Source: Verrucomicrobiota bacterium
GTDB taxonomy: Bacteria; Verrucomicrobiota; Verrucomicrobiia; Limisphaerales; Palsa-1400
NCBI GenBank assembly: GCA_049510745.1
Contig: JBEKYR010000012.1
Coordinates: forward strand, 74,208-138,207
DNA length: 64,000 nucleotides
Direction: 5' to 3'
The position numbers and the translations under genes were made by a program. Positions 1-64,000 of the stretch are shown here, one piece after another. The notes under the pieces were generated by a model, which was not told where the DNA came from, ran no database searches, and saw only the letters and a program-made list of their open reading frames with translations. Numbering within the stretch: the first letter of the stretch is position 1; each line of letters opens with the position of its first letter.

Positions 1-1289
1 GGCGCCTGGACGACCAGGCGGACGGGCAGATCGAACTTGCGGGCGAACTCCAGATCGCGGGTGTCGTGGGCGGGAACGGCCATGATGGCGCCGGTGCCGT
101 AAGAGGCCAAAACGTAGTCGGCGATCCAGATGGGGATTTTCTCATTATTGACAGGATTGACGGCAAAGGCGCCGGTGAAGACGCCGGTTTTTTGCCGGGC
201 CAACTCGGTGCGTTCGAGGTCGCTCTTTTTGGCCATCTCGGCTTTGTAAGCGGCAACGGCGGCGCGGTGCTCCGGCGTGGTGATGAGATCGACCAGCTTG
301 TGTTCGGGCGAGAGCACCATGTAGGTCGCGCCAAACAAGGTGTCCGGGCGGGTGGTGAAAACCAGGATGGTGCGGTCGGCCTGGGCGACGGCGGGAGGGG
401 GTTCAGCGAGGCGGAAATGAACCTGCGCGCCCTCGCTGCGGCCGATCCAGTTGCGCTGCATTTCCTTGAGCGATTCGCTCCAGTCGATTTGCTCCAGGCC
501 GCGCAGCAGGCGCTCGGCATAGGCGGTGATGCGGAGCATCCACTGGCGCATCGGTCTGCGCGTGACGGGGAAACCACCGACCTCGCTTTTGCCCTCGATG
601 ACCTCTTCGTTGGCCAGGACGGTGCCCAATTGCTCGCACCACCAGACGGGAGCTTCGCTGACGTAAGCCAGCCGCTTGCTGTCGCGGTACTGGCGGAGAG
701 CTTCCGGGGAAGCGGCGCATTCCGGGGGGCACGGGAGGGTGTCAATGGGTTCGGCTTTGCCGGCGGCGGGATTGAACCAGGAATTGTAGAGCTTGAGGAA
801 AATCCATTGGGTCCATTTGAAATAGCCGGGGTCGGTGGTGTCAATTTCGCGGCTCCAATCGTAGCTGAAACCGAGCGCCTTGATCTGGCGCTTGAACACG
901 GCGATGTTGGCCTCGGTCGTCACGCGGGGATGCTGGCCGGTGCGGATGGCGTACTGCTCGGCGGGCAGGCCGAAGGCGTCCCAGCCGATGGGGTGGAGGA
1001 CGTTGAAGCCGCGGGCGCGCTGGTAACGGGCCAGGATGTCGGTGGCGGTGTAGCCTTCCGGGTGGCCGACGTGCAGGCCGGCGCCGGAGGGGTAAGGGAA
1101 CATGTCAAGGATATAGAATTTGCGGGGCAGGCGTTCCGCCGCAACTTGGCCCGCCAGGCCGTGGCGCCGGGCGAAGGGATGCGCCTCGGGCAGCGTGTCG
1201 CCGGGATTCCAGGCGCGGAAGATTTCGCCCGCCTCCCAGAGGCGCTGCCACTTCGGCTCGATCAAATGAAACGGATATTGTCGCCGCAT
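1..1289 (-). CDS. leuS: Leucyl-tRNA synthetase (5' part; runs off the left edge of the window)
   Basis: Manual translation from ATG at 1289: [15 protein letters not shown]...[29 protein letters not shown] (HIGH-type motif), also [14 protein letters not shown] and [13 protein letters not shown]. Confidence 0.97.
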
Positions 1290-1405
1290 AAAGAGCGCGG
1301 GGATATTGCGGAAAGCGGGGGCGCGGGGCAAGGAGTTTGGGAGGCGCCAAAGCTGAGGCACGCCCTGGCTCGCCGGCTTTATCGGCATCCTCGCAGGGGT
1401 GATCT

Positions 1406-1666
1406 TCAAATGCCTTTCAGCAGGCGTTCGTATTCGTCATGATTGCCAATCCAGAACCAATACATGACTCCGTCTTGAATTCGACCCAAGGCGCGATAGC
1501 CGGGGGATATGCGGGCCGACCAATAATGGCCTTTCTTCTCAAACCGCAAAGAAGGATGGCGCGGATTCACCAGCCACAACCGATACGCTTTGCGGGCCTG
1601 CGACCGCGCCGAAGGGGGCAGGCCTCGATAACCGGCCCAGAAATCACTGGTCGTTGATGATTTCAT
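1406..1666 (-). CDS. RelE/ParE-superfamily toxin
   Basis: 86 aa, [43 protein letters not shown]; overlaps the upstream small gene. Confidence 0.8.
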
Positions 1667-1865
1667 CCAGCGGCTTCACGCGGCCGGCGGCAATGTCGGT
1701 CCTGGCCTTCTCCCAGAGTTTGTCCAGCCGTCCGGCAGCGATGTCACCGTCAATCTGCTTGTCCCATGTCTCGTCAAGATACTGCTGCAACCAGCCGGCA
1801 ACTTTCCTGGCGTCTTCGACTGGAAGTGTCTGCAATGCCTTTTCAATTTCAACAACCGTGCTCAT
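1644..1865 (-). CDS. Putative antitoxin of the RelE/ParE pair
   Basis: MSTVVEIEKAL...WDKQIDGDIAAGRLDKL; small acidic protein directly upstream of the toxin. Confidence 0.7.
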   Translation of the reverse strand: MSTVVEIEKALQTLPVEDARKVAGWLQQYLDETWDKQIDGDIAAGRLDKLWEKARTDIAAGRVKPLDEIINDQ

Positions 1866-1974
1866 GGTGGAAATATAGTGGTTGAGGCGGAAAAGTAAAC
1901 AAATCAAACCCAAATCCTAACGCGGCCTTACCGCCGAGCGATGACCTATACAATTTGGATAGGAGAGCGAAGAA

Positions 1975-2024
1975 GCGGTCGGCGGGGGCGCCGACCGCCG
2001 CACGCGAGGGCGCGCGCGCTCCCG
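1975..2024. repeat. REP-like double-hairpin element
   Basis: gcggtcggcg-gggg-cgccgaccgc followed by cacgcgagggcgcgcgcgctccc; related copies at 49629-49678 (inverted) and 49718-49766. Confidence 0.7.
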
Positions 2025-2066
2025 GGATGTACTGCAACGGTTCTTAGGCGAGAGTTCTGGGGCGCG

Positions 2067-2729
2067 CTATTTTTTGTCGGCGGGGATGACGCCCTTGTCG
2101 ATGAGCTTTTGCAATTTCGGACGGATGGTGAACTGGCAATACCCCTGGCCGGGATGGAGGTTGTAAAAGTTCTGGTGGTACTGTTCGGCCGGGTAAAACG
2201 CGGTCAGCGGCACGATTTGGGTGACGATGGGAGAGGAGAAATGGCGGGCGGCATCGGCCCGGGCTTTTTCGGCGGCGGCTTTTTGGGCCGGGGTGCTGTA
2301 AAGAATGATGGAGCGATATTGGGTGCCGACGTCGTTGCCCTGGCGGTTGAGGGTGGTCGGATCGTGCTCCTCGAAAAAGACTTCCAGAAGCTTGTCGAAG
2401 GAGATGACGGCGGGATCGAACTGAATCTGGATGACCTCGGCGTGGCCGGTCTGGCCGGTGCAGACCTCTTCATAGGAAGGATGGGGGGTCGTGCCGCCGG
2501 CAAAACCGGAAGTGACGGATTTGACGCCGGGAATGCGTTGGAAAACGGCTTCGCCGCACCAAAAGCAGCCGCCGCCGAAGGTGGCCGTTTCAAGTTTTGC
2601 GGGGGCGTTGGTGGAAACTGGCGCGGCATTCATAATGGGAACAAGGAAAAGACAACCCAGCAGCAGGCTGGCCGTCTGGAAGCATCGGGCCAGTCCGCGC
2701 GATGTCAATGCGATGCGGGAATTCTTCAT
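2067..2729 (-). CDS. msrA: Peptide methionine sulfoxide reductase MsrA with N-terminal signal peptide
   Basis: FGGGCFWC, GHAEVIQI, HDPTTLNRQGNDVGTQYRS, AEQYHQNF motifs; start placed at MKNSRI. Confidence 0.95.
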   Translation of the reverse strand: MKNSRIALTSRGLARCFQTASLLLGCLFLVPIMNAAPVSTNAPAKLETATFGGGCFWCGEAVFQRIPGVKSVTSGFAGGTTPHPSYEEVCTGQTGHAEVIQIQFDPAVISFDKLLEVFFEEHDPTTLNRQGNDVGTQYRSIILYSTPAQKAAAEKARADAARHFSSPIVTQIVPLTAFYPAEQYHQNFYNLHPGQGYCQFTIRPKLQKLIDKGVIPADKK

Positions 2730-2805
2730 GCGAACCGAGATAAGATGGCCGTCCGGCGGCAGATTTTCAATCGAATCTTCAAGAGATGTCTTCAAAAGGT
2801 GTCGC

Positions 2806-2884
2806 GTCGGCGTGTCGGCGTGTCGGCGTGTCGGCGTGTCGGCGTGTCGGCGTGTCGGCGTGTCGGCGTGTCGGCGTGTCGGCG
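2806..2884. repeat. Tandem 8-bp repeat (GTCGGCGT) x ~10
   Basis: Nine perfect units plus 7/8 of a tenth, no spacers. Confidence 0.95.
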
Positions 2885-3177
2885 CTGAAGGCAGTCCGGC
2901 AAGACATGCTGTCATATGACAGTATGACATTCCATATCGGGGTTTCGTTCTTTTCGCCATTCTGTTCAGCATTCTGTTCACCGTTCTGTTCACCGTACGG
3001 TGAATCTCGCTGCGGGACGAATTCCGCCGGCGGTGGAGAGGTCAGTGGACGCGGGGCACCGTCCCCGAATTAGGGGTTCCGTCGGCGAGATGAGGGCGGG
3101 TGTGCCTCCGGCGCCATTTGTGTCTGGCGCCATTTGTGGCTTTCCGTTCCGGGGGGAATTCGCCAGACTGGGCGGCG

Positions 3178-6100
3178 ATGAAACGCCTGTATCTGTTTTT
3201 CGGTGTCTGGTTCCTGCTCGTAGTGTTCAGGGCCGGCGCCGTGACGCCCACCATCCTCTCCCCACCGGAAAGCGTCACCGTCAACAACGCTTCGGCCGCC
3301 GCCTTCACGGTCGTGGCGACCAACGCGGCCAGCTACCAGTGGCAGTTTCCGGGCACCAACAATCTGCCCGCAGCCACCAACGCCACGCTGAGCCTGGATA
3401 ATGTGACCAGCAACCAGGCGGGGAGCTACACTGTGGTCGTGACCTCGTCGGACAGCAATTCCATCAGCGCGACAGCGGTGTTGACGATTGTGCCCGGAAC
3501 GATCGTCCAGTTGACCATCTCGACTTACCCGGACGGGAGCAGCAACAGTTTTTTGGTGCAGTTGTTTGACCATGACAAGCCGGCCACGGTGGAGAACTTC
3601 ATTCATTACATCAGTTCCGGGGCTTATTCGAATATGTTCTTTGACCGGGACGTGACGAATTTTGTTCTGCAAGGGGGCGATTATGTCACCACCGATCGAA
3701 CGAGCAATTATCTGTACGGCGGGCCAGTTTCGGCGGGGGAACCCAGTTTTCCATCGCAAGTGGATAGCGAATTGAACGTGGGGCCGCTGATTCACAACAC
3801 ATTTGGCACGTTGGCCATGGCCTTGGCTACGGGAAAACCGGACTCGGCCAGCAGCGCGTTCTTCATCAGTTTGACGAACAATTCCCCGTACCTGGACACG
3901 AACAACGGCGGTTTCACCGTCTTCGGGCGGGTCATATCCAATGCCAATGTCCTGCAGTATTTCAACACCTTGAGCGCGCCGAGCAACGGGATTTTGGATT
4001 ACAGTTCGAGTATTCCGACGCTGCCGGTCAATTACGACGGGACCAATACTCCGAATAACGCCAATTTATTCTACTGCGATTTTGCGTTCCAAACCACGCC
4101 GCCGGTGGATACGAACCCGCCGACGGTTTCGATTGCCTTTCCAGCGCCGAACGCGGCCTTCACCAACGGCAGCCCGTTGACAGTGCAAGGGACAGCGCAG
4201 GATAATGTCGGATTGGCCGAGGTGTTTTGTGTTTTGACCTCGAGCACGGGCGCCTATGGCGGCAAGAGCCAGACCAATGCCGCGCTGGGCACAACCAATT
4301 GGTCGCTGGATCTGGTCAGTCAACTCGGAACGATTGAGCCGGGGGTTTACCAGTTGACGGCCTACGCCCAGGACGGGGCGGGCAACCTGAGCGCGCCGGC
4401 AACGGAGTATTTCACCAATCTGGCGCAATTGACCATCATCACCAACGTGGAGGGGAACCTGACAACCAACGCGCCGCAGTACCTGGTGCCGGGACAGCAG
4501 TACTCGGTGGCGGCGGCGCCGGGACCCGGACAACAGTTTGACACTTGGCAATATCAAGGGGTGGTGTCGATTAACCCGGTGCAAACGTTGACGGTGGAAT
4601 CCAACCTGACGTTGACGGTGACGTATCTATCCAACACCCTGCCCGCCGGCCTGGCCATAACTAATCCTGCCGCCGGTTCCCAGGTGCCAAGGACCAACAC
4701 CGGCCTGACCGTTAGTGGAACTCTTCCGCCGTCGGATATAGTAACGCAATTGACCTGCCAGCTTTTTTCCCAATCCAACGCCGTGACCGCCGCGAAATCC
4801 CCAAAGCTCAACGGCACCAACTGGACGCTGGCCGTAAGCAACCTTGTGGGCGGGCCTTACACGATAGTGGTTGTGGCGGAGGATTCGTCGGGCCGATTCG
4901 GATTGGTTTCGGAAAATTTCACGCTCCTCGCGCCGCCTATCATCATCTCGCAACCCTCCAGCCCGACCGTCAATAACGGTTCCGCGGCGGACTTCACCGT
5001 CGTGGCGACCAACGCGGTCGCCTACCAATGGCAGTTTGCGGGCACCAATAATCTGCCCGGAGCCACCAACGCCACCCTGGCCCTCGACGACGTGAGCACC
5101 AACCAGGAGGGTTCTTACACGGTCGTCATCACCGCCCCGGATGGCGAGACGTTGAGCAGCCAGCCGGCGGTCCTGACCGTGGTGCAAGGGACGATTGTGC
5201 AATTGACAATCTCGACTTACCCGGATGGGAGCAGCAACAGTTTTTTGGTGGAGTTGTTTGACCATGACAAGCCGGCCACGGTGGAAAACTTCGTCCATTA
5301 CATCAACTCCGGGGCGTACTCGAATATGTTCTTTGACCGGGACGTGACAAATTTTGTTTTGCAAGGGGGCGATTATGTCACCACTGATCGAACGAACAAT
5401 CATCTGTCCGGCGGGCCGGTTTCGGCGGGGGAACCCAATTTTCCGTCGCAAGTGGATAGCGAATTGAACGTGGGGCCGCTGATTCACAATACATTTGGCA
5501 CGTTGGCCATGGCCCTGGTTTCGGGAAAACCGGACTCGGCCAGCAGCGCGTTCTTCATCAGTTTGACGAACAATTCCCCGTACCTGGACACGAACAACGG
5601 CGGTTTCACCGTTTTCGGGCGGGTCATATCCAATGCCAACGCCCTGCAGTACTTCAACACCTTGAGCGCGCCGAGCAACGGCATTTTCAATTACAGTTCG
5701 GGTATTCCGACGCTGCCGGTTAATTACGACGGGACCGGCTTGCCCGCCAACAGTAATGTGTTCTACTGCGATTTTGTGTTCCAAACCACGCCGGTAGTCG
5801 ATACGAACCCGCCGACGGTCGTGATGACCTATCCGGCGCCAAACGCGGTTTTCAGCAACGGCAGCCCGTTGACAGTGCAAGGGACAGCGCAGGATAACAT
5901 CGGATTGGCCGAGGTGTTTTGTATTTTGACCTCGAGCACGGGCGCCTATAACAACAAGAGCCAGACCAATGCCGCGCTGGGCACAACCAATTGGTCACTG
6001 AATCTGGTCAGCAAACTGGGAACCATTCAGCCGGGGGTTTACCAGTTGACAGCCTACGCCCAGGACGGGGCGGGCAACCTGAGCACGCCGGCAACGGAGT

Positions 6101-9100
6101 ATTTCACCAATCTGACGCGACTGACGATCATCACGAACGTGGAAGGGAACCGGACAACCAACGCGCCGCAGTACCTGGTGCCGGGACAACAGTATTCCGT
6201 GACGGCGGCGCCGGGACCCGGACAAGAGTTTGACACTTGGACCTCCAACGGTGTGGCGTCGCTTAACCCGGAGCAAACGTTCACGGCGAACGGCAACCTC
6301 ACTCTGATGGTGACGTATCTTTCCAACACGCTGCCCGCCGGCCTGGCCATTAGCAGTCCTGCCGCCGGTTCCCAGGTGCCACGGACCAACACCGGCCTGA
6401 CCATTAGTGGAACTCTCCCGTCATCGACCACAGTGACGCAACTGACCTGCCAGCTTTTTTCCCAATCCAACGCCGTGACCGCCGCGCAATCGGCGAGCCT
6501 CAGTGGCGCCACCAACTGGTCGCTGGCCGTGAGCAATCTCGTGGGCGGCCCTTACACGATAGTGGTTGTGGCGGAGGATTCGTCGGGCCGTTTTGGATTG
6601 GTTTCGGAAGATTTCACGCTCCTCGCGCCGCCTGTCATCATCTCGCAACCCGCCAGCCTGACCGCCAATAGCGGTTCGGGGGCGGCTTTCACCGTCGTGG
6701 CGACCAACGCGGTCGCCTACCAGTGGCAGTTTCCGGGCACAAACAATCTGCCCGGCGCCACCAACGCCACCTTGACCCTTGACGACGTGAGCACCAACCA
6801 GGCGGGTTCTTACGTGGTCGTCATCACTGCCCCGGATGGCGAGACGTTGAGCAGCCAGCCGGCGGTCCTGACCGTAGTGCAAGGGACGATTGTGCAATTG
6901 ACCATCTCGACTTACCCGGACGGGAGCAGCAGCAATTTGGTGGTGGAGTTGTTTGACAATGACAAGCCGGCCACGGTGGAGAACTTCATCCATTGCATTA
7001 AGTACGGGGCGTACTCGAATATGTTCTTCGACCTGGATAAGGCCGGGTTTATTCTGCAAGGAGGGACTGACGGCGCCGTGGACCGCACGAATTCCACTCC
7101 CGGTCTGACCGGGTGGGGCATCTATAGTCAGTACATCGCGGGAAACACTAATTTTCCGTCGCAAGTCGATAGCGAATTCAAGGTGGGGCCGTTGCTGCAC
7201 AATACATTTGGCACGCTGGCCATGAGCTTGACTACCGGAAAGCCGGACTCGGCCTCAAGCTCGTTCCTCATTAATTTGGCGGACAATTCGGCGAACCTCG
7301 ATTATCAAAACGGCGGCTTCACCGTTTTCGGGCGGGTCATATCCAACGCCAACGTCCTGCAGTATTTCAACACCTTGAGCGCGCCGAGCAATGGCATTTC
7401 CAGCAATGTCATCACAGGTTTTGCGGCGCTGCCCGTCAATTACGACGGGACCAACGAACCCGCCAACAGCAACCTGTTCTTCTGCGATTTCAAGTTCCTG
7501 ACACCGCCGCCGGTGGATACAAGCCCGCCGACGGTCGCGATTGCTTTTCCGGCGCCGAACGCGGTTTTCACCAACGGCAGTCCGTTGACCGTGCAAGGGA
7601 CGGCGCACGACGATGTCGGATTGGCCGAGGTGTTCTGTGTTTTGACCTCGAGCACGGGCGCTTATGGTAACAAGAGCCTGACCAATGCCGCGCTGGGCAC
7701 AACCAACTGGTCGCTGAATCCGGCCAGTCAACTCGGAACCATCGAGCCGGGGGTTTACCAGTTGACGGCCTACGCCCAGGACGGGGCGGGAAATCTGAGC
7801 GCGCCGGCGGCGATTCAGTTCTTCACCAATCTGACGCGACTGACGATCATAACGAACGTTGCCGGCCACCTGACAACCAATGCGCCGCAGTACCTGGTGC
7901 CGGGACAGCAGTATTCCGTGACGGCGGCGCCCGGAGCGGGACAACAGTTTTACAGTTGGACCTCCAACGGGGTGACGTCGATCAACCCGGAGCAAACGTT
8001 CACGGCGAACGGCAACCTCACGCTGACGGTGACATATCTCTCGAACAATCTTGCGGCAGGCGTGACCATTACAAACCCCGTGACCGGCACGCAGGCTTTC
8101 GCCATCCAGTCGCTGCTGACGGTGAGCGGCACCCTATTTTCTTCGAGCACGGTCACGCAACTGACCTGCCAGTTTTTTGTCAACTCCAATTCCATCTCGA
8201 CCGCGCAGCCCGTCAACCTCGCCGGCACAAACTGGTCGCTGGCCGTGACCAATTTGGGCAACGGCGCCTACACGGTGGTGGCTGTGGCGAGCGACACGGC
8301 GGGCGACACGTTTTTCGCCGCGGCCAACTTCACGCTGCTGAACGTGGAGCAATTGACACTCAACGTCGTCGGAGGGGGAACCATCGCCAGCAATCCGGGA
8401 CCCTACGTTGTGCCCGGCACCTACACAGTCAAGGCGGTGCCCAACGCCGGGCAGGTCTTTTACAGTTGGAGCGACGGAGTCACCACCACGCTGAACCCTT
8501 CCAAGAAGTTTACGGTCGTGTCGAACCTGACGCTGACGGCGACGTTCGCCGGCGAGGACAAGTCGTTGAAGGGCATCGCGTTCACCTATCCATCGGCGAA
8601 CGCCAACGTGCCCAGTAATACATTCAACCGGGTGGAGGTAAAAGCTCCGGCATCGCTGAGTGTCACGCAGATGACGTGCCAGTTTTTTTTGCAATCCAAC
8701 GGCGTCACGGCATCGCCTCAATTCCTGAACTTCGATGCCGCCACCAAAAAATGGACGTTGCCCGTGACCAATTTCACGCCGGGGCCTTATGTGGTCATGG
8801 CAGTGGCGTATGACAAGGAGGGCAAGAGCAGGCTGGTGTCGGAGAAGTTTAATCTGCTGGCGAAGCTGGCGGTCGGCGTCCAGGGCAAAGGGACCGTGAC
8901 CGCCGGCTTGAACGGGAAGTACCTGCAGGTCGGCAAGAGCTACCGTATTTCCGCCACGCCGACCGCGGGGGAGGTGTTTGCGTTCTGGACCGGCGCGGTG
9001 GCAAACTCAAACAGCCCGGCGACCACGTTTGTCATGTCAAGCAATACGGTGTTGACGGCGACTTTTACAAACAACCCGTTTCCGTCGGTGGCAGGCACTT

Positions 9101-10071
9101 ACAACGGGCTGTTCTTCAATGCGACCAATCCGTCGCCGACCAGCTCCGGGTTTGTCACCTTGACCGTGGCCCGTTCCGGCGTGTTCAGCGGAAAACTGGT
9201 GATGCCCACGCTGACGCTGCCCATTTATCCAAGCAAGTTCCCTTACGCCGGCTCCGTCGAGTTTCGAGCGACGAAGGCATCGGATGACTTGGACCTCATC
9301 TTCGAGATCGATCTGACGGGCGGCACGGACCAACTGATCGGGGAGGTGAGTCATCGGGGCGCCTGGACAAACCTGCTGATTGCCTATCGCGCCGCCACCA
9401 ATCTTTCCAGTTCCAACATGCCCGCACCCGGAAAATACGTGCTGACTCTGCAACCAACCAACGGAAGCGCCGGCAGCCCGACCTCCCCCGGTTACGCCGC
9501 CGTCACGGTGGAAAAGAGCGGGACGGTGGTTTTGGGCGGGGTGTTGCCGGACAATACCGGCATTTCCAAATCCGTCGGAATGTCAAAGGAGGGCCTATGG
9601 CCGCTCTTCATAGCGCCGGCCGGCTACAAGGGCCGCGGGCTGATCATCGGCTGGCAAACCAACCTGTCGTCGCTTGGCCAACTGGCGTGGATCAAACCGG
9701 CGGCCGGCGGGACCTATTATCCCCGCGGCTTTACGACGAGACTGGATGTCACCGGCGCCGGCCACGTCCCGCCCGAGGCCGGCACAAACTACGAAATCGT
9801 TTTCGGCGGGGGCAGCCTGGGGACCAACGCCGCCGTGACCGACCTTCTGACTGTCAACAATTCCAAACAGTTCGTCCCGGAAGGCGCCACGAACAAACTG
9901 GAGATTTCGCTCCTGCCCGGCGGCGCGCTGACGGGGCATTTTCTCAATGAGGTCGATGGCAGGACGCTGTCGTTCAAGGGCGCTTTCACCAGCCCGTCGC
10001 AAGGAGGTTCGGGTTTCACGCTGGATACCAACGGCGAGAGCGGCTATTTCAACCTGAGCTTGAAGCCGTGA
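3178..10071 (+). CDS. Giant secreted protein: 3 x (Ig-like + cyclophilin-type PPIase + bacterial Ig-like/B-repeat domains) plus a beta-rich C-terminal region
   Basis: Signal peptide MKRLYLFFGVWFLLVVFRAGA; three ~564-aa modules with PATVENF..Y, FVLQGG, GTLAMA, FTVFGRV cyclophilin motifs and YQWQ..ATNATL Ig motifs. Confidence 0.85.
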   Translation: MKRLYLFFGVWFLLVVFRAGAVTPTILSPPESVTVNNASAAAFTVVATNAASYQWQFPGTNNLPAATNATLSLDNVTSNQAGSYTVVVTSSDSNSISATAVLTIVPGTIVQLTISTYPDGSSNSFLVQLFDHDKPATVENFIHYISSGAYSNMFFDRDVTNFVLQGGDYVTTDRTSNYLYGGPVSAGEPSFPSQVDSELNVGPLIHNTFGTLAMALATGKPDSASSAFFISLTNNSPYLDTNNGGFTVFGRVISNANVLQYFNTLSAPSNGILDYSSSIPTLPVNYDGTNTPNNANLFYCDFAFQTTPPVDTNPPTVSIAFPAPNAAFTNGSPLTVQGTAQDNVGLAEVFCVLTSSTGAYGGKSQTNAALGTTNWSLDLVSQLGTIEPGVYQLTAYAQDGAGNLSAPATEYFTNLAQLTIITNVEGNLTTNAPQYLVPGQQYSVAAAPGPGQQFDTWQYQGVVSINPVQTLTVESNLTLTVTYLSNTLPAGLAITNPAAGSQVPRTNTGLTVSGTLPPSDIVTQLTCQLFSQSNAVTAAKSPKLNGTNWTLAVSNLVGGPYTIVVVAEDSSGRFGLVSENFTLLAPPIIISQPSSPTVNNGSAADFTVVATNAVAYQWQFAGTNNLPGATNATLALDDVSTNQEGSYTVVITAPDGETLSSQPAVLTVVQGTIVQLTISTYPDGSSNSFLVELFDHDKPATVENFVHYINSGAYSNMFFDRDVTNFVLQGGDYVTTDRTNNHLSGGPVSAGEPNFPSQVDSELNVGPLIHNTFGTLAMALVSGKPDSASSAFFISLTNNSPYLDTNNGGFTVFGRVISNANALQYFNTLSAPSNGIFNYSSGIPTLPVNYDGTGLPANSNVFYCDFVFQTTPVVDTNPPTVVMTYPAPNAVFSNGSPLTVQGTAQDNIGLAEVFCILTSSTGAYNNKSQTNAALGTTNWSLNLVSKLGTIQPGVYQLTAYAQDGAGNLSTPATEYFTNLTRLTIITNVEGNRTTNAPQYLVPGQQYSVTAAPGPGQEFDTWTSNGVASLNPEQTFTANGNLTLMVTYLSNTLPAGLAISSPAAGSQVPRTNTGLTISGTLPSSTTVTQLTCQLFSQSNAVTAAQSASLSGATNWSLAVSNLVGGPYTIVVVAEDSSGRFGLVSEDFTLLAPPVIISQPASLTANSGSGAAFTVVATNAVAYQWQFPGTNNLPGATNATLTLDDVSTNQAGSYVVVITAPDGETLSSQPAVLTVVQGTIVQLTISTYPDGSSSNLVVELFDNDKPATVENFIHCIKYGAYSNMFFDLDKAGFILQGGTDGAVDRTNSTPGLTGWGIYSQYIAGNTNFPSQVDSEFKVGPLLHNTFGTLAMSLTTGKPDSASSSFLINLADNSANLDYQNGGFTVFGRVISNANVLQYFNTLSAPSNGISSNVITGFAALPVNYDGTNEPANSNLFFCDFKFLTPPPVDTSPPTVAIAFPAPNAVFTNGSPLTVQGTAHDDVGLAEVFCVLTSSTGAYGNKSLTNAALGTTNWSLNPASQLGTIEPGVYQLTAYAQDGAGNLSAPAAIQFFTNLTRLTIITNVAGHLTTNAPQYLVPGQQYSVTAAPGAGQQFYSWTSNGVTSINPEQTFTANGNLTLTVTYLSNNLAAGVTITNPVTGTQAFAIQSLLTVSGTLFSSSTVTQLTCQFFVNSNSISTAQPVNLAGTNWSLAVTNLGNGAYTVVAVASDTAGDTFFAAANFTLLNVEQLTLNVVGGGTIASNPGPYVVPGTYTVKAVPNAGQVFYSWSDGVTTTLNPSKKFTVVSNLTLTATFAGEDKSLKGIAFTYPSANANVPSNTFNRVEVKAPASLSVTQMTCQFFLQSNGVTASPQFLNFDAATKKWTLPVTNFTPGPYVVMAVAYDKEGKSRLVSEKFNLLAKLAVGVQGKGTVTAGLNGKYLQVGKSYRISATPTAGEVFAFWTGAVANSNSPATTFVMSSNTVLTATFTNNPFPSVAGTYNGLFFNATNPSPTSSGFVTLTVARSGVFSGKLVMPTLTLPIYPSKFPYAGSVEFRATKASDDLDLIFEIDLTGGTDQLIGEVSHRGAWTNLLIAYRAATNLSSSNMPAPGKYVLTLQPTNGSAGSPTSPGYAAVTVEKSGTVVLGGVLPDNTGISKSVGMSKEGLWPLFIAPAGYKGRGLIIGWQTNLSSLGQLAWIKPAAGGTYYPRGFTTRLDVTGAGHVPPEAGTNYEIVFGGGSLGTNAAVTDLLTVNNSKQFVPEGATNKLEISLLPGGALTGHFLNEVDGRTLSFKGAFTSPSQGGSGFTLDTNGESGYFNLSLKP

Positions 10072-10094
10072 TCCCGGCGCCCGGCCCCGCAGGC

Positions 10095-10775
10095 ATGACC
10101 ACGATCCTCATTGCGACGCGCAACGCCCACAAGGTGGCTGAAATCCGGCAGATTCTTTCCGGGAACCTGCGCTGCCTCAGCCAGAACGAGGTGCCCGGCG
10201 CGCCGGCGGCGGCGGAAGACGCGGACTCCTTTGCCGGAAACGCCCGGAAAAAGGCCGAAGGACTGGCCGATTGGCTGGCCGCGCATCCCGATGCGTTGCC
10301 GGACACGATCGACCCGGAGAGCGATCCTTTCTACATTCTGGCCGATGATTCCGGATTGGAAGTGGACGCGCTCGGGGGCGCGCCCGGGGTCCACTCGGCG
10401 CGGTTTGCCGCCTGGGACGCGCCCGGAGCGGCCAACGCTCCGGATGCGGCCAACAACGCCAGGCTGCTTCGGCTGCTGGACGGCGTCCCGCCGGAACGCC
10501 GGACGGCGCGGTTCCGCTGCGTGCTGGCGCTGCTGCGGCTGCGGCCGCTGGCAACGCCCTGGAAGACCGTGACGCTGGAAGGGATTTGCGAGGGCCGCAT
10601 TGCCTTCGCCCCCGCCGGGACGGGAGGTTTTGGCTACGACCCGCTGTTTGTCCCGGAGGGCTGGGCGCAGTCTTTGGCCGAACTGGGGGAGGCTGTCAAG
10701 AATACCTTGAGCCATCGCGCCCGCGCGCTGGAAAAGCTCCGGCTGTTTTTGCTGGACAACGGCCCGGCGGCCTAA
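10095..10775 (+). CDS. rdgB: Non-canonical purine NTP pyrophosphatase (RdgB/HAM1)
   Basis: ATRNAHK, ADDSGLEVDALGGAPGVHSAR, GFGYDPLF, KNTLSHR motifs. Confidence 0.93.
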   Translation: MTTILIATRNAHKVAEIRQILSGNLRCLSQNEVPGAPAAAEDADSFAGNARKKAEGLADWLAAHPDALPDTIDPESDPFYILADDSGLEVDALGGAPGVHSARFAAWDAPGAANAPDAANNARLLRLLDGVPPERRTARFRCVLALLRLRPLATPWKTVTLEGICEGRIAFAPAGTGGFGYDPLFVPEGWAQSLAELGEAVKNTLSHRARALEKLRLFLLDNGPAA

Positions 10776-11329
10776 TCCTTCTCCTCCCGCCAGCGGGGCA
10801 CCAGCGAGTGGCTGATGCCGAGATGATCGAGCACCCGCCCCACCACGGAATCGACGAGTTGCTCGATGGTGGCGGGCCGGTGATAAAAGGAGGGGTTGGC
10901 GGGAAGAATCGTGGCGCCGGCCAGCAGCAGCAGCTCAAAATTCCGGACATGCACCAGGTTCAACGGGGTTTCGCGCGGCACCAGGATGAGTTTCTTCTTT
11001 TCCTTCAAGACAACGTCGGCGGCGCGCAGCAAAAGGTCCTCGCTGATTCCGTGCGCGATGCGGCCCAGCGTGCCCATGGTGCAGGGGATGACCACCATCG
11101 CGTCCGGCGGATTGGAGCCGCTGGCAAAGGGGGCGTTCATGCTGCGCAAGCCGTGGGTGAAAGCGCCTTCGGGCAGGCGCAGCCCGCCGGGCAGTTCTTC
11201 CGCCAGCACGGCCTGGGCGTAGTGGCTGAGGACGACGTGGATTTCGTGCCGGCGCGGGTCCAAATGGTCCAGCAGCCTTTGGGCGTAGAGCGCCCCGCTG
11301 GCTCCGGTGATGGCGACGAGAATCCGCAC
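10772..11329 (-). CDS. ubiX: Flavin prenyltransferase UbiX
   Basis: GTG start, RILVAITGASGA, ASGS, PCTMGTL, RAADVVLKE, PRETP motifs. Confidence 0.93.
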   Translation of the reverse strand: MRILVAITGASGALYAQRLLDHLDPRRHEIHVVLSHYAQAVLAEELPGGLRLPEGAFTHGLRSMNAPFASGSNPPDAMVVIPCTMGTLGRIAHGISEDLLLRAADVVLKEKKKLILVPRETPLNLVHVRNFELLLLAGATILPANPSFYHRPATIEQLVDSVVGRVLDHLGISHSLVPRWREEKD

Positions 11330-11334
11330 AAACT

Positions 11335-12195
11335 CTATCCGTTGAGGCCGCGCAAATAGGCCAGGACCAGCTCCGGCAGATCGGCGCTGTAGCCGCCTTC
11401 CAAAACGCTGAAGGCCGGGACCTGCAATTGCCGCACGCTCTCCCCCAGCCAATAATAATCTTCCGCCTCCAGCGTCCCGTGCGCCAGGGGATCGCCCCGG
11501 TAGGCGTCAAACCCCGCCGAGACCGCGACCAAATCGGGGCGGAAGTTTTTCAACTCGCCCAAGGCGCGCGCGAGGATGGCGCGGTACTGGTCGCGGGGGA
11601 GATCAGGGCGGACGGGAAAATTAAAACAGTTGCCGCCCCGGTTCCCCTGCCCCGTTCCGGGATAGGCGGGATATTGATGGATGGAAAAAAAGGCCAGCCC
11701 CGGTTTGTCAAGCAAAATATCCTCCGTGCCGTTGCCGTGATGCACGTCGAAATCGAACACCGCCACGCGCCTGGCCCCGGCCGCCTGGGCCTCCAGCGCC
11801 GCGATGGCAATGGAGTTGAGGTAGCAGAACCCCATCGCCCGCTCCGGCGTGGCGTGGTGGCCCGGGGGGCGCAACAGGCTGAAGGCCGCTTGTCCCGCCC
11901 GCGCGGCGGCCAGGGCGCGCAAGGCGCCGCCCACGGAGCGGCGGGCATGGTCGGCAATGCGCGGATAGGCCGGGGTATCGCCGTCGAAATCGTAGGGAAG
12001 CTGCAATTGTTGCAGATGCCGCGGGGTGTGGGCGCGGAGGATGGCGGAGTCGGCGGCGGCCGGAGGCAGTTCCCAGGACAAGGGCAGTTGATCCTGGGCC
12101 TTGAGCCAATCGACCGTCCGGCTGACGCGCTCGGGGCCTTCGGGATGGCCCGGGGCGGAGAACTCCGTGCAGCGGGAATCGGTGATGATCGTCAC
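11335..12195 (-). CDS. Histone deacetylase-family Zn amidohydrolase
   Basis: GHPE, RPPGHHA, MGFCYLN, DFDVHHGNGT, SAGFDA, LEGGY motifs. Confidence 0.92.
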   Translation of the reverse strand: MTIITDSRCTEFSAPGHPEGPERVSRTVDWLKAQDQLPLSWELPPAAADSAILRAHTPRHLQQLQLPYDFDGDTPAYPRIADHARRSVGGALRALAAARAGQAAFSLLRPPGHHATPERAMGFCYLNSIAIAALEAQAAGARRVAVFDFDVHHGNGTEDILLDKPGLAFFSIHQYPAYPGTGQGNRGGNCFNFPVRPDLPRDQYRAILARALGELKNFRPDLVAVSAGFDAYRGDPLAHGTLEAEDYYWLGESVRQLQVPAFSVLEGGYSADLPELVLAYLRGLNG

Positions 12196-12205
12196 AGCCG
12201 GGGCT

Positions 12206-12628
12206 TCAGAGGCGTTTCTCGTCCGCGTCGATGTAATCGACGAAGGTTTGAATATCGTCACGGAGGGCCAGGCCGGACTCTTCCTTGCGCATCTTCAAGC
12301 GCGCCTTGCCGGCGTCGTCGTCGCGTCCGCGATTGAGGACGAAATCGGCAAAGGCCTTTTTCTCCGCCTCGGATTTCTTGACATTGTGGGCGACCCAATC
12401 GGCGACCTGGCCGTCGGTGATGGAGTTTTTGACCACGTCGATAAAGGTGTCGGCGGAAAGGCCGGCGGCTTTGAGCCAGGCGCCGTCAAAGCCCTTGGTG
12501 AAATTCTCCTGGTAGTCCCGGTGGAGTTTGCCGGCCAGATGAAGCCGAATCTTATCGACAAAGCGGGGCAAATAAACCCAGCCGGACATCATTTCGCGCG
12601 GGCTGCGCGGGTAAATAATCGTTTCCAT
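12206..12628 (-). CDS. DUF5069-like protein
   Basis: PRSPRE..GWVYLPRFVDKIRL..AGKL..DY, C-terminal TFVDYIDADEKR. Confidence 0.7.
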   Translation of the reverse strand: METIIYPRSPREMMSGWVYLPRFVDKIRLHLAGKLHRDYQENFTKGFDGAWLKAAGLSADTFIDVVKNSITDGQVADWVAHNVKKSEAEKKAFADFVLNRGRDDDAGKARLKMRKEESGLALRDDIQTFVDYIDADEKRL

Positions 12629-12670
12629 GAGGGCATCTTCTCGCAAGGCGGCCCGGCTGTCAATGCGTCT

Positions 12671-13804
12671 TTAGACGAGCTTCTTGTACTGCCTGGTTTC
12701 CGCCAGCTTTTTGACCAGTTCCTTGACTTTCTGCGCCTGGCTCTTGTGGGCCAGCAAGACGGCGTCGTCGGTCTGCACCAGGATGGCGTCCCGCAGCCCG
12801 ACGACCGCGATGGGGGTGCGGTGGCGGGTCCTGGCGTCAAAAATAATGTTTCGCGCGCCATCGATATGGATGAAGTCTCCGACCGCGCAGTTGCCTTCGG
12901 GGTCGGCTTTGAGGTGGCGGGCCAGGGCGGTCCAGGAACCCACATCGTCCCAGGCAAAGGCGCCGTCGGCCACGACGACGTTGTGAGCGCGCTCCATCAG
13001 GGCGTAGTCGATGGAGATTTTTTTGGTTTCGGGGTATTCCCTGGCCAGGACTTTGGCGAGCCTGGGGGTGCCGGCGGCCTGGAACCAGCGCCGGCAGGCG
13101 GCGGCCAGCTCCGGTTGGTGCATTTCCAACCCCTGCGTGATGGTGACGAAGGACCAGATGAACATCCCGGCGTTCCACCGGTATTGGCCGCTGTTGACGT
13201 ATTCGAGCGCCTTATCAAAGAGCGGTTTTTCCACAAATTGTTCCGCCTTGAAGAACGCTGTTTTGTAAGGCTTGACCCCTTGCGGCGGGGGCAGGAGGTT
13301 GCCGACGCGAATGTAACCGTAGCCCGTGGCCGGCTCGGTGGGTTTGATGCCGATGGTCACAATAACCTGGCCGCGCGCGGCCAGATCAAACGAATCAGCA
13401 AGCACCTGCTGGAATTTTTTCTCCTCCGGAATGACCTGGTCGGCGGGCAGGACGGCCATGACGGCGCTGGTCGAGCGCTGCCCGACAATGGCCGCGCCCA
13501 GGGTGACGGCGGCGCAGGTGTCGCGCCCGATTGGCTCGGCCACGACGTTTTCCCTGGGCAGCCTGGGCAACTGACGACGGACTTCGGGGGCCTGGACGGC
13601 GTTGGTGATGACGAGGATGTTTTTGAGCGGGACCAGCGGCAGGACGCGCTCGACGGCCTGTTGCAAAAAGGAGCGGCCGCCCAGCAGGCTGACCAGTTGT
13701 TTGGGCGTCTTCTCGCGGCTGACGGGCCAGAACCGTTCGCCGCGCCCGCCCGCCATGATGATGACAAAACGGTTGTTGCCGGTTGACTTTGATTGTATTC
13801 TCAT
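12671..13804 (-). CDS. manC: Mannose-1-phosphate guanylyltransferase
   Basis: IMAGGRGERFWPVSR..PKQL, EPIGRDT, PATGYGYI, FVEKP, WNAGMF, SIDYALME, WDDVGSW; start uncertain. Confidence 0.92.
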   Translation of the reverse strand: MRIQSKSTGNNRFVIIMAGGRGERFWPVSREKTPKQLVSLLGGRSFLQQAVERVLPLVPLKNILVITNAVQAPEVRRQLPRLPRENVVAEPIGRDTCAAVTLGAAIVGQRSTSAVMAVLPADQVIPEEKKFQQVLADSFDLAARGQVIVTIGIKPTEPATGYGYIRVGNLLPPPQGVKPYKTAFFKAEQFVEKPLFDKALEYVNSGQYRWNAGMFIWSFVTITQGLEMHQPELAAACRRWFQAAGTPRLAKVLAREYPETKKISIDYALMERAHNVVVADGAFAWDDVGSWTALARHLKADPEGNCAVGDFIHIDGARNIIFDARTRHRTPIAVVGLRDAILVQTDDAVLLAHKSQAQKVKELVKKLAETRQYKKLV

Positions 13805-13891
13805 ATTGATGAATTCACCATAGTGCATTCAATTTGGCGGTCAAAGCGAAAGAGGCAGCGGTAGTTCTAATTCGGGGAATTATATACATCG

Positions 13892-14302
13892 TTACCCTAA
13901 GCCTTGATTTTTTGCGCGTGTCTCGGCGGCTTTTAAGCCAGCGAGCCGCCACTTGCGGCGGAAAGAAGTTTGCCGTTTTTTGCGACTCAAGGCCGCCTTT
14001 ATACCGGCATCCTTCATGCGTTTTGACCACTTGACCACTTTTGGGCGATCGCGCATTTCGATGATTGTAGCTGTTGAGATCAAGTCGAGATCATGCATCT
14101 TGTGGCAATTAGGGCAGAGGATGACTAGGTTTGATGCTGCGCTATTGGCTCGATTTCCGTCAATGTGGGCCACTTCCAGAACGTCTTTAATTCCGAATCC
14201 GCAATGAGCGCACAAGGCGGGATAGGTTGCGAAGGCCAACTTGCGGTAATTGACGCGCTTGGCACTCACGTTACTTGGAGAATTTGTATATTCATAAGTC
14301 AT
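13892..14302 (-). CDS. HNH endonuclease (Zn-binding CxxC...CxxC type)
   Basis: CAHCG...LEVAHIDGNRANSAASNLVILCPNCHKMHD; basic C-terminal tail; stop codon lies inside the left IR. Confidence 0.88.
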   Translation of the reverse strand: MTYEYTNSPSNVSAKRVNYRKLAFATYPALCAHCGFGIKDVLEVAHIDGNRANSAASNLVILCPNCHKMHDLDLISTATIIEMRDRPKVVKWSKRMKDAGIKAALSRKKRQTSFRRKWRLAGLKAAETRAKNQGLG

Positions 14303-15153
14303 TGACTAGTATTATGTTGTGAACGTTTATCCTCTTGCTCTCTGAGTTTACTGCAATCTTCTTCCCATTGTTTCTCGGCTTGCCGCGACTTTTCGAACGC
14401 TTCGTCTATTTCTTTGTAAATATCGGCGATAACTCTCTCGTATGCTTGCGTTCTAGCCACTCCAAGTTGATTGTTTTCGGCGTTAAGTTTTTTGCAAATT
14501 CGTTCCGTGAAGTGATTCGGGAATGGCATGGTGCGTTTTCGACCACGCTCTACAACCGCAACGCTGACAGGGCCACCGCAAAAAGCGTCAATGCCCTTGA
14601 CGTGCTCAATTGTATCTATCGCCAAAGTCAGCCCTGTTTGCCATGTCATGCGGCTGGCGTCTATTTGACTGAGAAAGAACTTCGATATTCTAGAGGCAAT
14701 TCCAATCGCCGCAAATCGGGAACACGGCTGGGCTTGGGCCGTGATTGAGTCAATGGTATAAAGATAGGCTTTATACCTGTAAAAATGGGCGATCATCAAT
14801 TGAAAAAAATTCTCGTCTCGTTCAAATAAAGCCCGCTGCCGATCTTCTGGCATGTCTGGAAGATTATATAAGCCCAACACATTACGATGGAAATTTTTGA
14901 TTGATTTTTGTGCTAAATTTACCGCTGCCCATTCGCTATCTAGGGATTTGCCATTAGCCTCTCTTTTAATGTCATCAATAACCCGGAAGGCAGGCGCAAT
15001 TCCACCACAGAATGCAATCAAAGCCCCATTATCTTCAAAATCAATGCTGTATATTTTCAACGCATCGAGTTCTTTCATGCTGCCAGCGGTCGCTTGACTC
15101 TCTCCCGCCATGACAACCGTATCTTTACAGATGACACCCACAATCTGGCTCAT
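14299..15153 (-). CDS. Proteasome beta-subunit-like Ntn hydrolase (predicted Ser1 nucleophile) with a charged helical C-terminal extension
   Basis: GGAGG RBS before ATG 15153; SQIVGVICKDTVVMAGESQAT..LKI, LYTID, AAIG, MTWQTGLTLAIDTI, DAFCGGPVSVAVV are collinear with proteasome beta motifs. Confidence 0.75.
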   Translation of the reverse strand: MSQIVGVICKDTVVMAGESQATAGSMKELDALKIYSIDFEDNGALIAFCGGIAPAFRVIDDIKREANGKSLDSEWAAVNLAQKSIKNFHRNVLGLYNLPDMPEDRQRALFERDENFFQLMIAHFYRYKAYLYTIDSITAQAQPCSRFAAIGIASRISKFFLSQIDASRMTWQTGLTLAIDTIEHVKGIDAFCGGPVSVAVVERGRKRTMPFPNHFTERICKKLNAENNQLGVARTQAYERVIADIYKEIDEAFEKSRQAEKQWEEDCSKLREQEDKRSQHNTSQ

Positions 15154-15385
15154 TGGCACCCTCCATTTCTTAAAAAAGGGCGGCGGCTTTGGTTGCGGAA
15201 ACCTGTAAGGAGTGAATGGACGTTTTTAACGGAGTCATTCATACCGCCAATGGTAAACGCTGGAATCGCTGCGACAAGACTGAATATCTGATAGCGGGGC
15301 ATTATTCATCGCAACACACTAATCCGCAGCGACTTCCGCAGAGGTAACGTTGTATATAATTCCCCTAATTTGAATTGCGGTTAGC

Positions 15386-15841
15386 TCATGCTTCAGGCTG
15401 CCATTCCGTTTCCGCAAATATGGTGTAAAGAAGACTCTGCCCGCTGTCTATTGCCATCCCTTCCAGCCGGGAGGAGATAACCACATTGAGAAACCTGCTC
15501 AGAGCGAAAGGGGTGTGTCGCTCATCGACGGAGATGATTTGCGCCAACTTGTTCGCAGAAAGGCAAGCCAGAATGCGGTAATACTCCTCTAATGCAGGCG
15601 CATCCGCGAGCGCCTGTGGATGGGCGAACACTTCGCTGGGTACGAAGTCAAGGAGTTGCGCGGTCTGGCGAGCCAGATTGGAAATGCAAAGTTCATCCCA
15701 ATCCCAAACAAGGTTTCTCCACATTGCGCGCTGGGCTATCTCTCGCAGTTGCTCAAACCGGGATGCTTGGATGCAGTGCCAGAAACTGCGAGACCGCGCC
15801 AGGAATTGCTCCTGGAGCGCAGAGGTAATGTCTTGAGTCAT
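15386..15841 (-). CDS. Hypothetical protein, possibly the N-terminal part of an XcyI-like restriction endonuclease
   Basis: ATGA overlap with the trpA stop; WDWDELCIS..VFAHPQAL..YYRILACLS is reminiscent of XcyI-family N-termini (recalled, not searched). Confidence 0.45.
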   Translation of the reverse strand: MTQDITSALQEQFLARSRSFWHCIQASRFEQLREIAQRAMWRNLVWDWDELCISNLARQTAQLLDFVPSEVFAHPQALADAPALEEYYRILACLSANKLAQIISVDERHTPFALSRFLNVVISSRLEGMAIDSGQSLLYTIFAETEWQPEA

Positions 15842-16653
15842 ATCTCTTCTGCTGGAATGCCTTTCACCGCTCTGGCCAGCCCAGCGGCGAAGCCGCTGAC
15901 GCGGGCGGGCAGATCGGTGTCGCGGCCATGCAGGGCGATTTGGTTGACGATGGCGCTGCCCACGACCACTGCGTCGGCGTTTTCCGCCACCTGGCGCGCT
16001 TGTTCGGGGGTGGAAATGCCAAAGCCGACGGCCACGGGCAAGCTGGTGTGGGCGCGGATTTTGGCGGTCATCTCGCCGATGGTTTCGGAAACTTTCTTTT
16101 GCATCCCGGTGACGCCCTCGCGGGAGACGTAGTAGATAAAGCCGGCGCCGCGCCGGACGATGAGTTCGATGCGGGAGTCGGGCGTGGTGGGCGCGACCAG
16201 GTAGATGGCGCAAAGGCCCGCCCTGGTCATGAGCGCCTCGTAATTCTCCGATTCCTCCGGCGGCAAATCGAGCACCAGCAGGCCGTCCACGCCGGCGGCG
16301 GCGGCGGCGGCCACGAATTTCTCCAAGCCGTGGCGGTGGATGAGGTTGAAATAGATGTAGAGAACGATGGGGATTTGGGAATCGCGGCGGATGGCGGCGA
16401 CGGTTTGCAGGACTTTGACGGGCGTAGTGCCCGACTCCAGCCCGCGTTGGGCCGCCAACTGGTTGACCAGGCCGTCGGCGAGGGGATCGCTGAAGGGCAC
16501 GCCCAGTTCGAGAACATCGACGCCGGCTTGATCGAGGGCCAGGGCCAGGCGGCGGGTCATTTCGAGGTTGGGATCGCCCGCGCCGATATAGACAATGAAC
16601 CCTTTTTGTCCGTCTCTCTTCAGCCGCGCAAATCGTTCTGCGATGCGGTTCAT
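15838..16653 (-). CDS. trpA: Tryptophan synthase alpha chain
   Basis: YIGAGDP, LELGVPFSDPLADG, LVAPTT, YYVSREGVTG, VGFGIS, VVVGSAIV. Confidence 0.97.
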   Translation of the reverse strand: MNRIAERFARLKRDGQKGFIVYIGAGDPNLEMTRRLALALDQAGVDVLELGVPFSDPLADGLVNQLAAQRGLESGTTPVKVLQTVAAIRRDSQIPIVLYIYFNLIHRHGLEKFVAAAAAAGVDGLLVLDLPPEESENYEALMTRAGLCAIYLVAPTTPDSRIELIVRRGAGFIYYVSREGVTGMQKKVSETIGEMTAKIRAHTSLPVAVGFGISTPEQARQVAENADAVVVGSAIVNQIALHGRDTDLPARVSGFAAGLARAVKGIPAEEI

Positions 16654-16702
16654 CGGAGGTAAAAAGGTGGGCGGTGGCTGCGGCCAGCCCGGCGGCGAGG
16701 CC

Positions 16703-17116
16703 TTAGTGGTGGCGGCGGCGGCGTTTGACGGTGATCTGGGCCAGGGAATTGGCCAGGGCGGCGTGGACGGTCGCGGCCTCTTCGTCATCGAGTTGGTCGG
16801 CCAGGCGGGCTTCGGCCCGGCGCCGGGCTTCCTCGGCTTTGGTTTCGTCAATTTGCTCGGCCGGGATGGCCATGTCGGTCAACACCGCCACGTGGTCGCC
16901 CGTGATTTCGACAAAGCCGTCGCCGACGGCGAGGTAGAATTCCTGCCCGTCCTTGCGCACGACGATTTCGCCGGCGACCAATTGAGTCATCAAGGGGACG
17001 TGGTTGGGATAAACGCCCATCTCGCCTTCCGCGCCCGGCAAGGTGACCATCTCGACTTGATCGGAGAAGGCCTGGGAGTCGGGCGTGACGATTTCAAGCT
17101 GGAGTGTGTTCGCCAT
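16703..17116 (-). CDS. atpC: F1F0 ATP synthase epsilon subunit
   Basis: LEIVTPD, PGAEGEMGVYPNHVP, C-terminal helix hairpin. Confidence 0.96.
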   Translation of the reverse strand: MANTLQLEIVTPDSQAFSDQVEMVTLPGAEGEMGVYPNHVPLMTQLVAGEIVVRKDGQEFYLAVGDGFVEITGDHVAVLTDMAIPAEQIDETKAEEARRRAEARLADQLDDEEAATVHAALANSLAQITVKRRRRHH

Positions 17117-18590
<1,474 letters not shown>

Positions 18591-18652
18591 GGGCGCATTG
18601 CGTAACTTTGCGCTTTGAATTTGGGCCGGTTGCCGCCATTTTGGCGGTTGAC

Positions 18653-19441
18653 ATGAAGAAACTATTTCGCACCGCTCTCCTGGCGCTGGCGGCGGCCGCG
18701 GTGACGGGTTGCGCGTCCAAGACCAGGGTGCCTTACCACGCGGGCGATGAGGCCCCGCCCGATTTTCTGGCGGGTCCGGTGGCGGTCTTGCTCACGAACT
18801 TCGAGGGCTTTAGCGCCAGTCTGACCGCGTCGCTGCCCCGGCGCACCGGCGAGCAACGCTTCGTTTCCGGCGACCTGCTGGAACGGGAAGGGCGGCTGAT
18901 CTTCCAGCCCTCGACCGCCGTCAAGGGCAAACGCAAGCGCAGCGAAGGGGGGATGTTTTTCATCTGGCACGAGGACAGGAACGCGGGTTTTGTCTTGAGC
19001 GATCCGTTGCAGGCCTACGCGCAGATCGCGTGCAGCGTCCAGGTGACCAACCTGGTCTGGAAAACCAGCGGCGCGGTCGCGGAGGCGGCGGGCGGGCATC
19101 CGTGCCGGCGGGTCGAGGCCGTGGTCGAGTCCAGCGACGGTTTGTCGGCGCGGTATCTGGTCTGGCAGGCGGAGGACGCCAAATGGTTTCCGGTGCGGAT
19201 TGCGTCGGCGGACGGGGTGCGGGGGTTGACGCTGGATTTCACCAATATCCGGCTGGAACTGCCGCCGCCGGAACTATTCTATCCGCCGGACGGCTTTACC
19301 AAGTATGAATCTCCCACTGCCTTGATGAACGAACTGATCGTGCGCCAAAGCACGTACGTGAAGGGGTCGGGCGGGGAGAGGGAAGGAGAACCGGTGCCGG
19401 CGGTCGGTCCCGCAAACTGGCGTCCGGGCCAAGCCCGCTAG
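18653..19441 (+). CDS. Lipoprotein, DUF4412/LolA-like fold suspected
   Basis: MKKLFRTALLALAAAAVTG-C lipobox; GHPCRR and ELFYPPDGFTKY motifs. Confidence 0.6.
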   Translation: MKKLFRTALLALAAAAVTGCASKTRVPYHAGDEAPPDFLAGPVAVLLTNFEGFSASLTASLPRRTGEQRFVSGDLLEREGRLIFQPSTAVKGKRKRSEGGMFFIWHEDRNAGFVLSDPLQAYAQIACSVQVTNLVWKTSGAVAEAAGGHPCRRVEAVVESSDGLSARYLVWQAEDAKWFPVRIASADGVRGLTLDFTNIRLELPPPELFYPPDGFTKYESPTALMNELIVRQSTYVKGSGGEREGEPVPAVGPANWRPGQAR

Positions 19442-19517
19442 TGATGCCGGGGGAGTAATTCAATGAATCAATTCCCGGCGTCCTGTGTCTAAGCAATACT
19501 GAAAAGCTGACTCAACT

Positions 19518-20855
19518 ATGCCAACCAACCAGCCGCCCACTGGGCCGCCTTTACCTCAAGCCAACCCCTCGTCCCGCCCAGCTCCGGAAACTTCCGCGGC
19601 GCCGAAGCCGCGCCGTGGCTTTGGGTTTGTCATCATCGTTGTGGCTGTGCTCTGCGTGGCCGGCCTGGTTTGGCTGGTCAAATACCGCCAGGCCGAAGCG
19701 GCAGCCAAAACGAGCGCCCGCGGGCGGGCCGATATGGCCATTCCCGTCACCGCCGGACGGGTGACGCGCAAGGATGTGCCCATTTACCTGGATGGCCTGG
19801 GGACGGCCCAGGCGTATAACACCGTGACGGTCAAGACGCGTGTCGATGGCCAATTGGTGCGGGTGGCGTTTACGGAGGGGCAGGACGTGCATCCGGGGGA
19901 CTTGCTGGCGCAGATCGATCCACGTCCGTTCAAGGCGGCGCTGGAACAGGCGCAAGCGAAGAAGAAACAAGATGAAGCGCAATTGGCCAACGCCAAAGTG
20001 GATTTGCAGCGCGATCAGGACCTGGTCAAAGACAAGATTGTGACCGAGCAGGCGCTGGCGACCCAACAGTCGCTGGTCGATCAATTGGAGGGAACCGTCC
20101 AGGCCGACCAAGCCGGCATCGACAGCGCCCAGGTGCAACTGGATTACACGACCATCAGCTCGCCGCTGGAGGGCCGGTGCGGCGTGCGCCTGGTTGATCA
20201 GGGCAACATCGTTCATGCCACCGACACCAACGGCTTGGTGGTCATCACCCAATTGCGTCCCATTTTTGTCGTGTTCACCCTGCCGGAGCAAGATGTTGGC
20301 ATCATCTCCCGCCAAATGGCCCAAGGCCCGGTCACTGTTCTGGCCCTGGATCACGACAACAAAACGGTCCTGGACACGGGAACGGTGGCGGTGATGGACA
20401 ACCAGATTGACACCACGACGGGCACGATCAAACTCAAGGCGGCGTTTCCCAACCAGGACCTGCGCCTTTGCCCCGGCCAATTCGTCAATCCGCGCGTCCT
20501 GGTCGAAAAGACCAACGGATTGGTCGTGCCCGAAAACGTCATTCAGCGCGGTCCCGAGGGCGAGTACGTCTTCACCATCGTCGGGCAGGGAAGCAATCTG
20601 ACAGTGAAATTGACGCCGGTGACAGTGGGACGGATGCAAGACGACTGGGCGTTGGTCGCAAAAGGACTGACCAACGGGCAGGAAGTGGTGGTGGACGGGC
20701 AATACCGATTGGAAGACGGATCGAAAGTCAATGTCCAGGATGCCGAGCATCCTGCCGGTTCGGCGGGCGATCTGGGGCACGGCACCCGGCGCGGGAGCGG
20801 CGGCGGAACCAACCACCCGCCGGCCAATCACCCGCCCAAAGAATCCGGCGCGTGA
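19518..20855 (+). CDS. mdtA: RND efflux membrane fusion protein (MdtA-like)
   Basis: TM anchor, VTVKTRVDGQL, LAQIDPRP, GTIKLKA, PGQFV. Confidence 0.9.
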   Translation: MPTNQPPTGPPLPQANPSSRPAPETSAAPKPRRGFGFVIIVVAVLCVAGLVWLVKYRQAEAAAKTSARGRADMAIPVTAGRVTRKDVPIYLDGLGTAQAYNTVTVKTRVDGQLVRVAFTEGQDVHPGDLLAQIDPRPFKAALEQAQAKKKQDEAQLANAKVDLQRDQDLVKDKIVTEQALATQQSLVDQLEGTVQADQAGIDSAQVQLDYTTISSPLEGRCGVRLVDQGNIVHATDTNGLVVITQLRPIFVVFTLPEQDVGIISRQMAQGPVTVLALDHDNKTVLDTGTVAVMDNQIDTTTGTIKLKAAFPNQDLRLCPGQFVNPRVLVEKTNGLVVPENVIQRGPEGEYVFTIVGQGSNLTVKLTPVTVGRMQDDWALVAKGLTNGQEVVVDGQYRLEDGSKVNVQDAEHPAGSAGDLGHGTRRGSGGGTNHPPANHPPKESGA

Positions 20856-23800
20856 GCATTTCCGAGCCATTCATCCGCCGACCGATCGCCACGTCGCTGC
20901 TCATGGCGGGGGTGCTTCTGATGGGATTCCTGGGCTATGAACTGTTGCCGATCTCGGCCCTGCCCCCGGTTGATTTCCCCACCATCCAGATCGTGGCGCA
21001 ATATCCCGGCGCCAGCCCGGACGTCATGGCCTCGTCGGTCACCACGCCGTTGGAGCGGCAATTCGGCCAGATCAGCGGGCTTTCGCAGATGACTTCCATC
21101 AGTTCGTTCGGCACGACGACCATCACCCTCCAGTTCACGCTGGATCGGAACATAGATTCCGCCGCCCAAGACGTGCAGGCGGCCATCAACGCGGCCAGCG
21201 GCGTGCTGCCCACCGGCATGCCCAACCCGCCGATCTTTAACAAAGTCAACCCCGCCGACACCCCAATCCTGACCCTCCAACTGACGTCCAAGGAACTCCC
21301 GCTGGCCAAAGTCAACGACCTGGCCGACACGGTTCTGGCCCAAAAATTGAGCGAAGTCACCGGCGTGGGGCTGGTCACCATCGAGGGCAATCAGAAACCG
21401 GCCGTTCGAGTGCGGATCAATCCGGCGGTCCTCGCCACTCTGGGACTGGGGATGGAAGACGTGCGCAGCGCCCTGATGTTGAACAACATCAATCTGCCCA
21501 AAGGCAGTTTCGACGGCCGCCAGCAGGCCTATGCCATCGGCGCCAACGACCAGCTTTTCTCCGCCGCCGATTTCGGCAACGTCATCGTCAAAGTGGTCAA
21601 CGGAGCGCCGATCCGCCTCAAGGACATCGGCGAGGTGGTGGACGACGTGGAGAACGTGCATCTCGCGGGATGGGTCAACAATAAGTCTGCCGTGATCGTG
21701 GACATCCAGCGCCAGCCCGGGGCCAACATCATCCAGACGGCCGACCGGGTCAAGGCCTTGCTGCCCCGGCTGCGCACGAGCATCCCGCCCTCCATCAACA
21801 TCAAGGTCTTCAGCGATCGCACCGAGATGATCCGCGCGTCGATTCACGACGTTCAGTTTACGCTCCTCCTCACGATCGGGCTGGTGGTCATGGTCATCTT
21901 CCTGTTTCTACGCACCCTCTGGGCGACGGTGATTACGAGCGTGGCGCTGCCTCTGGCCATCGTCGGCACCTTCGGCCTGATGTACCTGATGGGATTCAGC
22001 CTGGACAATCTTTCGCTCATGGCGCTGACCATCTCGACCGGCTTCGTGGTGGACGATGCGATAGTCATGATCGAAAACATCGTCCGCTTCATCGAAGGGG
22101 GAGAGCCGCCCATGATCGCCGCGCTCAAAGGAGCCAAGCAGATCGGTTTCACCGTCGTCTCCCTGAGCCTTTCGCTCATCGGCGTCTTCATTCCATTGAT
22201 ATTCATGTCGGGCATTGTCGGGCGTCTGTTTCGTGAATTCGCCATCACGATGAGCGCGGCCGTGGTGGTCTCAATGATAGTCTCGCTGACGCTCACGCCG
22301 ATGATGTGTTCGCGGCTCCTGCGCCCGGAAAATGAAAGCCATCATGGAGGCCTGTGGCATTGGTCGGAGAGATTTTTCCGGGGATTTCTCGCGCTCTACG
22401 AACGGGGCCTGAAGTGGGTTCTGGCCCACCAACCACTCACCCTCATGGTCGCCGTGGCCACTCTTATCGGCACGATCTGGCTGTATGTCATGATCCCCAA
22501 GGGGCTTCTGCCCTTGCAGGACACGGGCATGATCATCGGCGTGACCGATGCCGCCCAGTCGATTTCGTTTCGGGCCATGGTCGAACGGCAGCGGCGGGTG
22601 GCGGAAGTAGCGGCGCAAGACCGGGACGTTGCCAGCGTGGCGTCGTTTGTCGGCGCCGGAACGGTCAATCCAACCGCCAACTCCGGGCGCCTTTACATCA
22701 GCCTTAAACCCCGCGATCAACGCAAATCCGGTGTGGCCGAGGTGATAGACCGGTTGCGCGAAGCGACGCGCTCGCTCCAGGGGATTTCCCTCTTCATGCA
22801 GGCCGTGCAGGATGTCCAGATAGACAGCCGTGTCAGCCGCACGCAATACCAATACACGCTGCAGGACGCCGACGAGCAGGAACTGGGCGAATGGGCGCCG
22901 CGCCTCGTGGCCGCCTTGTCCGCCAGGCCGGAGTTGGCCGACGTGGCCAGCGATCAACAGTCCAGGGGCTTTGGACTCAACGTGGAAGTAGATCGCGACA
23001 AAGCCTCCCAGTTGAACATCATGCCCCAGGCGATTGACGACGTGCTCTACGACGCCTTCGGCCAGCGGCAGGTCACGATCATTTTCACCCAACTCAACCA
23101 GTACCGGGTCATCCTGGAAGCCGAACCGCATTTCCAACTCAACCCCGCCGCGCTGGATAAAATCTACGTCAAGTCCACCACCGGGCAGATGGTGCCGTTG
23201 GGCGCGTTTGCCTCGGTCACCACCCAGACGGTCCCGCTGGTCATATTGCACGAAGGCCAGTTCCCGGCCGTGACCCTCTCCTTCAACCTGGGAGCGGACA
23301 GTTCGCTTGACGCGGCCGTCAAGGCCATCGCCGCGGCTGAAAAGGACATTAAATTGCCCGAAACCATAGCTACGAGTTTTTCCGGCAGCGCCGCGGAATT
23401 CCGCTCTTCCCTGAAAACCGAACCGCTTCTTATCCTGGCGGCCGTCATTGTCATCTACATCATTCTCGGCGTCCTCTACGAGAGCTACATTCATCCGATC
23501 ACCATTCTTTCGAGCCTGCCTTCCGCCGGAGTGGGCGCGTTGCTCGCCTTGATGCTCTTCCACATCGAACTGTCCCTGGTTTCCCTCATCGGCATCATCC
23601 TGCTCATCGGCATCGTCCAGAAAAACGCCATTATGATGATTGACTTCGCCCTGGACGCCGAGCGGGAGGAGCATTTGCCGCCCGAACAATCCATTTACAA
23701 GGCCTGCAAGCTGCGCTTCCGTCCGATTATGATGACGACTATGGCCGCCCTCTTGGGCGCCCTGCCCCTGGCCCTGCAAAACGGCAACGGCTCCGAGCTG

Positions 23801-23995
23801 CGCCGTCCCCTGGGCGTGGCCATCGTCGGCGGCCTGCTGGTCTCCCAATGCCTGACACTTTACACGACGCCGGTGATCTACCTTTACATGGGAAGACTCA
23901 GCCATTGGGCCAAACGCTGGCGCGCAGCCGCCGGACTGGAAGAAGTTGAACCGGTGCGAGGCGCAGGGAAAGAGGCGCCGGCCTCCGTGGCATGA
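20852..23995 (+). CDS. mdtB: RND efflux permease (MdtB-like)
   Basis: GTG start overlapping the mdtA stop; FIRRPIATSLL, VVDDAIVMIENI, RFRPIMMTT. Confidence 0.9.
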   Translation: MSISEPFIRRPIATSLLMAGVLLMGFLGYELLPISALPPVDFPTIQIVAQYPGASPDVMASSVTTPLERQFGQISGLSQMTSISSFGTTTITLQFTLDRNIDSAAQDVQAAINAASGVLPTGMPNPPIFNKVNPADTPILTLQLTSKELPLAKVNDLADTVLAQKLSEVTGVGLVTIEGNQKPAVRVRINPAVLATLGLGMEDVRSALMLNNINLPKGSFDGRQQAYAIGANDQLFSAADFGNVIVKVVNGAPIRLKDIGEVVDDVENVHLAGWVNNKSAVIVDIQRQPGANIIQTADRVKALLPRLRTSIPPSINIKVFSDRTEMIRASIHDVQFTLLLTIGLVVMVIFLFLRTLWATVITSVALPLAIVGTFGLMYLMGFSLDNLSLMALTISTGFVVDDAIVMIENIVRFIEGGEPPMIAALKGAKQIGFTVVSLSLSLIGVFIPLIFMSGIVGRLFREFAITMSAAVVVSMIVSLTLTPMMCSRLLRPENESHHGGLWHWSERFFRGFLALYERGLKWVLAHQPLTLMVAVATLIGTIWLYVMIPKGLLPLQDTGMIIGVTDAAQSISFRAMVERQRRVAEVAAQDRDVASVASFVGAGTVNPTANSGRLYISLKPRDQRKSGVAEVIDRLREATRSLQGISLFMQAVQDVQIDSRVSRTQYQYTLQDADEQELGEWAPRLVAALSARPELADVASDQQSRGFGLNVEVDRDKASQLNIMPQAIDDVLYDAFGQRQVTIIFTQLNQYRVILEAEPHFQLNPAALDKIYVKSTTGQMVPLGAFASVTTQTVPLVILHEGQFPAVTLSFNLGADSSLDAAVKAIAAAEKDIKLPETIATSFSGSAAEFRSSLKTEPLLILAAVIVIYIILGVLYESYIHPITILSSLPSAGVGALLALMLFHIELSLVSLIGIILLIGIVQKNAIMMIDFALDAEREEHLPPEQSIYKACKLRFRPIMMTTMAALLGALPLALQNGNGSELRRPLGVAIVGGLLVSQCLTLYTTPVIYLYMGRLSHWAKRWRAAAGLEEVEPVRGAGKEAPASVA

Positions 23996-26900
23996 GCATT
24001 TCCGAGCCATTCATCCGCCGGCCCATCGGCACGTCGCTGCTGGCCATGGGGCTGTTTCTCACGGGCATGACGGCCTATCGCTCGCTCCCCGTGGCATCCG
24101 TGCCCCGGGTGGATTATCCCATGGTCTCGGTCGGGGCGTCGTTGCCCGGAGCGGACCCGTCCACGGTGGCCTCGTCGCTGGCCGCGCCGCTGGAACGGCG
24201 CCTGGGACAAATCGCGGGGGTCAATGAAATGACCTCCGTCAGCACGCTGGGGGGGTGCAACATCAGCATTCAATTTGATTTGAACCGGCCGGTGGACGGT
24301 GCGGCGCGCGATGTGCAGGCGGCCATCAACGCCGCCGCCAGTGAACTGCCCCTGAACCTCCCCGGGCCGCCCACCTACCGCAAGGTCAATCCGGCCGACG
24401 CCCCCATTCTCATCATGGGCATGGTTTCCGACAACCTCCCGCCGACGGAGGTTTTTGAGGTGGCGGATGAAATCGTCGGCCAGCGCCTCAGCCAGGTGGA
24501 AGGGGTCAGCCAGGTCCTGGTCACCGGGGCGGAGAAATCAGCCGTGCGGGTCCAGATCAACCCGGCCCGGCTTGCCACCACCGGGCTGAGCCTGGAGGAT
24601 GTGCGCGGGTTGATCGGCAAGGTCAATGTGGATTCGCCCAAGGGGAGCATTGAAGACAGAAATATGTTTTACGCCTTGACGAGCAACGACAAGAATTTTG
24701 AGGCCAAAGATTATCACTCCCTCATCCTCACCCAATCCAACGGCGTGCCCATCCGGCTGAGCAGCCTGGGCAACATTGTGGACGGGGTGGAGAACGCCCT
24801 CATCGCCGGATGGGTCGGCACCAAGCCGGCCGTCATCCTGCTGGTTTTCAAGCAGCCCGATGCCAATGTGATCGAAACGGTGGACCGGATCCGGGCCGTC
24901 TTGCCGCAAGTGAAACGTTGGATTCCGCCGGCGGTGAAAATCCTCATCACGTCCGACCGCACGGTGACGATCCACACGTCGGTCAACGATGTTCAAGTCT
25001 CCCTCACCCTGAGCGTGATCCTGGTGGTGCTGGTGATATTTCTTTTCTTGCGGCGCTTCTGGCCGACGTTCATCGCCAGCATCAGCATTCCGCTGGCCCT
25101 TTCCGGCACGTTCGCCTTCATGTACCTGCTGCATTACAGCCTGGATAACCTCTCGCTCATGGCCATCACCATCTCGGTCGGTTTTGTGGTGGACGACGCC
25201 ATCGTCGTGATCGAGAACATATACCGGCACATAGAGCACGGAGAAAAGCCGATGGCGGCGGCGCTGGAAGGGGCGCGGCAGATTGGTTTCACGGTCGTTT
25301 CCATGAGCACGTCGCTGGTGGCGGTCTTCATTCCGCTGCTTTTCATGGGCGGGTTGATTGGCCGGCTGTTCCATGAATTTGCGGTGACGCTAAGCCTGGC
25401 CATCCTGGTATCAGGGGTCATCTCGCTGACGTTGACGCCGATGCTCTGCTCGCGCTTCTTGAAATCGCAGGCTTCTTATGGAAAGCCCGGTCCCTTTTAC
25501 CGGGCCAGTGAATGGGTTTTTAAACGGCTGTTGGCCGTTTACGAACAGGGCCTGCGCTGGGTGCTGCGCCATCAGCCGTTGATGCTGGCCATCACCTTCA
25601 TCACGCTGGGCTTCACCGTCTTTGTGTATGCCGAGATTCCCAAGGGGTTCTTTCCGCAACAAGACACCGGCTCGATCAGCGGGACGACCGACGCCGCCCA
25701 GGATATTTCCTTCAGCGCCATGTCGCGCCTGCAGGACCAGATGGCGCGAATCGTCCTGGCGGACCCCGCCGTGGAGACGCTCGGCTCGTTCATCGGGGCC
25801 TCCTCCGGCAGCACGACTGTCAACAATGGCCGGATGTTCATCACCCTGAAACCGCGCAGCCAGCGGCCCGGAAAAGTGTCCGCCGATCAGATCATCGCCC
25901 GCCTGCGCCGAAAGACCTCCGGCATCCCGAAGGTGACGTTGATTCTGCAAGCCGTCCAGGACATCCGGGTGGGGGGACGGATGAGCAAAGGCCAATACCA
26001 GTATTCGCTGCAATCCTCCAGCCTGGACGACCTGAACCGCTGGACGCCCCTGCTCATGAGCAAGCTGAAAAAGATTCCCCAACTCAAGGATGTCAGCAGC
26101 GACCAGCAAACCCGCGGCCTGCAAGCCAGCGTGGTGGTGGACCGCGACGCGGCGGCGCGCCTGGGGATTTCGCCCCAGGTGATTGATGACACCCTTTACG
26201 ACGCCTTTGGCCAGCGGCAGGTTTCGACCGTGTATAAACGATACAACCAGCATCACGTCGTTCTTGAAGTCGATCCGTCCTACCTTAAAAGCCCGGATTC
26301 CCTGCAAAAAATCTTCGTCAAATCCACCCGGGGAAAGTTGGTTCCGCTGGCCGCCCTGGCGAGATTTCAGGACACCAACACCTACCTCTCCGTCAACCAC
26401 CAGGGCCAGTTTCCCGCCGTGACCATCTCGTTCAACCTGGACCCCGGCACTTCCTTGGGCCAGGCGACCGATTTGATCCAGCAAGCCGCGCGCGAGTTGA
26501 ACCTGCCCGCAACCGTGCAAGGCAGCTTCCAGGGAACGGCCCAGATGTTCCAGGCCTCGCTCAGTTCCCTTCCCCTGCTCCTGGCCGCCGCGCTCCTGGC
26601 GGTATATATCGTTCTGGGCATGCTCTATGAAAGCCTCATCCATCCGCTGACCATCCTGTCCAGCCTCCCCTCCGCCGGGCTGGGCGCCCTGCTGGCGCTC
26701 ATGCTCTTCGGCATGGACCTGTCGCTGGTCTCGTTCATCGGCATCATTCTCCTCATGGGAATAGTCAAGAAGAACGCCATCATGATGGTGGATTTCGCCC
26801 TGGTCGCCGAACGCGAGGAGAAACTCCGCCCCGAGGAGGCCATTTACAAGGCCTGCGTCATCCGTTTCCGGCCGATCATGATGACCACGATGGCCGCCTT

Positions 26901-27132
26901 TTGCGGCTCGATCCCGCTGGCCCTCGGCCTGGGCACCGGCTCCGAACTGCGCCGGCCCCTGGGCGTTTCCGTCGTGGGCGGCCTGCTCATTTCCCAGGTG
27001 CTGACCCTCTACACCACCCCGGTTGTCTATCTGGCTTTCGAACACGCCCGCGACAGAGTCCGCTCCTGGCGACGGCGCGGCAAAGCGCCCGCCCCGCTGA
27101 CCCAACCCGCCCCTCCCGCGCTCCCCGCCTGA
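23992..27132 (+). CDS. mdtC: RND efflux permease (MdtC-like)
   Basis: Second RND paralog with ATGA overlap; VVDDAIVVIENI, GIVKKNAIMMVDFAL. Confidence 0.9.
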   Translation: MSISEPFIRRPIGTSLLAMGLFLTGMTAYRSLPVASVPRVDYPMVSVGASLPGADPSTVASSLAAPLERRLGQIAGVNEMTSVSTLGGCNISIQFDLNRPVDGAARDVQAAINAAASELPLNLPGPPTYRKVNPADAPILIMGMVSDNLPPTEVFEVADEIVGQRLSQVEGVSQVLVTGAEKSAVRVQINPARLATTGLSLEDVRGLIGKVNVDSPKGSIEDRNMFYALTSNDKNFEAKDYHSLILTQSNGVPIRLSSLGNIVDGVENALIAGWVGTKPAVILLVFKQPDANVIETVDRIRAVLPQVKRWIPPAVKILITSDRTVTIHTSVNDVQVSLTLSVILVVLVIFLFLRRFWPTFIASISIPLALSGTFAFMYLLHYSLDNLSLMAITISVGFVVDDAIVVIENIYRHIEHGEKPMAAALEGARQIGFTVVSMSTSLVAVFIPLLFMGGLIGRLFHEFAVTLSLAILVSGVISLTLTPMLCSRFLKSQASYGKPGPFYRASEWVFKRLLAVYEQGLRWVLRHQPLMLAITFITLGFTVFVYAEIPKGFFPQQDTGSISGTTDAAQDISFSAMSRLQDQMARIVLADPAVETLGSFIGASSGSTTVNNGRMFITLKPRSQRPGKVSADQIIARLRRKTSGIPKVTLILQAVQDIRVGGRMSKGQYQYSLQSSSLDDLNRWTPLLMSKLKKIPQLKDVSSDQQTRGLQASVVVDRDAAARLGISPQVIDDTLYDAFGQRQVSTVYKRYNQHHVVLEVDPSYLKSPDSLQKIFVKSTRGKLVPLAALARFQDTNTYLSVNHQGQFPAVTISFNLDPGTSLGQATDLIQQAARELNLPATVQGSFQGTAQMFQASLSSLPLLLAAALLAVYIVLGMLYESLIHPLTILSSLPSAGLGALLALMLFGMDLSLVSFIGIILLMGIVKKNAIMMVDFALVAEREEKLRPEEAIYKACVIRFRPIMMTTMAAFCGSIPLALGLGTGSELRRPLGVSVVGGLLISQVLTLYTTPVVYLAFEHARDRVRSWRRRGKAPAPLTQPAPPALPA

Positions 27133-27153
27133 CCTCCGAATGGAAGGAAGCAG

Positions 27154-27522
27154 ATGGCTGTAAACAATAAAACGCCCGGGCCGGACCGCTCACGCCGGGG
27201 CGGGGCGCGACTCAGGATCATTGGCGTCCTTGTCCTGCTGCTGGGCCTTGGCGGCGCGGGCGTGGTCTATTGGACGGGCGCTCCTCCGGAGGATTTGTCC
27301 GACGACCCGTCCACGGCGAGGGCTTACAAGAGAGAGGCGCGGGAGGTTGAAATCAATTTCGGCAAAATGGGCCTGTTGATGAACGGTTTATGGGAGGACT
27401 TAAAACACCCGGGCACCCAGGCCGCCATGATCGCGGCGGCGTCGATCCTTGCGGCCTCCGGTTGTTTTTACTTTGCCCGATTGCAGGGCCGCGGGGATGA
27501 ATCGGACGGCCCGGCCGTTTGA
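27154..27522 (+). CDS. Small membrane protein, hypothetical
   Basis: Two hydrophobic segments; follows mdtC. Confidence 0.55.
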   Translation: MAVNNKTPGPDRSRRGGARLRIIGVLVLLLGLGGAGVVYWTGAPPEDLSDDPSTARAYKREAREVEINFGKMGLLMNGLWEDLKHPGTQAAMIAAASILAASGCFYFARLQGRGDESDGPAV

Positions 27523-27587
27523 ACTGCCCCACGGCTGCTGCTGTTTGGTTTCTCCAGGCTGCGGCCATGATCGAGCCGAACCGGAGT

Positions 27588-27758
27588 TCATTTCACCGCC
27601 GCGAGGTGATCTTCGCGCCTATAAAGTTTGACGCCTGGACGACGTGCCATCTTGCGATAGTATTCGCCCGCCTTCTTCGGGTCGTAGTTGAATTGTTTTG
27701 CCATCTTGCGGCGGATTTCCCGGAGCCATTCCAAACCGTCATCATGTTTCGTTTTCAT
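27588..27758 (-). CDS. Putative antitoxin downstream of the PIN toxin
   Basis: MKTKHDDGLEWLREIRRKMAKQFNYD; overlaps the PIN gene stop. Confidence 0.6.
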   Translation of the reverse strand: MKTKHDDGLEWLREIRRKMAKQFNYDPKKAGEYYRKMARRPGVKLYRREDHLAAVK

Positions 27759-28230
27759 CGTCATTTTCCAGGAGTTGGAGCGGCGTGGCCAGCGCGGGGG
27801 TCTCCAGGCCAAGCCATGCGTTCACGCGCCGGATTTGCGGCAGTTTGTTCGTGTTTGCGATGTGCTTGCAGTTCCACGTGACCAATATATCACAGTGATG
27901 GAAGGAGGCGAGGGCCAAATGATGGGCGTCGCCCAGCGCCTCGGCAGGCATGAGCTTGTGCGCCAGGTACACCGCGACGATTTCGTCGATCTCCGGGTCT
28001 GGCGGCAGAACTTCCAAATCCTGGATTAAGTCCAGAGCCGCTTGGCGCTTCGGGGGCGGCGATTGGGCAAGTTCGGCAAGAACTGGAAAGCCGGTGACAA
28101 GAACCGTTTCAGGCTTGGGCAGACTCCACCAGAGGCGAGTCCACTTGCGCCGGGCCTGCATTTCGACATTTGACCGGGTGTCAAAATAAAAACTCGGAAC
28201 GCTGGTTTCGACGTAAATGAGAACGTCCAT
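27742..28230 (-). CDS. PIN-domain (VapC-like) toxin
   Basis: YVETSVPS, VLAEL, DAHHLALA, LVTWNCKHIAN. Confidence 0.85.
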   Translation of the reverse strand: MDVLIYVETSVPSFYFDTRSNVEMQARRKWTRLWWSLPKPETVLVTGFPVLAELAQSPPPKRQAALDLIQDLEVLPPDPEIDEIVAVYLAHKLMPAEALGDAHHLALASFHHCDILVTWNCKHIANTNKLPQIRRVNAWLGLETPALATPLQLLENDDENET

Positions 28231-28255
28231 CACCGGACTTATACCCTCACCGCCG

Positions 28256-29341
28256 TTAGTTGTCAATAATCAGTTGCGGCTGGAGGGTGATGGGCTTGCC
28301 CTCGACGTTGCGCTGGGGCGGCAGACCCAGCAACCGGCGGGCTTCGCCGATGACGTAATCCCATTGCAAAGCCGGGCCGGGGTCCACCTTGTTGGTCTGG
28401 ATATGGTAATGGCCCATCACGCCCCGGTACTGTTTCAATTCGGCCGGGGGCAGTTTGTGGGTCATCAGTCTGCCGTCGGCCTCGCGGGGGTAGTCGCAGT
28501 TGATTTGCGGAAAGACGGCGCAGAGGGCGGCGGTCAACCTGGCCAGGGCCTTGTATTGCTGGGGCGTGAAATCGTATTGGCGCTGTTGCTTTCCCTGCAC
28601 CTCGCCCACGATCATTTCGCGGCGGGCGGGGCGCCCGGTGAAATGCGGGGTGCGTTCGGGCGAGGGGCCGAATCTTTCGGGGATGGTGATGACGGTCCGA
28701 CCGAGGGCGTCCTTCTTATACCAATCGGCCAGCGGGCTTTTTTCGGCATCGCCGTAGGAACCCATGTTGGCGATTTCGACGCCAATGGAGCGGCCATTGG
28801 AAGTGGTGGCGTGCCGGGCGCGCTCCTTCAAGTCGAGCGTCTGGTAAAGGGTCCCATCCAGGTCGAGCATGAAATGGACGCTCAAATCGCGCACGTCCTG
28901 GAGGATTTTGAAGCAGGTGCGGGAAGTGCCGGCGACATCGAAGTGCAGGACGAACTGATCGACGTTGGATTGGAGGGTGGGCAGGTCCCAGCCGCCGCCG
29001 CGGACGCGTTCGAGTTGTTCCGGGGTGAGGTTGCCGTCGCGCAGGCCGTAGCGGTTGGGCGAGCGGGGCGGATCGAGGTGAGGCTTGGAGGTTTCCCAAT
29101 CCGATTGGTCATAGGGGACGAAGCGGCGTTCGACGCGATAGGCGTCGTAACCCCCCGGGTCCATCCACAGCACCACCGGCGTGCCGGTGTGAAACAACTG
29201 GCCGGCAACAACAATTTCATCCCCCTTCCTCTTCGCGTGCGCGCCGGGGGAGTGACAGAGGCAGCCGGAAAGAAACAACGGACCCAGCAGAAGAAGCAGC
29301 GGGGCCGCGCAGCGTCTGGAAAGAAGGCCGTTCATCGGCAT
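28256..29341 (-). CDS. N-acetylmuramoyl-L-alanine amidase (Amidase_2), lipoprotein
   Basis: LSG-C lipobox; FVLHFD, SVHFMLD.DGTLYQ, HA..SIGVEI, GHYH..KVDPG. Confidence 0.85.
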   Translation of the reverse strand: MPMNGLLSRRCAAPLLLLLGPLFLSGCLCHSPGAHAKRKGDEIVVAGQLFHTGTPVVLWMDPGGYDAYRVERRFVPYDQSDWETSKPHLDPPRSPNRYGLRDGNLTPEQLERVRGGGWDLPTLQSNVDQFVLHFDVAGTSRTCFKILQDVRDLSVHFMLDLDGTLYQTLDLKERARHATTSNGRSIGVEIANMGSYGDAEKSPLADWYKKDALGRTVITIPERFGPSPERTPHFTGRPARREMIVGEVQGKQQRQYDFTPQQYKALARLTAALCAVFPQINCDYPREADGRLMTHKLPPAELKQYRGVMGHYHIQTNKVDPGPALQWDYVIGEARRLLGLPPQRNVEGKPITLQPQLIIDN

Positions 29342-29363
29342 GGCTCGGTGGAGTGGCGGAACT

Positions 29364-29519
29364 TCAGTGGTGGAGGATGGCGATCTTGGTCACGCCGAGG
29401 ACAAAGCCAAGCACGGCAAGAATCAAAAGCCAGAAGGCGCCCTTGACGGCCATCACGACGCCCGCGACCAGGATGGCCGCCATAATCAGGTAAACAATCA
29501 TCGCCAAAAAGATATTCAT
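29364..29519 (-). CDS. 51-aa two-helix membrane protein
   Basis: Manual translation MNIFLAMIVYLIMAAILVAGVVMAVKGAFWLLILAVLGFVLGVTKIAILHH (too short for the ORF track). Confidence 0.65.
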   Translation of the reverse strand: MNIFLAMIVYLIMAAILVAGVVMAVKGAFWLLILAVLGFVLGVTKIAILHH

Positions 29520-29573
29520 CAGGCGGTCAGTTTAGCGGAAGGTTTGCGGGAGGCAAGTTTGGAGAACGGCGGG

Positions 29574-29801
29574 TTAACGTTTGCGCGTTCCGTTTTTCTT
29601 CACCGGAAGGTTCTTGACGGCAACGATGTGAAGGGGGTCGAGCCAGGCAATCTCACGATCTTCGTCCAAGACGGCCAAAGCGGACTCACTAATCAAGATG
29701 CACTCGGGGTGAGTTACCGGGTACTCGCGCCCGTCGGACGTTCTCAGGGAAAACGGCCGGAAACCCGAAGCGAGTCGTTGTCGCAAACGCGCGATGTTCA
29801 T
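29574..29801 (-). CDS. Small hypothetical protein
   Basis: FRPFSLRTSDGREYPVTHPE; strong TTGACA-17-TAGTTT promoter immediately upstream. Confidence 0.65.
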   Translation of the reverse strand: MNIARLRQRLASGFRPFSLRTSDGREYPVTHPECILISESALAVLDEDREIAWLDPLHIVAVKNLPVKKNGTRKR

Positions 29802-29848
29802 GGGCCAAAACTACGATTTGTTCGCTGGGCTGTCAATCTGCGGCCCCT

Positions 29849-30844
29849 TCACAATTTCCGGGCGAGAAACTCCTCCAGCTTGACGGCGTCGGCCGCGAAG
29901 GTGCGGATGCCCTCGGCCAATTTCTCGGTCGCCATGGCGTTTTCATTGAGCATCCAGCGGAAGGTTTTTTCGTTGACCGCCAGCCGGGCCAGCCGGGCGT
30001 CGCGGCTCGTCTCCGGCGACAATTTGCGCGGGACCGGGTCGGTGCTGTTCTTCATTTCGGCCAGCAATTCCGGGCTGATGGTGAGCAGGTCGCATCCGGC
30101 CAATTCGAGGGCTTCACCCTTGCTGCGGAAGCTGGCGCCCATGACTTCGGTGGGATGACCAAAGGTTTTGTAATAGGCGTAAATCTCCCGGACCGACTGG
30201 ACGCCCGGGTCTTCGGCGGGGGCGTATTCCCGCTTGTTGGTTTTTTTGTACCAGTCAAGAATGCGTCCGACAAACGGGGAAATCAATTTCGCGCCCGCCT
30301 CGGCGGCGCCGACGGCCTGGGCCATGGAAAAGAGCAGGGTCATGTTGCAGTTGATGCCTTCCTTTTGCAGGATGCGGGCGGCCTGGATGCCCTCCCAGGT
30401 GGTGGCCAGCTTGATCAACACCCGTTCGCGGGGCACGCCGGCCTTGGCGTAACGCTCGATGAAGAGCCGCCCTTCGGCCACCAGCGCTTCGGTGTCAAAC
30501 GCAATTTTGGCGCTGGTTTCCGTCGAGACGCGGCCGGGGACGATTTTCAGAATCTCCAGGCCGAACAACACCAGCAGCGTCCGCATGACATCGTCCGGGG
30601 ATTGCGCGCTCTTTTTGCCGTCCTGCGCGGCCTTGGCGACCAGCGCCTGGTATTCGGGTTTTTGGGCGGCCTTGAGGATCAAGGTGGGATTGGTCGTGGC
30701 GTCCTCGGGGGCGTATTGCTTCAGAAGCGCGAAGTCGCCGGTGTCGGCGACGACGCGGGTGAATTTTTTCAGTTGCTCGAGTTGGTTCAGGCCGGGGCGG
30801 GACGGAACGGTTTGACTTTTTTCGGGTGTAACGCTGGCATTCAT
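29849..30844 (-). CDS. tal: Transaldolase
   Basis: [49 protein letters not shown]. Confidence 0.97.
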
Positions 30845-30970
30845 AAGCGGTCTCTGGGAATTAAGTTGGCGCATCGGGGGCGCGGACGCAACGGCAAAGA
30901 GGGCGCAAAAGGGTGTCGCGCAAAAGGGTTGAAATCGGGGCGGAGATCGTGTTAGCCTGCTTGAAATCTT

Positions 30971-31519
30971 ATGAATCCGTTGATGATCACGGCTGGCCTT
31001 GTGAGCTTCGGATGCGCGCTGTCGGTCGCGCCAATTGCCCTGGGCCGGTCCCTGCCGAAACTGACCGTCTCCAGCGCGGCCTTTGCCGAGGGCGCGCCTA
31101 TTCCGGTGAAGTACACCTGCCAGGGGGACGATATTTCGCCCCCGCTGCAATGGGCGGGCGCGCCCGCGGCGACAAAGAGCTTCGCCTTGATTTGCGACGA
31201 TCCGGACGCCCCCGTGGGGACATGGGTCCATTGGGTGCTTTACAATTTGCCGCCCACCGCCGCCGCGCTGTCCGAGAAGACGCCCAAATCCAAGGTTCTC
31301 GCCAATGGCGCGGCGCAGGGATTGAACAGTTCCGGGCAGACCGGCTACCAGGGGCCATGTCCGCCGGGAGGCAAGGCGCATCGCTATTTTTTCAAGTTGT
31401 ATGCGTTGGACGCGACGGTGTCACTGGAAGGCCGCGTGACGAAGGAAGAATTGCTCAAGGCGATGGAAGGCCACATTCTGGGCATCGGCCAGATCATGGG
31501 CACCTATCAGCGGCAGTAA
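30971..31519 (+). CDS. YbhB/YbcL (PEBP/RKIP-like) protein, secreted
   Basis: [33 protein letters not shown]. Confidence 0.92.
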
Positions 31520-31529
31520 AAAGAATCCT

Positions 31530-32321
31530 TTAGAAACTCTTAACGAAGTACTTATTGGTGCTGTTATTGTTCAGCCCAAGCCGCAAGTCGATCCGTTTGA
31601 ACGGGCCGAAAGACCAGACGACGGCGTGACCGGGCGGGTTCAGGCCGGTGCTGCCGCTGAATTGATTCATGTACATCTGGTTCAGATAAGGATCGAAAGC
31701 GTGGTCGTTGTAGTTTAAGTCAATCGTCACCATATAGGGCAAGCCCCAGGGATCGCGCCACACCTCGTCAGATCCAAGTCCGGGAGGGCCGGGAGCGGCC
31801 CCTGAGGTGGCTGGAGCGGTGGCCGCCTTTGGCTGGAAGAACGGCGTTTGCCGCGAATTGTAAATATGGCCGGAATTGTTGGTGAACTCAGGCCAAAAGT
31901 TATCATCCCCCAGAATCGCCATCAATTCCGAATTGTTATTCTGCCAGGTGGCGGCGGATTCACCGAGGGTCGTGATCGAAAATGCGGCGCCGGTGGCCGG
32001 GTTGATCGGCATTCCAGATAAGGCGCCTGCGGAGCCATTGGCCGAGCCGAAAGTGAAATCGTTGGTGGTCCCCGCGACCGCAGCCACGGCATTGGACGAG
32101 GCGGGAAGCCGGCTATAAGTGGCGTAATACTGCTCGATGGCGCCCACCAAAAGGCTTTCCTCCGATTGTGCCATCTTCATTTGCGTGTTGATTCTGACCC
32201 GGCCATAGGTGGGCACGAGCAGGGCGGCCAAAATTCCGATGATGGCGATGACAACCAGCAGTTCAACGAGAGTAAACGCCGCCCGAAGCGGCCCGGCGGC
32301 GGGAAATGGCCTCTGGCACAT
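31530..32321 (-). CDS. Prepilin-type N-terminal cleavage/methylation domain protein
   Basis: A|FTLVELLVVIAIIGILAALL, RDPWG.PY. Confidence 0.88.
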   Translation of the reverse strand: MCQRPFPAAGPLRAAFTLVELLVVIAIIGILAALLVPTYGRVRINTQMKMAQSEESLLVGAIEQYYATYSRLPASSNAVAAVAGTTNDFTFGSANGSAGALSGMPINPATGAAFSITTLGESAATWQNNNSELMAILGDDNFWPEFTNNSGHIYNSRQTPFFQPKAATAPATSGAAPGPPGLGSDEVWRDPWGLPYMVTIDLNYNDHAFDPYLNQMYMNQFSGSTGLNPPGHAVVWSFGPFKRIDLRLGLNNNSTNKYFVKSF

Positions 32322-32330
32322 AACCCTCCT

Positions 32331-33071
32331 CTAAAAGCTCGTGACGATGTAGCGGTTGGGGGGTAGCGGCGAGCGCAGGAACTGGTTCGTGGCGACGGTC
32401 TTCTGCGGACCAAACGACCAGACCACTGCCACGCCGGGGACGTTGAGGATATTGGTTCTGTTTCCTCCCGGCGGCGACTGGTACATCTGATTCAAGGCGA
32501 CATCAAACACCTTGTTGTCGTAGCCCAAATCGAGCGTCACGATGTACGGCATGCCCCACGGGTCGCGCAAGACTTCGTCCGGCCCGAGACCGGGAGAATT
32601 GGTGTCGAGCGCGGTCTTCGGGTTGAAGAACACCGTCTGTTGCGGGTTGTAAATATGGGCCAGATTGCCGCTCACCTCGGGCCAGACCCTGTCGTCCCGC
32701 AGAATCGCCATGAGTTCGGCGTTATTGGTTTGATACACAGTTTCTCCCGCAGTCATGATGTTGTTCGTGAGACCCAGGCCCGCCGTCCCATAGGTGAAAT
32801 CATTCGAATTGGCGGTCGCCTGCAAAGCCGCCGCCACCGCGTTGCTCGAAGCGGGCAGGCGGCTGTAGGTGGCCTGATACTGGTTAATAGCGCCGACGAG
32901 GTTGACCTCCTCGGCTTGACAGAGCTTGCGCTGGGCGTTGACTTTGGCCCTGCCGAGGGCGGGGAGGAGCAGGCCGGCCAAAATTCCGATGATGGCGATG
33001 ACGACCAGCAGTTCGATCAGGGTAAACGCCCGGCCAGACAGGCGGGTTGCGGGAAACGGTCTCTTTAACAT
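32331..33071 (-). CDS. Prepilin-type N-terminal cleavage/methylation domain protein (paralog of the adjacent gene)
   Basis: A|FTLIELLVVIAIIGILAGLL, RDPWG.PY. Confidence 0.88.
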   Translation of the reverse strand: MLKRPFPATRLSGRAFTLIELLVVIAIIGILAGLLLPALGRAKVNAQRKLCQAEEVNLVGAINQYQATYSRLPASSNAVAAALQATANSNDFTYGTAGLGLTNNIMTAGETVYQTNNAELMAILRDDRVWPEVSGNLAHIYNPQQTVFFNPKTALDTNSPGLGPDEVLRDPWGMPYIVTLDLGYDNKVFDVALNQMYQSPPGGNRTNILNVPGVAVVWSFGPQKTVATNQFLRSPLPPNRYIVTSF

Positions 33072-33128
33072 AGCTTTGCCTTATTCTAATGGTTCAACAC
33101 TTAATGTCAACATTGCCTCCTTGCGGGA

Positions 33129-33203
33129 TGGTGCGCGATGCAGGGATTGAACCTGCGACCCCCACCGTGTCAAGGTGATGCTCTACCACTGAGCTAACCG
33201 CGC
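33129..33203 (-). tRNA. tRNA-Val(GAC)
   Basis: GCGCGGT-TA-GCTCAGTGGTAGAGC-A-TCACC TTGACAC GGTGG-GGGTC-GCAGG TTCAATC CCTGC-ATCGCGC-ACCA folds as a cloverleaf. Confidence 0.97.
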
Positions 33204-33220
33204 CCTCCACCTGTCCAAAC

Positions 33221-34276
33221 CTAGACGCAACCACCCCCGATGGCAAGCGGAGAATGGACGGATTTGAGGCGCTCGATGGCCCAGCGGGCGTGCCCGGCCA
33301 CAAGGGGTTCGGGGTCGAGCGCGGCCCGTTCCAGCGCCGGCAAGGCCCGGCCGTCCCGGCTGTTTCCCAGGGCGACGCAGACGTTGCGCAGGAAGCCGCG
33401 GCGTTTGGCCCGCAGCATGGGAGTGCCCGCGAAGCGCTTTTGGAAGGCGGCGTCGTCCAGCGCCAGCAGAGGGATCAGATCGGGCGCCGCCAGGTCGGAA
33501 CGGTAATGGGGGCGCATGAGGGAGCCTTCGCGGGCGAAACGGTTCCAGGGGCAGGCGGCCAGGCAGTCGTCGCAGCCGTAAATCCGGTTGCCGATGGCGG
33601 GACGCAATTCCTCCGGAATCGCCCCTTTCAATTCAATGGTCAAATAAGAGATGCAGCGGCGGGCGTCGAGCTGGAACGGAGCGGTGATGGCGGCCGTCGG
33701 GCAGGCGTCGATGCAGCGGCGGCACGAGCCGCAGTGGTTTTTTTCGGGCGGGTCCGGTTCCAATTCCAGGGTGGTGATGATTTCGGAGAGAAAAATCCAG
33801 TTGCCGAGCTTGCGGCTGATGAGATTGGTGTGTTTGCCGATGAACCCCAGGCCCGCCCGTTCCGCCAGATCCCGCTCGAGCAACGGACCGGTATCGACGT
33901 AGCACAAGGAGCGGACGCCGCTGCCGAGGGAATTGAGGAATCCGGCCAGGTTTCGGAGGCGTTCGCCCAGCACGTGGTGATAATCGGCAAACCGGGCGTA
34001 GCGGGCGATTAAGCCGGCGCCCGGCGCCGGGACCGGACCGGAAGCGGACGGCGGTGTGTAGCTGACAGCCAGGGTGAGGATGGATTTGGCGGCGGCCAGG
34101 ACTTGGGCCGGGTCGATGCGTTTGCGGGCGTTGCGTTCGAGGTAGGCCATCTGGCCGTGGCAACCAGCGGCGAGCCAGCGTTGGAATTGGGCGGCGTGGG
34201 CGGGCGGCTGCGCCGAGGTGAAACGGCAGTCGTCAAAGCCCAACTGGCGGGCGCGTTGCCGGATGGCGGTCTTCAC
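33221..34276 (-). CDS. queG: Epoxyqueuosine reductase
   Basis: ARYA..DYH, VDTGPLLER, CGSCRRCIDACPT, RCISYLTIE, GCDDC..CPWN. Confidence 0.95.
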   Translation of the reverse strand: MKTAIRQRARQLGFDDCRFTSAQPPAHAAQFQRWLAAGCHGQMAYLERNARKRIDPAQVLAAAKSILTLAVSYTPPSASGPVPAPGAGLIARYARFADYHHVLGERLRNLAGFLNSLGSGVRSLCYVDTGPLLERDLAERAGLGFIGKHTNLISRKLGNWIFLSEIITTLELEPDPPEKNHCGSCRRCIDACPTAAITAPFQLDARRCISYLTIELKGAIPEELRPAIGNRIYGCDDCLAACPWNRFAREGSLMRPHYRSDLAAPDLIPLLALDDAAFQKRFAGTPMLRAKRRGFLRNVCVALGNSRDGRALPALERAALDPEPLVAGHARWAIERLKSVHSPLAIGGGCV

Positions 34277-34746
34277 TGCTCAAAGAACTGCCCAAGAATG
34301 AATTTAACCGCATAGAGCGCAGAGATCACAAAGATGAGAAAGGGCGCCGAATGAGACCGATTATCGCGGACTGCCCGAGAAAGCGCGAATTTGCGGATTT
34401 CAAATTTGTAGGAACCGAAATTGATGAGCAGGCCGTGTTCGAGGCGCGCCGACTTAAGATATCCCATAACTTGGGCGATGTGTTCGGGCGCGATTGCTCT
34501 TGCGGTTTTCAGTTCGATCACAAGGCAGCTCTCAATCAACAAATCCGCGGAATAATCGCCGACGAGTGTTCCATCCTCGTCGAAAACCGGGAGAGGATGT
34601 TGCTGTTTGACCTCAAGTCCTGCCTTTCGCAGTCGATGAGCGAGGGCGTTTTCATAGACTTTTTCCAGATGACCGTGTCCATGATAAACATGAATGTCGT
34701 ACGCTGTCTGCCGAACTTGGTCGCACAGTGCCTGAATGTCTCTCAT
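34273..34746 (-). CDS. GxxExxY protein (PD-(D/E)XK nuclease superfamily)
   Basis: GHLEKVYENAL, ADLLIE..IELK, QVMGYLK..GLLINFG. Confidence 0.9.
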   Translation of the reverse strand: MRDIQALCDQVRQTAYDIHVYHGHGHLEKVYENALAHRLRKAGLEVKQQHPLPVFDEDGTLVGDYSADLLIESCLVIELKTARAIAPEHIAQVMGYLKSARLEHGLLINFGSYKFEIRKFALSRAVRDNRSHSAPFLIFVISALYAVKFILGQFFEQ

Positions 34747-34801
34747 AATCTGCCTTTCTCATTTGCGTTCTTTGAGTTCTTTGCGGTTAAACTCTCTGCG
34801 G

Positions 34802-35353
34802 CTAAATCGCTTTTCCCTTGCGGGCGAGGTGGAATTGGTGGAGGACTTGCTGGACGACTTCCTTGGGGGAACGTTGATCGGTCAGGATCATGACGTCGGC
34901 CTGGCGATAGGCCGGTTTGCGCTGTTCGAGCAATTCGCGAATCCGGACCAGGGGATCGGGCGTCTGGACGAGGAGCGGGCGATGGGTTTGCGCGCGCACC
35001 CGCTCCCAAATGGTTTCCGGCGAGGCCCACAAACAGACGACCAGCGCGTGCGTTTTCAGGCTGGCCAGGTTGTCGGGATTGACGATCAGGCCGCCGCCGG
35101 TGGCAATGACCGTGTTGCGGCGGGTGGTCAGACCCTGCACCACGTTCCGTTCCAGGGCGCGAAATTCCTCTTCACCATGCTGGGTGAAAATGTCGCTGAT
35201 GGACTTTCCGGTCTGGCTTTCGATCAATTCGTCGGTGTCGATGAAAGCGAATTGGAGATGCTCGCAGGCGAGTCGGGCGACGGAAGACTTGCCCGTGCCC
35301 ATGAATCCGACAAGGGCGAGGTTATGGATGGCGCGAGGATGAGACGCATTCAA
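34802..35353 (-). CDS. aroK: Shikimate kinase
   Basis: GFMGTGKS, DTD, GEEEFRALE, ATGGG, RPLL; start uncertain. Confidence 0.93.
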   Translation of the reverse strand: MNASHPRAIHNLALVGFMGTGKSSVARLACEHLQFAFIDTDELIESQTGKSISDIFTQHGEEEFRALERNVVQGLTTRRNTVIATGGGLIVNPDNLASLKTHALVVCLWASPETIWERVRAQTHRPLLVQTPDPLVRIRELLEQRKPAYRQADVMILTDQRSPKEVVQQVLHQFHLARKGKAI

Positions 35354-35417
35354 GGGTCTTATGTTTGAACCAAAGCCGGCCATTTGCAAGCCCGCAGCGG
35401 GCGTCAATCACCCCAAT

Positions 35418-35798
35418 TTACGGGGGAAGAGCGAAGGCGGTTCGATGTCTGGCGGACGCATCCAAGGTAGCCCAGAGCATGCCGTGCCTTTCCGCCAAAC
35501 TGGCCAGATAGAAATCTGTCGTTTTCCCGCTGACAGGGGCGGGTTCGCTGTCGAGCGCCGCCAAGTCGCAAGGAATGCTTTTGGGCCGCAGCTTTTTGTG
35601 CCAGTCTGCAAGCATTTCCCGGGCTTGCTCCATCGAAGCGCCGAAAGCCGGCTGCGTTGATATGCGCAGGAAGCCAAGCTCGACAATGGGGCAAACCGCC
35701 ACCGATTTCCCGGTCTGCCACCGTATCACGCGGGAATGGTGCTCGTGGTTGTCCCAAAGCCACGCCAACAGAACGGAGACGTCGAGCAGAAACGTCAT
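35418..35798 (-). CDS. VapC-family PIN toxin
   Basis: FLLDVSVLLA, VELGFLRIST, TDFYLASLA, ATLD. Confidence 0.85.
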   Translation of the reverse strand: MTFLLDVSVLLAWLWDNHEHHSRVIRWQTGKSVAVCPIVELGFLRISTQPAFGASMEQAREMLADWHKKLRPKSIPCDLAALDSEPAPVSGKTTDFYLASLAERHGMLWATLDASARHRTAFALPP

Positions 35799-36022
35799 GG
35801 GAATTGATCCATGAGCGCTCGGGTTTGCGCCATTGTAATTCGCCGTCCATTGGTTGCCAAAAGAAGCCCCTGTTTGCGCTTGAGAGTGACTTTCCGCGGG
35901 GCCTTCTCCAGCCGTGTCAAGACGAACTGGCCTGCGTCCGTTTTTTCGACAGCAAAGGCATCACCCGGGTGGGCGGGTTCGGGGAGTGTCACCCGGCGTC
36001 TGGAATCGGCGACAATAATCAT
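35795..36022 (-). CDS. AbrB-like antitoxin
   Basis: ADSRRRVTLP..PGD; ATGA overlap with the toxin; GTGGG-tataa-CCCAC palindrome over its promoter (36026-36040). Confidence 0.7.
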   Translation of the reverse strand: MIIVADSRRRVTLPEPAHPGDAFAVEKTDAGQFVLTRLEKAPRKVTLKRKQGLLLATNGRRITMAQTRALMDQFP

Positions 36023-36073
36023 GGAGTGGGTATAACCCACATTGGGACATTTGGCAAGTTGGAGCCGACGCCT

Positions 36074-37552
36074 TTATTCCGCCAAGGGCGGCTTGGCTTT
36101 GTGCCAGGGGGTGCTTTGTTCGTAGGCGTGCGCCAGTTTGAGCAGCGTTTCTTCGCCGAAAGGCTTGCCCAGCAGTTGCAGGCCAATGGGAAGTTTGGGA
36201 CTGGCGGTAAAGCCGCAGGGCAGACTCAGGCCGCAGATGCCGGCCAGATTGCAGGAGATGGTGAAAATGTCCGAGAGATACATCTGCAGCGGGTCGCCGG
36301 CTTTTTCGCCCACCTTAAAGGCGGCGGTCGGCGAGGTCGGCGTGATAATGGCATCGACTTTCCCGAAGGCGTCGAGGAAATCGCGCCGAATCAAGGTGCG
36401 GACTTTCTGGGCGCGCAAATAGTAGGCGTCGTAGTAACCGCTGCTCAGGACGTAAGCCCCAAGGATGATGCGGCGTTTGACCTCCGCCCCGAACCCGGCC
36501 CCGCGCGTTTTGCAGTAAAGATCAATGGGATCGCCGCCCTCCACGCGCAGGCCGTAACGGATGCCGTCAAAGCGGGCGAGGTTGGCGCTGGCCTCGGCGG
36601 TGGCGATGATGTAATAGGCCGCCACGGCAAAGTCGGTGTGCGGCAGGGAAATTTCCACGATCTCCGCCCCCAGTTTTTCATATTGACGGACGGCGGATTG
36701 GACGGCCGCGCCGACGGCCGGGTCCAGGCCGCCGATCATGTACTCTTTGGCCAGGCCCAGTTTCAGGCCCTTGATCCGGCCGTCGAGCGCGGCGGCATAA
36801 TCGGGCACGGGCGAGGGCACGCACGTCGAGTCGCGCGGGTCCGGGCCGCTGATGGCGCCGAGGACGAGGGCGGCGTCGCGCACGTCTTTGGCGAGGGGGC
36901 CGATTTGGTCAAGCGACGAGGCGAAGGCCACCAGGCCGTAGCGCGAAACGCGCCCGTAAGTGGGCTTCAAACCGACGCAGCCGCACAGGGCGGCGGGTTG
37001 GCGAATGGAACCGCCGGTGTCGCTGCCCAGCGCGGCGATGCACTCGTCGGCGGCGACGGCGGCGGCGGAACCGCCGGAGGAACCGCCCGGAATGCGGCCG
37101 GTGTCCCACGGATTGTGAGTGACGCCGAAAGCGGAGTTTTCCGTCGAACTGCCCATGGCGAATTCGTCCATGTTCAGGCGGCCAAAGACAATCGCGCCAG
37201 CCTGGCGCAGTTTATCAATGACGGTGGCGCTGTAGGGGGAGATGAATTGGCCGAGGATTTTGGAGCCGCAATTGAGGGGTTGCCCGCGCACGGCCAGGAC
37301 ATCCTTGATGCCGATGGGAATGCCGAGCAGCGGTTTGCCGGTTGTTCCGCCCGCCAGCTCGCGGTCGGCGGCGTCGGCCTGCTCTAGGGCGTCGGCGGCA
37401 TCATAGCTGATAAAGGCATGGACTTGGCCCTCGACGCGCTCGATCCGGTCCAGGCAGGCCTGCATGACTTGGCGGGCGGAAACCTCGCGGCGGCCGAGTT
37501 TGGCGGCCAATTCCCAAGTGGTCAGTTGGTTGAGCATGGCGGTGACGGTCAT
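36074..37552 (-). CDS. gatA: Asp/Glu-tRNA amidotransferase subunit A
   Basis: [40 protein letters not shown]. Confidence 0.97.
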
Positions 37553-37833
37553 TCCACTATCTTGGGAACGAGGAACAACCCGTTGGCCGTGGCGGGGGCG
37601 TTGCGCAGCGCCTCGGCCTGCGGCAGGGAGGGGCGGATCTCGTCGTGCCGAAAGACGTTGAGGAGCGGGACGGCGTGGGCGGTCGGCTCGATTTGGCTGA
37701 CGTCGAGTTGGTTGAGCTTTTCGATGTAGCCGAGGATGTTGGAGAGTTGGGCGCCGAATTGTTCCTCTTCGGCGGGGGTCAGGGCGATGCGCGCCAGATG
37801 GGCCACGTATTTGACGTCGAAGTTGCCGGGCAT
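37549..37833 (-). CDS. gatC: Asp/Glu-tRNA amidotransferase subunit C
   Basis: VAHLARI, L.NAP...FLVPKIVE. Confidence 0.95.
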
Positions 37834-37843
37834 GGGATGAGGA

Positions 37844-38143
37844 TCAGGTTTCGTCGAATTTGCGCTTCAGGAGCGCTTCGATGGCATCGAGGGCCTGGTG
37901 GGAATCGTCGCCTTCGCAGGTGACGACCAATTTGGTTCCCGGGCCGGCGGCCAGCATCATCAAGCCCATGATGCTCTTGCCGTTGACTTGTTCGCCGCCC
38001 CGCTCGACGAGCACACTACAGGCGAACTGGTTGGCGACCTTGACAAACATGGCGGCCGGGCGGGCGTGGATGCCCAGCTTGTTGATCACCACCAGTTCAC
38101 GATGGAGAGCTTGTTTGCCGCCGGTCTTTTTCGCACTACTCAT
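37844..38143 (-). CDS. ptsH: HPr phosphocarrier protein
   Basis: NKLGIHARPA, NGKSIMGLMML. Confidence 0.95.
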   Translation of the reverse strand: MSSAKKTGGKQALHRELVVINKLGIHARPAAMFVKVANQFACSVLVERGGEQVNGKSIMGLMMLAAGPGTKLVVTCEGDDSHQALDAIEALLKRKFDET

Positions 38144-38186
38144 GCCGCGCCATCTTGAAGGGGAAGGGAAGTTTTTGCGATGAAAA

Positions 38187-39137
38187 TTATATCGGGGCTT
38201 TTCCGCCGGCCATTTGGGCCAGGAGGCGGTCATTCAATTCCCGGGCCGAATTGCGGCCCGATTTCTTGAGTTTGATTTGAAACGCCGCCACTTCGATCAG
38301 CCGCGCCAGATCGCGTCCGGGCCGGACGGGGATCGTGATATGCGGGACCGGCACGCCGAGAATTCTGACAAATTCCTGCTCCATGCCGACGCGGTCCACG
38401 TCGGTCACCTCTTCCCACTGTTTGAGAGAGATAACCAGATCGACGGTTTTCTCGGAGCGGATGCTGCGGACGCCGAACATATCGGCCACGTTGATGATGC
38501 CGATGCCGCGGACTTCCATGTGGTTGCGGGTCACTCCGGCGCCGGTGCCGAGAATCTCGCGTCCGTCCAACAGAGTGACGCGGGTGACATCGTCGGAAAC
38601 CAGGCTGTAGCCGCGTTCGATCAGGGCCAGGACGCTTTCACTTTTGCCGATGCCGCTTTCGCCGCGGATGATGACGCCGACGCCGAGGATATCGACCATG
38701 CTGCCCATCTCGCTGGCGCGCGGGGCGAAGAGCATTTCCAGGGCGATGGTGGCGCGGTTGATGAACTTCATGGTGATCATCGGGGTGACGAAGATGGGCA
38801 CCTGGGCCTTCTCGGCGGCGCGGAGGAAGAGTTTTTCCGGGACGAGGTTGCGGGAGAAGATGACGCCGGGAATCCTGTAGGAAAACAAATTGGCGTAGCG
38901 TTTCTCGCGATCGGCGGCGGAGAGGGTTTTGAGGAACCAGGACTCGGCGTTGCCGATGACCTGCAGGCGTTTGTTGGCGAAGTAGCGCGTAAACCCGGCC
39001 AGCGCCAAGCCCGGGCGGTTGACCGTCGGTTCGCGGATAATGCGCTTGAGGCCCGTGGCCCCCGCCACCAATCTCAAGGGCAGGTTGGGGGATTGGTCGG
39101 TGTAAAACCGCTCGACTGTTATTGTATCACGCTGCAT
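38187..39137 (-). CDS. hprK: HPr kinase/phosphorylase
   Basis: NRPGLALAG, GESGIGKSE, LVSDD, EVRGIGII, PVRPGR. Confidence 0.95.
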   Translation of the reverse strand: MQRDTITVERFYTDQSPNLPLRLVAGATGLKRIIREPTVNRPGLALAGFTRYFANKRLQVIGNAESWFLKTLSAADREKRYANLFSYRIPGVIFSRNLVPEKLFLRAAEKAQVPIFVTPMITMKFINRATIALEMLFAPRASEMGSMVDILGVGVIIRGESGIGKSESVLALIERGYSLVSDDVTRVTLLDGREILGTGAGVTRNHMEVRGIGIINVADMFGVRSIRSEKTVDLVISLKQWEEVTDVDRVGMEQEFVRILGVPVPHITIPVRPGRDLARLIEVAAFQIKLKKSGRNSARELNDRLLAQMAGGKAPI

Positions 39138-39197
39138 GGGGAAGGGATGATAGGGGAAGGGGGGCGGCAAGTCAGCCACAAAGTGGACGCCCGCCGC

Positions 39198-39998
39198 TCA
39201 CAAATTAAACTCCGGCCCCAAATAAATCTCGCGCGCTTTCGGGTCGTCGGGCATGTCCGGCCCCAATCCTTCGTACACGACCTGGCCGTGGTGGATCAAA
39301 TAGGCGCGGTCCACCAACTTGAGCGTCTCACGGGCGTCGTGGTCGGTGACCAAGATGCCCAGGCCGCGTTCCTTGAGGCGGCGGATGATTTTTTGCACTT
39401 CATACTTGGCGATGGGGTCGATGCCGCTGAAGGGTTCGTCCAAGAGCAGCAATTTGGGGCTGGTCACAAGGGCGCGCGTGATTTCCAGCCGGCGTTTCTC
39501 GCCGCCGCTCAGGGTGTAGGCCTTGCTTTTGGCCAGGCGGGCCAGGTCCAGTTCGTCCAGGAGCGATTGGAGCCGCAATTGCCGCTCCTTGGCGCCGAGG
39601 GCGCAGGTTTCCAAAATCGCCAGGATGTTTTGCTCGACGGTCAGTTTGCGGAAGACCGACGGTTCCTGTGTCAAATATCCAATGCCCAGCCGGGCGCGCT
39701 TGTGCATCGGCAGCCTGGTGATGTCTTTGCCTTGAAACGCCACTTTGCCTTCGTCCGGCTTGACGATGCCGACGACGATGTTGAAGGTCGTGGTTTTGCC
39801 GGCGCCGTTGGGTCCGAGCAGTCCGACAATTTCGCCGGCGTTGACGAAAATGGAAACGCCGTTGACCACCCGGCGGTCGTTGTATTTCTTGACCAATTTG
39901 TAGGTCGAAAGCAGCGGGACGGCTGTGTCAACGGCCACCGCGGGCGCCGGAGTATTCTTCCGCAACACCGGTTTGGTTTCTGGATTTGGCTCGCTCAT
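39198..39998 (-). CDS. lptB: LPS export ABC ATPase
   Basis: GPNGAGKTT, LSGGEKRRLEITRAL, LLDEPFSGIDP. Confidence 0.95.
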   Translation of the reverse strand: MSEPNPETKPVLRKNTPAPAVAVDTAVPLLSTYKLVKKYNDRRVVNGVSIFVNAGEIVGLLGPNGAGKTTTFNIVVGIVKPDEGKVAFQGKDITRLPMHKRARLGIGYLTQEPSVFRKLTVEQNILAILETCALGAKERQLRLQSLLDELDLARLAKSKAYTLSGGEKRRLEITRALVTSPKLLLLDEPFSGIDPIAKYEVQKIIRRLKERGLGILVTDHDARETLKLVDRAYLIHHGQVVYEGLGPDMPDDPKAREIYLGPEFNL

Positions 39999-40001
39999 GC
40001 C

Positions 40002-41957
40002 TTAGGGGGAAGGTTGATTGGTTTTGGCCTTGATGGGAATGATATTATAGCGGCCAACGGCCTGAAAACGGTTCGTCTTCGACTGCCAAATCAGGCAGTC
40101 GGAGTTCGAAATAATGTAGCTTTCGGTGCGGGCGACGGGAGTGCCGGTGAGTGTGACGCGGTCGTTGGTCGCGGCATAGACGGCCCGGTCGCCGGTGGCA
40201 TGCATGAGTCGGGCCGCCTGCCATTGATCGAGAACGACATCGCGCTCGGCCACGGCTTGTTCCATCCGGTTTGTCACCGGCGAAAATTGCGCGGTCGCCA
40301 CCGCCGCTGTCAACTGATTGGTCGCCGCTTTGGGGCCGGTCCCGAAAGCGGCCAGCACGACGTTGGTCTCGGCGGCGAGGTCCTTGAGCAAGCCGGTGGC
40401 GGGCGAGCGGTGCGCGGTAAGCACGGCGCAGGAGATGGTTTTGATCACGCCCGCGAAGTTGGGCGCGGTCTGGCCGCGGACATGGCCTCGGGCGACGGCC
40501 TCGACCACCTGGTTGCTTTCCAGCGTGACCACGAGAAGATCGCAAGCCAGCGTGTCGCGAAGCGTGTCTCCTTCGAGAAGCCGCGCGACCACGTGCTCGT
40601 GAAAGGTCGCCAGGTTGGTTTGATAGTCGAGGTCGGTGGAAGTGATGATAAGCCACTGGGTGGCGGAGCGGTTGGAGGACGGGGCGGCGTTGGTCTTGGC
40701 GGTCCCGGCGAGGTTGAGTTTAAGTTGGGCGCCGCCGCGGGCGTGATAGAGCTTGTTGGTCAACTCCGCCCGCAGCACCCGGCCCTTGACTTCCAATTGG
40801 TCGTTCCACCAAACCGGGTTTTCAGTCAATTCGAAGGAATCGTTGGTCCGCGCATAGACGGCGCGCCCGCCGGTGGCGCGGCTGTGATCGGCCTCGTTGA
40901 CAATGAGGACATTGCCGGTGGCGGTCATGCTTTCCACCGGGCCGTTGGTGGGCGGCCACTGCAAGGCGGCGAAGTCTGCGAACAATTCGCGGAAAGCGTT
41001 GGTGTCGGCAACGGGCGCGGCGCCGGGCGGCGGGCGGTTCGTGCCTGGCGCGGCATTGGGCCAGCGGACGTAAACGTGATTGGAGCCGGTGAGATAATGG
41101 CGCGCGCTGTCGTATAGAAAGCATCCGGCCCAGGCCTGCTCGTCGCCGTTTTGCCAGGCGGCGTCGCCGGTCAATTCCATCATTTCGCCGGCGTCGGCCA
41201 GGTAATAAAACGCCCGATTGCCGGTGGCGCGGCCCTTGTTGGTGGTGGTGATGACGACGTCGCGCCGGGCCAGAATCGTGTCAACGGCGCCATTGGTGGT
41301 GAGTTGGACGGTCATGAGTTCGGAGGTCATGTCCATCTGCGGATCGATCACGTGAACGTGGCGCGAGTAATCGATCCGGTTGGACTGGTAATCGAATTGG
41401 CCGGCACCGGAGAAAATCCACACGATCTGCCCGGCGGCGGACGGCCCGTTGGACGGCCCGCCGGCAAGGAGCGGGGTCTTGAGCAGGGCCTTGAGCACGC
41501 GCGTTTCGACGTCGTTGGAAATGGCGACGATGTGGTTGGATTCAGTAAAGAAGAAACCATCGCCCTGCACGAAGACGTTGGTGGTCGGCGTGAAGAGCAC
41601 CAGGTGGCCCTCGTCCCAGGCCTCTTTGCCGACGTTGTCGATGTGGCAGGCCGGGGCCTGGGCGATCAATTGCACCTGGTTGGCCTGCCCGTTCCGGTAA
41701 GATTTCATCTCGAAGGGAGTGGCCAGGACATCCCGGTCCGAGAGCCGGTTCCAGTTCGAGGCCGTCAAGACAGTGTCAAGCATCTTGCCTTGCGGAGTGT
41801 CGCGGTAGAAGATCATCGAGGCGTTGCCGCCCAGATGGTCCTCGGGGGCGGCGCGGGCGTGAACGGCGGCGCAGACCCAGGCCAGAAGAAGAAACAAAGG
41901 CGGGAGGAGGCGCCGCCGCGCTGCCGTGCCGGCGGCGTGAGAACGGCGGGTTTTCAT
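40002..41957 (-). CDS. Long LptA/OstA-like beta-jellyroll repeat protein
   Basis: Lies between kdsA and lptB; repeated ATG.RA.Y..LTG.P-type units; N-terminal hydrophobic segment. Confidence 0.7.
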   Translation of the reverse strand: MKTRRSHAAGTAARRRLLPPLFLLLAWVCAAVHARAAPEDHLGGNASMIFYRDTPQGKMLDTVLTASNWNRLSDRDVLATPFEMKSYRNGQANQVQLIAQAPACHIDNVGKEAWDEGHLVLFTPTTNVFVQGDGFFFTESNHIVAISNDVETRVLKALLKTPLLAGGPSNGPSAAGQIVWIFSGAGQFDYQSNRIDYSRHVHVIDPQMDMTSELMTVQLTTNGAVDTILARRDVVITTTNKGRATGNRAFYYLADAGEMMELTGDAAWQNGDEQAWAGCFLYDSARHYLTGSNHVYVRWPNAAPGTNRPPPGAAPVADTNAFRELFADFAALQWPPTNGPVESMTATGNVLIVNEADHSRATGGRAVYARTNDSFELTENPVWWNDQLEVKGRVLRAELTNKLYHARGGAQLKLNLAGTAKTNAAPSSNRSATQWLIITSTDLDYQTNLATFHEHVVARLLEGDTLRDTLACDLLVVTLESNQVVEAVARGHVRGQTAPNFAGVIKTISCAVLTAHRSPATGLLKDLAAETNVVLAAFGTGPKAATNQLTAAVATAQFSPVTNRMEQAVAERDVVLDQWQAARLMHATGDRAVYAATNDRVTLTGTPVARTESYIISNSDCLIWQSKTNRFQAVGRYNIIPIKAKTNQPSP

Positions 41958-42787
41958 TGGCTGGCCGGCAAAGCGCGGAGAGCGGCGTGCAACCTGGCCA
42001 ACCCGGCCAGAAGCCGCGCCATCTGGTGGAGCGGAATCATATTGGGACCGTCGCTCAGGGCGTGGTCCGGATCGGGATGCGTTTCGATGAACAGGCCGTC
42101 GGCGCCCGCGGCCAGGGCGCAACGGGCCAGCACCGGCGCCATCTCGCGCTCGCCGCCGGAGCGGTCGCCGCCCGCCCCGGGCAGTTGCACCGAATGCGTC
42201 GCGTCGAAGATCACGGGGAATCCGAACTGGCGCAGAATCGGGATGGAGCGCATGTCCACCACCAGATTGTTATAGCCGAAAGTCGTGCCGCGCTCGGTCA
42301 CCAGCAGTTTATGGCCGCCCGCGCCGGCGGCCTTCTTGATGACCTGACCCATTTCCTGGGGAGACAGGAACTGGCCCTTTTTCAAGTTGACGATCTTGCC
42401 CGTGCGCACGGCGGCGGCGATCAAATCGGTTTGGCGGCACAAAAAGGCCGGGATTTGGAGAATATCGACGGCGTTGGCGGCGGCGCGCGCCTGCTCCTCG
42501 GTGTGGACATCGGTCAGGACGGGAACGCCGAGTCGGGCGCGAATCCGGGCCAGGACCTCCAGACCGGCCTGCAGGCCGGGACCGCGGAAGGATTGGCCGG
42601 AGGACCGGTTGGCCTTGTCGTAGCTGGCCTTGAAAATGTAGTTCAGGCCCAGCCGGCGGCAGGTTTTGCGCAGCGACACCGCCACTTCGAAGCAAAGCTC
42701 CTCCGATTCGATGACGCACGGGCCGGCGATCAAAGTCAATTGCTTTGACCGTCGCAACGAATTCCAAATGGCGGTGTCACTGAGCAT
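41954..42787 (-). CDS. kdsA: KDO8P synthase
   Basis: IAGPCVIE, KASYDKANRSS, QIPAFLCRQTDL, KKGQF, DATHSVQ. Confidence 0.97.
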   Translation of the reverse strand: MLSDTAIWNSLRRSKQLTLIAGPCVIESEELCFEVAVSLRKTCRRLGLNYIFKASYDKANRSSGQSFRGPGLQAGLEVLARIRARLGVPVLTDVHTEEQARAAANAVDILQIPAFLCRQTDLIAAAVRTGKIVNLKKGQFLSPQEMGQVIKKAAGAGGHKLLVTERGTTFGYNNLVVDMRSIPILRQFGFPVIFDATHSVQLPGAGGDRSGGEREMAPVLARCALAAGADGLFIETHPDPDHALSDGPNMIPLHQMARLLAGLARLHAALRALPASQ

Positions 42788-43132
42788 GTCCGTGTCTCTG
42801 CCTCTGTTTTATGGGAAAAGAGCGGCCACCGCAAGAGCGCTTGCGCCGGACCACTGCCGGCGCAGTTCCAGGCTGATCCAATTGGACTGTGAATCCGCGC
42901 GTCTGTCCGGCTTTCAGTTTGGAATTGAAAACTCACCGCCAGACCGTAGGCTCGGCTGCGAATGCCGGACCTGAATTATCAGCGAATGATCATTGGCTGT
43001 TTCCGGCCCAATCCGAGTTCTTACCTGGCAGAACGTTGAACGCGAGGCCCTGGGGCGAGTTTCCGATCCAGAGAACGAAAGGGGCGCCCCCGGACAGTTG
43101 CCGGAGGCACGGGCTGAAGTCAGAAGCGGCAT

Positions 43133-43318
43133 TCAGCCGCCGTATTCTTTCGCCAGTTTTCCGTCAGTTGTGTAAATGCCGGACGCGATCAAGGACTGGA
43201 AACCTTCCTTTGGGGCCATTCCGCGGACTCGCTTCAGAACGCGCTCATGCAACTCCAACAACTCTTTCCTGGAAAGGACTGAGCCGTTTGCTTCGGGCCT
43301 CTTTGTCTTTGTTGTCAT
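43133..43318 (-). CDS. Small hypothetical protein
   Basis: MTTKTKRPE...LIASGIYTTDGKLAKEYGG in a lower-GC intergenic patch. Confidence 0.5.
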   Translation of the reverse strand: MTTKTKRPEANGSVLSRKELLELHERVLKRVRGMAPKEGFQSLIASGIYTTDGKLAKEYGG

Positions 43319-43424
43319 TCGTATTTGAACGGTTCCGTTGAGAACCAGTTCACTGGCAAAATATCTCCGTTTCCGGTCGGAAGTCAACTCTGCGTCCAGA
43401 ATTGTTTCGCGCGCCGCCCTGAGC

Positions 43425-45527
43425 TTACCGGCTCCCGCTTGGCGCGGCGGGCCGGGGACTCTGGGCCGGCAGGCGGCAAATAACATTGTTGACGCTGTCG
43501 GCGATGTAGAGATTCCCCTTCGCGTCCACCGCGATGGCGGACGGATCCGCGAACGGGCCGCCGGCCGCGCCGGTCAACGACACGGGCGGCAGCCTGGTCA
43601 TCTTGCCGTCCGGCAAGATTTTGTGGAGGCCCGCCGCGTCCGTGACATAGACCGAGCCGAGGCCATCGACGGCGACGTTCTCCGGAGCGGAAAGAGCCGG
43701 GGCAAAAGTGGTGGTTTCACTGGCGGGAGTGATTTTGCGGATGGCGTTGTTGGAACTGTCGGCGACATAGACGTTGCCGGCGTGATCGACGGCCACCCCG
43801 TGCGGATCGCCAAACCGGGCGTAGCCGCCGAAGCCGTTGGCGAAGCCCGGTTTTGCGGGCGAACCGGCGCAGGTGCTGACCCGGCCGCCGGGTGTGACCT
43901 CGCGAATGGTGAAATTGCTTTTGTCGCTGACATAGACGTTGCCCGTGCGGTCCACCGCCAACGCCCAGGGATTGCGGAAATGGGCGTCGGCGCCGACGCC
44001 GTTCTCGCTGCCGGGATAATTGGCCGCGCCGGCCAGGGTCGTGACCGTGCCGTCGGGCGTGATTTTGCGGATCGTGTCGGTGGCGAATTCGGCCACATAG
44101 ACGTTGCCCAGGCTGTCCACCGCGATGCCCAGCGGCGCCAGGAAGCGCGCGGCGGCGGCAGCGCCGTCGGTTTCGCCCGGTTTGCCCGCCGCTCCGGCCA
44201 CGGTGCTGACCAGGCCGTCGGGCGTGATTTTGCGGATGGTGTTGTTGCCGGTGTCCGCCACAAAAAGGTTCCCGGCGCTGTCAACAGCAATTCCGCCCGG
44301 CGATTGGAAGCGCGCGGCGGTCCCGGGGCCGTCCGCGCTCCCCGGCGCGCCGAGCCGCCCGGCGATGATCGGGGACGGGCCGCCTGTCGGGACGGCCGGA
44401 AAGCTGGGCTGGATGACTACCGGCGGCGCGGAGGTCGGGACCGGCTGGGCGGGGCGGGCCACTTTCGCGGGCGGCGCAGGCCAAGTGCTCCACAGCGCCA
44501 GCGCCAACAAGGCCAGGCCGGCGGGAATCCAAATGGCGGAAGGAATCCGCCGGACGCGCCGGACCAGGCCGTGCGGCCCGACCGGCGGTTTGCCTTGTTG
44601 GATGCGTTCCAAATCGGCCAGAACGTCGGCCATGTCGGCGTAACGGTCGCGCAATTCGCGCGCCATGGCGCCTTCGGCCACAGCGGTCAAGCCCGCGTCG
44701 GCCGCGGGTTGGCGGGTCTTGATGGGGGTGGGCGGGCCGGCCAGGATTTGGCGGCGGATGTCGCTGGTGCTGCGTCCGGCGTAAGGCGGTTCGCCAGTGA
44801 GCATTTCGTAGAGCAGCGCGCCAAAGGCGTAAATATCGCAACGGGTGTCCTCCGCGTTGCCGGCGGCCACCCCCGGGGACATATAGGGGGCGGTGCCTTC
44901 GATCTGCTCCCGCTCTACGTCAACAATAGTGTCGTTGAACAAGGTCCGCGCCAGTCCGAAGTCGGCCAGGCAGGCGGCTTCGCCGGGGCCGAGCAGGATG
45001 TTGGCGGGCTTGAGATCGCGGTGAATGATGCCACGGCGATGCGCGAATTGCAGCCCGTCGGCCACGTGCCGGGCAATCTCCAGGGCCGCGCCGGGCTCGA
45101 GGGGTTGTCCGGGCTTGAGGCGCTGGGCCAGGCTGCCGCGCTCAAAGAAGGGCATGACGAAATAGGGGCCTTGCGCCCGGTCGGAAACTTCCAGGACGGG
45201 CACGACGTTTTTGTGGCGCAGCTTTTGCAGGTGGCCGGCTTCCTTGACGAAGCGATGGACGATTTGCTGATTGGGCGCCAGCTCGGGCCGGATCATTTTG
45301 ATGGCAACGTCGCGACCGGTCTCGGTGTCGCGCGCCATGAGAACGACTCCCATGCCGCCGCCGCCGAGCACGCGCAGCACTTCGTAGCGGGCCAGGGTGG
45401 CCAGCAGGCCGGGGCGGCTGGGCGGCGAAAGCAAGCGATGGCCGACCAGTTCGGCAATGGGTCCGGCGAAGGCCGAAACCGGCGGCGTAAAGGCGGAAGG
45501 CTGCTGGTTGGAAGGTTCGTTGCTCAT
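43425..45527 (-). CDS. Membrane Hanks-type Ser/Thr kinase with C-terminal NHL repeats
   Basis: LGGGGMGVV, VAIK, HRDLKPAN, DFG, TM helix, repeated P.GIAVD..GN.YVAD. Confidence 0.92.
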   Translation of the reverse strand: MSNEPSNQQPSAFTPPVSAFAGPIAELVGHRLLSPPSRPGLLATLARYEVLRVLGGGGMGVVLMARDTETGRDVAIKMIRPELAPNQQIVHRFVKEAGHLQKLRHKNVVPVLEVSDRAQGPYFVMPFFERGSLAQRLKPGQPLEPGAALEIARHVADGLQFAHRRGIIHRDLKPANILLGPGEAACLADFGLARTLFNDTIVDVEREQIEGTAPYMSPGVAAGNAEDTRCDIYAFGALLYEMLTGEPPYAGRSTSDIRRQILAGPPTPIKTRQPAADAGLTAVAEGAMARELRDRYADMADVLADLERIQQGKPPVGPHGLVRRVRRIPSAIWIPAGLALLALALWSTWPAPPAKVARPAQPVPTSAPPVVIQPSFPAVPTGGPSPIIAGRLGAPGSADGPGTAARFQSPGGIAVDSAGNLFVADTGNNTIRKITPDGLVSTVAGAAGKPGETDGAAAAARFLAPLGIAVDSLGNVYVAEFATDTIRKITPDGTVTTLAGAANYPGSENGVGADAHFRNPWALAVDRTGNVYVSDKSNFTIREVTPGGRVSTCAGSPAKPGFANGFGGYARFGDPHGVAVDHAGNVYVADSSNNAIRKITPASETTTFAPALSAPENVAVDGLGSVYVTDAAGLHKILPDGKMTRLPPVSLTGAAGGPFADPSAIAVDAKGNLYIADSVNNVICRLPAQSPRPAAPSGSR

Positions 45528-46069
45528 GGTGTGGCGGCGCTGGCGGGGCCGGGCGGGGAAAGTTTTTGCAGGCCTTGGGCGAGCAATTGCTGGATGGGCG
45601 GATCGACCCACCGCTGGTCTTTGGCCCAAGTGAAGCCCCGCCGCAATTCCGCGTCGTTAAGCTGGGAAATCCGCTGGTCCAGCCGCACCAACCCGGCGGC
45701 GATGCTGGTGTAATAGAGCACGGCGGCCACTTCCTTGGGCAGGATGCTGTCCGGGTGGTCCATGTTGGTCTTGGCGAATTCCTTTGTCAGCGTGAGCAAT
45801 TCGACCGGCGGGACGGGGTGAAGGAACAACTCCAAAAAACTTTTCAGCAGCAGGCTCTGGGCGTTGCTGAGCGTCTTGAGGCGGCCCGCGGTGGCCGGAT
45901 CGAATCCGCCCAGGTCCACCAGGATGGGAGCCGAGAGTTGATGGCGGAAAATGGCGCCCAACTCGTCGGTACGCCAGAGCCGGGCGCGCTCGTCCCCCGC
46001 CGCCATGAAGGCGGCAAGGCTTTTGGGCGCGCTCTTGGACAAAGCGTCGGCGGTGTCAAATTCGGACAT
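45524..46069 (-). CDS. Hypothetical protein between the ECF sigma factor and the kinase
   Basis: 181 aa, helical; ATGA overlap with the kinase start. Confidence 0.7.
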   Translation of the reverse strand: MSEFDTADALSKSAPKSLAAFMAAGDERARLWRTDELGAIFRHQLSAPILVDLGGFDPATAGRLKTLSNAQSLLLKSFLELFLHPVPPVELLTLTKEFAKTNMDHPDSILPKEVAAVLYYTSIAAGLVRLDQRISQLNDAELRRGFTWAKDQRWVDPPIQQLLAQGLQKLSPPGPASAATP

Positions 46070-46163
46070 ATAACTTGGACAGGCTCGACCCGCCTTTGGG
46101 CGGATTTGTCCCCTCGATTGCCAATACGGCCCGCTGGATGGAATCTTGCGCGCGCATTTTCAT

Positions 46164-46901
46164 TCAAGTTCGCCCGGCCAGCCCCGTGACAAATTGCTCC
46201 AGCGCCTGGATTTCCGCCGCCGCGGCGGCGTCCTGCCCGGCGTAATCCTTGATCACGCGGGTCAGGTGCGCCTTGAAAATCCGTTTGGCGGTCAGGAGCA
46301 TGTTCGAGGCGTCGGTCGGGGATTTGAGGCCGAAGCGCTCGATCAACTGTTCATAAGGCGGCTGGGGAGCGTCGTTGAAGATCGGCTCCAGCAGTCGGAT
46401 ACGGAACATCTCCCAGATGTGGCGGCGGCGGGGCTGCTCGGCGGACGGGTCTTTGCAATCGGCCTCCATGCGGCGCAAGGTCTCGGCCAGCACGGTGCGG
46501 ACCCAAGTCAAGTCAAATTCCTCCGCCGGCGCCTCCGGGCCGGGCAATTCCGCCTCCAACTCGTCGAGCGAAACGGGCGGGCGCTTCACCTCCGCGCGGT
46601 CCAGGCGGTCGAGGACGAAATTGCGCAGGCTGGTTTTGAGAAAATCGCGGAACTGGCCGCGCTCTCGATCGGCGCGTTGCAGCCAGCCTTTTTTGAGGAT
46701 TTTATCCTCGGCGAACTCCTGCAGGAGGATGTCCCACTGGTCTTTGAGGCTGGGGAAGGAGGCGGCCAGGTAGATTTTGAGCGGCGGCCAATAAAGGCGG
46801 ATGAGGCGGTCCAGCCGGGCCTCGTCGGCCTCGGCCGCCTTCCCCAACTCCGTCCAATCGGTGCGCGGGAAGATGGAACTGGCTGTTGAATCGGAAGACA
46901 T
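46164..46901 (-). CDS. ECF sigma factor of the kinase-associated 'FxxTxW' type
   Basis: FPRTDWT, LIRLYWPPL, RGQFRDFL..LRNF, region-4-like C-terminus. Confidence 0.8.
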   Translation of the reverse strand: MSSDSTASSIFPRTDWTELGKAAEADEARLDRLIRLYWPPLKIYLAASFPSLKDQWDILLQEFAEDKILKKGWLQRADRERGQFRDFLKTSLRNFVLDRLDRAEVKRPPVSLDELEAELPGPEAPAEEFDLTWVRTVLAETLRRMEADCKDPSAEQPRRRHIWEMFRIRLLEPIFNDAPQPPYEQLIERFGLKSPTDASNMLLTAKRIFKAHLTRVIKDYAGQDAAAAAEIQALEQFVTGLAGRT

Positions 46902-47029
46902 AGTCGCCCGCGGAGTATTGAAGGGGAGACAGCGAGCCGGGGCAAGCGCAATTCCGGGGGACGCATCCCGGTTTGTGGCAACCATATTGTCAATGAGAGG
47001 CACTGGCCGGCCGCAGACAGGCCCACAAG

Positions 47030-47160
47030 AATGACGAATGTCTAAGCTCGAATGACGAAACAATGACGAAGCTCGAATGACGAAACTCATGCGGGTGCAG
47101 TTTTCGCCATTGGGTCATTGGAGCATTCTTTAGACATTCGAGCTTAGGCATTAGTCATTT
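47030..47160. repeat. Imperfect inverted repeat built of AATGACG-like units
   Basis: aatgtctaagctcgaatg (~47037) versus cattcgagcttaggcatt (~47135). Confidence 0.7.
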
Positions 47161-47292
47161 TCCCCGGTTGATCGCGGCTTGCCGTCCAGCGGCACTGACG
47201 AGTGTCCAAGAAGTGATGCGCCCCAACTCAGTTTTCGAAGGTCGTTGTTCGTGACTTTTGCCCGGCAGAGCGGTCTAATTGCATGGTAGGAT

Positions 47293-49035
47293 ATGAAGGC
47301 TGCGAGTCTGGCAAATTTTGCGAGGCGGCGGGGCCGAATGGGGCTGGCCGTCGCATTGGTTGCGGCAGTGGCCGCTCTCTGCTGGTGGACGGGCTTGTTT
47401 GAACGGGAACCTTCCTATCAAGGGAAGACCGCCACTCAATGGCTGGAATCGGTCCAGAACGGCGGAGGTTGGGCGGCGGCTACGGCGGCCTTCAGGTCAA
47501 TGGGTCCAAAGGGTGTGCGTTTTCTCGCGCGGACATTGGAGAAAAAGCCAGTTCAAATGCCTGCGAGCGTCGAGAGGTTTATTAACTCACTTGAGCTCCC
47601 CGAATGGGCCAATCCGACGTGGCGAATGGACTACAATGCAGCACATTTAGGTTACCGTCAGGAAGCTGCGGCGAATATCCTTCAGCGCTTGGGAAGCGAT
47701 GCAGCGCCTGCAATTCCCACCTTGGTGCGCATGTTCCGTCATCGTAAGGCAAACGAGTCGAACGGGTTCGCGTACCTGATGGCGCCAATGGCAGACAAGC
47801 TTGAATTCATGGTGCCGGAACTGATCAAGGATTTGGACCAAAATAAACCGGGCAACATCCGGCCCATCGAGGACATCAAGCTTCTTGCCGCGATCGGCCC
47901 CAAGGCGGAAGATGCCATTCCGGTTCTGTCGAAAATAGCGCAGTCCGGAAACGGTTGGGTGGAGCTGCCCGCGGCGGTTGCGCTCTGGAACATCGCTCGC
48001 GAGACGAACGAGTTAATCCGATGCATCTCAAACACTCTGAGGGGGCGTGGTGACTTGACTTTCTCTGCGCTGCCCGAGTTGCGCGACTGCGTTCCTCCTC
48101 CGCAACCGATGATCCCTCTGCTGGAGAACGCTTTACGCCACCCGATGCCACGGGTACGTCAGGACGCTGCATCTCTGATCGAGAAAATCGATCCCGACCG
48201 GTTACGGCGGATTGCGGAAGAATTGAACAGGCATCAAGCCGAGCTTTTTCAGGAACACTTGAAGTTATTGGAAAGCTCCAACGATCTGGATCGCTTGACC
48301 GCCATCGAGGCGATACAATTCATGGGACCCCAAGCCATAAGCGCCGTCTCACGCCTGGCCCAAATTATTTGTCGCCAGCAGCGCAGCCCTTTAATGGCCA
48401 ATACTTTCGTCGCTTCGGGCCTGGATGTGTTCGGGGCATTCCGAGCTTTGCGGGAAATTGGTCATGGCGGCGCCGCTGCCACCCCGATTCTCATTGGGTT
48501 GCTTCAGACTAACACTGATTTGGCCCCTTCGGTCTTCGACACTCTGTCGAGTTTTGGCGTCGACGCTGCGGCGGCGATTCCCGCCGTGCGCGCATTTATG
48601 GCGACGAACACCGGCCCCGCGCGTTTTCAAGCGGCGCTGGCGTTGGCTGCCATCGACCCGGGCGATACCAACGCAGTTGCGATTATTCGCGAGCTCACAA
48701 CCTCCCAGCCTCATTACTGGGGAGGCCGGATTGTGCCCAGCGATCCAACGACGCGCCTCTTTGCCTCCGTCTCATTATGGAAGCTTGGTCTGGAAACGAA
48801 TCCACCGGTGGACGAACTGATTGCCCATGCGACGAACTATAATGGCGGCTGGGCTATCAACTTATTGGGGGACATCGGTCCTTCGGCGAGAAAGGCGTTG
48901 CCGTTTTTGGAGCAGAAGTTAGACCCGTTAATCCCGTCGCTTGATATAGCCATCGCCATCCGCAAGATCGATCCCGAGGAAGCGAAGCGTCTTGGCTTGC
49001 CCGGCCTGTTGATCATCTGCCCGGACAAGTATTAG
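47293..49035 (+). CDS. HEAT-repeat protein with N-terminal TM segment
   Basis: EPSYQGKT..QWL; repeated L..IGP.A..AIP.L units. Confidence 0.8.
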   Translation: MKAASLANFARRRGRMGLAVALVAAVAALCWWTGLFEREPSYQGKTATQWLESVQNGGGWAAATAAFRSMGPKGVRFLARTLEKKPVQMPASVERFINSLELPEWANPTWRMDYNAAHLGYRQEAAANILQRLGSDAAPAIPTLVRMFRHRKANESNGFAYLMAPMADKLEFMVPELIKDLDQNKPGNIRPIEDIKLLAAIGPKAEDAIPVLSKIAQSGNGWVELPAAVALWNIARETNELIRCISNTLRGRGDLTFSALPELRDCVPPPQPMIPLLENALRHPMPRVRQDAASLIEKIDPDRLRRIAEELNRHQAELFQEHLKLLESSNDLDRLTAIEAIQFMGPQAISAVSRLAQIICRQQRSPLMANTFVASGLDVFGAFRALREIGHGGAAATPILIGLLQTNTDLAPSVFDTLSSFGVDAAAAIPAVRAFMATNTGPARFQAALALAAIDPGDTNAVAIIRELTTSQPHYWGGRIVPSDPTTRLFASVSLWKLGLETNPPVDELIAHATNYNGGWAINLLGDIGPSARKALPFLEQKLDPLIPSLDIAIAIRKIDPEEAKRLGLPGLLIICPDKY

Positions 49036-49038
49036 CCT

Positions 49039-49536
49039 TTATTTCCGGCCGCGAAAAGGCATCAGCCCGAAATGCAGGGCCAGCCAGATGGGCGGGGCGA
49101 AAATCACCACGGCCACCAAGCGGGCCAATGTCCAGTTCAGAAAGTGGGCCTGCATCGGGAAGATCGTGATCATGAAATAATTGGCGAAACGCGTGTGGCC
49201 GAGGAAACGGCCATGTTTGGGGAACCGCTTGCGCACGCCGCTCAGAAGCGCCACCACTCCGATTGTCAATACTAGCACAGTAACCAGCAGATTGATGGGC
49301 AGGGAGGCGTGGGATTCCGGCGGGTGGACGGGCGCGGGGCGCGGCGCGAAAAGCCATTGCAGACCCGCCCAGAGAAAACTGAACCCGGTCTGGAGCGCGG
49401 TGCGGAAATTGGCCTTGGTCGGCGCGGTTTCGTTCAGGAGCAGGCCAAAATAAAGGGGCACGATGCCCCAAATCAATTGGAGGTGCTCGAACGGCGTCAC
49501 AATCAATCGCACAAACACGGACCAGTAAAAATGCAT
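49039..49536 (-). CDS. Hypothetical membrane protein
   Basis: Several hydrophobic segments starting at MHFYWSV. Confidence 0.6.
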   Translation of the reverse strand: MHFYWSVFVRLIVTPFEHLQLIWGIVPLYFGLLLNETAPTKANFRTALQTGFSFLWAGLQWLFAPRPAPVHPPESHASLPINLLVTVLVLTIGVVALLSGVRKRFPKHGRFLGHTRFANYFMITIFPMQAHFLNWTLARLVAVVIFAPPIWLALHFGLMPFRGRK

Positions 49537-49628
49537 AACTTGCCCCAACGCTAAAACGTCCGGCTCCGCGCGGAAAGCATTCAGTGCGGGCTGTCCCAAA
49601 TCCTCGTAAGACGGGCGCGAAACATTCA

Positions 49629-49766
49629 GGGGAGTACGCGCGCCCTCGCGTGTCGTGGCCGGCGCCCTCGCCGGCCACATCTTTGAATCTTATACACTTC
49701 CTATGGAATTTGGGGATGCCATCGGCGAGGGCGCCGATGGCGACACGCGCGGGCGCGTGTGCTCCC
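49629..49766. repeat. Inverted pair of REP-like elements (BIME-like)
   Basis: Two copies of the 1975-2024 element in opposite orientation. Confidence 0.7.
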
Positions 49767-49861
49767 GATCCGCAGCCGTCCTTTCGTTACGCGAGGATCA
49801 AGGGCTGTTTTCTTAACTTGACCGGAGGCTGCAATGGCGTTTGGATGGCGGCGCTTATCTT

Positions 49862-51163
49862 ATGAAGATTCTCAAATGGGCCGTGTTGGGCGGCGCGTTG
49901 TCCTTCGTTTTCGCCGGGTGCCTGGCGCGGCACGAGACCGGCTTTGTCCCGCTGTTCGACGGCAAAACGCTCCATGGCTGGACGGAAATGCACAAGACGC
50001 CCGGCCCTTCCTATTTTGTCACCAATGGCGTCATTGCGTCGCCCCCGAACGCGGCCAACGATCTGGTCACCGACCAGGCGTTTGGCGATTTTATTCTGCG
50101 CATGGATTTCAAATTGACTCCCGGCGCCAACAACGGGGTCGGCATCCGGGTCCCGTTCGAGACCAACGATCTGACTTATTCGGGCAACGAGGTGCAGATT
50201 CTCGATGATGACGACGCGCAATACGCGCACCTGGATCCGGGCCAGTATTGCGGTTCGCTTTACAAGGTTTTCCCCGCCAGGCGCGGCGCGCTGAACAAGG
50301 CGGGCGAGTGGAACCATTATGAAATCAGCGTTCTTGGCCGCCATATCGAAGTTGTGCTGAACGGCCAGACCATCGTGGACGGCAACATGAATGAGGTGAC
50401 GGACCGGGAAGTGTTGCGCGGCCATCCCGGCCTGTTGCGCGATCGCGGGCACATCGCGCTGCTGGGCCACTGGAGCTATTGCGAATTCCGCGACATTTTC
50501 ATCAAGGAATTTCCACGCGCCGAACGGGAGAACACGCCGCCGGAAGGGTTCACGGCTCTTTTTGACGGACACGATCTGGCCGGCTGGAAGGGCCTGGTCG
50601 CCGATCCTCCGGCGCGCGCGAAAATGCCGCCGGACGAGCTGGCCGCCGCCCAAGCCCGGGCCGACGAGCGGATGCGCGCGCATTGGAAGGCCGCCGGCGG
50701 CCTGCTGGTCTTCGACGGCCACGGCGACAACCTTTGCACGGCGCGCGATTACGGCGATTTCGAGATGTTGGTGGATTGGAAAATTCCGCCCAAGGGGGAC
50801 AGCGGCATTTATTTGCGCGGCACGCCGCAGGTGCAAATCTGGGAGACGAACAGCCCCGGACAATTCCCCGCGCCCGACGGCTCCGGGGGCCTCTGGAACA
50901 ACCGGAAGAATAACCGGCACCCGCTGAAATATGCCGATCACCCGGTCGGCCAGTGGAATCGGTTCCGCATTCTCATGGTGGGCGGGCAGGCGCATGTGTT
51001 TCTGAACGGAGAGTTGGTGGTGCGCGACACGACGCTGGAGAATTATTGGGAGCCGGACAAGCCGATTTATCCGACGGGCCAGATCGAATTGCAGAACCAC
51101 GGCGGGCCGCTTTGGTTCAAGAACATCTACCTCCGGGAAATCCCGCCCGCGCCGGCGCGATAA
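49862..51163 (+). CDS. Tandem DUF1080 (3-keto-glycoside hydrolase-like) lipoprotein
   Basis: FAG-C lipobox; two domains with LFDG..L.GW, N/DSG, VQI, G.I.L..H. Confidence 0.85.
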   Translation: MKILKWAVLGGALSFVFAGCLARHETGFVPLFDGKTLHGWTEMHKTPGPSYFVTNGVIASPPNAANDLVTDQAFGDFILRMDFKLTPGANNGVGIRVPFETNDLTYSGNEVQILDDDDAQYAHLDPGQYCGSLYKVFPARRGALNKAGEWNHYEISVLGRHIEVVLNGQTIVDGNMNEVTDREVLRGHPGLLRDRGHIALLGHWSYCEFRDIFIKEFPRAERENTPPEGFTALFDGHDLAGWKGLVADPPARAKMPPDELAAAQARADERMRAHWKAAGGLLVFDGHGDNLCTARDYGDFEMLVDWKIPPKGDSGIYLRGTPQVQIWETNSPGQFPAPDGSGGLWNNRKNNRHPLKYADHPVGQWNRFRILMVGGQAHVFLNGELVVRDTTLENYWEPDKPIYPTGQIELQNHGGPLWFKNIYLREIPPAPAR

Positions 51164-51282
51164 GGCATCGCGTCACGCGCTATCGGCGGCAAATAAACCG
51201 ACATGACTCCATCGTGCGGCGGGCTTGCCCGAAGCAAAGTTTGTTCTTGCGCGCGCCGTGTCTTTAATGTAGATACGTCAGA

Positions 51283-51525
51283 ATGAAAACGGCGGTTCAA
51301 AAATGGGGCAACAGCCTGGCCATCCGCATTCCGCGCGCCTTCGCCCAGGAAACCCGCCTGGACAGCGGCACCGAGGTTGATCTGCGGTTGAAATCGGGCA
51401 AGCTGGTAGTCAGCCGCCTGTCAAAGAAACGCGAGGGTTTGCGTTCGTTGCTCGACCGGGTTCGGAAGTCGAATCGGCATGGGGAAACCGACTGGGGCGG
51501 GCCGATGGGGCGGGAGGTTTGGTGA
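51283..51525 (+). CDS. mazE: MazE/AbrB-type antitoxin
   Basis: VQKWGNSLAIRIP...HGETDWG.PMGREVW. Confidence 0.9.
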   Translation: MKTAVQKWGNSLAIRIPRAFAQETRLDSGTEVDLRLKSGKLVVSRLSKKREGLRSLLDRVRKSNRHGETDWGGPMGREVW

Positions 51526-51554
51526 AGGCGGGATACTTTCCAAATTTTGATTGA
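51519..51554 (+). pseudogene. Probable remnant of the mazF 5' end
   Basis: TTG/GTG start overlapping the mazE stop gives (M)VKAGYFPNFD*, resembling MazF N-termini. Confidence 0.5.
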
Positions 51555-51605
51555 CGAACAAACAGACGACCCCGATCAAGTTTGATTATCTTATCCGGCG
51601 AATCC

Positions 51606-53249
51606 CTACGGCGTCGCCTTCTGTTTTCGGTAGCGGCGGATCAAGTTGTTCGTGGAACTGTCGTGCTTGAGCCGGGGGGTTGCCGGGCTTTCCAGTTCGG
51701 GAATGATGCGCTGGGCCAGCACCTTGCCCAACTCGACGCCCCACTGGTCGAACGAGTCCAGATTCCAAAGCACGCCCTGCGTGAAAACACTGTGCTCGTA
51801 AAGGGCGATCAGTTGGCCGAGCGTTTCCGGCGTGAGCCGCCCGGCGAGGATCATGTTCGACGGGCGGTTGCCCTCGAAGACGCGGTGCGGCGCCAGCCAG
51901 TCCGGCGTGCCCTCGGCTTTGACTTCGTCCAGCGTCTTGCCGAAAGCCAGCGCCTCGGCCTGGGCAAAGACGTTCGCCAAAAGGATGTCATGGTGCCGCC
52001 CCAGCGGGGTGAGCGCGTGGGCGAAGGCGATGAAGTCGCACGGGATGAGCCGGGTGCCCTGATGGATCAACTGGTAAAACGAATGTTGGCCGTTGGTGCC
52101 GGGTTCGCCCCAGTAGATCGGGCTGGTCTGGTAATTGATTTTCTTCCCGTCGAGCGTGACGTGCTTGCCGTTGCTCTCCATCGTCAACTGTTGCAGATAC
52201 GCCGGGAACCGCTTCAGATATTGCTCGTAGGGCAAAACCGCCACGCTCTCCGCGCCGAGGAAGTCGTTGTTCCAGACCGACAGCAGCCCCAGGAGGGCCG
52301 GCAGGTTTTTCTCGAACGGCGCGGCGCGAAAGTGCTCGTCCATCTGGTGAAATCCGTGGAGCATCGCGCGAAAGTTTTCCGGTCCTATGGCCAGCATCGT
52401 GGAAAGGCCGATGGCTGAGTCCATGGAGTAACGCCCGCCCACCCAGTCCCAGAATCCAAACATGTTGGCCGTGTCAATGCCGAAGGCGGAGACCTTTTCG
52501 GCATTGGTCGAAACCGCGACAAAGTGCTTGGCCACGGCCTTGGTGTCCGCGCCGCGTCCGGCCAGGAGCCAGGCGCGCGCGCTTTGGGCGTTGGTCATCG
52601 TCTCCAGCGTCGTGAAGGTTTTTGAAGAAACGATGAACAGTGTCTCGGCCGGATCAACGTCGCGGGTCGCCTCAACAAAATCGATGCCATCGACGTTGGA
52701 AACAAACCGGAACGCCAGGTTGCGCCGGCTGTAATGCTTGAGCGCTTCGCAGGCCATCACCGGGCCAAGATCGGAGCCGCCGATGCCGATGTTAATGACG
52801 TTGCGGATCGGCCTGCCGGTGTGGCCCTTCCACTGCCCGTCGCGAACGCGCCTCGAAAAGCCGGCCATCTTGTCAAGCACCGCGTGGACTTCCGGCACGA
52901 CGTTCCTGCCGTCCACGAAAATGGAAGCACCTTTGGGGGCGCGCAGGGCGACGTGCAGGACGGCGCGGTTTTCCGTCAGATTGATCCTGTCGCCCCGGAA
53001 CATGGCCTCCGTCCTCTCCCGCAAGCCGGACTCCTCCGCCAAATTGAAGAGCAGTTGGAGGGTTTCGTCGGTGACGCGGTTTTTCGAGTAGTCAAGAAAA
53101 AGGCCCGCCGCCTCGGCGGTCAGGCGCCGGCCGCGTTTGGGGTCCGCGGCGAAAAGCTGGCGGAGATGGACGGTTCGGACTTTCTGGAAGTGGCGGGCGA
53201 GGTCTTTCCAGGCCTTGCGTTTGGTCAAGGGTTGAACGGGGGCTTTCAT
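51606..53249 (-). CDS. pgi: Glucose-6-phosphate isomerase
   Basis: [56 protein letters not shown]. Confidence 0.98.
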
Positions 53250-53250
53250 G

Positions 53251-53691
53251 TCAAAGGATTTTCTCCACTATTTCCACGACCGTTTGCACACAGCCTTTGC
53301 AGGTCTTGTGCAGGAGATCGTTCTCCTTGAAGTATCGCTGTCCGCTTGGGGTGTTGAGGTCGCACCCGTTGAGCAAGGTGCGGCAGAGGCATGTGCCGTG
53401 CTTGGATTCAAATTGCGACATGAGTTCCCGCACCTTCCGATAGGTTTCCTCAGTCACCGTCCTCTCCTGTCCCTCGCCGCGTCCGTGCTTGAGTCCGAGG
53501 GTGATTATGCCCCCGCTGATCGCGCCGCAAACCTCTTGCTTTCGCGCCATCCCGGCCCCGAACCCGCAGGCCAGTCTCAGGGCGGTATCCTTATTGACGC
53601 CGAGATCATCGCAAAACGAGTAGAGAACCGCTTGCGCGCAGTTGTAGCCGGAGAGAAACTTCTCCGCGGCAATATCACTTCTTGTGCTCAT
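53251..53691 (-). CDS. C-GCAxxG-C-C family putative redox protein
   Basis: [20 protein letters not shown], further Cys residues. Confidence 0.88.
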
Positions 53692-53849
53692 AGGATTCCT
53701 TGCTCCGAACAGGTATTGAGCGGCGAAAACGCCGCACCGGGAGAAGATGTGGAGGCGGCGGCGCGGAATCAAGCGTGAAGTGCGATTTCGTTTCTTTATC
53801 CCCTTGCAAAAATCGCTTCCCTTTCGCATCGGCCTGTGCGAAAAGAGGA

Positions 53850-53925
53850 ACGGCAATGGGGTTTGCCGTCTCGCTTTGTGGCGGGAGAACCGCCTGAGAG
53901 GCTTTCAGAGCTGATGACTCCTGCC
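53850..53925 (+). ncRNA. Fluoride (crcB) riboswitch
   Basis: GGCAATGGGGTTTGCC...AACCGCC...GCTGATGACTCCTGC matches the motif consensus and sits directly upstream of crcB. Confidence 0.9.
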
Positions 53926-53953
53926 GAGAGAAAGGCTGTCGGTAGGATTTTTT

Positions 53954-54352
53954 ATGCTCAATTATCTGGCTGTGGGTGTGGGCGGCGCGCTTGGGAGTGT
54001 CGGACGTTTCTGGTTGAACGGCCTGATTTCCCGCCGGTTTGGAGAAACGTTTCCTTTCGGCACGCTCTTCATCAACGTCTCCGGCTCATTCCTCATCGCT
54101 TTCTTTGCGACCATGACCGCGCCGGAAGGGCGAATACTGGTTTCCCCAACGTTCCGCACTTTCTTCATGATCGACATTTGCGGCGGCTACACGACCTTTT
54201 CTTCGTTCAGCCTGCAAACCCTCAACCTGGCTCTGGACGGTGAATGGCTTTACGCGGGCGCCAACACGGTGCTGTCCGTGGTGCTGTGCCTGGCGGCGGC
54301 GTGGCTGGGCTACGTGGCGGCCCTGGCCATCAAACCAATGAAAGGACATTGA
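53954..54352 (+). CDS. crcB: Fluoride channel Fluc/CrcB
   Basis: GGALGSVGR, FPFGTLFINVSGSF, GGYTTFSSF. Confidence 0.95.
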   Translation: MLNYLAVGVGGALGSVGRFWLNGLISRRFGETFPFGTLFINVSGSFLIAFFATMTAPEGRILVSPTFRTFFMIDICGGYTTFSSFSLQTLNLALDGEWLYAGANTVLSVVLCLAAAWLGYVAALAIKPMKGH

Positions 54353-54353
54353 C

Positions 54354-54701
54354 ATGCAAATTCCTCATGACGCGACGCTGCTGCGAATTTTTATCGGCGA
54401 GAGCGACCGCTGGCATCATCAACCGCTCTACGAAGCGCTGGTGCTCAAAGCGCGCGAGAAACACCTGGCCGGCGCCACGGTGCTGCGCGGCCCGATGGGC
54501 TTCGGCAAATCCAGCCTGCTGCACACGGCCAAGATTCTCCGGCTCTCGCTGGATTTGCCGCTGGTGATCGAGATCGTGGACAGCGAGGAAAAAATCAACG
54601 GCTTCCTGCCTGTGCTCGACGAGATGATTCAAGGCGGTTTGGTCACGCTGGAAAAGGTGCGGGTGATTGACTACCGCGCCGCCGAACCGCCAAAGACTTA
54701 A
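54354..54701 (+). CDS. DUF190 (PII-like) protein
   Basis: LRIFIGESD, GATVLRG.MGFG, DLPLVIEIVD. Confidence 0.92.
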   Translation: MQIPHDATLLRIFIGESDRWHHQPLYEALVLKAREKHLAGATVLRGPMGFGKSSLLHTAKILRLSLDLPLVIEIVDSEEKINGFLPVLDEMIQGGLVTLEKVRVIDYRAAEPPKT

Positions 54702-54758
54702 ACCTCCAGAAATCTCCAGCCGGGAAAGTCTTGCATCTTCCCGTGGAACGCCCTCCCT

Positions 54759-55979
54759 ATGAACTCCAGCCCTCCCGCTCCTCCAGGCCGCCCGCCGGTT
54801 CGCTGGCTCAATCGCACCGTGCTCGGCATCGGCCTGGCGTCGCTGTTCAGCGATTGGTCGCATGAAACCGCCACGGCGGTCATGCCCGCGTTCCTGGCGA
54901 CGATGGGCGCGGCGGCCGCATGGCTGGGGCTGATCGAAGGAGTTTCAGACGGCTTGTCCAGTTTCGCCAAAATGGGTTCCGGCTTTTACACAGACAAATT
55001 GCAGCGGCGCAAACCCATTGCCGTCATCGGCTATCTCGTGACCGCGCTCGGTACGGCGTCCTTTGCTTTGGCCACCGCCGCCTGGCACGTCCTGCTCGCC
55101 CGGGCGTTCGCCTGGCTCGGACGCGGGGTGCGCACGCCCGTCCGCAAGGCCCTGCTCGCCGGAGCGGTGACGCGGGAGACTTACGGACGCGCCTTTGGCT
55201 TCGAGCGGATGATGGACACGATGGGCGCCATCGTCGGACCCGCCAGCGCGTTCTGGCTGCTCCAGGCCCTGAACCATCGTTACTCGACACTCTTTGCCCT
55301 GACGCTCATCCCCAGCCTCATCGCCGCCGGACTCATCGCGTTTCTGGTGAAGGAAAAGGAGCGCGCGCCGGTCCCGCACATTTCGCTTGGAGAACGATTG
55401 CGTCTGCTGCCGGCCGCGTATCGCAAAATGTTGCTCGGCGTGGGTTTGTTCGGCCTGGGCGCGTTTGCCCACACGCTGCTCATTCTCCTGGCCGCGCAAA
55501 AACTGGCGCCCAGACTGGGCGCGACCAAAGCGGCGAGCCTGGCGGTGGGACTTTACGTGCTGCACAATGTTTTTTACGCCTCGTTCGCGTTTATCGGCGG
55601 CTGGCTCGGCGATCGATTTCCCAAAAACCGCCTGCTGGCCCTCGGTTACTCGCTGTCTGCCGTCATGTCGCTTTGCATCATCACGCTGCCGGCCAACCTC
55701 GGCACGCTGGCCTTGATCTTCATCCTCGGCGGAACCAACGTCGCGCTCGAAGAAACCCTGGAAGACTCCCTCTGCGCGGAACTCGTGGCTGAAGAACATC
55801 GCGGCATCGCGTTCGGCGCCCTGTCCACGGTCAACGGCGCGGGCGACTTCCTTTCCAGCATGATCGTGGGCGCGTTGTGGACGGCGTTTGGAACCGGCGT
55901 GGCCTTCGGCTACAGCGCGGTGTTGTCGGCCCTTGGCGCGCTGCTGATAATGCGGCTGCGCGCCGGCGAAACGCAATAG
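54759..55979 (+). CDS. MFS transporter
   Basis: About 12 hydrophobic segments, GRGVRTPVR, GRAFGFER.MDT. Confidence 0.9.
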   Translation: MNSSPPAPPGRPPVRWLNRTVLGIGLASLFSDWSHETATAVMPAFLATMGAAAAWLGLIEGVSDGLSSFAKMGSGFYTDKLQRRKPIAVIGYLVTALGTASFALATAAWHVLLARAFAWLGRGVRTPVRKALLAGAVTRETYGRAFGFERMMDTMGAIVGPASAFWLLQALNHRYSTLFALTLIPSLIAAGLIAFLVKEKERAPVPHISLGERLRLLPAAYRKMLLGVGLFGLGAFAHTLLILLAAQKLAPRLGATKAASLAVGLYVLHNVFYASFAFIGGWLGDRFPKNRLLALGYSLSAVMSLCIITLPANLGTLALIFILGGTNVALEETLEDSLCAELVAEEHRGIAFGALSTVNGAGDFLSSMIVGALWTAFGTGVAFGYSAVLSALGALLIMRLRAGETQ

Positions 55980-56006
55980 TTGACGAATCGACAATGACAG
56001 ATTCAA

Positions 56007-56030
56007 AATTTTCAATTTTCAATTTTCAAT
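56007..56030. repeat. Heptamer tandem repeat (AATTTTC) x3
   Basis: aattttcaattttcaattttcaat. Confidence 0.7.
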
Positions 56031-56135
56031 TCCTCTCCGCTCCACGTTTAGAGCATCAGTCGCGTTCAGAGACGAGCAAGGAATCCCGATTTTCGCCTCG
56101 CTCCAGCGGGGCGGCGGCGCCACAATTGCCCCGTT

Positions 56136-57227
56136 ATGAACAGTCCTGCCACCGCTCAACCGCATCTATTTCAACCGCTGACCATTAAATCGGTCACGCT
56201 GCGCAATCGCATCGGCGTGTCGCCGATGTGCCAGTATTCGTCCGTGGACGGGGTGGCGACGGACTGGCATCTGGTGCATCTGGGAGCGCGCGCGGTGGGC
56301 GGGGCGGGATTGGTCATCGCCGAAGCCACTGCCGTTTCACCCGAAGGCCGCATCACGCCCGGCGACGCCGGCCTCTGGGCGGACAAGCACATCGAGCCGA
56401 TCGCCCGCGTCAACCGTTTCCTCAAGGAACACGGCGCCGTGCCGGCCATCCAGATCGCGCACGCGGGCCGCAAGGCCTCGGCGGCGCGCCCGTGGGAAGG
56501 CGAGGCGCAACTGGCGGACAAGGCCGGCGGCTGGGAAACCATCGCCCCCAGCGCGCTCGCCTTCGGCGGTCATTTGCCAAAGGTCCCGCGCGCCATGACC
56601 GAGGCGGACATCGCCCGCGTGCAAAATGAATTTGTCGCGGCGGCCAAACGCTCGCTGGCGGCGGGTTGCGAGTTCCTGGAATTGCATTCGGCCCACGGTT
56701 ACCTGAGCCACGAATTTCTTTCGCCGCTGACAAACCAGCGGACGGATCGTTACGGCGGCAGCTTCGAGAACCGCATCCGCTTTCTGCTGGAAACGACCCG
56801 CGCCGTGCGGGCGGTGTGGCCGGACCGACTGCCGTTTGCGGTGCGGATTTCCTGCACCGATTGGGTGGCCGGCGGCTGGGACATCGAGCAAAGCATCGAG
56901 TTGGCGCGGCGATTGAAGGCCGAGGGCGTGGACCTGATGGATTGCAGTTCGGGCGGAACCGTGCCGGACGCAAAAGTTCCCGTGGGCGCGGGTTATCAGG
57001 TGCCATTCGCCGAACGCATTCGGCGTGAAGCGGGCCTTTTGACGGCGGCGGTCGGCTGCCTCACGGAGCCGGCGCACGCGGACGAAATCATCCGCAACGG
57101 ACGGGCGGACGTGGTGCTGCTGGCGCGGGAATTTTTGCGGGAGCCATACTGGCCGCGCCGGGCCGCGCGCGCCTTGGGGCAGAAGGAAGCGGTTCCTGGG
57201 CCGGTGCAATACCGCAGAGGGTGGTAA
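56136..57227 (+). CDS. NADH:flavin oxidoreductase (Old Yellow Enzyme, YqjM/NamA-like)
   Basis: SPMCQYS, QIAHAGRKAS, HSAHGYL, RTDRYGGSFENR. Confidence 0.93.
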   Translation: MNSPATAQPHLFQPLTIKSVTLRNRIGVSPMCQYSSVDGVATDWHLVHLGARAVGGAGLVIAEATAVSPEGRITPGDAGLWADKHIEPIARVNRFLKEHGAVPAIQIAHAGRKASAARPWEGEAQLADKAGGWETIAPSALAFGGHLPKVPRAMTEADIARVQNEFVAAAKRSLAAGCEFLELHSAHGYLSHEFLSPLTNQRTDRYGGSFENRIRFLLETTRAVRAVWPDRLPFAVRISCTDWVAGGWDIEQSIELARRLKAEGVDLMDCSSGGTVPDAKVPVGAGYQVPFAERIRREAGLLTAAVGCLTEPAHADEIIRNGRADVVLLAREFLREPYWPRRAARALGQKEAVPGPVQYRRGW

Positions 57228-57412
57228 ACGGCGTCTGCATGCCGCGCATGCGGTTAAAGATGACTGGTGGAAAATTGTTCCTCGTTTAAGCCCTCCTTCG
57301 CTCGCTGACGCAAGCTACGGCGGGCAGCCTCCGCCTTTCATATCGACGATTAAAAACCGTTCGCAATCATTTTGAAAGCCGGCTTGCCAGCCGCAGCGCG
57401 AAGCGCGGAGGC

Positions 57413-57433
57413 TGGAGCCAGTTGTCGGGCTCG
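57413..57433 (-). mobile_element. Duplicated tRNA 3' end (att core, probably tRNA-Thr) marking the left boundary of an integrated element
   Basis: Minus strand CGAGC-CCGAC-AACTGGC-T-CCA = half T-loop, T-stem, acceptor 3' strand, discriminator and CCA, with no matching 5' half. Confidence 0.7.
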
Positions 57434-57591
57434 GGCTGTTTTGCCGGTCTGGCCCTCCATTCGGAAACTGCACCAAATGAAGAGGTTGCGAACAAAATCC
57501 GCACTGCATTTACGAGGGAAAATATGCCTCGAAGTCATGTAGAATTCAAGAGAATTCTGCAACTATTTTTTGTAATCCGTCACTACTCGTT

Positions 57592-57624
57592 TGGTGTCCA
57601 TTTTGGTGTCCAAAATGGTGTCCA
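57592..57624. repeat. TGGTGTCCA x3 at a 12-bp period, possible integrase arm-type sites
   Basis: Copies at 57592, 57604 and 57616, about 160 bp inside the att core. Confidence 0.6.
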
Positions 57625-57979
57625 TATTCGGATGACCGGCAAGAATTCCGGCAGCTTTTAGGGGGTAATTGAACGAAGCGCGATACGCGCGGTCGGGATT
57701 TAGACTTTGCATCAATCGCTCTCAGCCGCCACGACTGGCGGCACTCTGCGAACTTCTGGACACGCGATGAGCCTTCTGGAACACTTAGTCGCTGTGAAAG
57801 ACGATGTTCGCTACTGTGAATTCCTGTTTCTCTGCGAGACAGAAAAACATCCATTGAAGTGGGTTAACGTCAACGACGCGAGGGAACAACAGGCGGTCGG
57901 ATTGCAACAGACGATGTATGCCGAAATGGTCATGTCCATGCTCGAAGATTTATATGTGCATCCCAACCAAGGCGAGATT

Positions 57980-59860
57980 TTAGGTCTTGCTCGTCAGGTG
58001 CGCCGAGAAACTCTGCGCAATCCAGGCATCGCCCGGCACGACCTGTTCACGAAACTTATCAGCGGCCTTTATCAATTTCGCATCACCGACACGCAGGCCG
58101 CAACAAAACAAGAGCGTCAAACCGATCTGAACAGTGTGAGAGCGCAATGGAGTGGACTTCCTGTTTTCCAGTTGTGCGGCAGTCGCCAGCACGCGTGCCA
58201 TTTCCTCTGTGGACACCAGACGTGGCAATCGTGCAGATGATGGTTTTCGGAAAGGGGTCTGGTCGGGCACGAAGCAGCGCGGGTGTTGGCGGGCGTAATG
58301 CACGAGAAAACCTCGGACGCAATACCAGTAATTGCGTTGCGTCTTGGCAGCGAGATGGGATTTGGTCTTGGCCCAGAGGCAGTAGCACTCACGGTTGAGG
58401 GTTTTCACTTTTTGCCGATAAAGAAAAGCATCCCAGTCCCGCAGAACGCCCTCCTCCTCGGCGTACTTGCAGCCCAGCGTTCGCCGGGTGTCGATGTATT
58501 GCTTTATGGACTCGCCAAACGCGCTGCGAAAGCGTGACTGCGAACGGGGTCGTGGCCCCATTTGCACACGGACTTTCGGAAAACGCGCGTGCCAGTCTCC
58601 TGTCAACAAAGGCATGGCTTGGACTGGCTTGGGAACTGGCAATCCCGCCTTGCGCAAATCATCGACGTTCAGCCGCAGATATTGGGCGGTACTCGTCAAG
58701 TTGCGGTGTCCTAACGTGTCTCCGATACACTTCATGGATACCCCGCGCCGGAGAAAATGTACGGCCAGTGAATGACGCAGGGTATGTGGGCTAACGCGAC
58801 CGAGTTCCAGCCCACTGTGCTTGAGCCGATTTTGCAGGATGACATTTACTGCCCAGGGAAGCAGCGGCCCCTCCGGAGCCCGCGACCGCAAGAACAACTC
58901 TCGCCGACTGCTGCGCGGTCTGGCTTTGCGCAGATAACGCGCCAGCACATCGCCCGCCTCGTCGGTCAAAGGAAGCGACAGCGCCTGCCGTGTTTTGGCC
59001 TGTTTTACATGCAGAACGCCGTTGCGCCAGTCGATGCTTTCCAAGCGCAACCCGACCACATCACTGCGGCGCAATCCATAAAGCGCGATCAGAAAGAGCA
59101 TCGTAAAGTCACGCAGACCGGCGGGACTCGTTTTATCAATCGAGCGCAGCAATGCTCTCACCTGTTCCCTTGTCAGCGCACACGGCAACCGTTCCCCGGC
59201 GTACACCCGTGGTGTGTCGAGTTGCTCATGCAGGGGACGGGGCAAGGTTCCTTGAGAGAACTCAAATCGGAGGAACGCCCGTAGCGTGAGGACGACGTTG
59301 AGCAGACTGTGCCGGTCGTGTGTCCGGGCCATCTGCTGCACAAAGCGTTCGATCTGACTATGTTCAAGCTGGGTCAAGGCCGACTGTTTGCGGTCGTAAC
59401 CGATAGACTCCAAGAATCGAACCACGCACCGGTGGTGATCCACAATGGTACTTTCTGCCAATCCACGCACTTCCCGCAGATGCGTCGCATAACACCCAGC
59501 TTCCTTTTGCGACGGCGACAGCACGGCTGGCTTGGGGGCTGGCAGCGCGTGCCGATCACAGAGAAAACGGTGTAACGCTTGACCGGCCCACCGGGCATTG
59601 TCATCGCGAGGGCGGAAATACGCATCCGCCGCCGTCAGCACTTCCGGGGTTATCTGCGCCCTGGAGGCAATCCGCCGCCGTCGCAGCCAGTGGTCAATCA
59701 CATACGCGCCTTGAGACATTCCTCGAATGGTGCGTCGAGTGTAACCCTGTGACTGGAGCCACTCGGCAAAGCCCTCCATCACGGGGCCGAAGACAGGCAG
59801 GCTTGAATACCTGACGTGGTTAAGAGGAAAGACATGTTTTAAAAGAGAAGTGTTTTTCAT
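57980..59860 (-). pseudogene. Fused tyrosine recombinases (complete RitA-like plus truncated RitB-like)
   Basis: First unit YGLRRSD, KQAK, HTLRHS, LGH, QY; second unit FRSAF..YI..RR.LG.KY..CGLRVG, then similarity ends near 58084. Confidence 0.8.
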
Positions 59861-59897
59861 TCCCCACATCCCAAACGCCGCGCCACCCAAGCGTCAA

Positions 59898-60010
59898 TAA
59901 TGTTGCATTGAACTCCCCCGTATCGCCTTTGATTATCGAAGTCAACCCACGGCTACGCAACATTACTGATCGCTCAACATTAATGCTGTTATGTTAAACT
60001 TCACATAACA
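59898..60010. mobile_element. RIT-like element end (recombinase binding repeats)
   Basis: TAATGTTG (59898), CAACATTA (59958, 59975), palindromic TGTTATGT-taaactt-CACATAACA (59987-60010). Confidence 0.6.
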
Positions 60011-60395
60011 TCATTACGGTGATGGCGGGTTGCGGGTCGTCCACGTCCAGGGCGCCGCAAGTGGCGATCAGTTTCACCAGCCGGGGGCGGCGGTTGTCGT
60101 TGCGCACGTAAAGCGCAAACGGCAGGCGTGTTTGACCGGGGCTTGTCTTGCGGATGGCGTGCCGCAAGAGCGTCAGGACATCCCAAAGGCGTCCGGCTTC
60201 GTCCTGGCCAGCCACGTCGGGCGGCACGGTCACGTAAACGTCATAAACGGCGCGGGTGAGAAAGACCGGAAAGCGGATTCCGGCTTCCTGCGCGGTCTTG
60301 GTCACTTCGACTTGAAAACCGTCGGCGACGGCGTGGGCGCGGGTGTAGGTGTAAATCACTTCGCCAAAAGGCGAGTCGTTTTCATTCGTGTTCAT
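59994..60395 (-). CDS. DUF6573-like protein, C-terminus altered by the insertion
   Basis: IYTYTRA.AVADG, AQEAGIRFPVFLTRAV, QDEAGRLWDVL, PAITVM. Confidence 0.7.
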   Translation of the reverse strand: MNTNENDSPFGEVIYTYTRAHAVADGFQVEVTKTAQEAGIRFPVFLTRAVYDVYVTVPPDVAGQDEAGRLWDVLTLLRHAIRKTSPGQTRLPFALYVRNDNRRPRLVKLIATCGALDVDDPQPAITVMMLCEV

Positions 60396-60399
60396 GGTG

Positions 60400-60594
60400 T
60401 TAGTGTTTGCGTGATGGTGGGGTGAACAGCGCCGCCTGCGCCTTCTCCGCAAGTCTGTGGGCGCGGTTTGCCTCGTCGCGTTCACGGGCAAGACGGTCTC
60501 CGTCGAGTCCGGTTTCCTGCATCAAGGTGAACGTGTCGGGGACAAAACCAAACTCGTGTTGCGGAATCGCCAAGCGGCGTCTGTTTCGTTTCAT
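60400..60594 (-). CDS. Small hypothetical protein (island)
   Basis: Co-oriented with neighbours, short intergenic gaps. Confidence 0.55.
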   Translation of the reverse strand: MKRNRRRLAIPQHEFGFVPDTFTLMQETGLDGDRLARERDEANRAHRLAEKAQAALFTPPSRKH

Positions 60595-60600
60595 GGCGTG

Positions 60601-60969
60601 TCAGGCAAGGTTCATGTCGGCGGGAAAATAGCTGCGGTATTTCCGGCGCGGGTTTTGATTGCTGGACGGTGTCACCGTGCCGCACGGGTGCTGCCAGACT
60701 TGGCGGCGGTTGTTCCAATGGAAGCCATACTCGGCCAGTGCCGCAGTGATTTCTCTCGGCTGCCGGTCTTCAAACTGAATCCAAACCCACTTGCCAACCA
60801 CTTCCGCCAATTCCCAAAAGTCCGGCGCTTCCCGTCGAATCAACCTCAACAGTGATTCGGTTGGTAATCCCCGGTTCCGATGTCTGCGGGCGAAGTCAAT
60901 TCTTGGCAAATTGTCTTGAATGCGCTGTGCGGTCCGGTTCTTGAGCTCTGAATCTGAATTTGTTTTCAT
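60601..60969 (-). CDS. Hypothetical protein (island)
   Basis: EVVGKWVWI, GFHWN..RQVWQHPCG. Confidence 0.65.
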   Translation of the reverse strand: MKTNSDSELKNRTAQRIQDNLPRIDFARRHRNRGLPTESLLRLIRREAPDFWELAEVVGKWVWIQFEDRQPREITAALAEYGFHWNNRRQVWQHPCGTVTPSSNQNPRRKYRSYFPADMNLA

Positions 60970-61956
60970 AATCTTTTTTTTTGCTGCTGTGCGTTCTCGG
61001 CCTCTCGCCCTTCACGAAAAAGCCTGCGGAACAGGGCGGCCAGCGGGAGTAGTCTTCAGAGGGCACCGCGTCCGGCCCCCTCAGACTGAAAGCTGCGGAG
61101 TGGAGCGGTCGCCCATTTGCGTAGGGCCAGACGCGCAGAGCGAGCGCAGCGATTCCGAGCATCGTAGCCGGAGCGAATGGGCGAGTAAGCGGAAGGCAGT
61201 GGCTTTCAGGCTGAGGGACAAGCTCGAATCCGGGGCGGCATGAGTTCGGCGGTTTTGCGGAGGCCCAGCCTCGCACGAAGGAGAAGCGTAGCCGGGAGCA
61301 AAAGCCGCCGCTCTCAGGACGCGAGGGGATCAGCCTGTCTCCGGCAATTTGAAACGAGGAACGGAGCGCAATGGAAGCGATGGACGGTGGAGTGCTTCAC
61401 TGGCGGCGCTGGAATGGAGCGGAGTGAGCGTTTTGAATTGGCGGAGTCAGGCCCCAAACCGCAGCCGATGTGTCGTCGTGGAATCTGGAGGCCGAGGCTC
61501 GCAGGCACGAGAACCGGAGCAGGAGAATTCCACGGCGACTCATCGGCGGTCGGTCCGGGGGGATGATTTGTCGGAGGAAATCCTCATCAGGAAAACTATT
61601 GTTGAATTTGTCAGAGAAAGCTTTTGACAAGATTGTCCAGGGGAGCCGGTTGCAGTGAGGATCGGATCGGAAAGGTGGTTGGAGAACGATCAAGGATTTT
61701 TTCGATCATGAAATCGGACACTAGGGTAATGGCTCGATGTTGCGATGAATCAGACTGATGTTTCAGTGCGTACACATAATCATACCTAATGTTATTTAAA
61801 CGTATCTCTAAAATCGTCAATTGGTTAGAGAAAAGAATCGACAAGCTCGAAAAATCTTATTATATGTAATCCCTGAAGGAGAATTTAGTAGCTGAACTTT
61901 TGACGGGCATCCTCAGTAGGTTTTCCGAGTCGCCGAGAGTTTGGGGAAAGGTGGAA

Positions 61957-64000
61957 ATGAAGTGGACGGATTTGTGGCGTGAGAGATTGGCGAAGGCTGC
62001 GCGCGTCAGTTGGAGTATTGCGACTTGTGCCTCGTTGCCAGCGAAGTTGGGGCCGGCGCTTGTTTTTCTGTTGCTGCTCGATTTGGGCGGCGCTCCTTGC
62101 CGGGGACAATCCTCTATGGGCACGGCGGCGAAGGTCCTGGATTCCAGCGATTATGCGATCGTTCAGCGCGGGCCGCATTGGCGGACGTGGGGAACAATCA
62201 CAACGCAGACGAATCAGTTGGGGCAGGTGTTGACGCAAACGAACTTGGCCTATACGGAACTCGCCACCGGACTTTGTTACCAGAAAGATGGGCAATGGGT
62301 TGATTCTGTCGAGCAAATAGACCTTGTGGCCGATGGCGCTTCTGCGACGCAAGGGCAGCACAAGGTTCGTTGGATGGGCAACGCAAATACGGCAGGCGGC
62401 GCGGTTCATCTGACCACTCCGGACAATAAGGATTTCCTGAGCCGGGTTTATGGGTTGAGTTATTTTGATGCTTCTACCGGCGCCAACATTCTCATCGCGG
62501 AACTGAAAGATTCCCAAGGTTTGCTCGTGGGGAATAATCAGATAGTTTATCCTGACACATTTACCGATCTGACGGCCGACCTTGAATACGACGTGACCCT
62601 GGATGGGCTGGAGCAGAACGTCATCCTTCGCGCGCAGCCTCCCTCGCCCTCAGCTTACGGATTGAATCCAGATACTACTCGCCTCCAGGTCTATACGGAG
62701 TTTTTTGATCCGCCCGCGCCTCAAATAACGGTCATGGAGGACAATGGGATCGCGCATGACGCATTTCTGAATTTTGGAGAGATGAGCATTGGAGTTGGCA
62801 GCGCGTTTCTCACCGAAAGCCAGAGGATCCGGATTGATGCCGGTTCGGTCTATAAGCACTGGACGCAGATAAACGGCCGCACCTTTCTCATCGAGGAAAT
62901 TCCCTACGCATCTATTGCGAACCTGCTCCAAGCGTTGCCGTTGCACTCCTCCGTGGTGAATCCGAACCAGAGCATTATCAGGCGGATTGCCTCCTCTAAA
63001 TCACCGACGCCGAAACGCGGGCTCTCGAGATCGGGCACTCCTATCCGGGTGGCGAAGACGCGGCCCCGTCAAGCGGGTTTGGTCGTGGACTACACTACCG
63101 TTGGAAGCGTGAACAACTACGATTTCGCGGGAAACATGACCTATTATCTGTCCGCCAACGCCGCTATGGGCGGAACGAACACGACGTTTGAAGGCGGGAC
63201 GCTATTAAAATTTGCCAGCAATGTGACCATGACGGTCAATTCGCCAGTGACCTGGACGGCCAGCGCGTATAATCCAGTTATTCTGACCGCCAAGGACGAC
63301 AGCGGCGTGGGAGCTTCGATCTCCGGCTCGACTCGCAATCCCGGAACAAAATATTACGCGAATACGGCGTTTTACTTCAATGCGAGCAGGGCGGGCACGA
63401 ACCTGATCCTCAACCATCTGCGAGTGATGAACGCCAAGACCGCAGTGACCATCAACGGGAATACCAACCATGTATTGAGCGACGTGCAAATGGTCAACTG
63501 CGGCAATGGACTGGCCGCGACGAACGCGGGGTTCAGCCTGTGGAACGGGCTGATGTATAACGTGATGACCAATTTCACCGGCACCAATTCCACTGGGGAC
63601 GTCGAGCATTTGACGGTGGACACGGCGAACTGGCTGAACATCAACGAGACCTTGAATATGACCAACTGTCTGCTCGTGGCAGTGACGAACACCGGGACGA
63701 TTGCCAGCAGCGCTGAGATCTATACGGCGACCAGCGGTTCGGCGGCCTTCCAGAGCGCGGGCTTGGGGGCGCATTATCTGGCGGAGGGCAGCCCGTGTGT
63801 GAACGCGGGAACCACCAACATCGCCCCCGCGCTGGCGGCGGCTCTGATGCAATTGACCACCTTTCCGCCGGTGGTGCTGACCGCCAATTTCAGTAACAAC
63901 ACCACCTTGTCGCCGCAGGCCCAACGGGATACGGATACGCCAGATGTCGGCTACCATTACGATCCGCTGGATTATGTCTGGACCAATCTGACGGTCAGTT
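61957..64000 (+). CDS. Large secreted protein (5' part; runs off the right edge of the window)
   Basis: Frame from ATG 61957 (translated manually in part): hydrophobic leader, YAIVQRGPHWRTW, YTELATGL, EQNVILR, beta-rich T/N-rich region, QRDTDTPDVGYHYDPLDY. Confidence 0.8.
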   Translation, partial: MKWTDLWRERLAKAARVSWSIATCASLPAKLGPALVFLLLLDLGGAPCRGQSSMGTAAKVLDSSDYAIVQRGPHWRTWGTITTQTNQLGQVLTQTNLAYTELATGLCYQKDGQWVDSVEQIDLVADGASATQGQHKVRWMGNANTAGGAVHLTTPDNKDFLSRVYGLSYFDASTGANILIAELKDSQGLLVGNNQIVYPDTFTDLTADLEYDVTLDGLEQNVILRAQPPSPSAYGLNPDTTRLQVYTEFFDPPAPQITVMEDNGIAHDAFLNFGEMSIGVGSAFLTESQRIRIDAGSVYKHWTQINGRTFLIEEIPYASIANLLQALPLHSSVVNPNQSIIRRIASSKSPTPKRGLSRSGTPIRVAKTRPRQAGLVVDYTTVGSVNNYDFAGNMTYYLSANAAMGGTNTTFEGGTLLKFASNVTMTVNSPVTWTASAYNPVILTAKDDSGVGASISGSTRNPGTKYYANTAFYFNASRAGTNLILNHLRVMNAKTAVTINGNTNHVLSDVQMVNCGNGLAATNAGFSLWNGLMYNVMTNFTGTNSTGDVEHLTVDTANWLNINETLNMTNCLLVAVTNTGTIASSAEIYTATSGSAAFQSAGLGAHYLAEGSPCVNAGTTNIAPALAAALMQLTTFPPVVLTANFSNNTTLSPQAQRDTDTPDVGYHYDPLDYVWTNLTVS

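Follow-up and report, generated by a model that had tools for sequence, protein, structure and literature searches.

The IS1595 family of insertion sequences (IS) includes MICs and tIS, which are defined in the accessible parts of PMC3129680 and PMC5704250 with reference to De Palmenaer 2004 and Siguier 2009; the first of these texts describes both MICs and passenger-carrying IS, and the second reports that IS1595 elements generate 8-bp duplications. Homologues of the proteasome were surveyed by Fuchs, Alva and Lupas (2021; PMC8665760), who named 22 groups, including the uncharacterised PHI and WPH, and reported no suggestive genomic context. The accessible portion of that article mentions neither transposases nor nucleases, and proteasomes and HNH proteins are likewise not mentioned in the accessible portion of PMC9208149. 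A literature search whose coverage lay mostly outside subscription journals found no work associating IS1595 with the proteasome, or a proteasome-like protein with an HNH nuclease.

Here we describe a cassette in which a proteasome-beta-like gene and a small HNH nuclease gene lie side by side between IS1595-type ends, within a 64,000-nucleotide stretch of bacterial DNA (the window). We assign a probability of about 0.72 to the reading that the cassette derives from an IS1595 element, lacks a transposase and carries two passengers that are mostly found apart, were likely joined by deletion and encode proteins that likely act independently.

Results

Ends, flanks and contents of the element

The element is a genuine transposase-less IS1595 derivative that spans positions 13875-15364 of the window (1490 bp) and is AT-rich, with a GC content of 46.5% against 60.3% for the genome. 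Its two 22-bp terminal inverted repeats, identical at 21 of 22 positions, are the sole matches in the 5.6-Mb assembly to a pattern search that allowed up to five mismatches, and the 8-bp sequences immediately outside them (13867-13874 and 15365-15372) agree at seven of eight positions. The segment, the repeats with their single mismatch and the direct repeat had all been described in an earlier note on this DNA, and all stand. The features are as follows.

13867..13874, no strand: left 8-bp copy of the target duplication, with one mismatch against the right copy
13875..13896, plus strand: terminal inverted repeat at the 3' end of the element (gene orientation), holding the HNH stop codon; from repeat comparison
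13892..14302, minus strand: small HNH nuclease gene, with a CxxC-H-N-CxxC-H core and a basic C-terminal helix
14299..15153, minus strand: proteasome-beta-like gene of 284 codons, predicted Ntn-hydrolase fold; from profile match and fold model
15160..15164, minus strand: GGAGG, resembling a ribosome-binding site, six bases 5' of the ATG at 15153; from the sequence
15343..15364, minus strand: terminal inverted repeat at the 5' end of the element; from repeat comparison
15365..15372, no strand: right 8-bp copy of the target duplication, the commonest target of the subfamily
15386..15841, minus strand: 5' half of an XcyI-like restriction endonuclease gene, outside the element and stopping just before the cassette

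As the same note had proposed, the cassette holds only two, co-oriented genes, and the stop codon of the HNH gene (13892-13894) falls within the left repeat; both genes are on the minus strand, and their protease-like and HNH profile matches exceed the cut-offs. Its placement of the segment between manC and the trpA operon is broadly right, the immediate right neighbour being the XcyI-like 5' half gene rather than trpA, and a third repeat-like copy that it saw near 15296 is at chance level (score 9, reached by 158 of 300 shuffles). With 13 cognate IS1595 transposases as queries, the best match inside the element had an E value of 0.16, and no transposase remnant was detected at the gene junction. 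Four features of an IS1595-derived MIC are present: inverted repeats, an 8-bp duplication, kin that share the ends and carry a transposase, and passengers without one.

A 2541-base contig of run X3, the possible source of this DNA, covers the entire element with zero differences. The cassette is identical across the metagenome runs compared, and both reading frames are intact, which is compatible with selection on the pair. The runs containing the stretch are peat and wetland metagenomes; no RNA run was found among those listed as containing it, and a promoter scan yielded nothing above chance.

An IS1595 subfamily with matching ends

An end pattern built from the two repeats of the window was scanned against genomes of the order and metagenomes, and it matched 17 of 401 of the former and at least 132 stretches of the latter. 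Elsewhere (L018, L035 and others), IS1595 transposases are bounded by almost the same repeats, again with 8-bp duplications, which bears out the IS1595 origin put forward in the earlier note; the transposases of L018 and L035 are assigned to the family by NF033547 matches above cut-off. The layout of the subfamily runs from one end through a 5' passenger, the transposase, a small ORF and an optional 3' passenger to the other end. In a hand tally of 19 paired elements, counted where the duplication agreed at seven or more of eight positions, the transposase was full-length or split in 13, partial in three and without a match in three; a full proteasome-like gene lay upstream of the transposase in five and an HNH gene occurred in one, while both genes, as in a complete protease-transposase-HNH element, were found in none. 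Internal deletions are common in the subfamily.

The 8-mer at the right flank of the window element is the commonest target, being exact at 14 of 118 distinct ends, with 20 within one mismatch. Moreover, the two flanks together resemble the end motif of an IS1-like element, which is a frequent insertion target of these elements; the subfamily may target the ends of another IS.

Several further observations concern the same elements. The favoured 8-mer usually lies inside a longer motif matching IS1-like element ends (L020, L117, L118, L138, L219, L257 and L277; 13860-13874 and 15365-15376 in the window). The reference IS1-like element, at 3247-6044 of L041, has an 8-bp duplication and an IS1 transposase match below cut-off, and ten near copies of the end motif (up to four mismatches) occur on contigs C2, C8, C44, C46 and C56 of the host genome, G000. 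On the 3' side of the transposase, a conserved basic, proline-rich ORF of about 50-60 residues usually stops some 40 bases before the repeat, and 23 distinct peptides of this kind were collected (L018, L020, L035, L111, L112, L142, L147 and others). In addition, in L158, L181 and L205 the same repeats bound elements about 1.2 kb long that contain a single ORF of 384-403 residues, with a putatively TnpB-like start.

The proteasome-beta-like gene is a recurring 5' passenger

The product of the upstream gene matches the Pfam Proteasome profile above cut-off (8e-13), and its sequence and model suggest that the active-site set is in place, with Ser1 (after Met removal), Glu17, a conserved Lys and the oxyanion Gly. 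Among 131 members of the cargo family, the residues of the Ntn fold are strongly maintained: residue 1 is Thr in 118 and Ser in nine, and both the acid and the Lys are present in all. In 20S beta subunits the Ntn fold carries an N-terminal Thr or Ser, Asp or Glu at position 17, Lys33 and Gly47, and the active-site surroundings comprise Ser129, Asp166 and Ser169. At the aligned positions the window protein has Ile, Asp and Cys, and thus lacks both serines; the Cys at position 169 is a family trait, found in 129 of the 131 members. The TIGR03634 score is 39.2 bits against a cut-off of 224, and no second proteasome-family gene that could supply an alpha-subunit partner was found in or beside the element. 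The predicted model (pLDDT 96.7) adopts a proteasome-beta fold, to which it adds a helix following H2 and a C-terminal helix of 70 residues, and in fold comparison it is matched about equally by proteasome subunits and by Anbu (Z 22-24).

The cargo family comprises 345 clusters at 50% identity (E up to 1e-30), and a homologue search with the window protease as single sequence returned only itself. A basic leader preceding residue 1 was considered as a propeptide and rejected: all 24 genes that were parsed correctly have ATG or GTG as the codon before residue 1 (one mis-parsed row and three without the motif were set aside), which identifies this codon as the start. Upstream of this start, most protease genes have an open frame rich in Lys, Arg and Pro (L015, L016, L018, L264, L267 and L270), which in L016 has its own ATG and ribosome-binding site; judging by these frames, a longer leader form of the protease may be made.

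Genome searches for the protease, run independently of the repeats, turned up 29 further distinct loci (16 + 16, with three found twice counted once), with flanks of only about 1.5 kb. An IS1595 transposase is present at 18 of these, often directly downstream and co-oriented; one of the 29 lies in an IS1-like element and one is accompanied by an HNH gene. Across all protease loci, a set biased to transposases in that about ten came from repeat searches, an IS1595 transposase lies within 1.5 kb of 27 of the 38 other genes. The gene recurs as a 5' passenger of the IS1595 subfamily.

The same proximity to transposases, together with the copy in an IS1-like element, would also fit a protease that serves as an accessory of IS1595 or IS1 transposition, for example by trimming or degrading the transposase, and that persists here as a functionless leftover. 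Compatible as it is with a history of deletion, this explanation is unlikely: a full copy of the gene is missing from 14 of the 19 paired elements, the gene is convergent with the transposase in L277 and L272, and it is intact without a transposase match in the window element, L016, L274 and L037.

The HNH gene is a recurring 3'-terminal passenger and otherwise a solo gene

The downstream gene matches the HNH profile (PF01844) with 23.3 bits against a cut-off of 21.4 and encodes 136 residues from the ATG at 14302 or 125 from the GTG at 14269. The ATGA overlap with the protease gene that the earlier note had emphasised is present in the sequence, but it requires an unconserved 11-residue N-terminal extension unlike the starts of most homologues: 69 of the 115 that carry an NYRK motif begin four to six residues before it, which fits the GTG. 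His46, Asn58 and His67 are invariant in 24 aligned rows, and His46 and Asn58 in 89, alongside two CxxC motifs. The model (pLDDT 90.6) predicts a zinc-binding core followed by a strongly basic tail (pI 12) with a helix of 37 residues. A fold search returned nothing at E < 0.001, the best matches being Cap5 and McrA, and comparison with defence-system models matched core stretches only, of several unrelated systems.

Homologues number 868 matches in many phyla, the best 120 of which are 65-84% identical; five Glaciecola-type matches were dropped as false. Their neighbours, of which 140 were scanned, are for the most part housekeeping genes, toxin-antitoxin genes and recombinases. The gene had no match in plasmids, was found at two loci in viruses, one of them weak, and was absent from the 400 other genomes of the phylum sample. 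Solo copies were also seen inside nuo operons beside toxin-antitoxin genes (L038, L040 and L032) and directly upstream of Y1 (IS200-like) transposase genes (L085 and L093).

Within the subfamily, the gene occupies the position that it has in the window. In L034 and L132, whose sequences end just upstream of the HNH gene, its stop codon lies inside the same repeat and in the same register; in L035, where the element is complete, it ends eight bases short of the repeat, and the gene upstream of it is the small post-transposase ORF, with an ATGA overlap there too. The C-terminal Leu-Gly that results from fusion to the repeat is found in 12 of 119 homologues.

The two genes are mostly found apart

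The pairing is not conserved. A protease gene lies within 1.5 kb of the HNH gene at one of 77 other distinct HNH loci (68 of the 78 loci, window included, have at least 1 kb of upstream sequence), and an HNH gene lies beside one of 38 other protease genes, the gene of L266, listed in two rows, being counted once. Both counts refer to a single locus, L037, where the protease gene is 59 bases upstream of the HNH gene in the same order, with neither repeats nor a transposase. The L037 protease belongs to the same subclade as that of the window, characterised by Gln3 and Glu18, and is 34% identical to it; HNH accompanies one of the four other subclade members with context, compared with none of 34 other protease genes. 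Three members of the subclade (L277, L288 and L200) lie in IS1595 elements without HNH. In quick trees of weak support, that of HNH being based on 124 columns with its careful search unfinished, neither the protease nor the HNH protein of L037 is the closest relative of its counterpart in the window. Among 163 genomes of the L037 family (G419), the protease occurs in 14, HNH in five and both in one (Fisher p 0.37), this one being the chosen centre of the comparison; in the order sample, none of four other HNH genomes is among ten other protease genomes. Equal contig sizes for protease P0275 and HNH P0021, and for P0272 and P0057, could be due to chance and were not counted, and a complex prediction for the two proteins, which scored 0.00 with controls not folded, was used neither way.

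These counts bear on the coupled protease-nuclease system that the earlier note had proposed, in which the protease would gate the HNH nuclease by cleavage or by binding its basic tail, with IS ends having captured a defence or addiction module. Its best evidence is L037, with the same gene order and a protease of the same subclade; the ATGA overlap, the basic tail of the nuclease as against the mildly acidic tail of the protease (pI 5.7), the resemblance of the HNH fold to Cap5 and McrA, albeit at E values all above 0.001, and the restriction-modification or toxin-antitoxin genes that several relatives house at the manC-trpA site point in the same direction. Nevertheless, the partner is absent at 76 of the 77 HNH loci and from 37 of the 38 protease genes, PADLOC models matched none of the 131 protease family members, the nuclease is well conserved in many phyla without the protease, the subclade rides IS1595 elements without HNH, and the gene overlap depends on the unconserved extension, so that coupling is quite improbable. 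The narrower idea that the IS-borne Gln3/Glu18 subclade is a protease able to gate small HNH nucleases, which would make the window cassette and L037 the first examples of a proteasome-fold anti-phage or addiction module, is very doubtful. Because the genes occur in relatives without these repeats, the homologues are rarely together and no empty site was found, most of what the earlier note had itself named as counting against its proposal has been observed.

The cassette is likely stranded in its host

Of 40 relatives, 26 have manC and trpA separated by no more than about 400 bases, and seven have other inserts there; inserts at this site in relatives include restriction-modification sets (G002, G014 and G016) and a toxin-antitoxin-type gene (G029). 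The XcyI-like half gene beside the cassette is 47% identical to residues 1-150 of the 310 of its counterparts in G016 and G014. More broadly, the junction (13829-15841 in the window; L022-L025, L027 and L028) is a repeated insertion site, with cargo that comprises XcyI-like and EcoO109I-like restriction-modification sets, a DUF3368 gene and an aspartyl protease gene.

The earlier note had described the cassette as mobilising its genes and had pointed to two signs of this, an empty site in relatives and an autonomous IS1595 with the same ends in the genome; neither was encountered. The target 8-mer was present at none of 18 loci in relatives, and no joint skipping the element was found in the contigs of eight runs, from which rare variants drop out. 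The two IS1595 transposases of the host are 32-40% identical to the cognate group, whose members are mostly 55-78% identical to the L018 transposase (one at 41%), and their ends differ. The search of the host assembly, in 85 contigs, found no cognate transposase; since the assembly is 94% complete, a helper transposase may be missing from it. Given the lack of a cognate transposase in the assembly and of an empty site in relatives or reads, the cassette is likely stranded in this host.

G000 holds three more paralogues of the cargo family, one of them directly upstream of an IS1595 transposase. Another PF00227 gene (G000:C5:127622-128188, E 1.8e-25) has no match to the cargo-family profile and may be Anbu.

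Probable union of the two passengers by deletion

The ancestor of the cassette would have been an IS1595 element with the protease gene at its 5' side, the transposase and small ORF in the middle and the HNH gene at its 3' side, from which an internal deletion would have removed the transposase and small ORF and brought the two passengers side by side. This origin is the most likely because both genes are recurring passengers and internal deletions are common. A relevant case is found at 754-1620 (minus strand) of L200, where an in-frame fusion, adjoining the same repeat as the window ends, joins the N-terminal 24 residues of a window-subclade protease to the C-terminal two thirds of an IS1595 transposase, starting at about residue 95; it follows that this protease subclade rode this IS and that internal deletions do join its parts.

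Alternatively, an adjacent solo pair such as that of L037 could have been caught as a block between two IS ends, with never a transposase between the genes and no coupling implied. Such a pair without repeats does exist in L037, the junction in the window is seamless and free of transposase remnants, and transposase-less elements with unrelated cargo are known from L115, L149 and L201; each gene alone, however, holds its own IS end elsewhere, in the same position and orientation as in the window, and the window and L037 proteins are not sisters in the quick trees, which makes block capture very unlikely. Union by deletion, followed by separate action of the two proteins, is the likely course, because each gene mostly occurs without the other elsewhere.

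Discussion

The protease would likely be a stand-alone N-terminal-nucleophile peptidase relying on Ser1, Glu17 and the conserved Lys, and, by analogy with Anbu and from the predicted model, it would likely self-associate through its long C-terminal helix; that it acts in stress or against phages would be a guess based on its travelling with mobile elements. The HNH protein is probably a self-sufficient zinc-binding nuclease whose modelled basic tail would bind DNA; since nearly everywhere it is conserved the protease is absent, the neighbour is likely required neither as activator nor as antitoxin. Movement of the cassette itself would depend on a matching transposase acting in trans.

That the pair is most likely an accident of deletion warns against taking genes that overlap in operon fashion on a mobile element for a system. 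The main value of the locus lies in the cargo family, a large bacterial proteasome-beta-like group riding IS1595 elements. This cargo status, which we did not find in print in a search mostly outside subscription journals, offers a testable lead on the horizontal spread of proteasome-like proteins in bacteria, and the small HNH protein, a candidate stand-alone nuclease, lends itself to simple tests.

Compared with known systems, the element resembles IS1595 MICs and tIS in its terminal inverted repeats, its 8-bp duplication, its passengers and the lack of its own transposase. It differs in its cargo, a proteasome-like gene and an HNH gene instead of resistance genes, in that no cognate transposase was found in the host assembly, and in the preference for one 8-mer target within an IS1-like end motif.

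The HNH protein shares with the nucleases of defence systems (Zorya ZorE, Septu PtuB, CBASS Cap5 and McrA) a zinc-binding beta-beta-alpha core with invariant His, Asn and His. In contrast to them, it is a stand-alone protein of 125 residues, with a basic 37-residue tail helix and no sensor domain, of which a core of 40-60 residues alone matches, and the partner genes are all absent.

The protease shares the Ntn fold with archaeal-type 20S beta subunits (PF00227, TIGR03634; 1j2q, 1pma and 6z46; Foldseek E 3e-12), its model superposing on 6z46_H with a Z-score of 23.4 and an rmsd of 2.0 over 176 residues, and has the N-terminal Ser/Thr, acid 17, Lys and Gly in common with them. It departs from them in its identity of about 20%, in the lack of an adjoining alpha-subunit gene, in the replacement of Ser129 and Ser169 by Ile and Cys, and in the extra helix after H2 and the 70-residue C-terminal helix predicted for it. 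A long C-terminal helix suited to a coiled coil is also a feature of Anbu, to which the model is similar (5loy_A; Z 22.5, rmsd 2.5 over 216 residues) despite an identity of 9-14%. The helical insertion modelled after H2 agrees with the description of PHI in the accessible part of PMC8665760, and Anbu, PHI and WPH are all like the window protein in having no propeptide; the cargo family may belong to the PHI or WPH group of Fuchs 2021. Unlike the groups as presented in the accessible part of that survey, the family of the window protein has a genomic context, namely that of IS cargo.

Follow-up and report, generated by a model that had tools for sequence, protein, structure and literature searches.

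Results

The beta gene lies in an IS1595-family cassette

The stretch of Verrucomicrobiota DNA analysed here (64 kb, referred to below as the window) contains a gene for a protein of the proteasome-beta fold, which the initial annotation had treated as stand-alone. The gene lies instead inside a 1,490-bp cassette of the IS1595 family without a transposase, and the same genome has three further family copies, all with Thr1, of which the first belongs to a complete IS1595 element, the second follows a lone repeat and the third is flanked by a rep gene and an integrase gene. The cassette has the terminal inverted repeats and the 8-bp target duplication of an IS1595 element (Table 1), as well as autonomous relatives with the same ends: its repeat type also bounds the autonomous IS1595 elements L006 and L071, in which an IS1595 transposase gene follows beta at the position taken in the window by an HNH gene, and the L071 transposase scores above the PF12762 and NF033547 cut-offs. 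The accessible text on IS1595 (PMC8101967) gives an 8-bp target duplication and a zinc finger as characters of the group, and the cassette resembles such elements in its terminal repeats starting with GG, in its 8-bp duplication and in its autonomous relatives with a zinc-ribbon DDE transposase. It differs from them in its proteasome-like passenger, of which no report was found in the literature searched; subscription papers, the original IS1595 paper, ISfinder and bioRxiv supplements were beyond reach, so an annotation in a database is possible. Siguier, Gagnevin and Chandler are said to have used, in 2009, the names tIS and MIC for IS1595 passenger-gene elements and transposase-less cassettes.

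The cassette is placed between the mannose-1-phosphate guanylyltransferase gene (manC) and trpA, which adjoin each other without an insert in the sister genome G001; in genome G002 the same site holds a restriction-modification set of cytosine methylase, restriction enzyme and Vsr. The beta gene region has a GC content of about 45%, against 60% for the genome. The left copy of the target duplication, as an 8-mer on either strand, also flanks elements at L025, L073, L119 and L137. No other copy of the cassette ends was found in the 94% complete assembly, whose two IS1595 transposases belong to other groups, and over the beta gene the listed pieces of contigs from runs X3, X6 and X7 (one of which may be the source) are free of differences. 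A run of about 150 open codons (15386-15838, minus strand), intermediate in GC content and not enclosed by the repeats, lies between the end of trpA and the cassette; it had no Pfam match and only weak Atlas matches, and is possibly a remnant of an earlier insert at the site. Elsewhere in the window, an open reading frame on the plus strand (3100-10071) encodes a secreted-looking protein of 2,323 residues in which three cyclophilin-like repeats and Ig-like segments were recognized by eye.

Table 1. Features of the cassette and of the beta protein; nucleotide positions are those of the window.
Feature	Position	Strand	Details
Target-site duplication, right copy	13867..13874		8 bp
Right terminal inverted repeat	13875..13896	+	22 bp
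HNH nuclease-like gene	13892..14302	-	136 aa; PF01844 E 7e-5
Beta gene (proteasome-beta-fold Ntn hydrolase)	14299..15153	-	284 aa; starts MSQIVG
Upstream ORF, 30 codons	15150..15242	-	starts 8 nt after predicted -10; ATGA overlap with beta start
Predicted sigma-70-type promoter	15250..15277	-	-35 at 15272-15277, 16-bp spacer, -10 at 15250-15255; consensus match only
Left terminal inverted repeat	15343..15364	-	22 bp, 21/22 matching right repeat
Target-site duplication, left copy	15365..15372		8 bp, 7/8 identical to right copy
Beta residues			Ser1, Glu17, Lys32 (mature numbering); Ile at Ser129 position; Asp166; Cys at Ser169 position
Beta helices			insertion after H2, residues 103-111; C-terminal helix, residues 213-283

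The start of the HNH gene overlaps the stop codon of beta (ATGA), and its own stop codon lies inside the right inverted repeat. The HNH family is large and conserved (868 matches, the best 120 at 65-84% identity) and has a basic C-terminal tail; matches on viral contigs were only distant. An HNH gene was found beside beta at none of the other family loci, and all five HNH homologues in the 401 genomes surveyed (61-74% identical) are without beta or an insertion sequence nearby. On these counts no partnership of the two genes was seen, and the earlier proposal that the HNH protein might be a substrate of beta is disfavoured by the same five homologues; the HNH gene is probably a chance co-passenger.

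Fold and active site of the window beta

Profile search placed the protein in PF00227 (E 8e-13, above the cut-off), and its best solved relative by sequence is the archaeal beta subunit 3h4p (E 1.1e-5), with Thr1 aligned to Ser2 of the translated sequence. An AlphaFold2 model built from a 125-sequence alignment has a mean pLDDT of 96.5; it keeps H1-H4, with helices at residues 52-66 and 76-95 and a single end helix, and in Foldseek its top match was 1j2q (E 3.6e-12), archaeal beta subunits and Anbu ranking first. VIA Z-scores were 22-24 for proteasome and Anbu, 18.6 for HslV, 15-16 for BPH and 11.5-12.6 for Connectase. The protein thus combines the profile match with the alpha-beta-beta-alpha fold of the PF00227 Ntn clan, and the initial assignment to a proteasome-beta fold, for which this modelling and structure search had been proposed as a check, is borne out. 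The N-terminal Thr or Ser with Asp or Glu17 and Lys33 is present by sequence register, and every motif that had been named (Ser1, Glu17, Lys32, GIA and DAFCGG) lies in alignment register with archaeal beta, GIA at residues 151-153 aligning with GSG and DAFCGG at residues 189-194 with D-x-x-S/T-GG. The charged tail is helical as described, at a length of about 70 residues and not about 60. The statement that no alpha subunit is nearby stands as far as the window goes, since no second PF00227 match was found within its 64 kb, but a real 20S beta subunit is encoded elsewhere in the genome, on contig C5. PADLOC 2.0, whose library holds described systems only, gave no match to the window beta, and word-index protein searches returned just one and eight matches and were uninformative.

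The family is conserved at the catalytic positions and Ser1 is sporadic

A search of 1.84 billion representatives returned 405 family proteins (E <= 0.001, 50% clustering), and an alignment was made of the window beta with 124 of the best 150 of these 405 matches, leaving out fragments and several proteins with insertions near the N-terminus. Among these 125 sequences, position 1 is Thr in 112, Ser in 12 and Pro in one, and is therefore Thr or Ser in 124; position 17 is Asp in 100 and Glu in 25, with no other residue; and Lys33 is invariant (125/125). The positions of the second triad are less regular: 129 is Cys in 57, Ser in 23 and Ile in 20, among others, and 166 is Asp in 86 and Val in 20. 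Cys169 is a trait of the family (120/125). Close beta pairs gave dN/dS values of 0.05-0.16 in 15/34 pairs with unsaturated dS, the window copy having no close relative. The invariant Lys33, the retained Asp/Glu17, the family-wide Cys169 and the low dN/dS make a catalytic role of the family likely.

In the proteasome, Thr1, Lys33 and Asp or Glu17 make up the catalytic triad and Ser129 and Asp166 form part of a second triad, and a Thr1-to-Ser replacement in yeast beta5 lowers activity by 40-45%, according to the available part of one study (PMC4792962); Fuchs, Alva and Lupas write the triad as Thr1/Ser1 in the accessible text of their 2021 survey (PMC8665760). Ser1 and Glu17 are thus compatible with catalysis as far as published work goes, which disfavours the non-catalytic sensor or scaffold that had been offered as one option, and because of this compatibility the real departure of the protein is to be sought in the second triad, where it is family-wide.

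Ser1 had also been taken as the mark of a distinct subfamily. In a tree of 171 rows, made by a quick method with SH-aLRT support only, excluding loci below 220 residues and with five groups of near-duplicate or short rows merged or omitted, the 13 Ser1 rows need 12 changes, against a mean of 12.7 for shuffled labels, and the starred branches force at least 10. Ser1 therefore arose repeatedly, and a Ser1 subfamily was rejected. The starred clade that contains the window beta has 16 rows, of which 13 carry Thr1; the window beta has a long branch (1.03), combines Ser1 with Ile129 and has an out-of-frame leader (see below). Ser1 recurs sporadically across a large family found on several kinds of mobile DNA, and is itself ordinary. 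What does find support is the broader claim that these proteins form a divergent, proteasome-like family of Ntn type which lies outside proteasome, HslV, Anbu, BPH and Connectase.

By profile, TIGR03634 (beta) is the closest model for 113 of the 125 members. Within the order, the family was detected in 11/401 genomes; among the 401 sampled from the class, none beyond the order had it. Plasmids and GenBank phages gave no family match; viral contigs gave one family locus with broad patterns and none for the window beta's own clade; and the Atlas holds look-alike clusters in Acidobacteriota and phages, which are a lead only.

Beta is exchangeable cargo of several kinds of mobile element

After weak matches and fragments had been dropped, the collection comprised 65 distinct loci whose N-terminus could be read; most came from search patterns biased to one subfamily, L033 being the only other locus of the window beta's clade. 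Context was counted at the 38 loci with at least 1.5 kb downstream, and 34 of these have a link to mobile DNA; of the four without a link, two are broken genes. That the gene is transposon cargo is what the stand-alone view had chiefly overlooked. An IS1595 transposase is present at 24 loci, an inverted-repeat pair only at two and an upstream inverted repeat only at five; complete IS1-type elements with perfect inverted repeats account for two more, and an integrase element for one. In type-1 IS1595 elements and both IS1-type elements, beta is the first gene after the promoter of the inverted repeat and overlaps the transposase gene, while in type-2 elements the two genes lie tail to tail. The IS1-type elements (L099:4934-6818 and L100:5018-6807) have identical 16-bp ends and duplications of 8-9 bp, and their transposases score above the Pfam cut-off and below the NCBI IS1 cut-off; one of the two also carries a superinfection-immunity domain gene. 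The family copy at L176:4609-9374 (G000 contig C5) has a REP_ORF2-G2P replication gene on one side and a tyrosine integrase on the other, and this stretch is a small integrative element. At L041, a 742-bp cassette with both repeats and a perfect duplication has as its sole gene a shortened beta that reads through the right repeat, and at L137:1-834 a more distant proteasome-like gene is found immediately 5' of an IS1595 transposase gene, in an element whose repeat type is that of the window cassette.

The IS1595 transposases found beside beta fall into four groups at 50% identity, and transposases that are 92-95% identical accompany betas that are just 32-36% identical, the distances of the two proteins being weakly correlated (Mantel r 0.28, p 0.002). 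In a control, 31 IS1595 transposase matches were taken from 31 genomes of the family, and beta lies beside four of the 30 that were read with 1.5-kb flanks; every transposase group has beta-less members. IS1595, IS1-type and integrative elements carry beta as optional cargo that can be swapped, and broken copies are common in relatives. Named co-cargo and neighbours include methyltransferase-Mrr fusions, MmeI-type and N6 methyltransferases, PDC-S45, superinfection-immunity domain and Panacea domain proteins. The co-cargo that could be named is mostly restriction-modification and other conflict-type genes, and most cargo is unnamed, 34 of the 45 non-transposase cargo proteins examined having no family match. 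By eye, a palindrome of about 18 bp is shared just 5' of the type-2 element at 12 loci (L002, L026, L027, L031, L045, L057, L059, L076, L078, L080, L082 and L089), which suggests a target preference.

Start codon and upstream leader

Residue 1 is preceded by a GTG or ATG codon at all 65 loci (L020 after re-anchoring), and because of this we read that codon as the start codon and not as a Val or Met cleavage site; an autolysed pro-segment with Val or Met at P1 was rejected, in its simple form, for the same reason. For the window copy, the absence of a propeptide, as first described, holds: upstream there is no in-frame ATG, and only a GTG two codons up. The upstream ORF of the window is one base out of frame with beta and is likely a frameshifted remnant of the family's in-frame leader. 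Contigs of the three runs named above cover it without an indel, and an assembly error in the A-run of the leader is unsupported, since these contigs (one maybe the source) agree. From the out-of-frame ATG, the ORF ending on the beta start and the absence of an indel in three runs, the window copy most likely begins at Met-Ser.

Many database entries for the family have a basic, proline-rich N-terminal extension. Over the ten upstream codons, the beta frame holds 275 Lys and Arg codons against 198 expected and seven stops against 27 expected, while the other frames hold 32 stops against 29 and 18 against 25; 556 host genes gave no Lys, Arg or Pro bias. The 18 type-1 elements whose repeat is intact have this frame open from their first base onward (no stop in 322 codons, compared with 10 and 19 stops per 304 codons in the other frames), and the leaders are 63-75 nt long, all multiples of three and most without an upstream ATG, counts that overstate the significance because the loci are related. 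The upstream frame of the family thus looks coding. Elements with decayed repeats include out-of-frame leaders. In several type-2 elements a predicted -10 box is followed, 3-5 nt on, by an in-frame ATG. In type-1 elements inspected by eye (e.g. L025, L035, L049 and L073), a predicted -10 box in frame with beta starts with C, and one that starts with T is shifted by one base, avoiding an in-frame stop. The idea that the open leader is the translated junction of a circular intermediate was dropped, as several target sequences, again by eye, give an in-frame stop.

Relation to the host 20S proteasome

The real 20S beta of the window genome lies within a Pup-proteasome-like operon (G000 contig C5 125312-128293) whose beta bears a propeptide and in which alpha-like and PafA-like ORFs were recognized by eye. 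A 20S beta match was found in six of the 11 family-positive genomes, against 160 of the 401 overall (a background count that includes one unpublished genome, G334), and four family-positive genomes without one are 92-96% complete. No dependence on the host proteasome was seen, with just six of 11 positive genomes having a 20S beta, and a host 20S proteasome is not required.

Discussion

Comparison with known proteasome-fold proteins

The window beta shares with archaeal-type 20S beta subunits (PF00227; TIGR03634; 3h4p, 1j2q and 1pma) the Ntn fold, the N-terminal nucleophile, the register of Glu17 and Lys33, Gly47 and Asp166. It differs from them in an identity of about 20% and a TIGR03634 score of 39.2 bits against a cut-off of 224; it has no adjacent alpha gene and no propeptide ending in Gly(-1), its -1 codon being the start codon; the second triad, Ser129/Asp166/Ser169 in the proteasome, reads Ile/Asp/Cys; and it adds the helical insertion after H2, the 70-residue tail helix and a location in mobile cargo. 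HslV, whose model gives the window beta 21.7 bits against a cut-off of 137, is compact and without the C-terminal helix, and BPH is a compact group I subunit without S12/H5, whereas the window beta has a long H5. Anbu is built of dimers joined by coiled coils that make up a split ring. The likeness to Anbu (5lox and 5nyw; VIA Z 22.8), as the available text describes it (PMC5666114), extends to the missing propeptide, the nucleophile bared by removal of Met, the long C-terminal helix and the lack of an unfoldase; the identity in structural alignments is only 9-15%, however, the gene neighbourhood is different, and no Anbu is among the 18 PDB sequence matches of the window beta to E 10. Connectase (6zw0 and 8jtu) can likewise use Ser1 as nucleophile, but as far as the accessible description goes (PMC7980362) it is a monomer without H1-H2 and with a two-helix insertion in S3/S4, whereas the window beta keeps H1-H2 and is without that insertion.

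Of the homologues surveyed by Fuchs, Alva and Lupas (PMC8665760), PHI/WPH is described in the available text as close to beta, with a long C-terminal helix, presence in the PVC group, a Thr1/Ser1 triad and, in PHI, a helical insertion after H2, which is matched by the insertion helix of the window beta; PMI-2 to PMI-6 have an insertion between H3 and H4, where the window beta aligns gap-free with archaeal beta. The architecture fits PHI best, compared by description only, and the window family may be PHI. That text reports no suggestive genomic context for its homologues, whereas the window family is tied to insertion sequences.

A proposed role and its alternatives

The best-supported account is that of an active Ntn protease, exposed when Met is removed, that would work with neither alpha ring nor ATPase and whose gene selection maintains as cargo exchanged among small mobile elements. 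Our tentative reading, which we put forward as plausible but short of probable, is that the window beta is a passenger of a non-autonomous IS1595 cassette and is an active, ATP-independent protease of narrow specificity, a swappable passenger that its carriers would use in conflicts with phages or other mobile DNA. Terminal repeats and a target duplication enclose the gene, and members of its family are carried by several groups of insertion sequence. A promoter inside the element would drive it; translation would start at the codon before residue 1, and removal of Met would bare Ser1 without autolysis. To judge from conservation and published mutants, Ser1, Lys32 and Glu17 would attack the peptide bond, and loss of Ser129 together with the family Cys169 may alter the second, amine-protonating triad and make the enzyme slower or more selective than the proteasome. 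By analogy with Anbu, which according to the part of its description available oligomerizes through its tail helix (PMC5666114), the long C-terminal helix probably joins a homo-oligomer, with neither alpha ring nor unfoldase. One or a few targets would be cut, and quick swapping of alleles could shift the target range. Defence, or conflict between elements, is suggested because presence is optional, alleles are swapped, genomes hold multiple divergent copies and the co-cargo is of conflict type; the defence bias of the elements nevertheless rests on a minority of their cargo, most of which has no family match.

Because beta overlaps the transposase gene in one operon in type-1 and IS1-type elements, regulation of transposition would fit too, with the protease clipping, degrading or maturing the co-translated transposase, or a host factor, and so tuning transposition. 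We consider this possible, if on the whole unlikely: beta comes first after the repeat promoter, recurs beside four IS1595 groups and IS1, and its distances correlate weakly with those of the transposase, but 26 of 30 IS1595 loci have no beta, very different betas accompany near-identical transposases, the gene is intact in transposase-less cassettes (the window and, with a shortened gene, L041) and in the integrase element, and in type-2 elements the two genes are arranged tail to tail. That the protein acts as a Connectase-like transpeptidase or ligase, with an amine or the conserved Cys169 taking the place of water in resolving the Ser1 or Thr1 acyl-enzyme, is unlikely; the remodelled second triad and the use of Ser1 by the Methanocaldococcus jannaschii (M. 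jannaschii) Connectase, reported in the accessible part of its description (PMC7980362), would suit such chemistry, but the model keeps H1-H2 without the S3/S4 insertion, its Z-score to Connectase is 12.6 against 22-24 to proteasome and Anbu, and no conserved partner gene was seen.

A weak or decaying cargo, or a non-catalytic binder, would be in keeping with the long branch of the window copy, its Ser1 and Ile129, its frameshifted leader, the one mismatch each in repeat and duplication, the lost transposase and the many broken copies in relatives; the reading frame is nevertheless intact over 284 codons with all triad residues present, the model is confident and the contigs of three runs agree over the gene in the pieces listed, and we regard decay as rather improbable. 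It is very improbable that beta and the HNH nuclease work as a pair, with the protease activating or restraining its partner: the two genes overlap and share one pair of inverted repeats, but HNH is absent beside beta at all other family loci and its five closest homologues lie away from beta and insertion sequences. The chance that the window beta is an alternative subunit or a poison of the host 20S proteasome seems slighter still; its genome does encode a 20S beta, and beta is the family's nearest relative by profile, but 20S beta occurs in little more than half of the positive genomes, several near-complete ones being without it.

Returning to the reading of beta as conflict cargo, a more far-reaching form, which we rate as rather doubtful, is that a hypervariable protease of proteasome type, with a Cys-remodelled site, travels as an exchangeable immunity module on small elements from two insertion-sequence families, its two-start gene yielding long, blocked subunits with a basic leader and short active ones in a self-regulating complex.

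Significance

The locus adds to what was known of such proteins that Ser1 defines no clade, that the -1 codon is the start codon, that IS1-type and integrase elements are carriers as well, and that neither HNH nor the host proteasome is a required partner; the parts that call for explanation are the family-wide Cys169 and the open basic leader, and not Ser1. For 22 orphan proteasome homologues, Fuchs et al. (PMC8665760) found no genomic context that hints at function, as far as the available text shows. One large family (405 representatives at 50% clustering) now has a clear context: its members are under purifying selection and travel as interchangeable cargo on IS1595, IS1-type and integrative elements.
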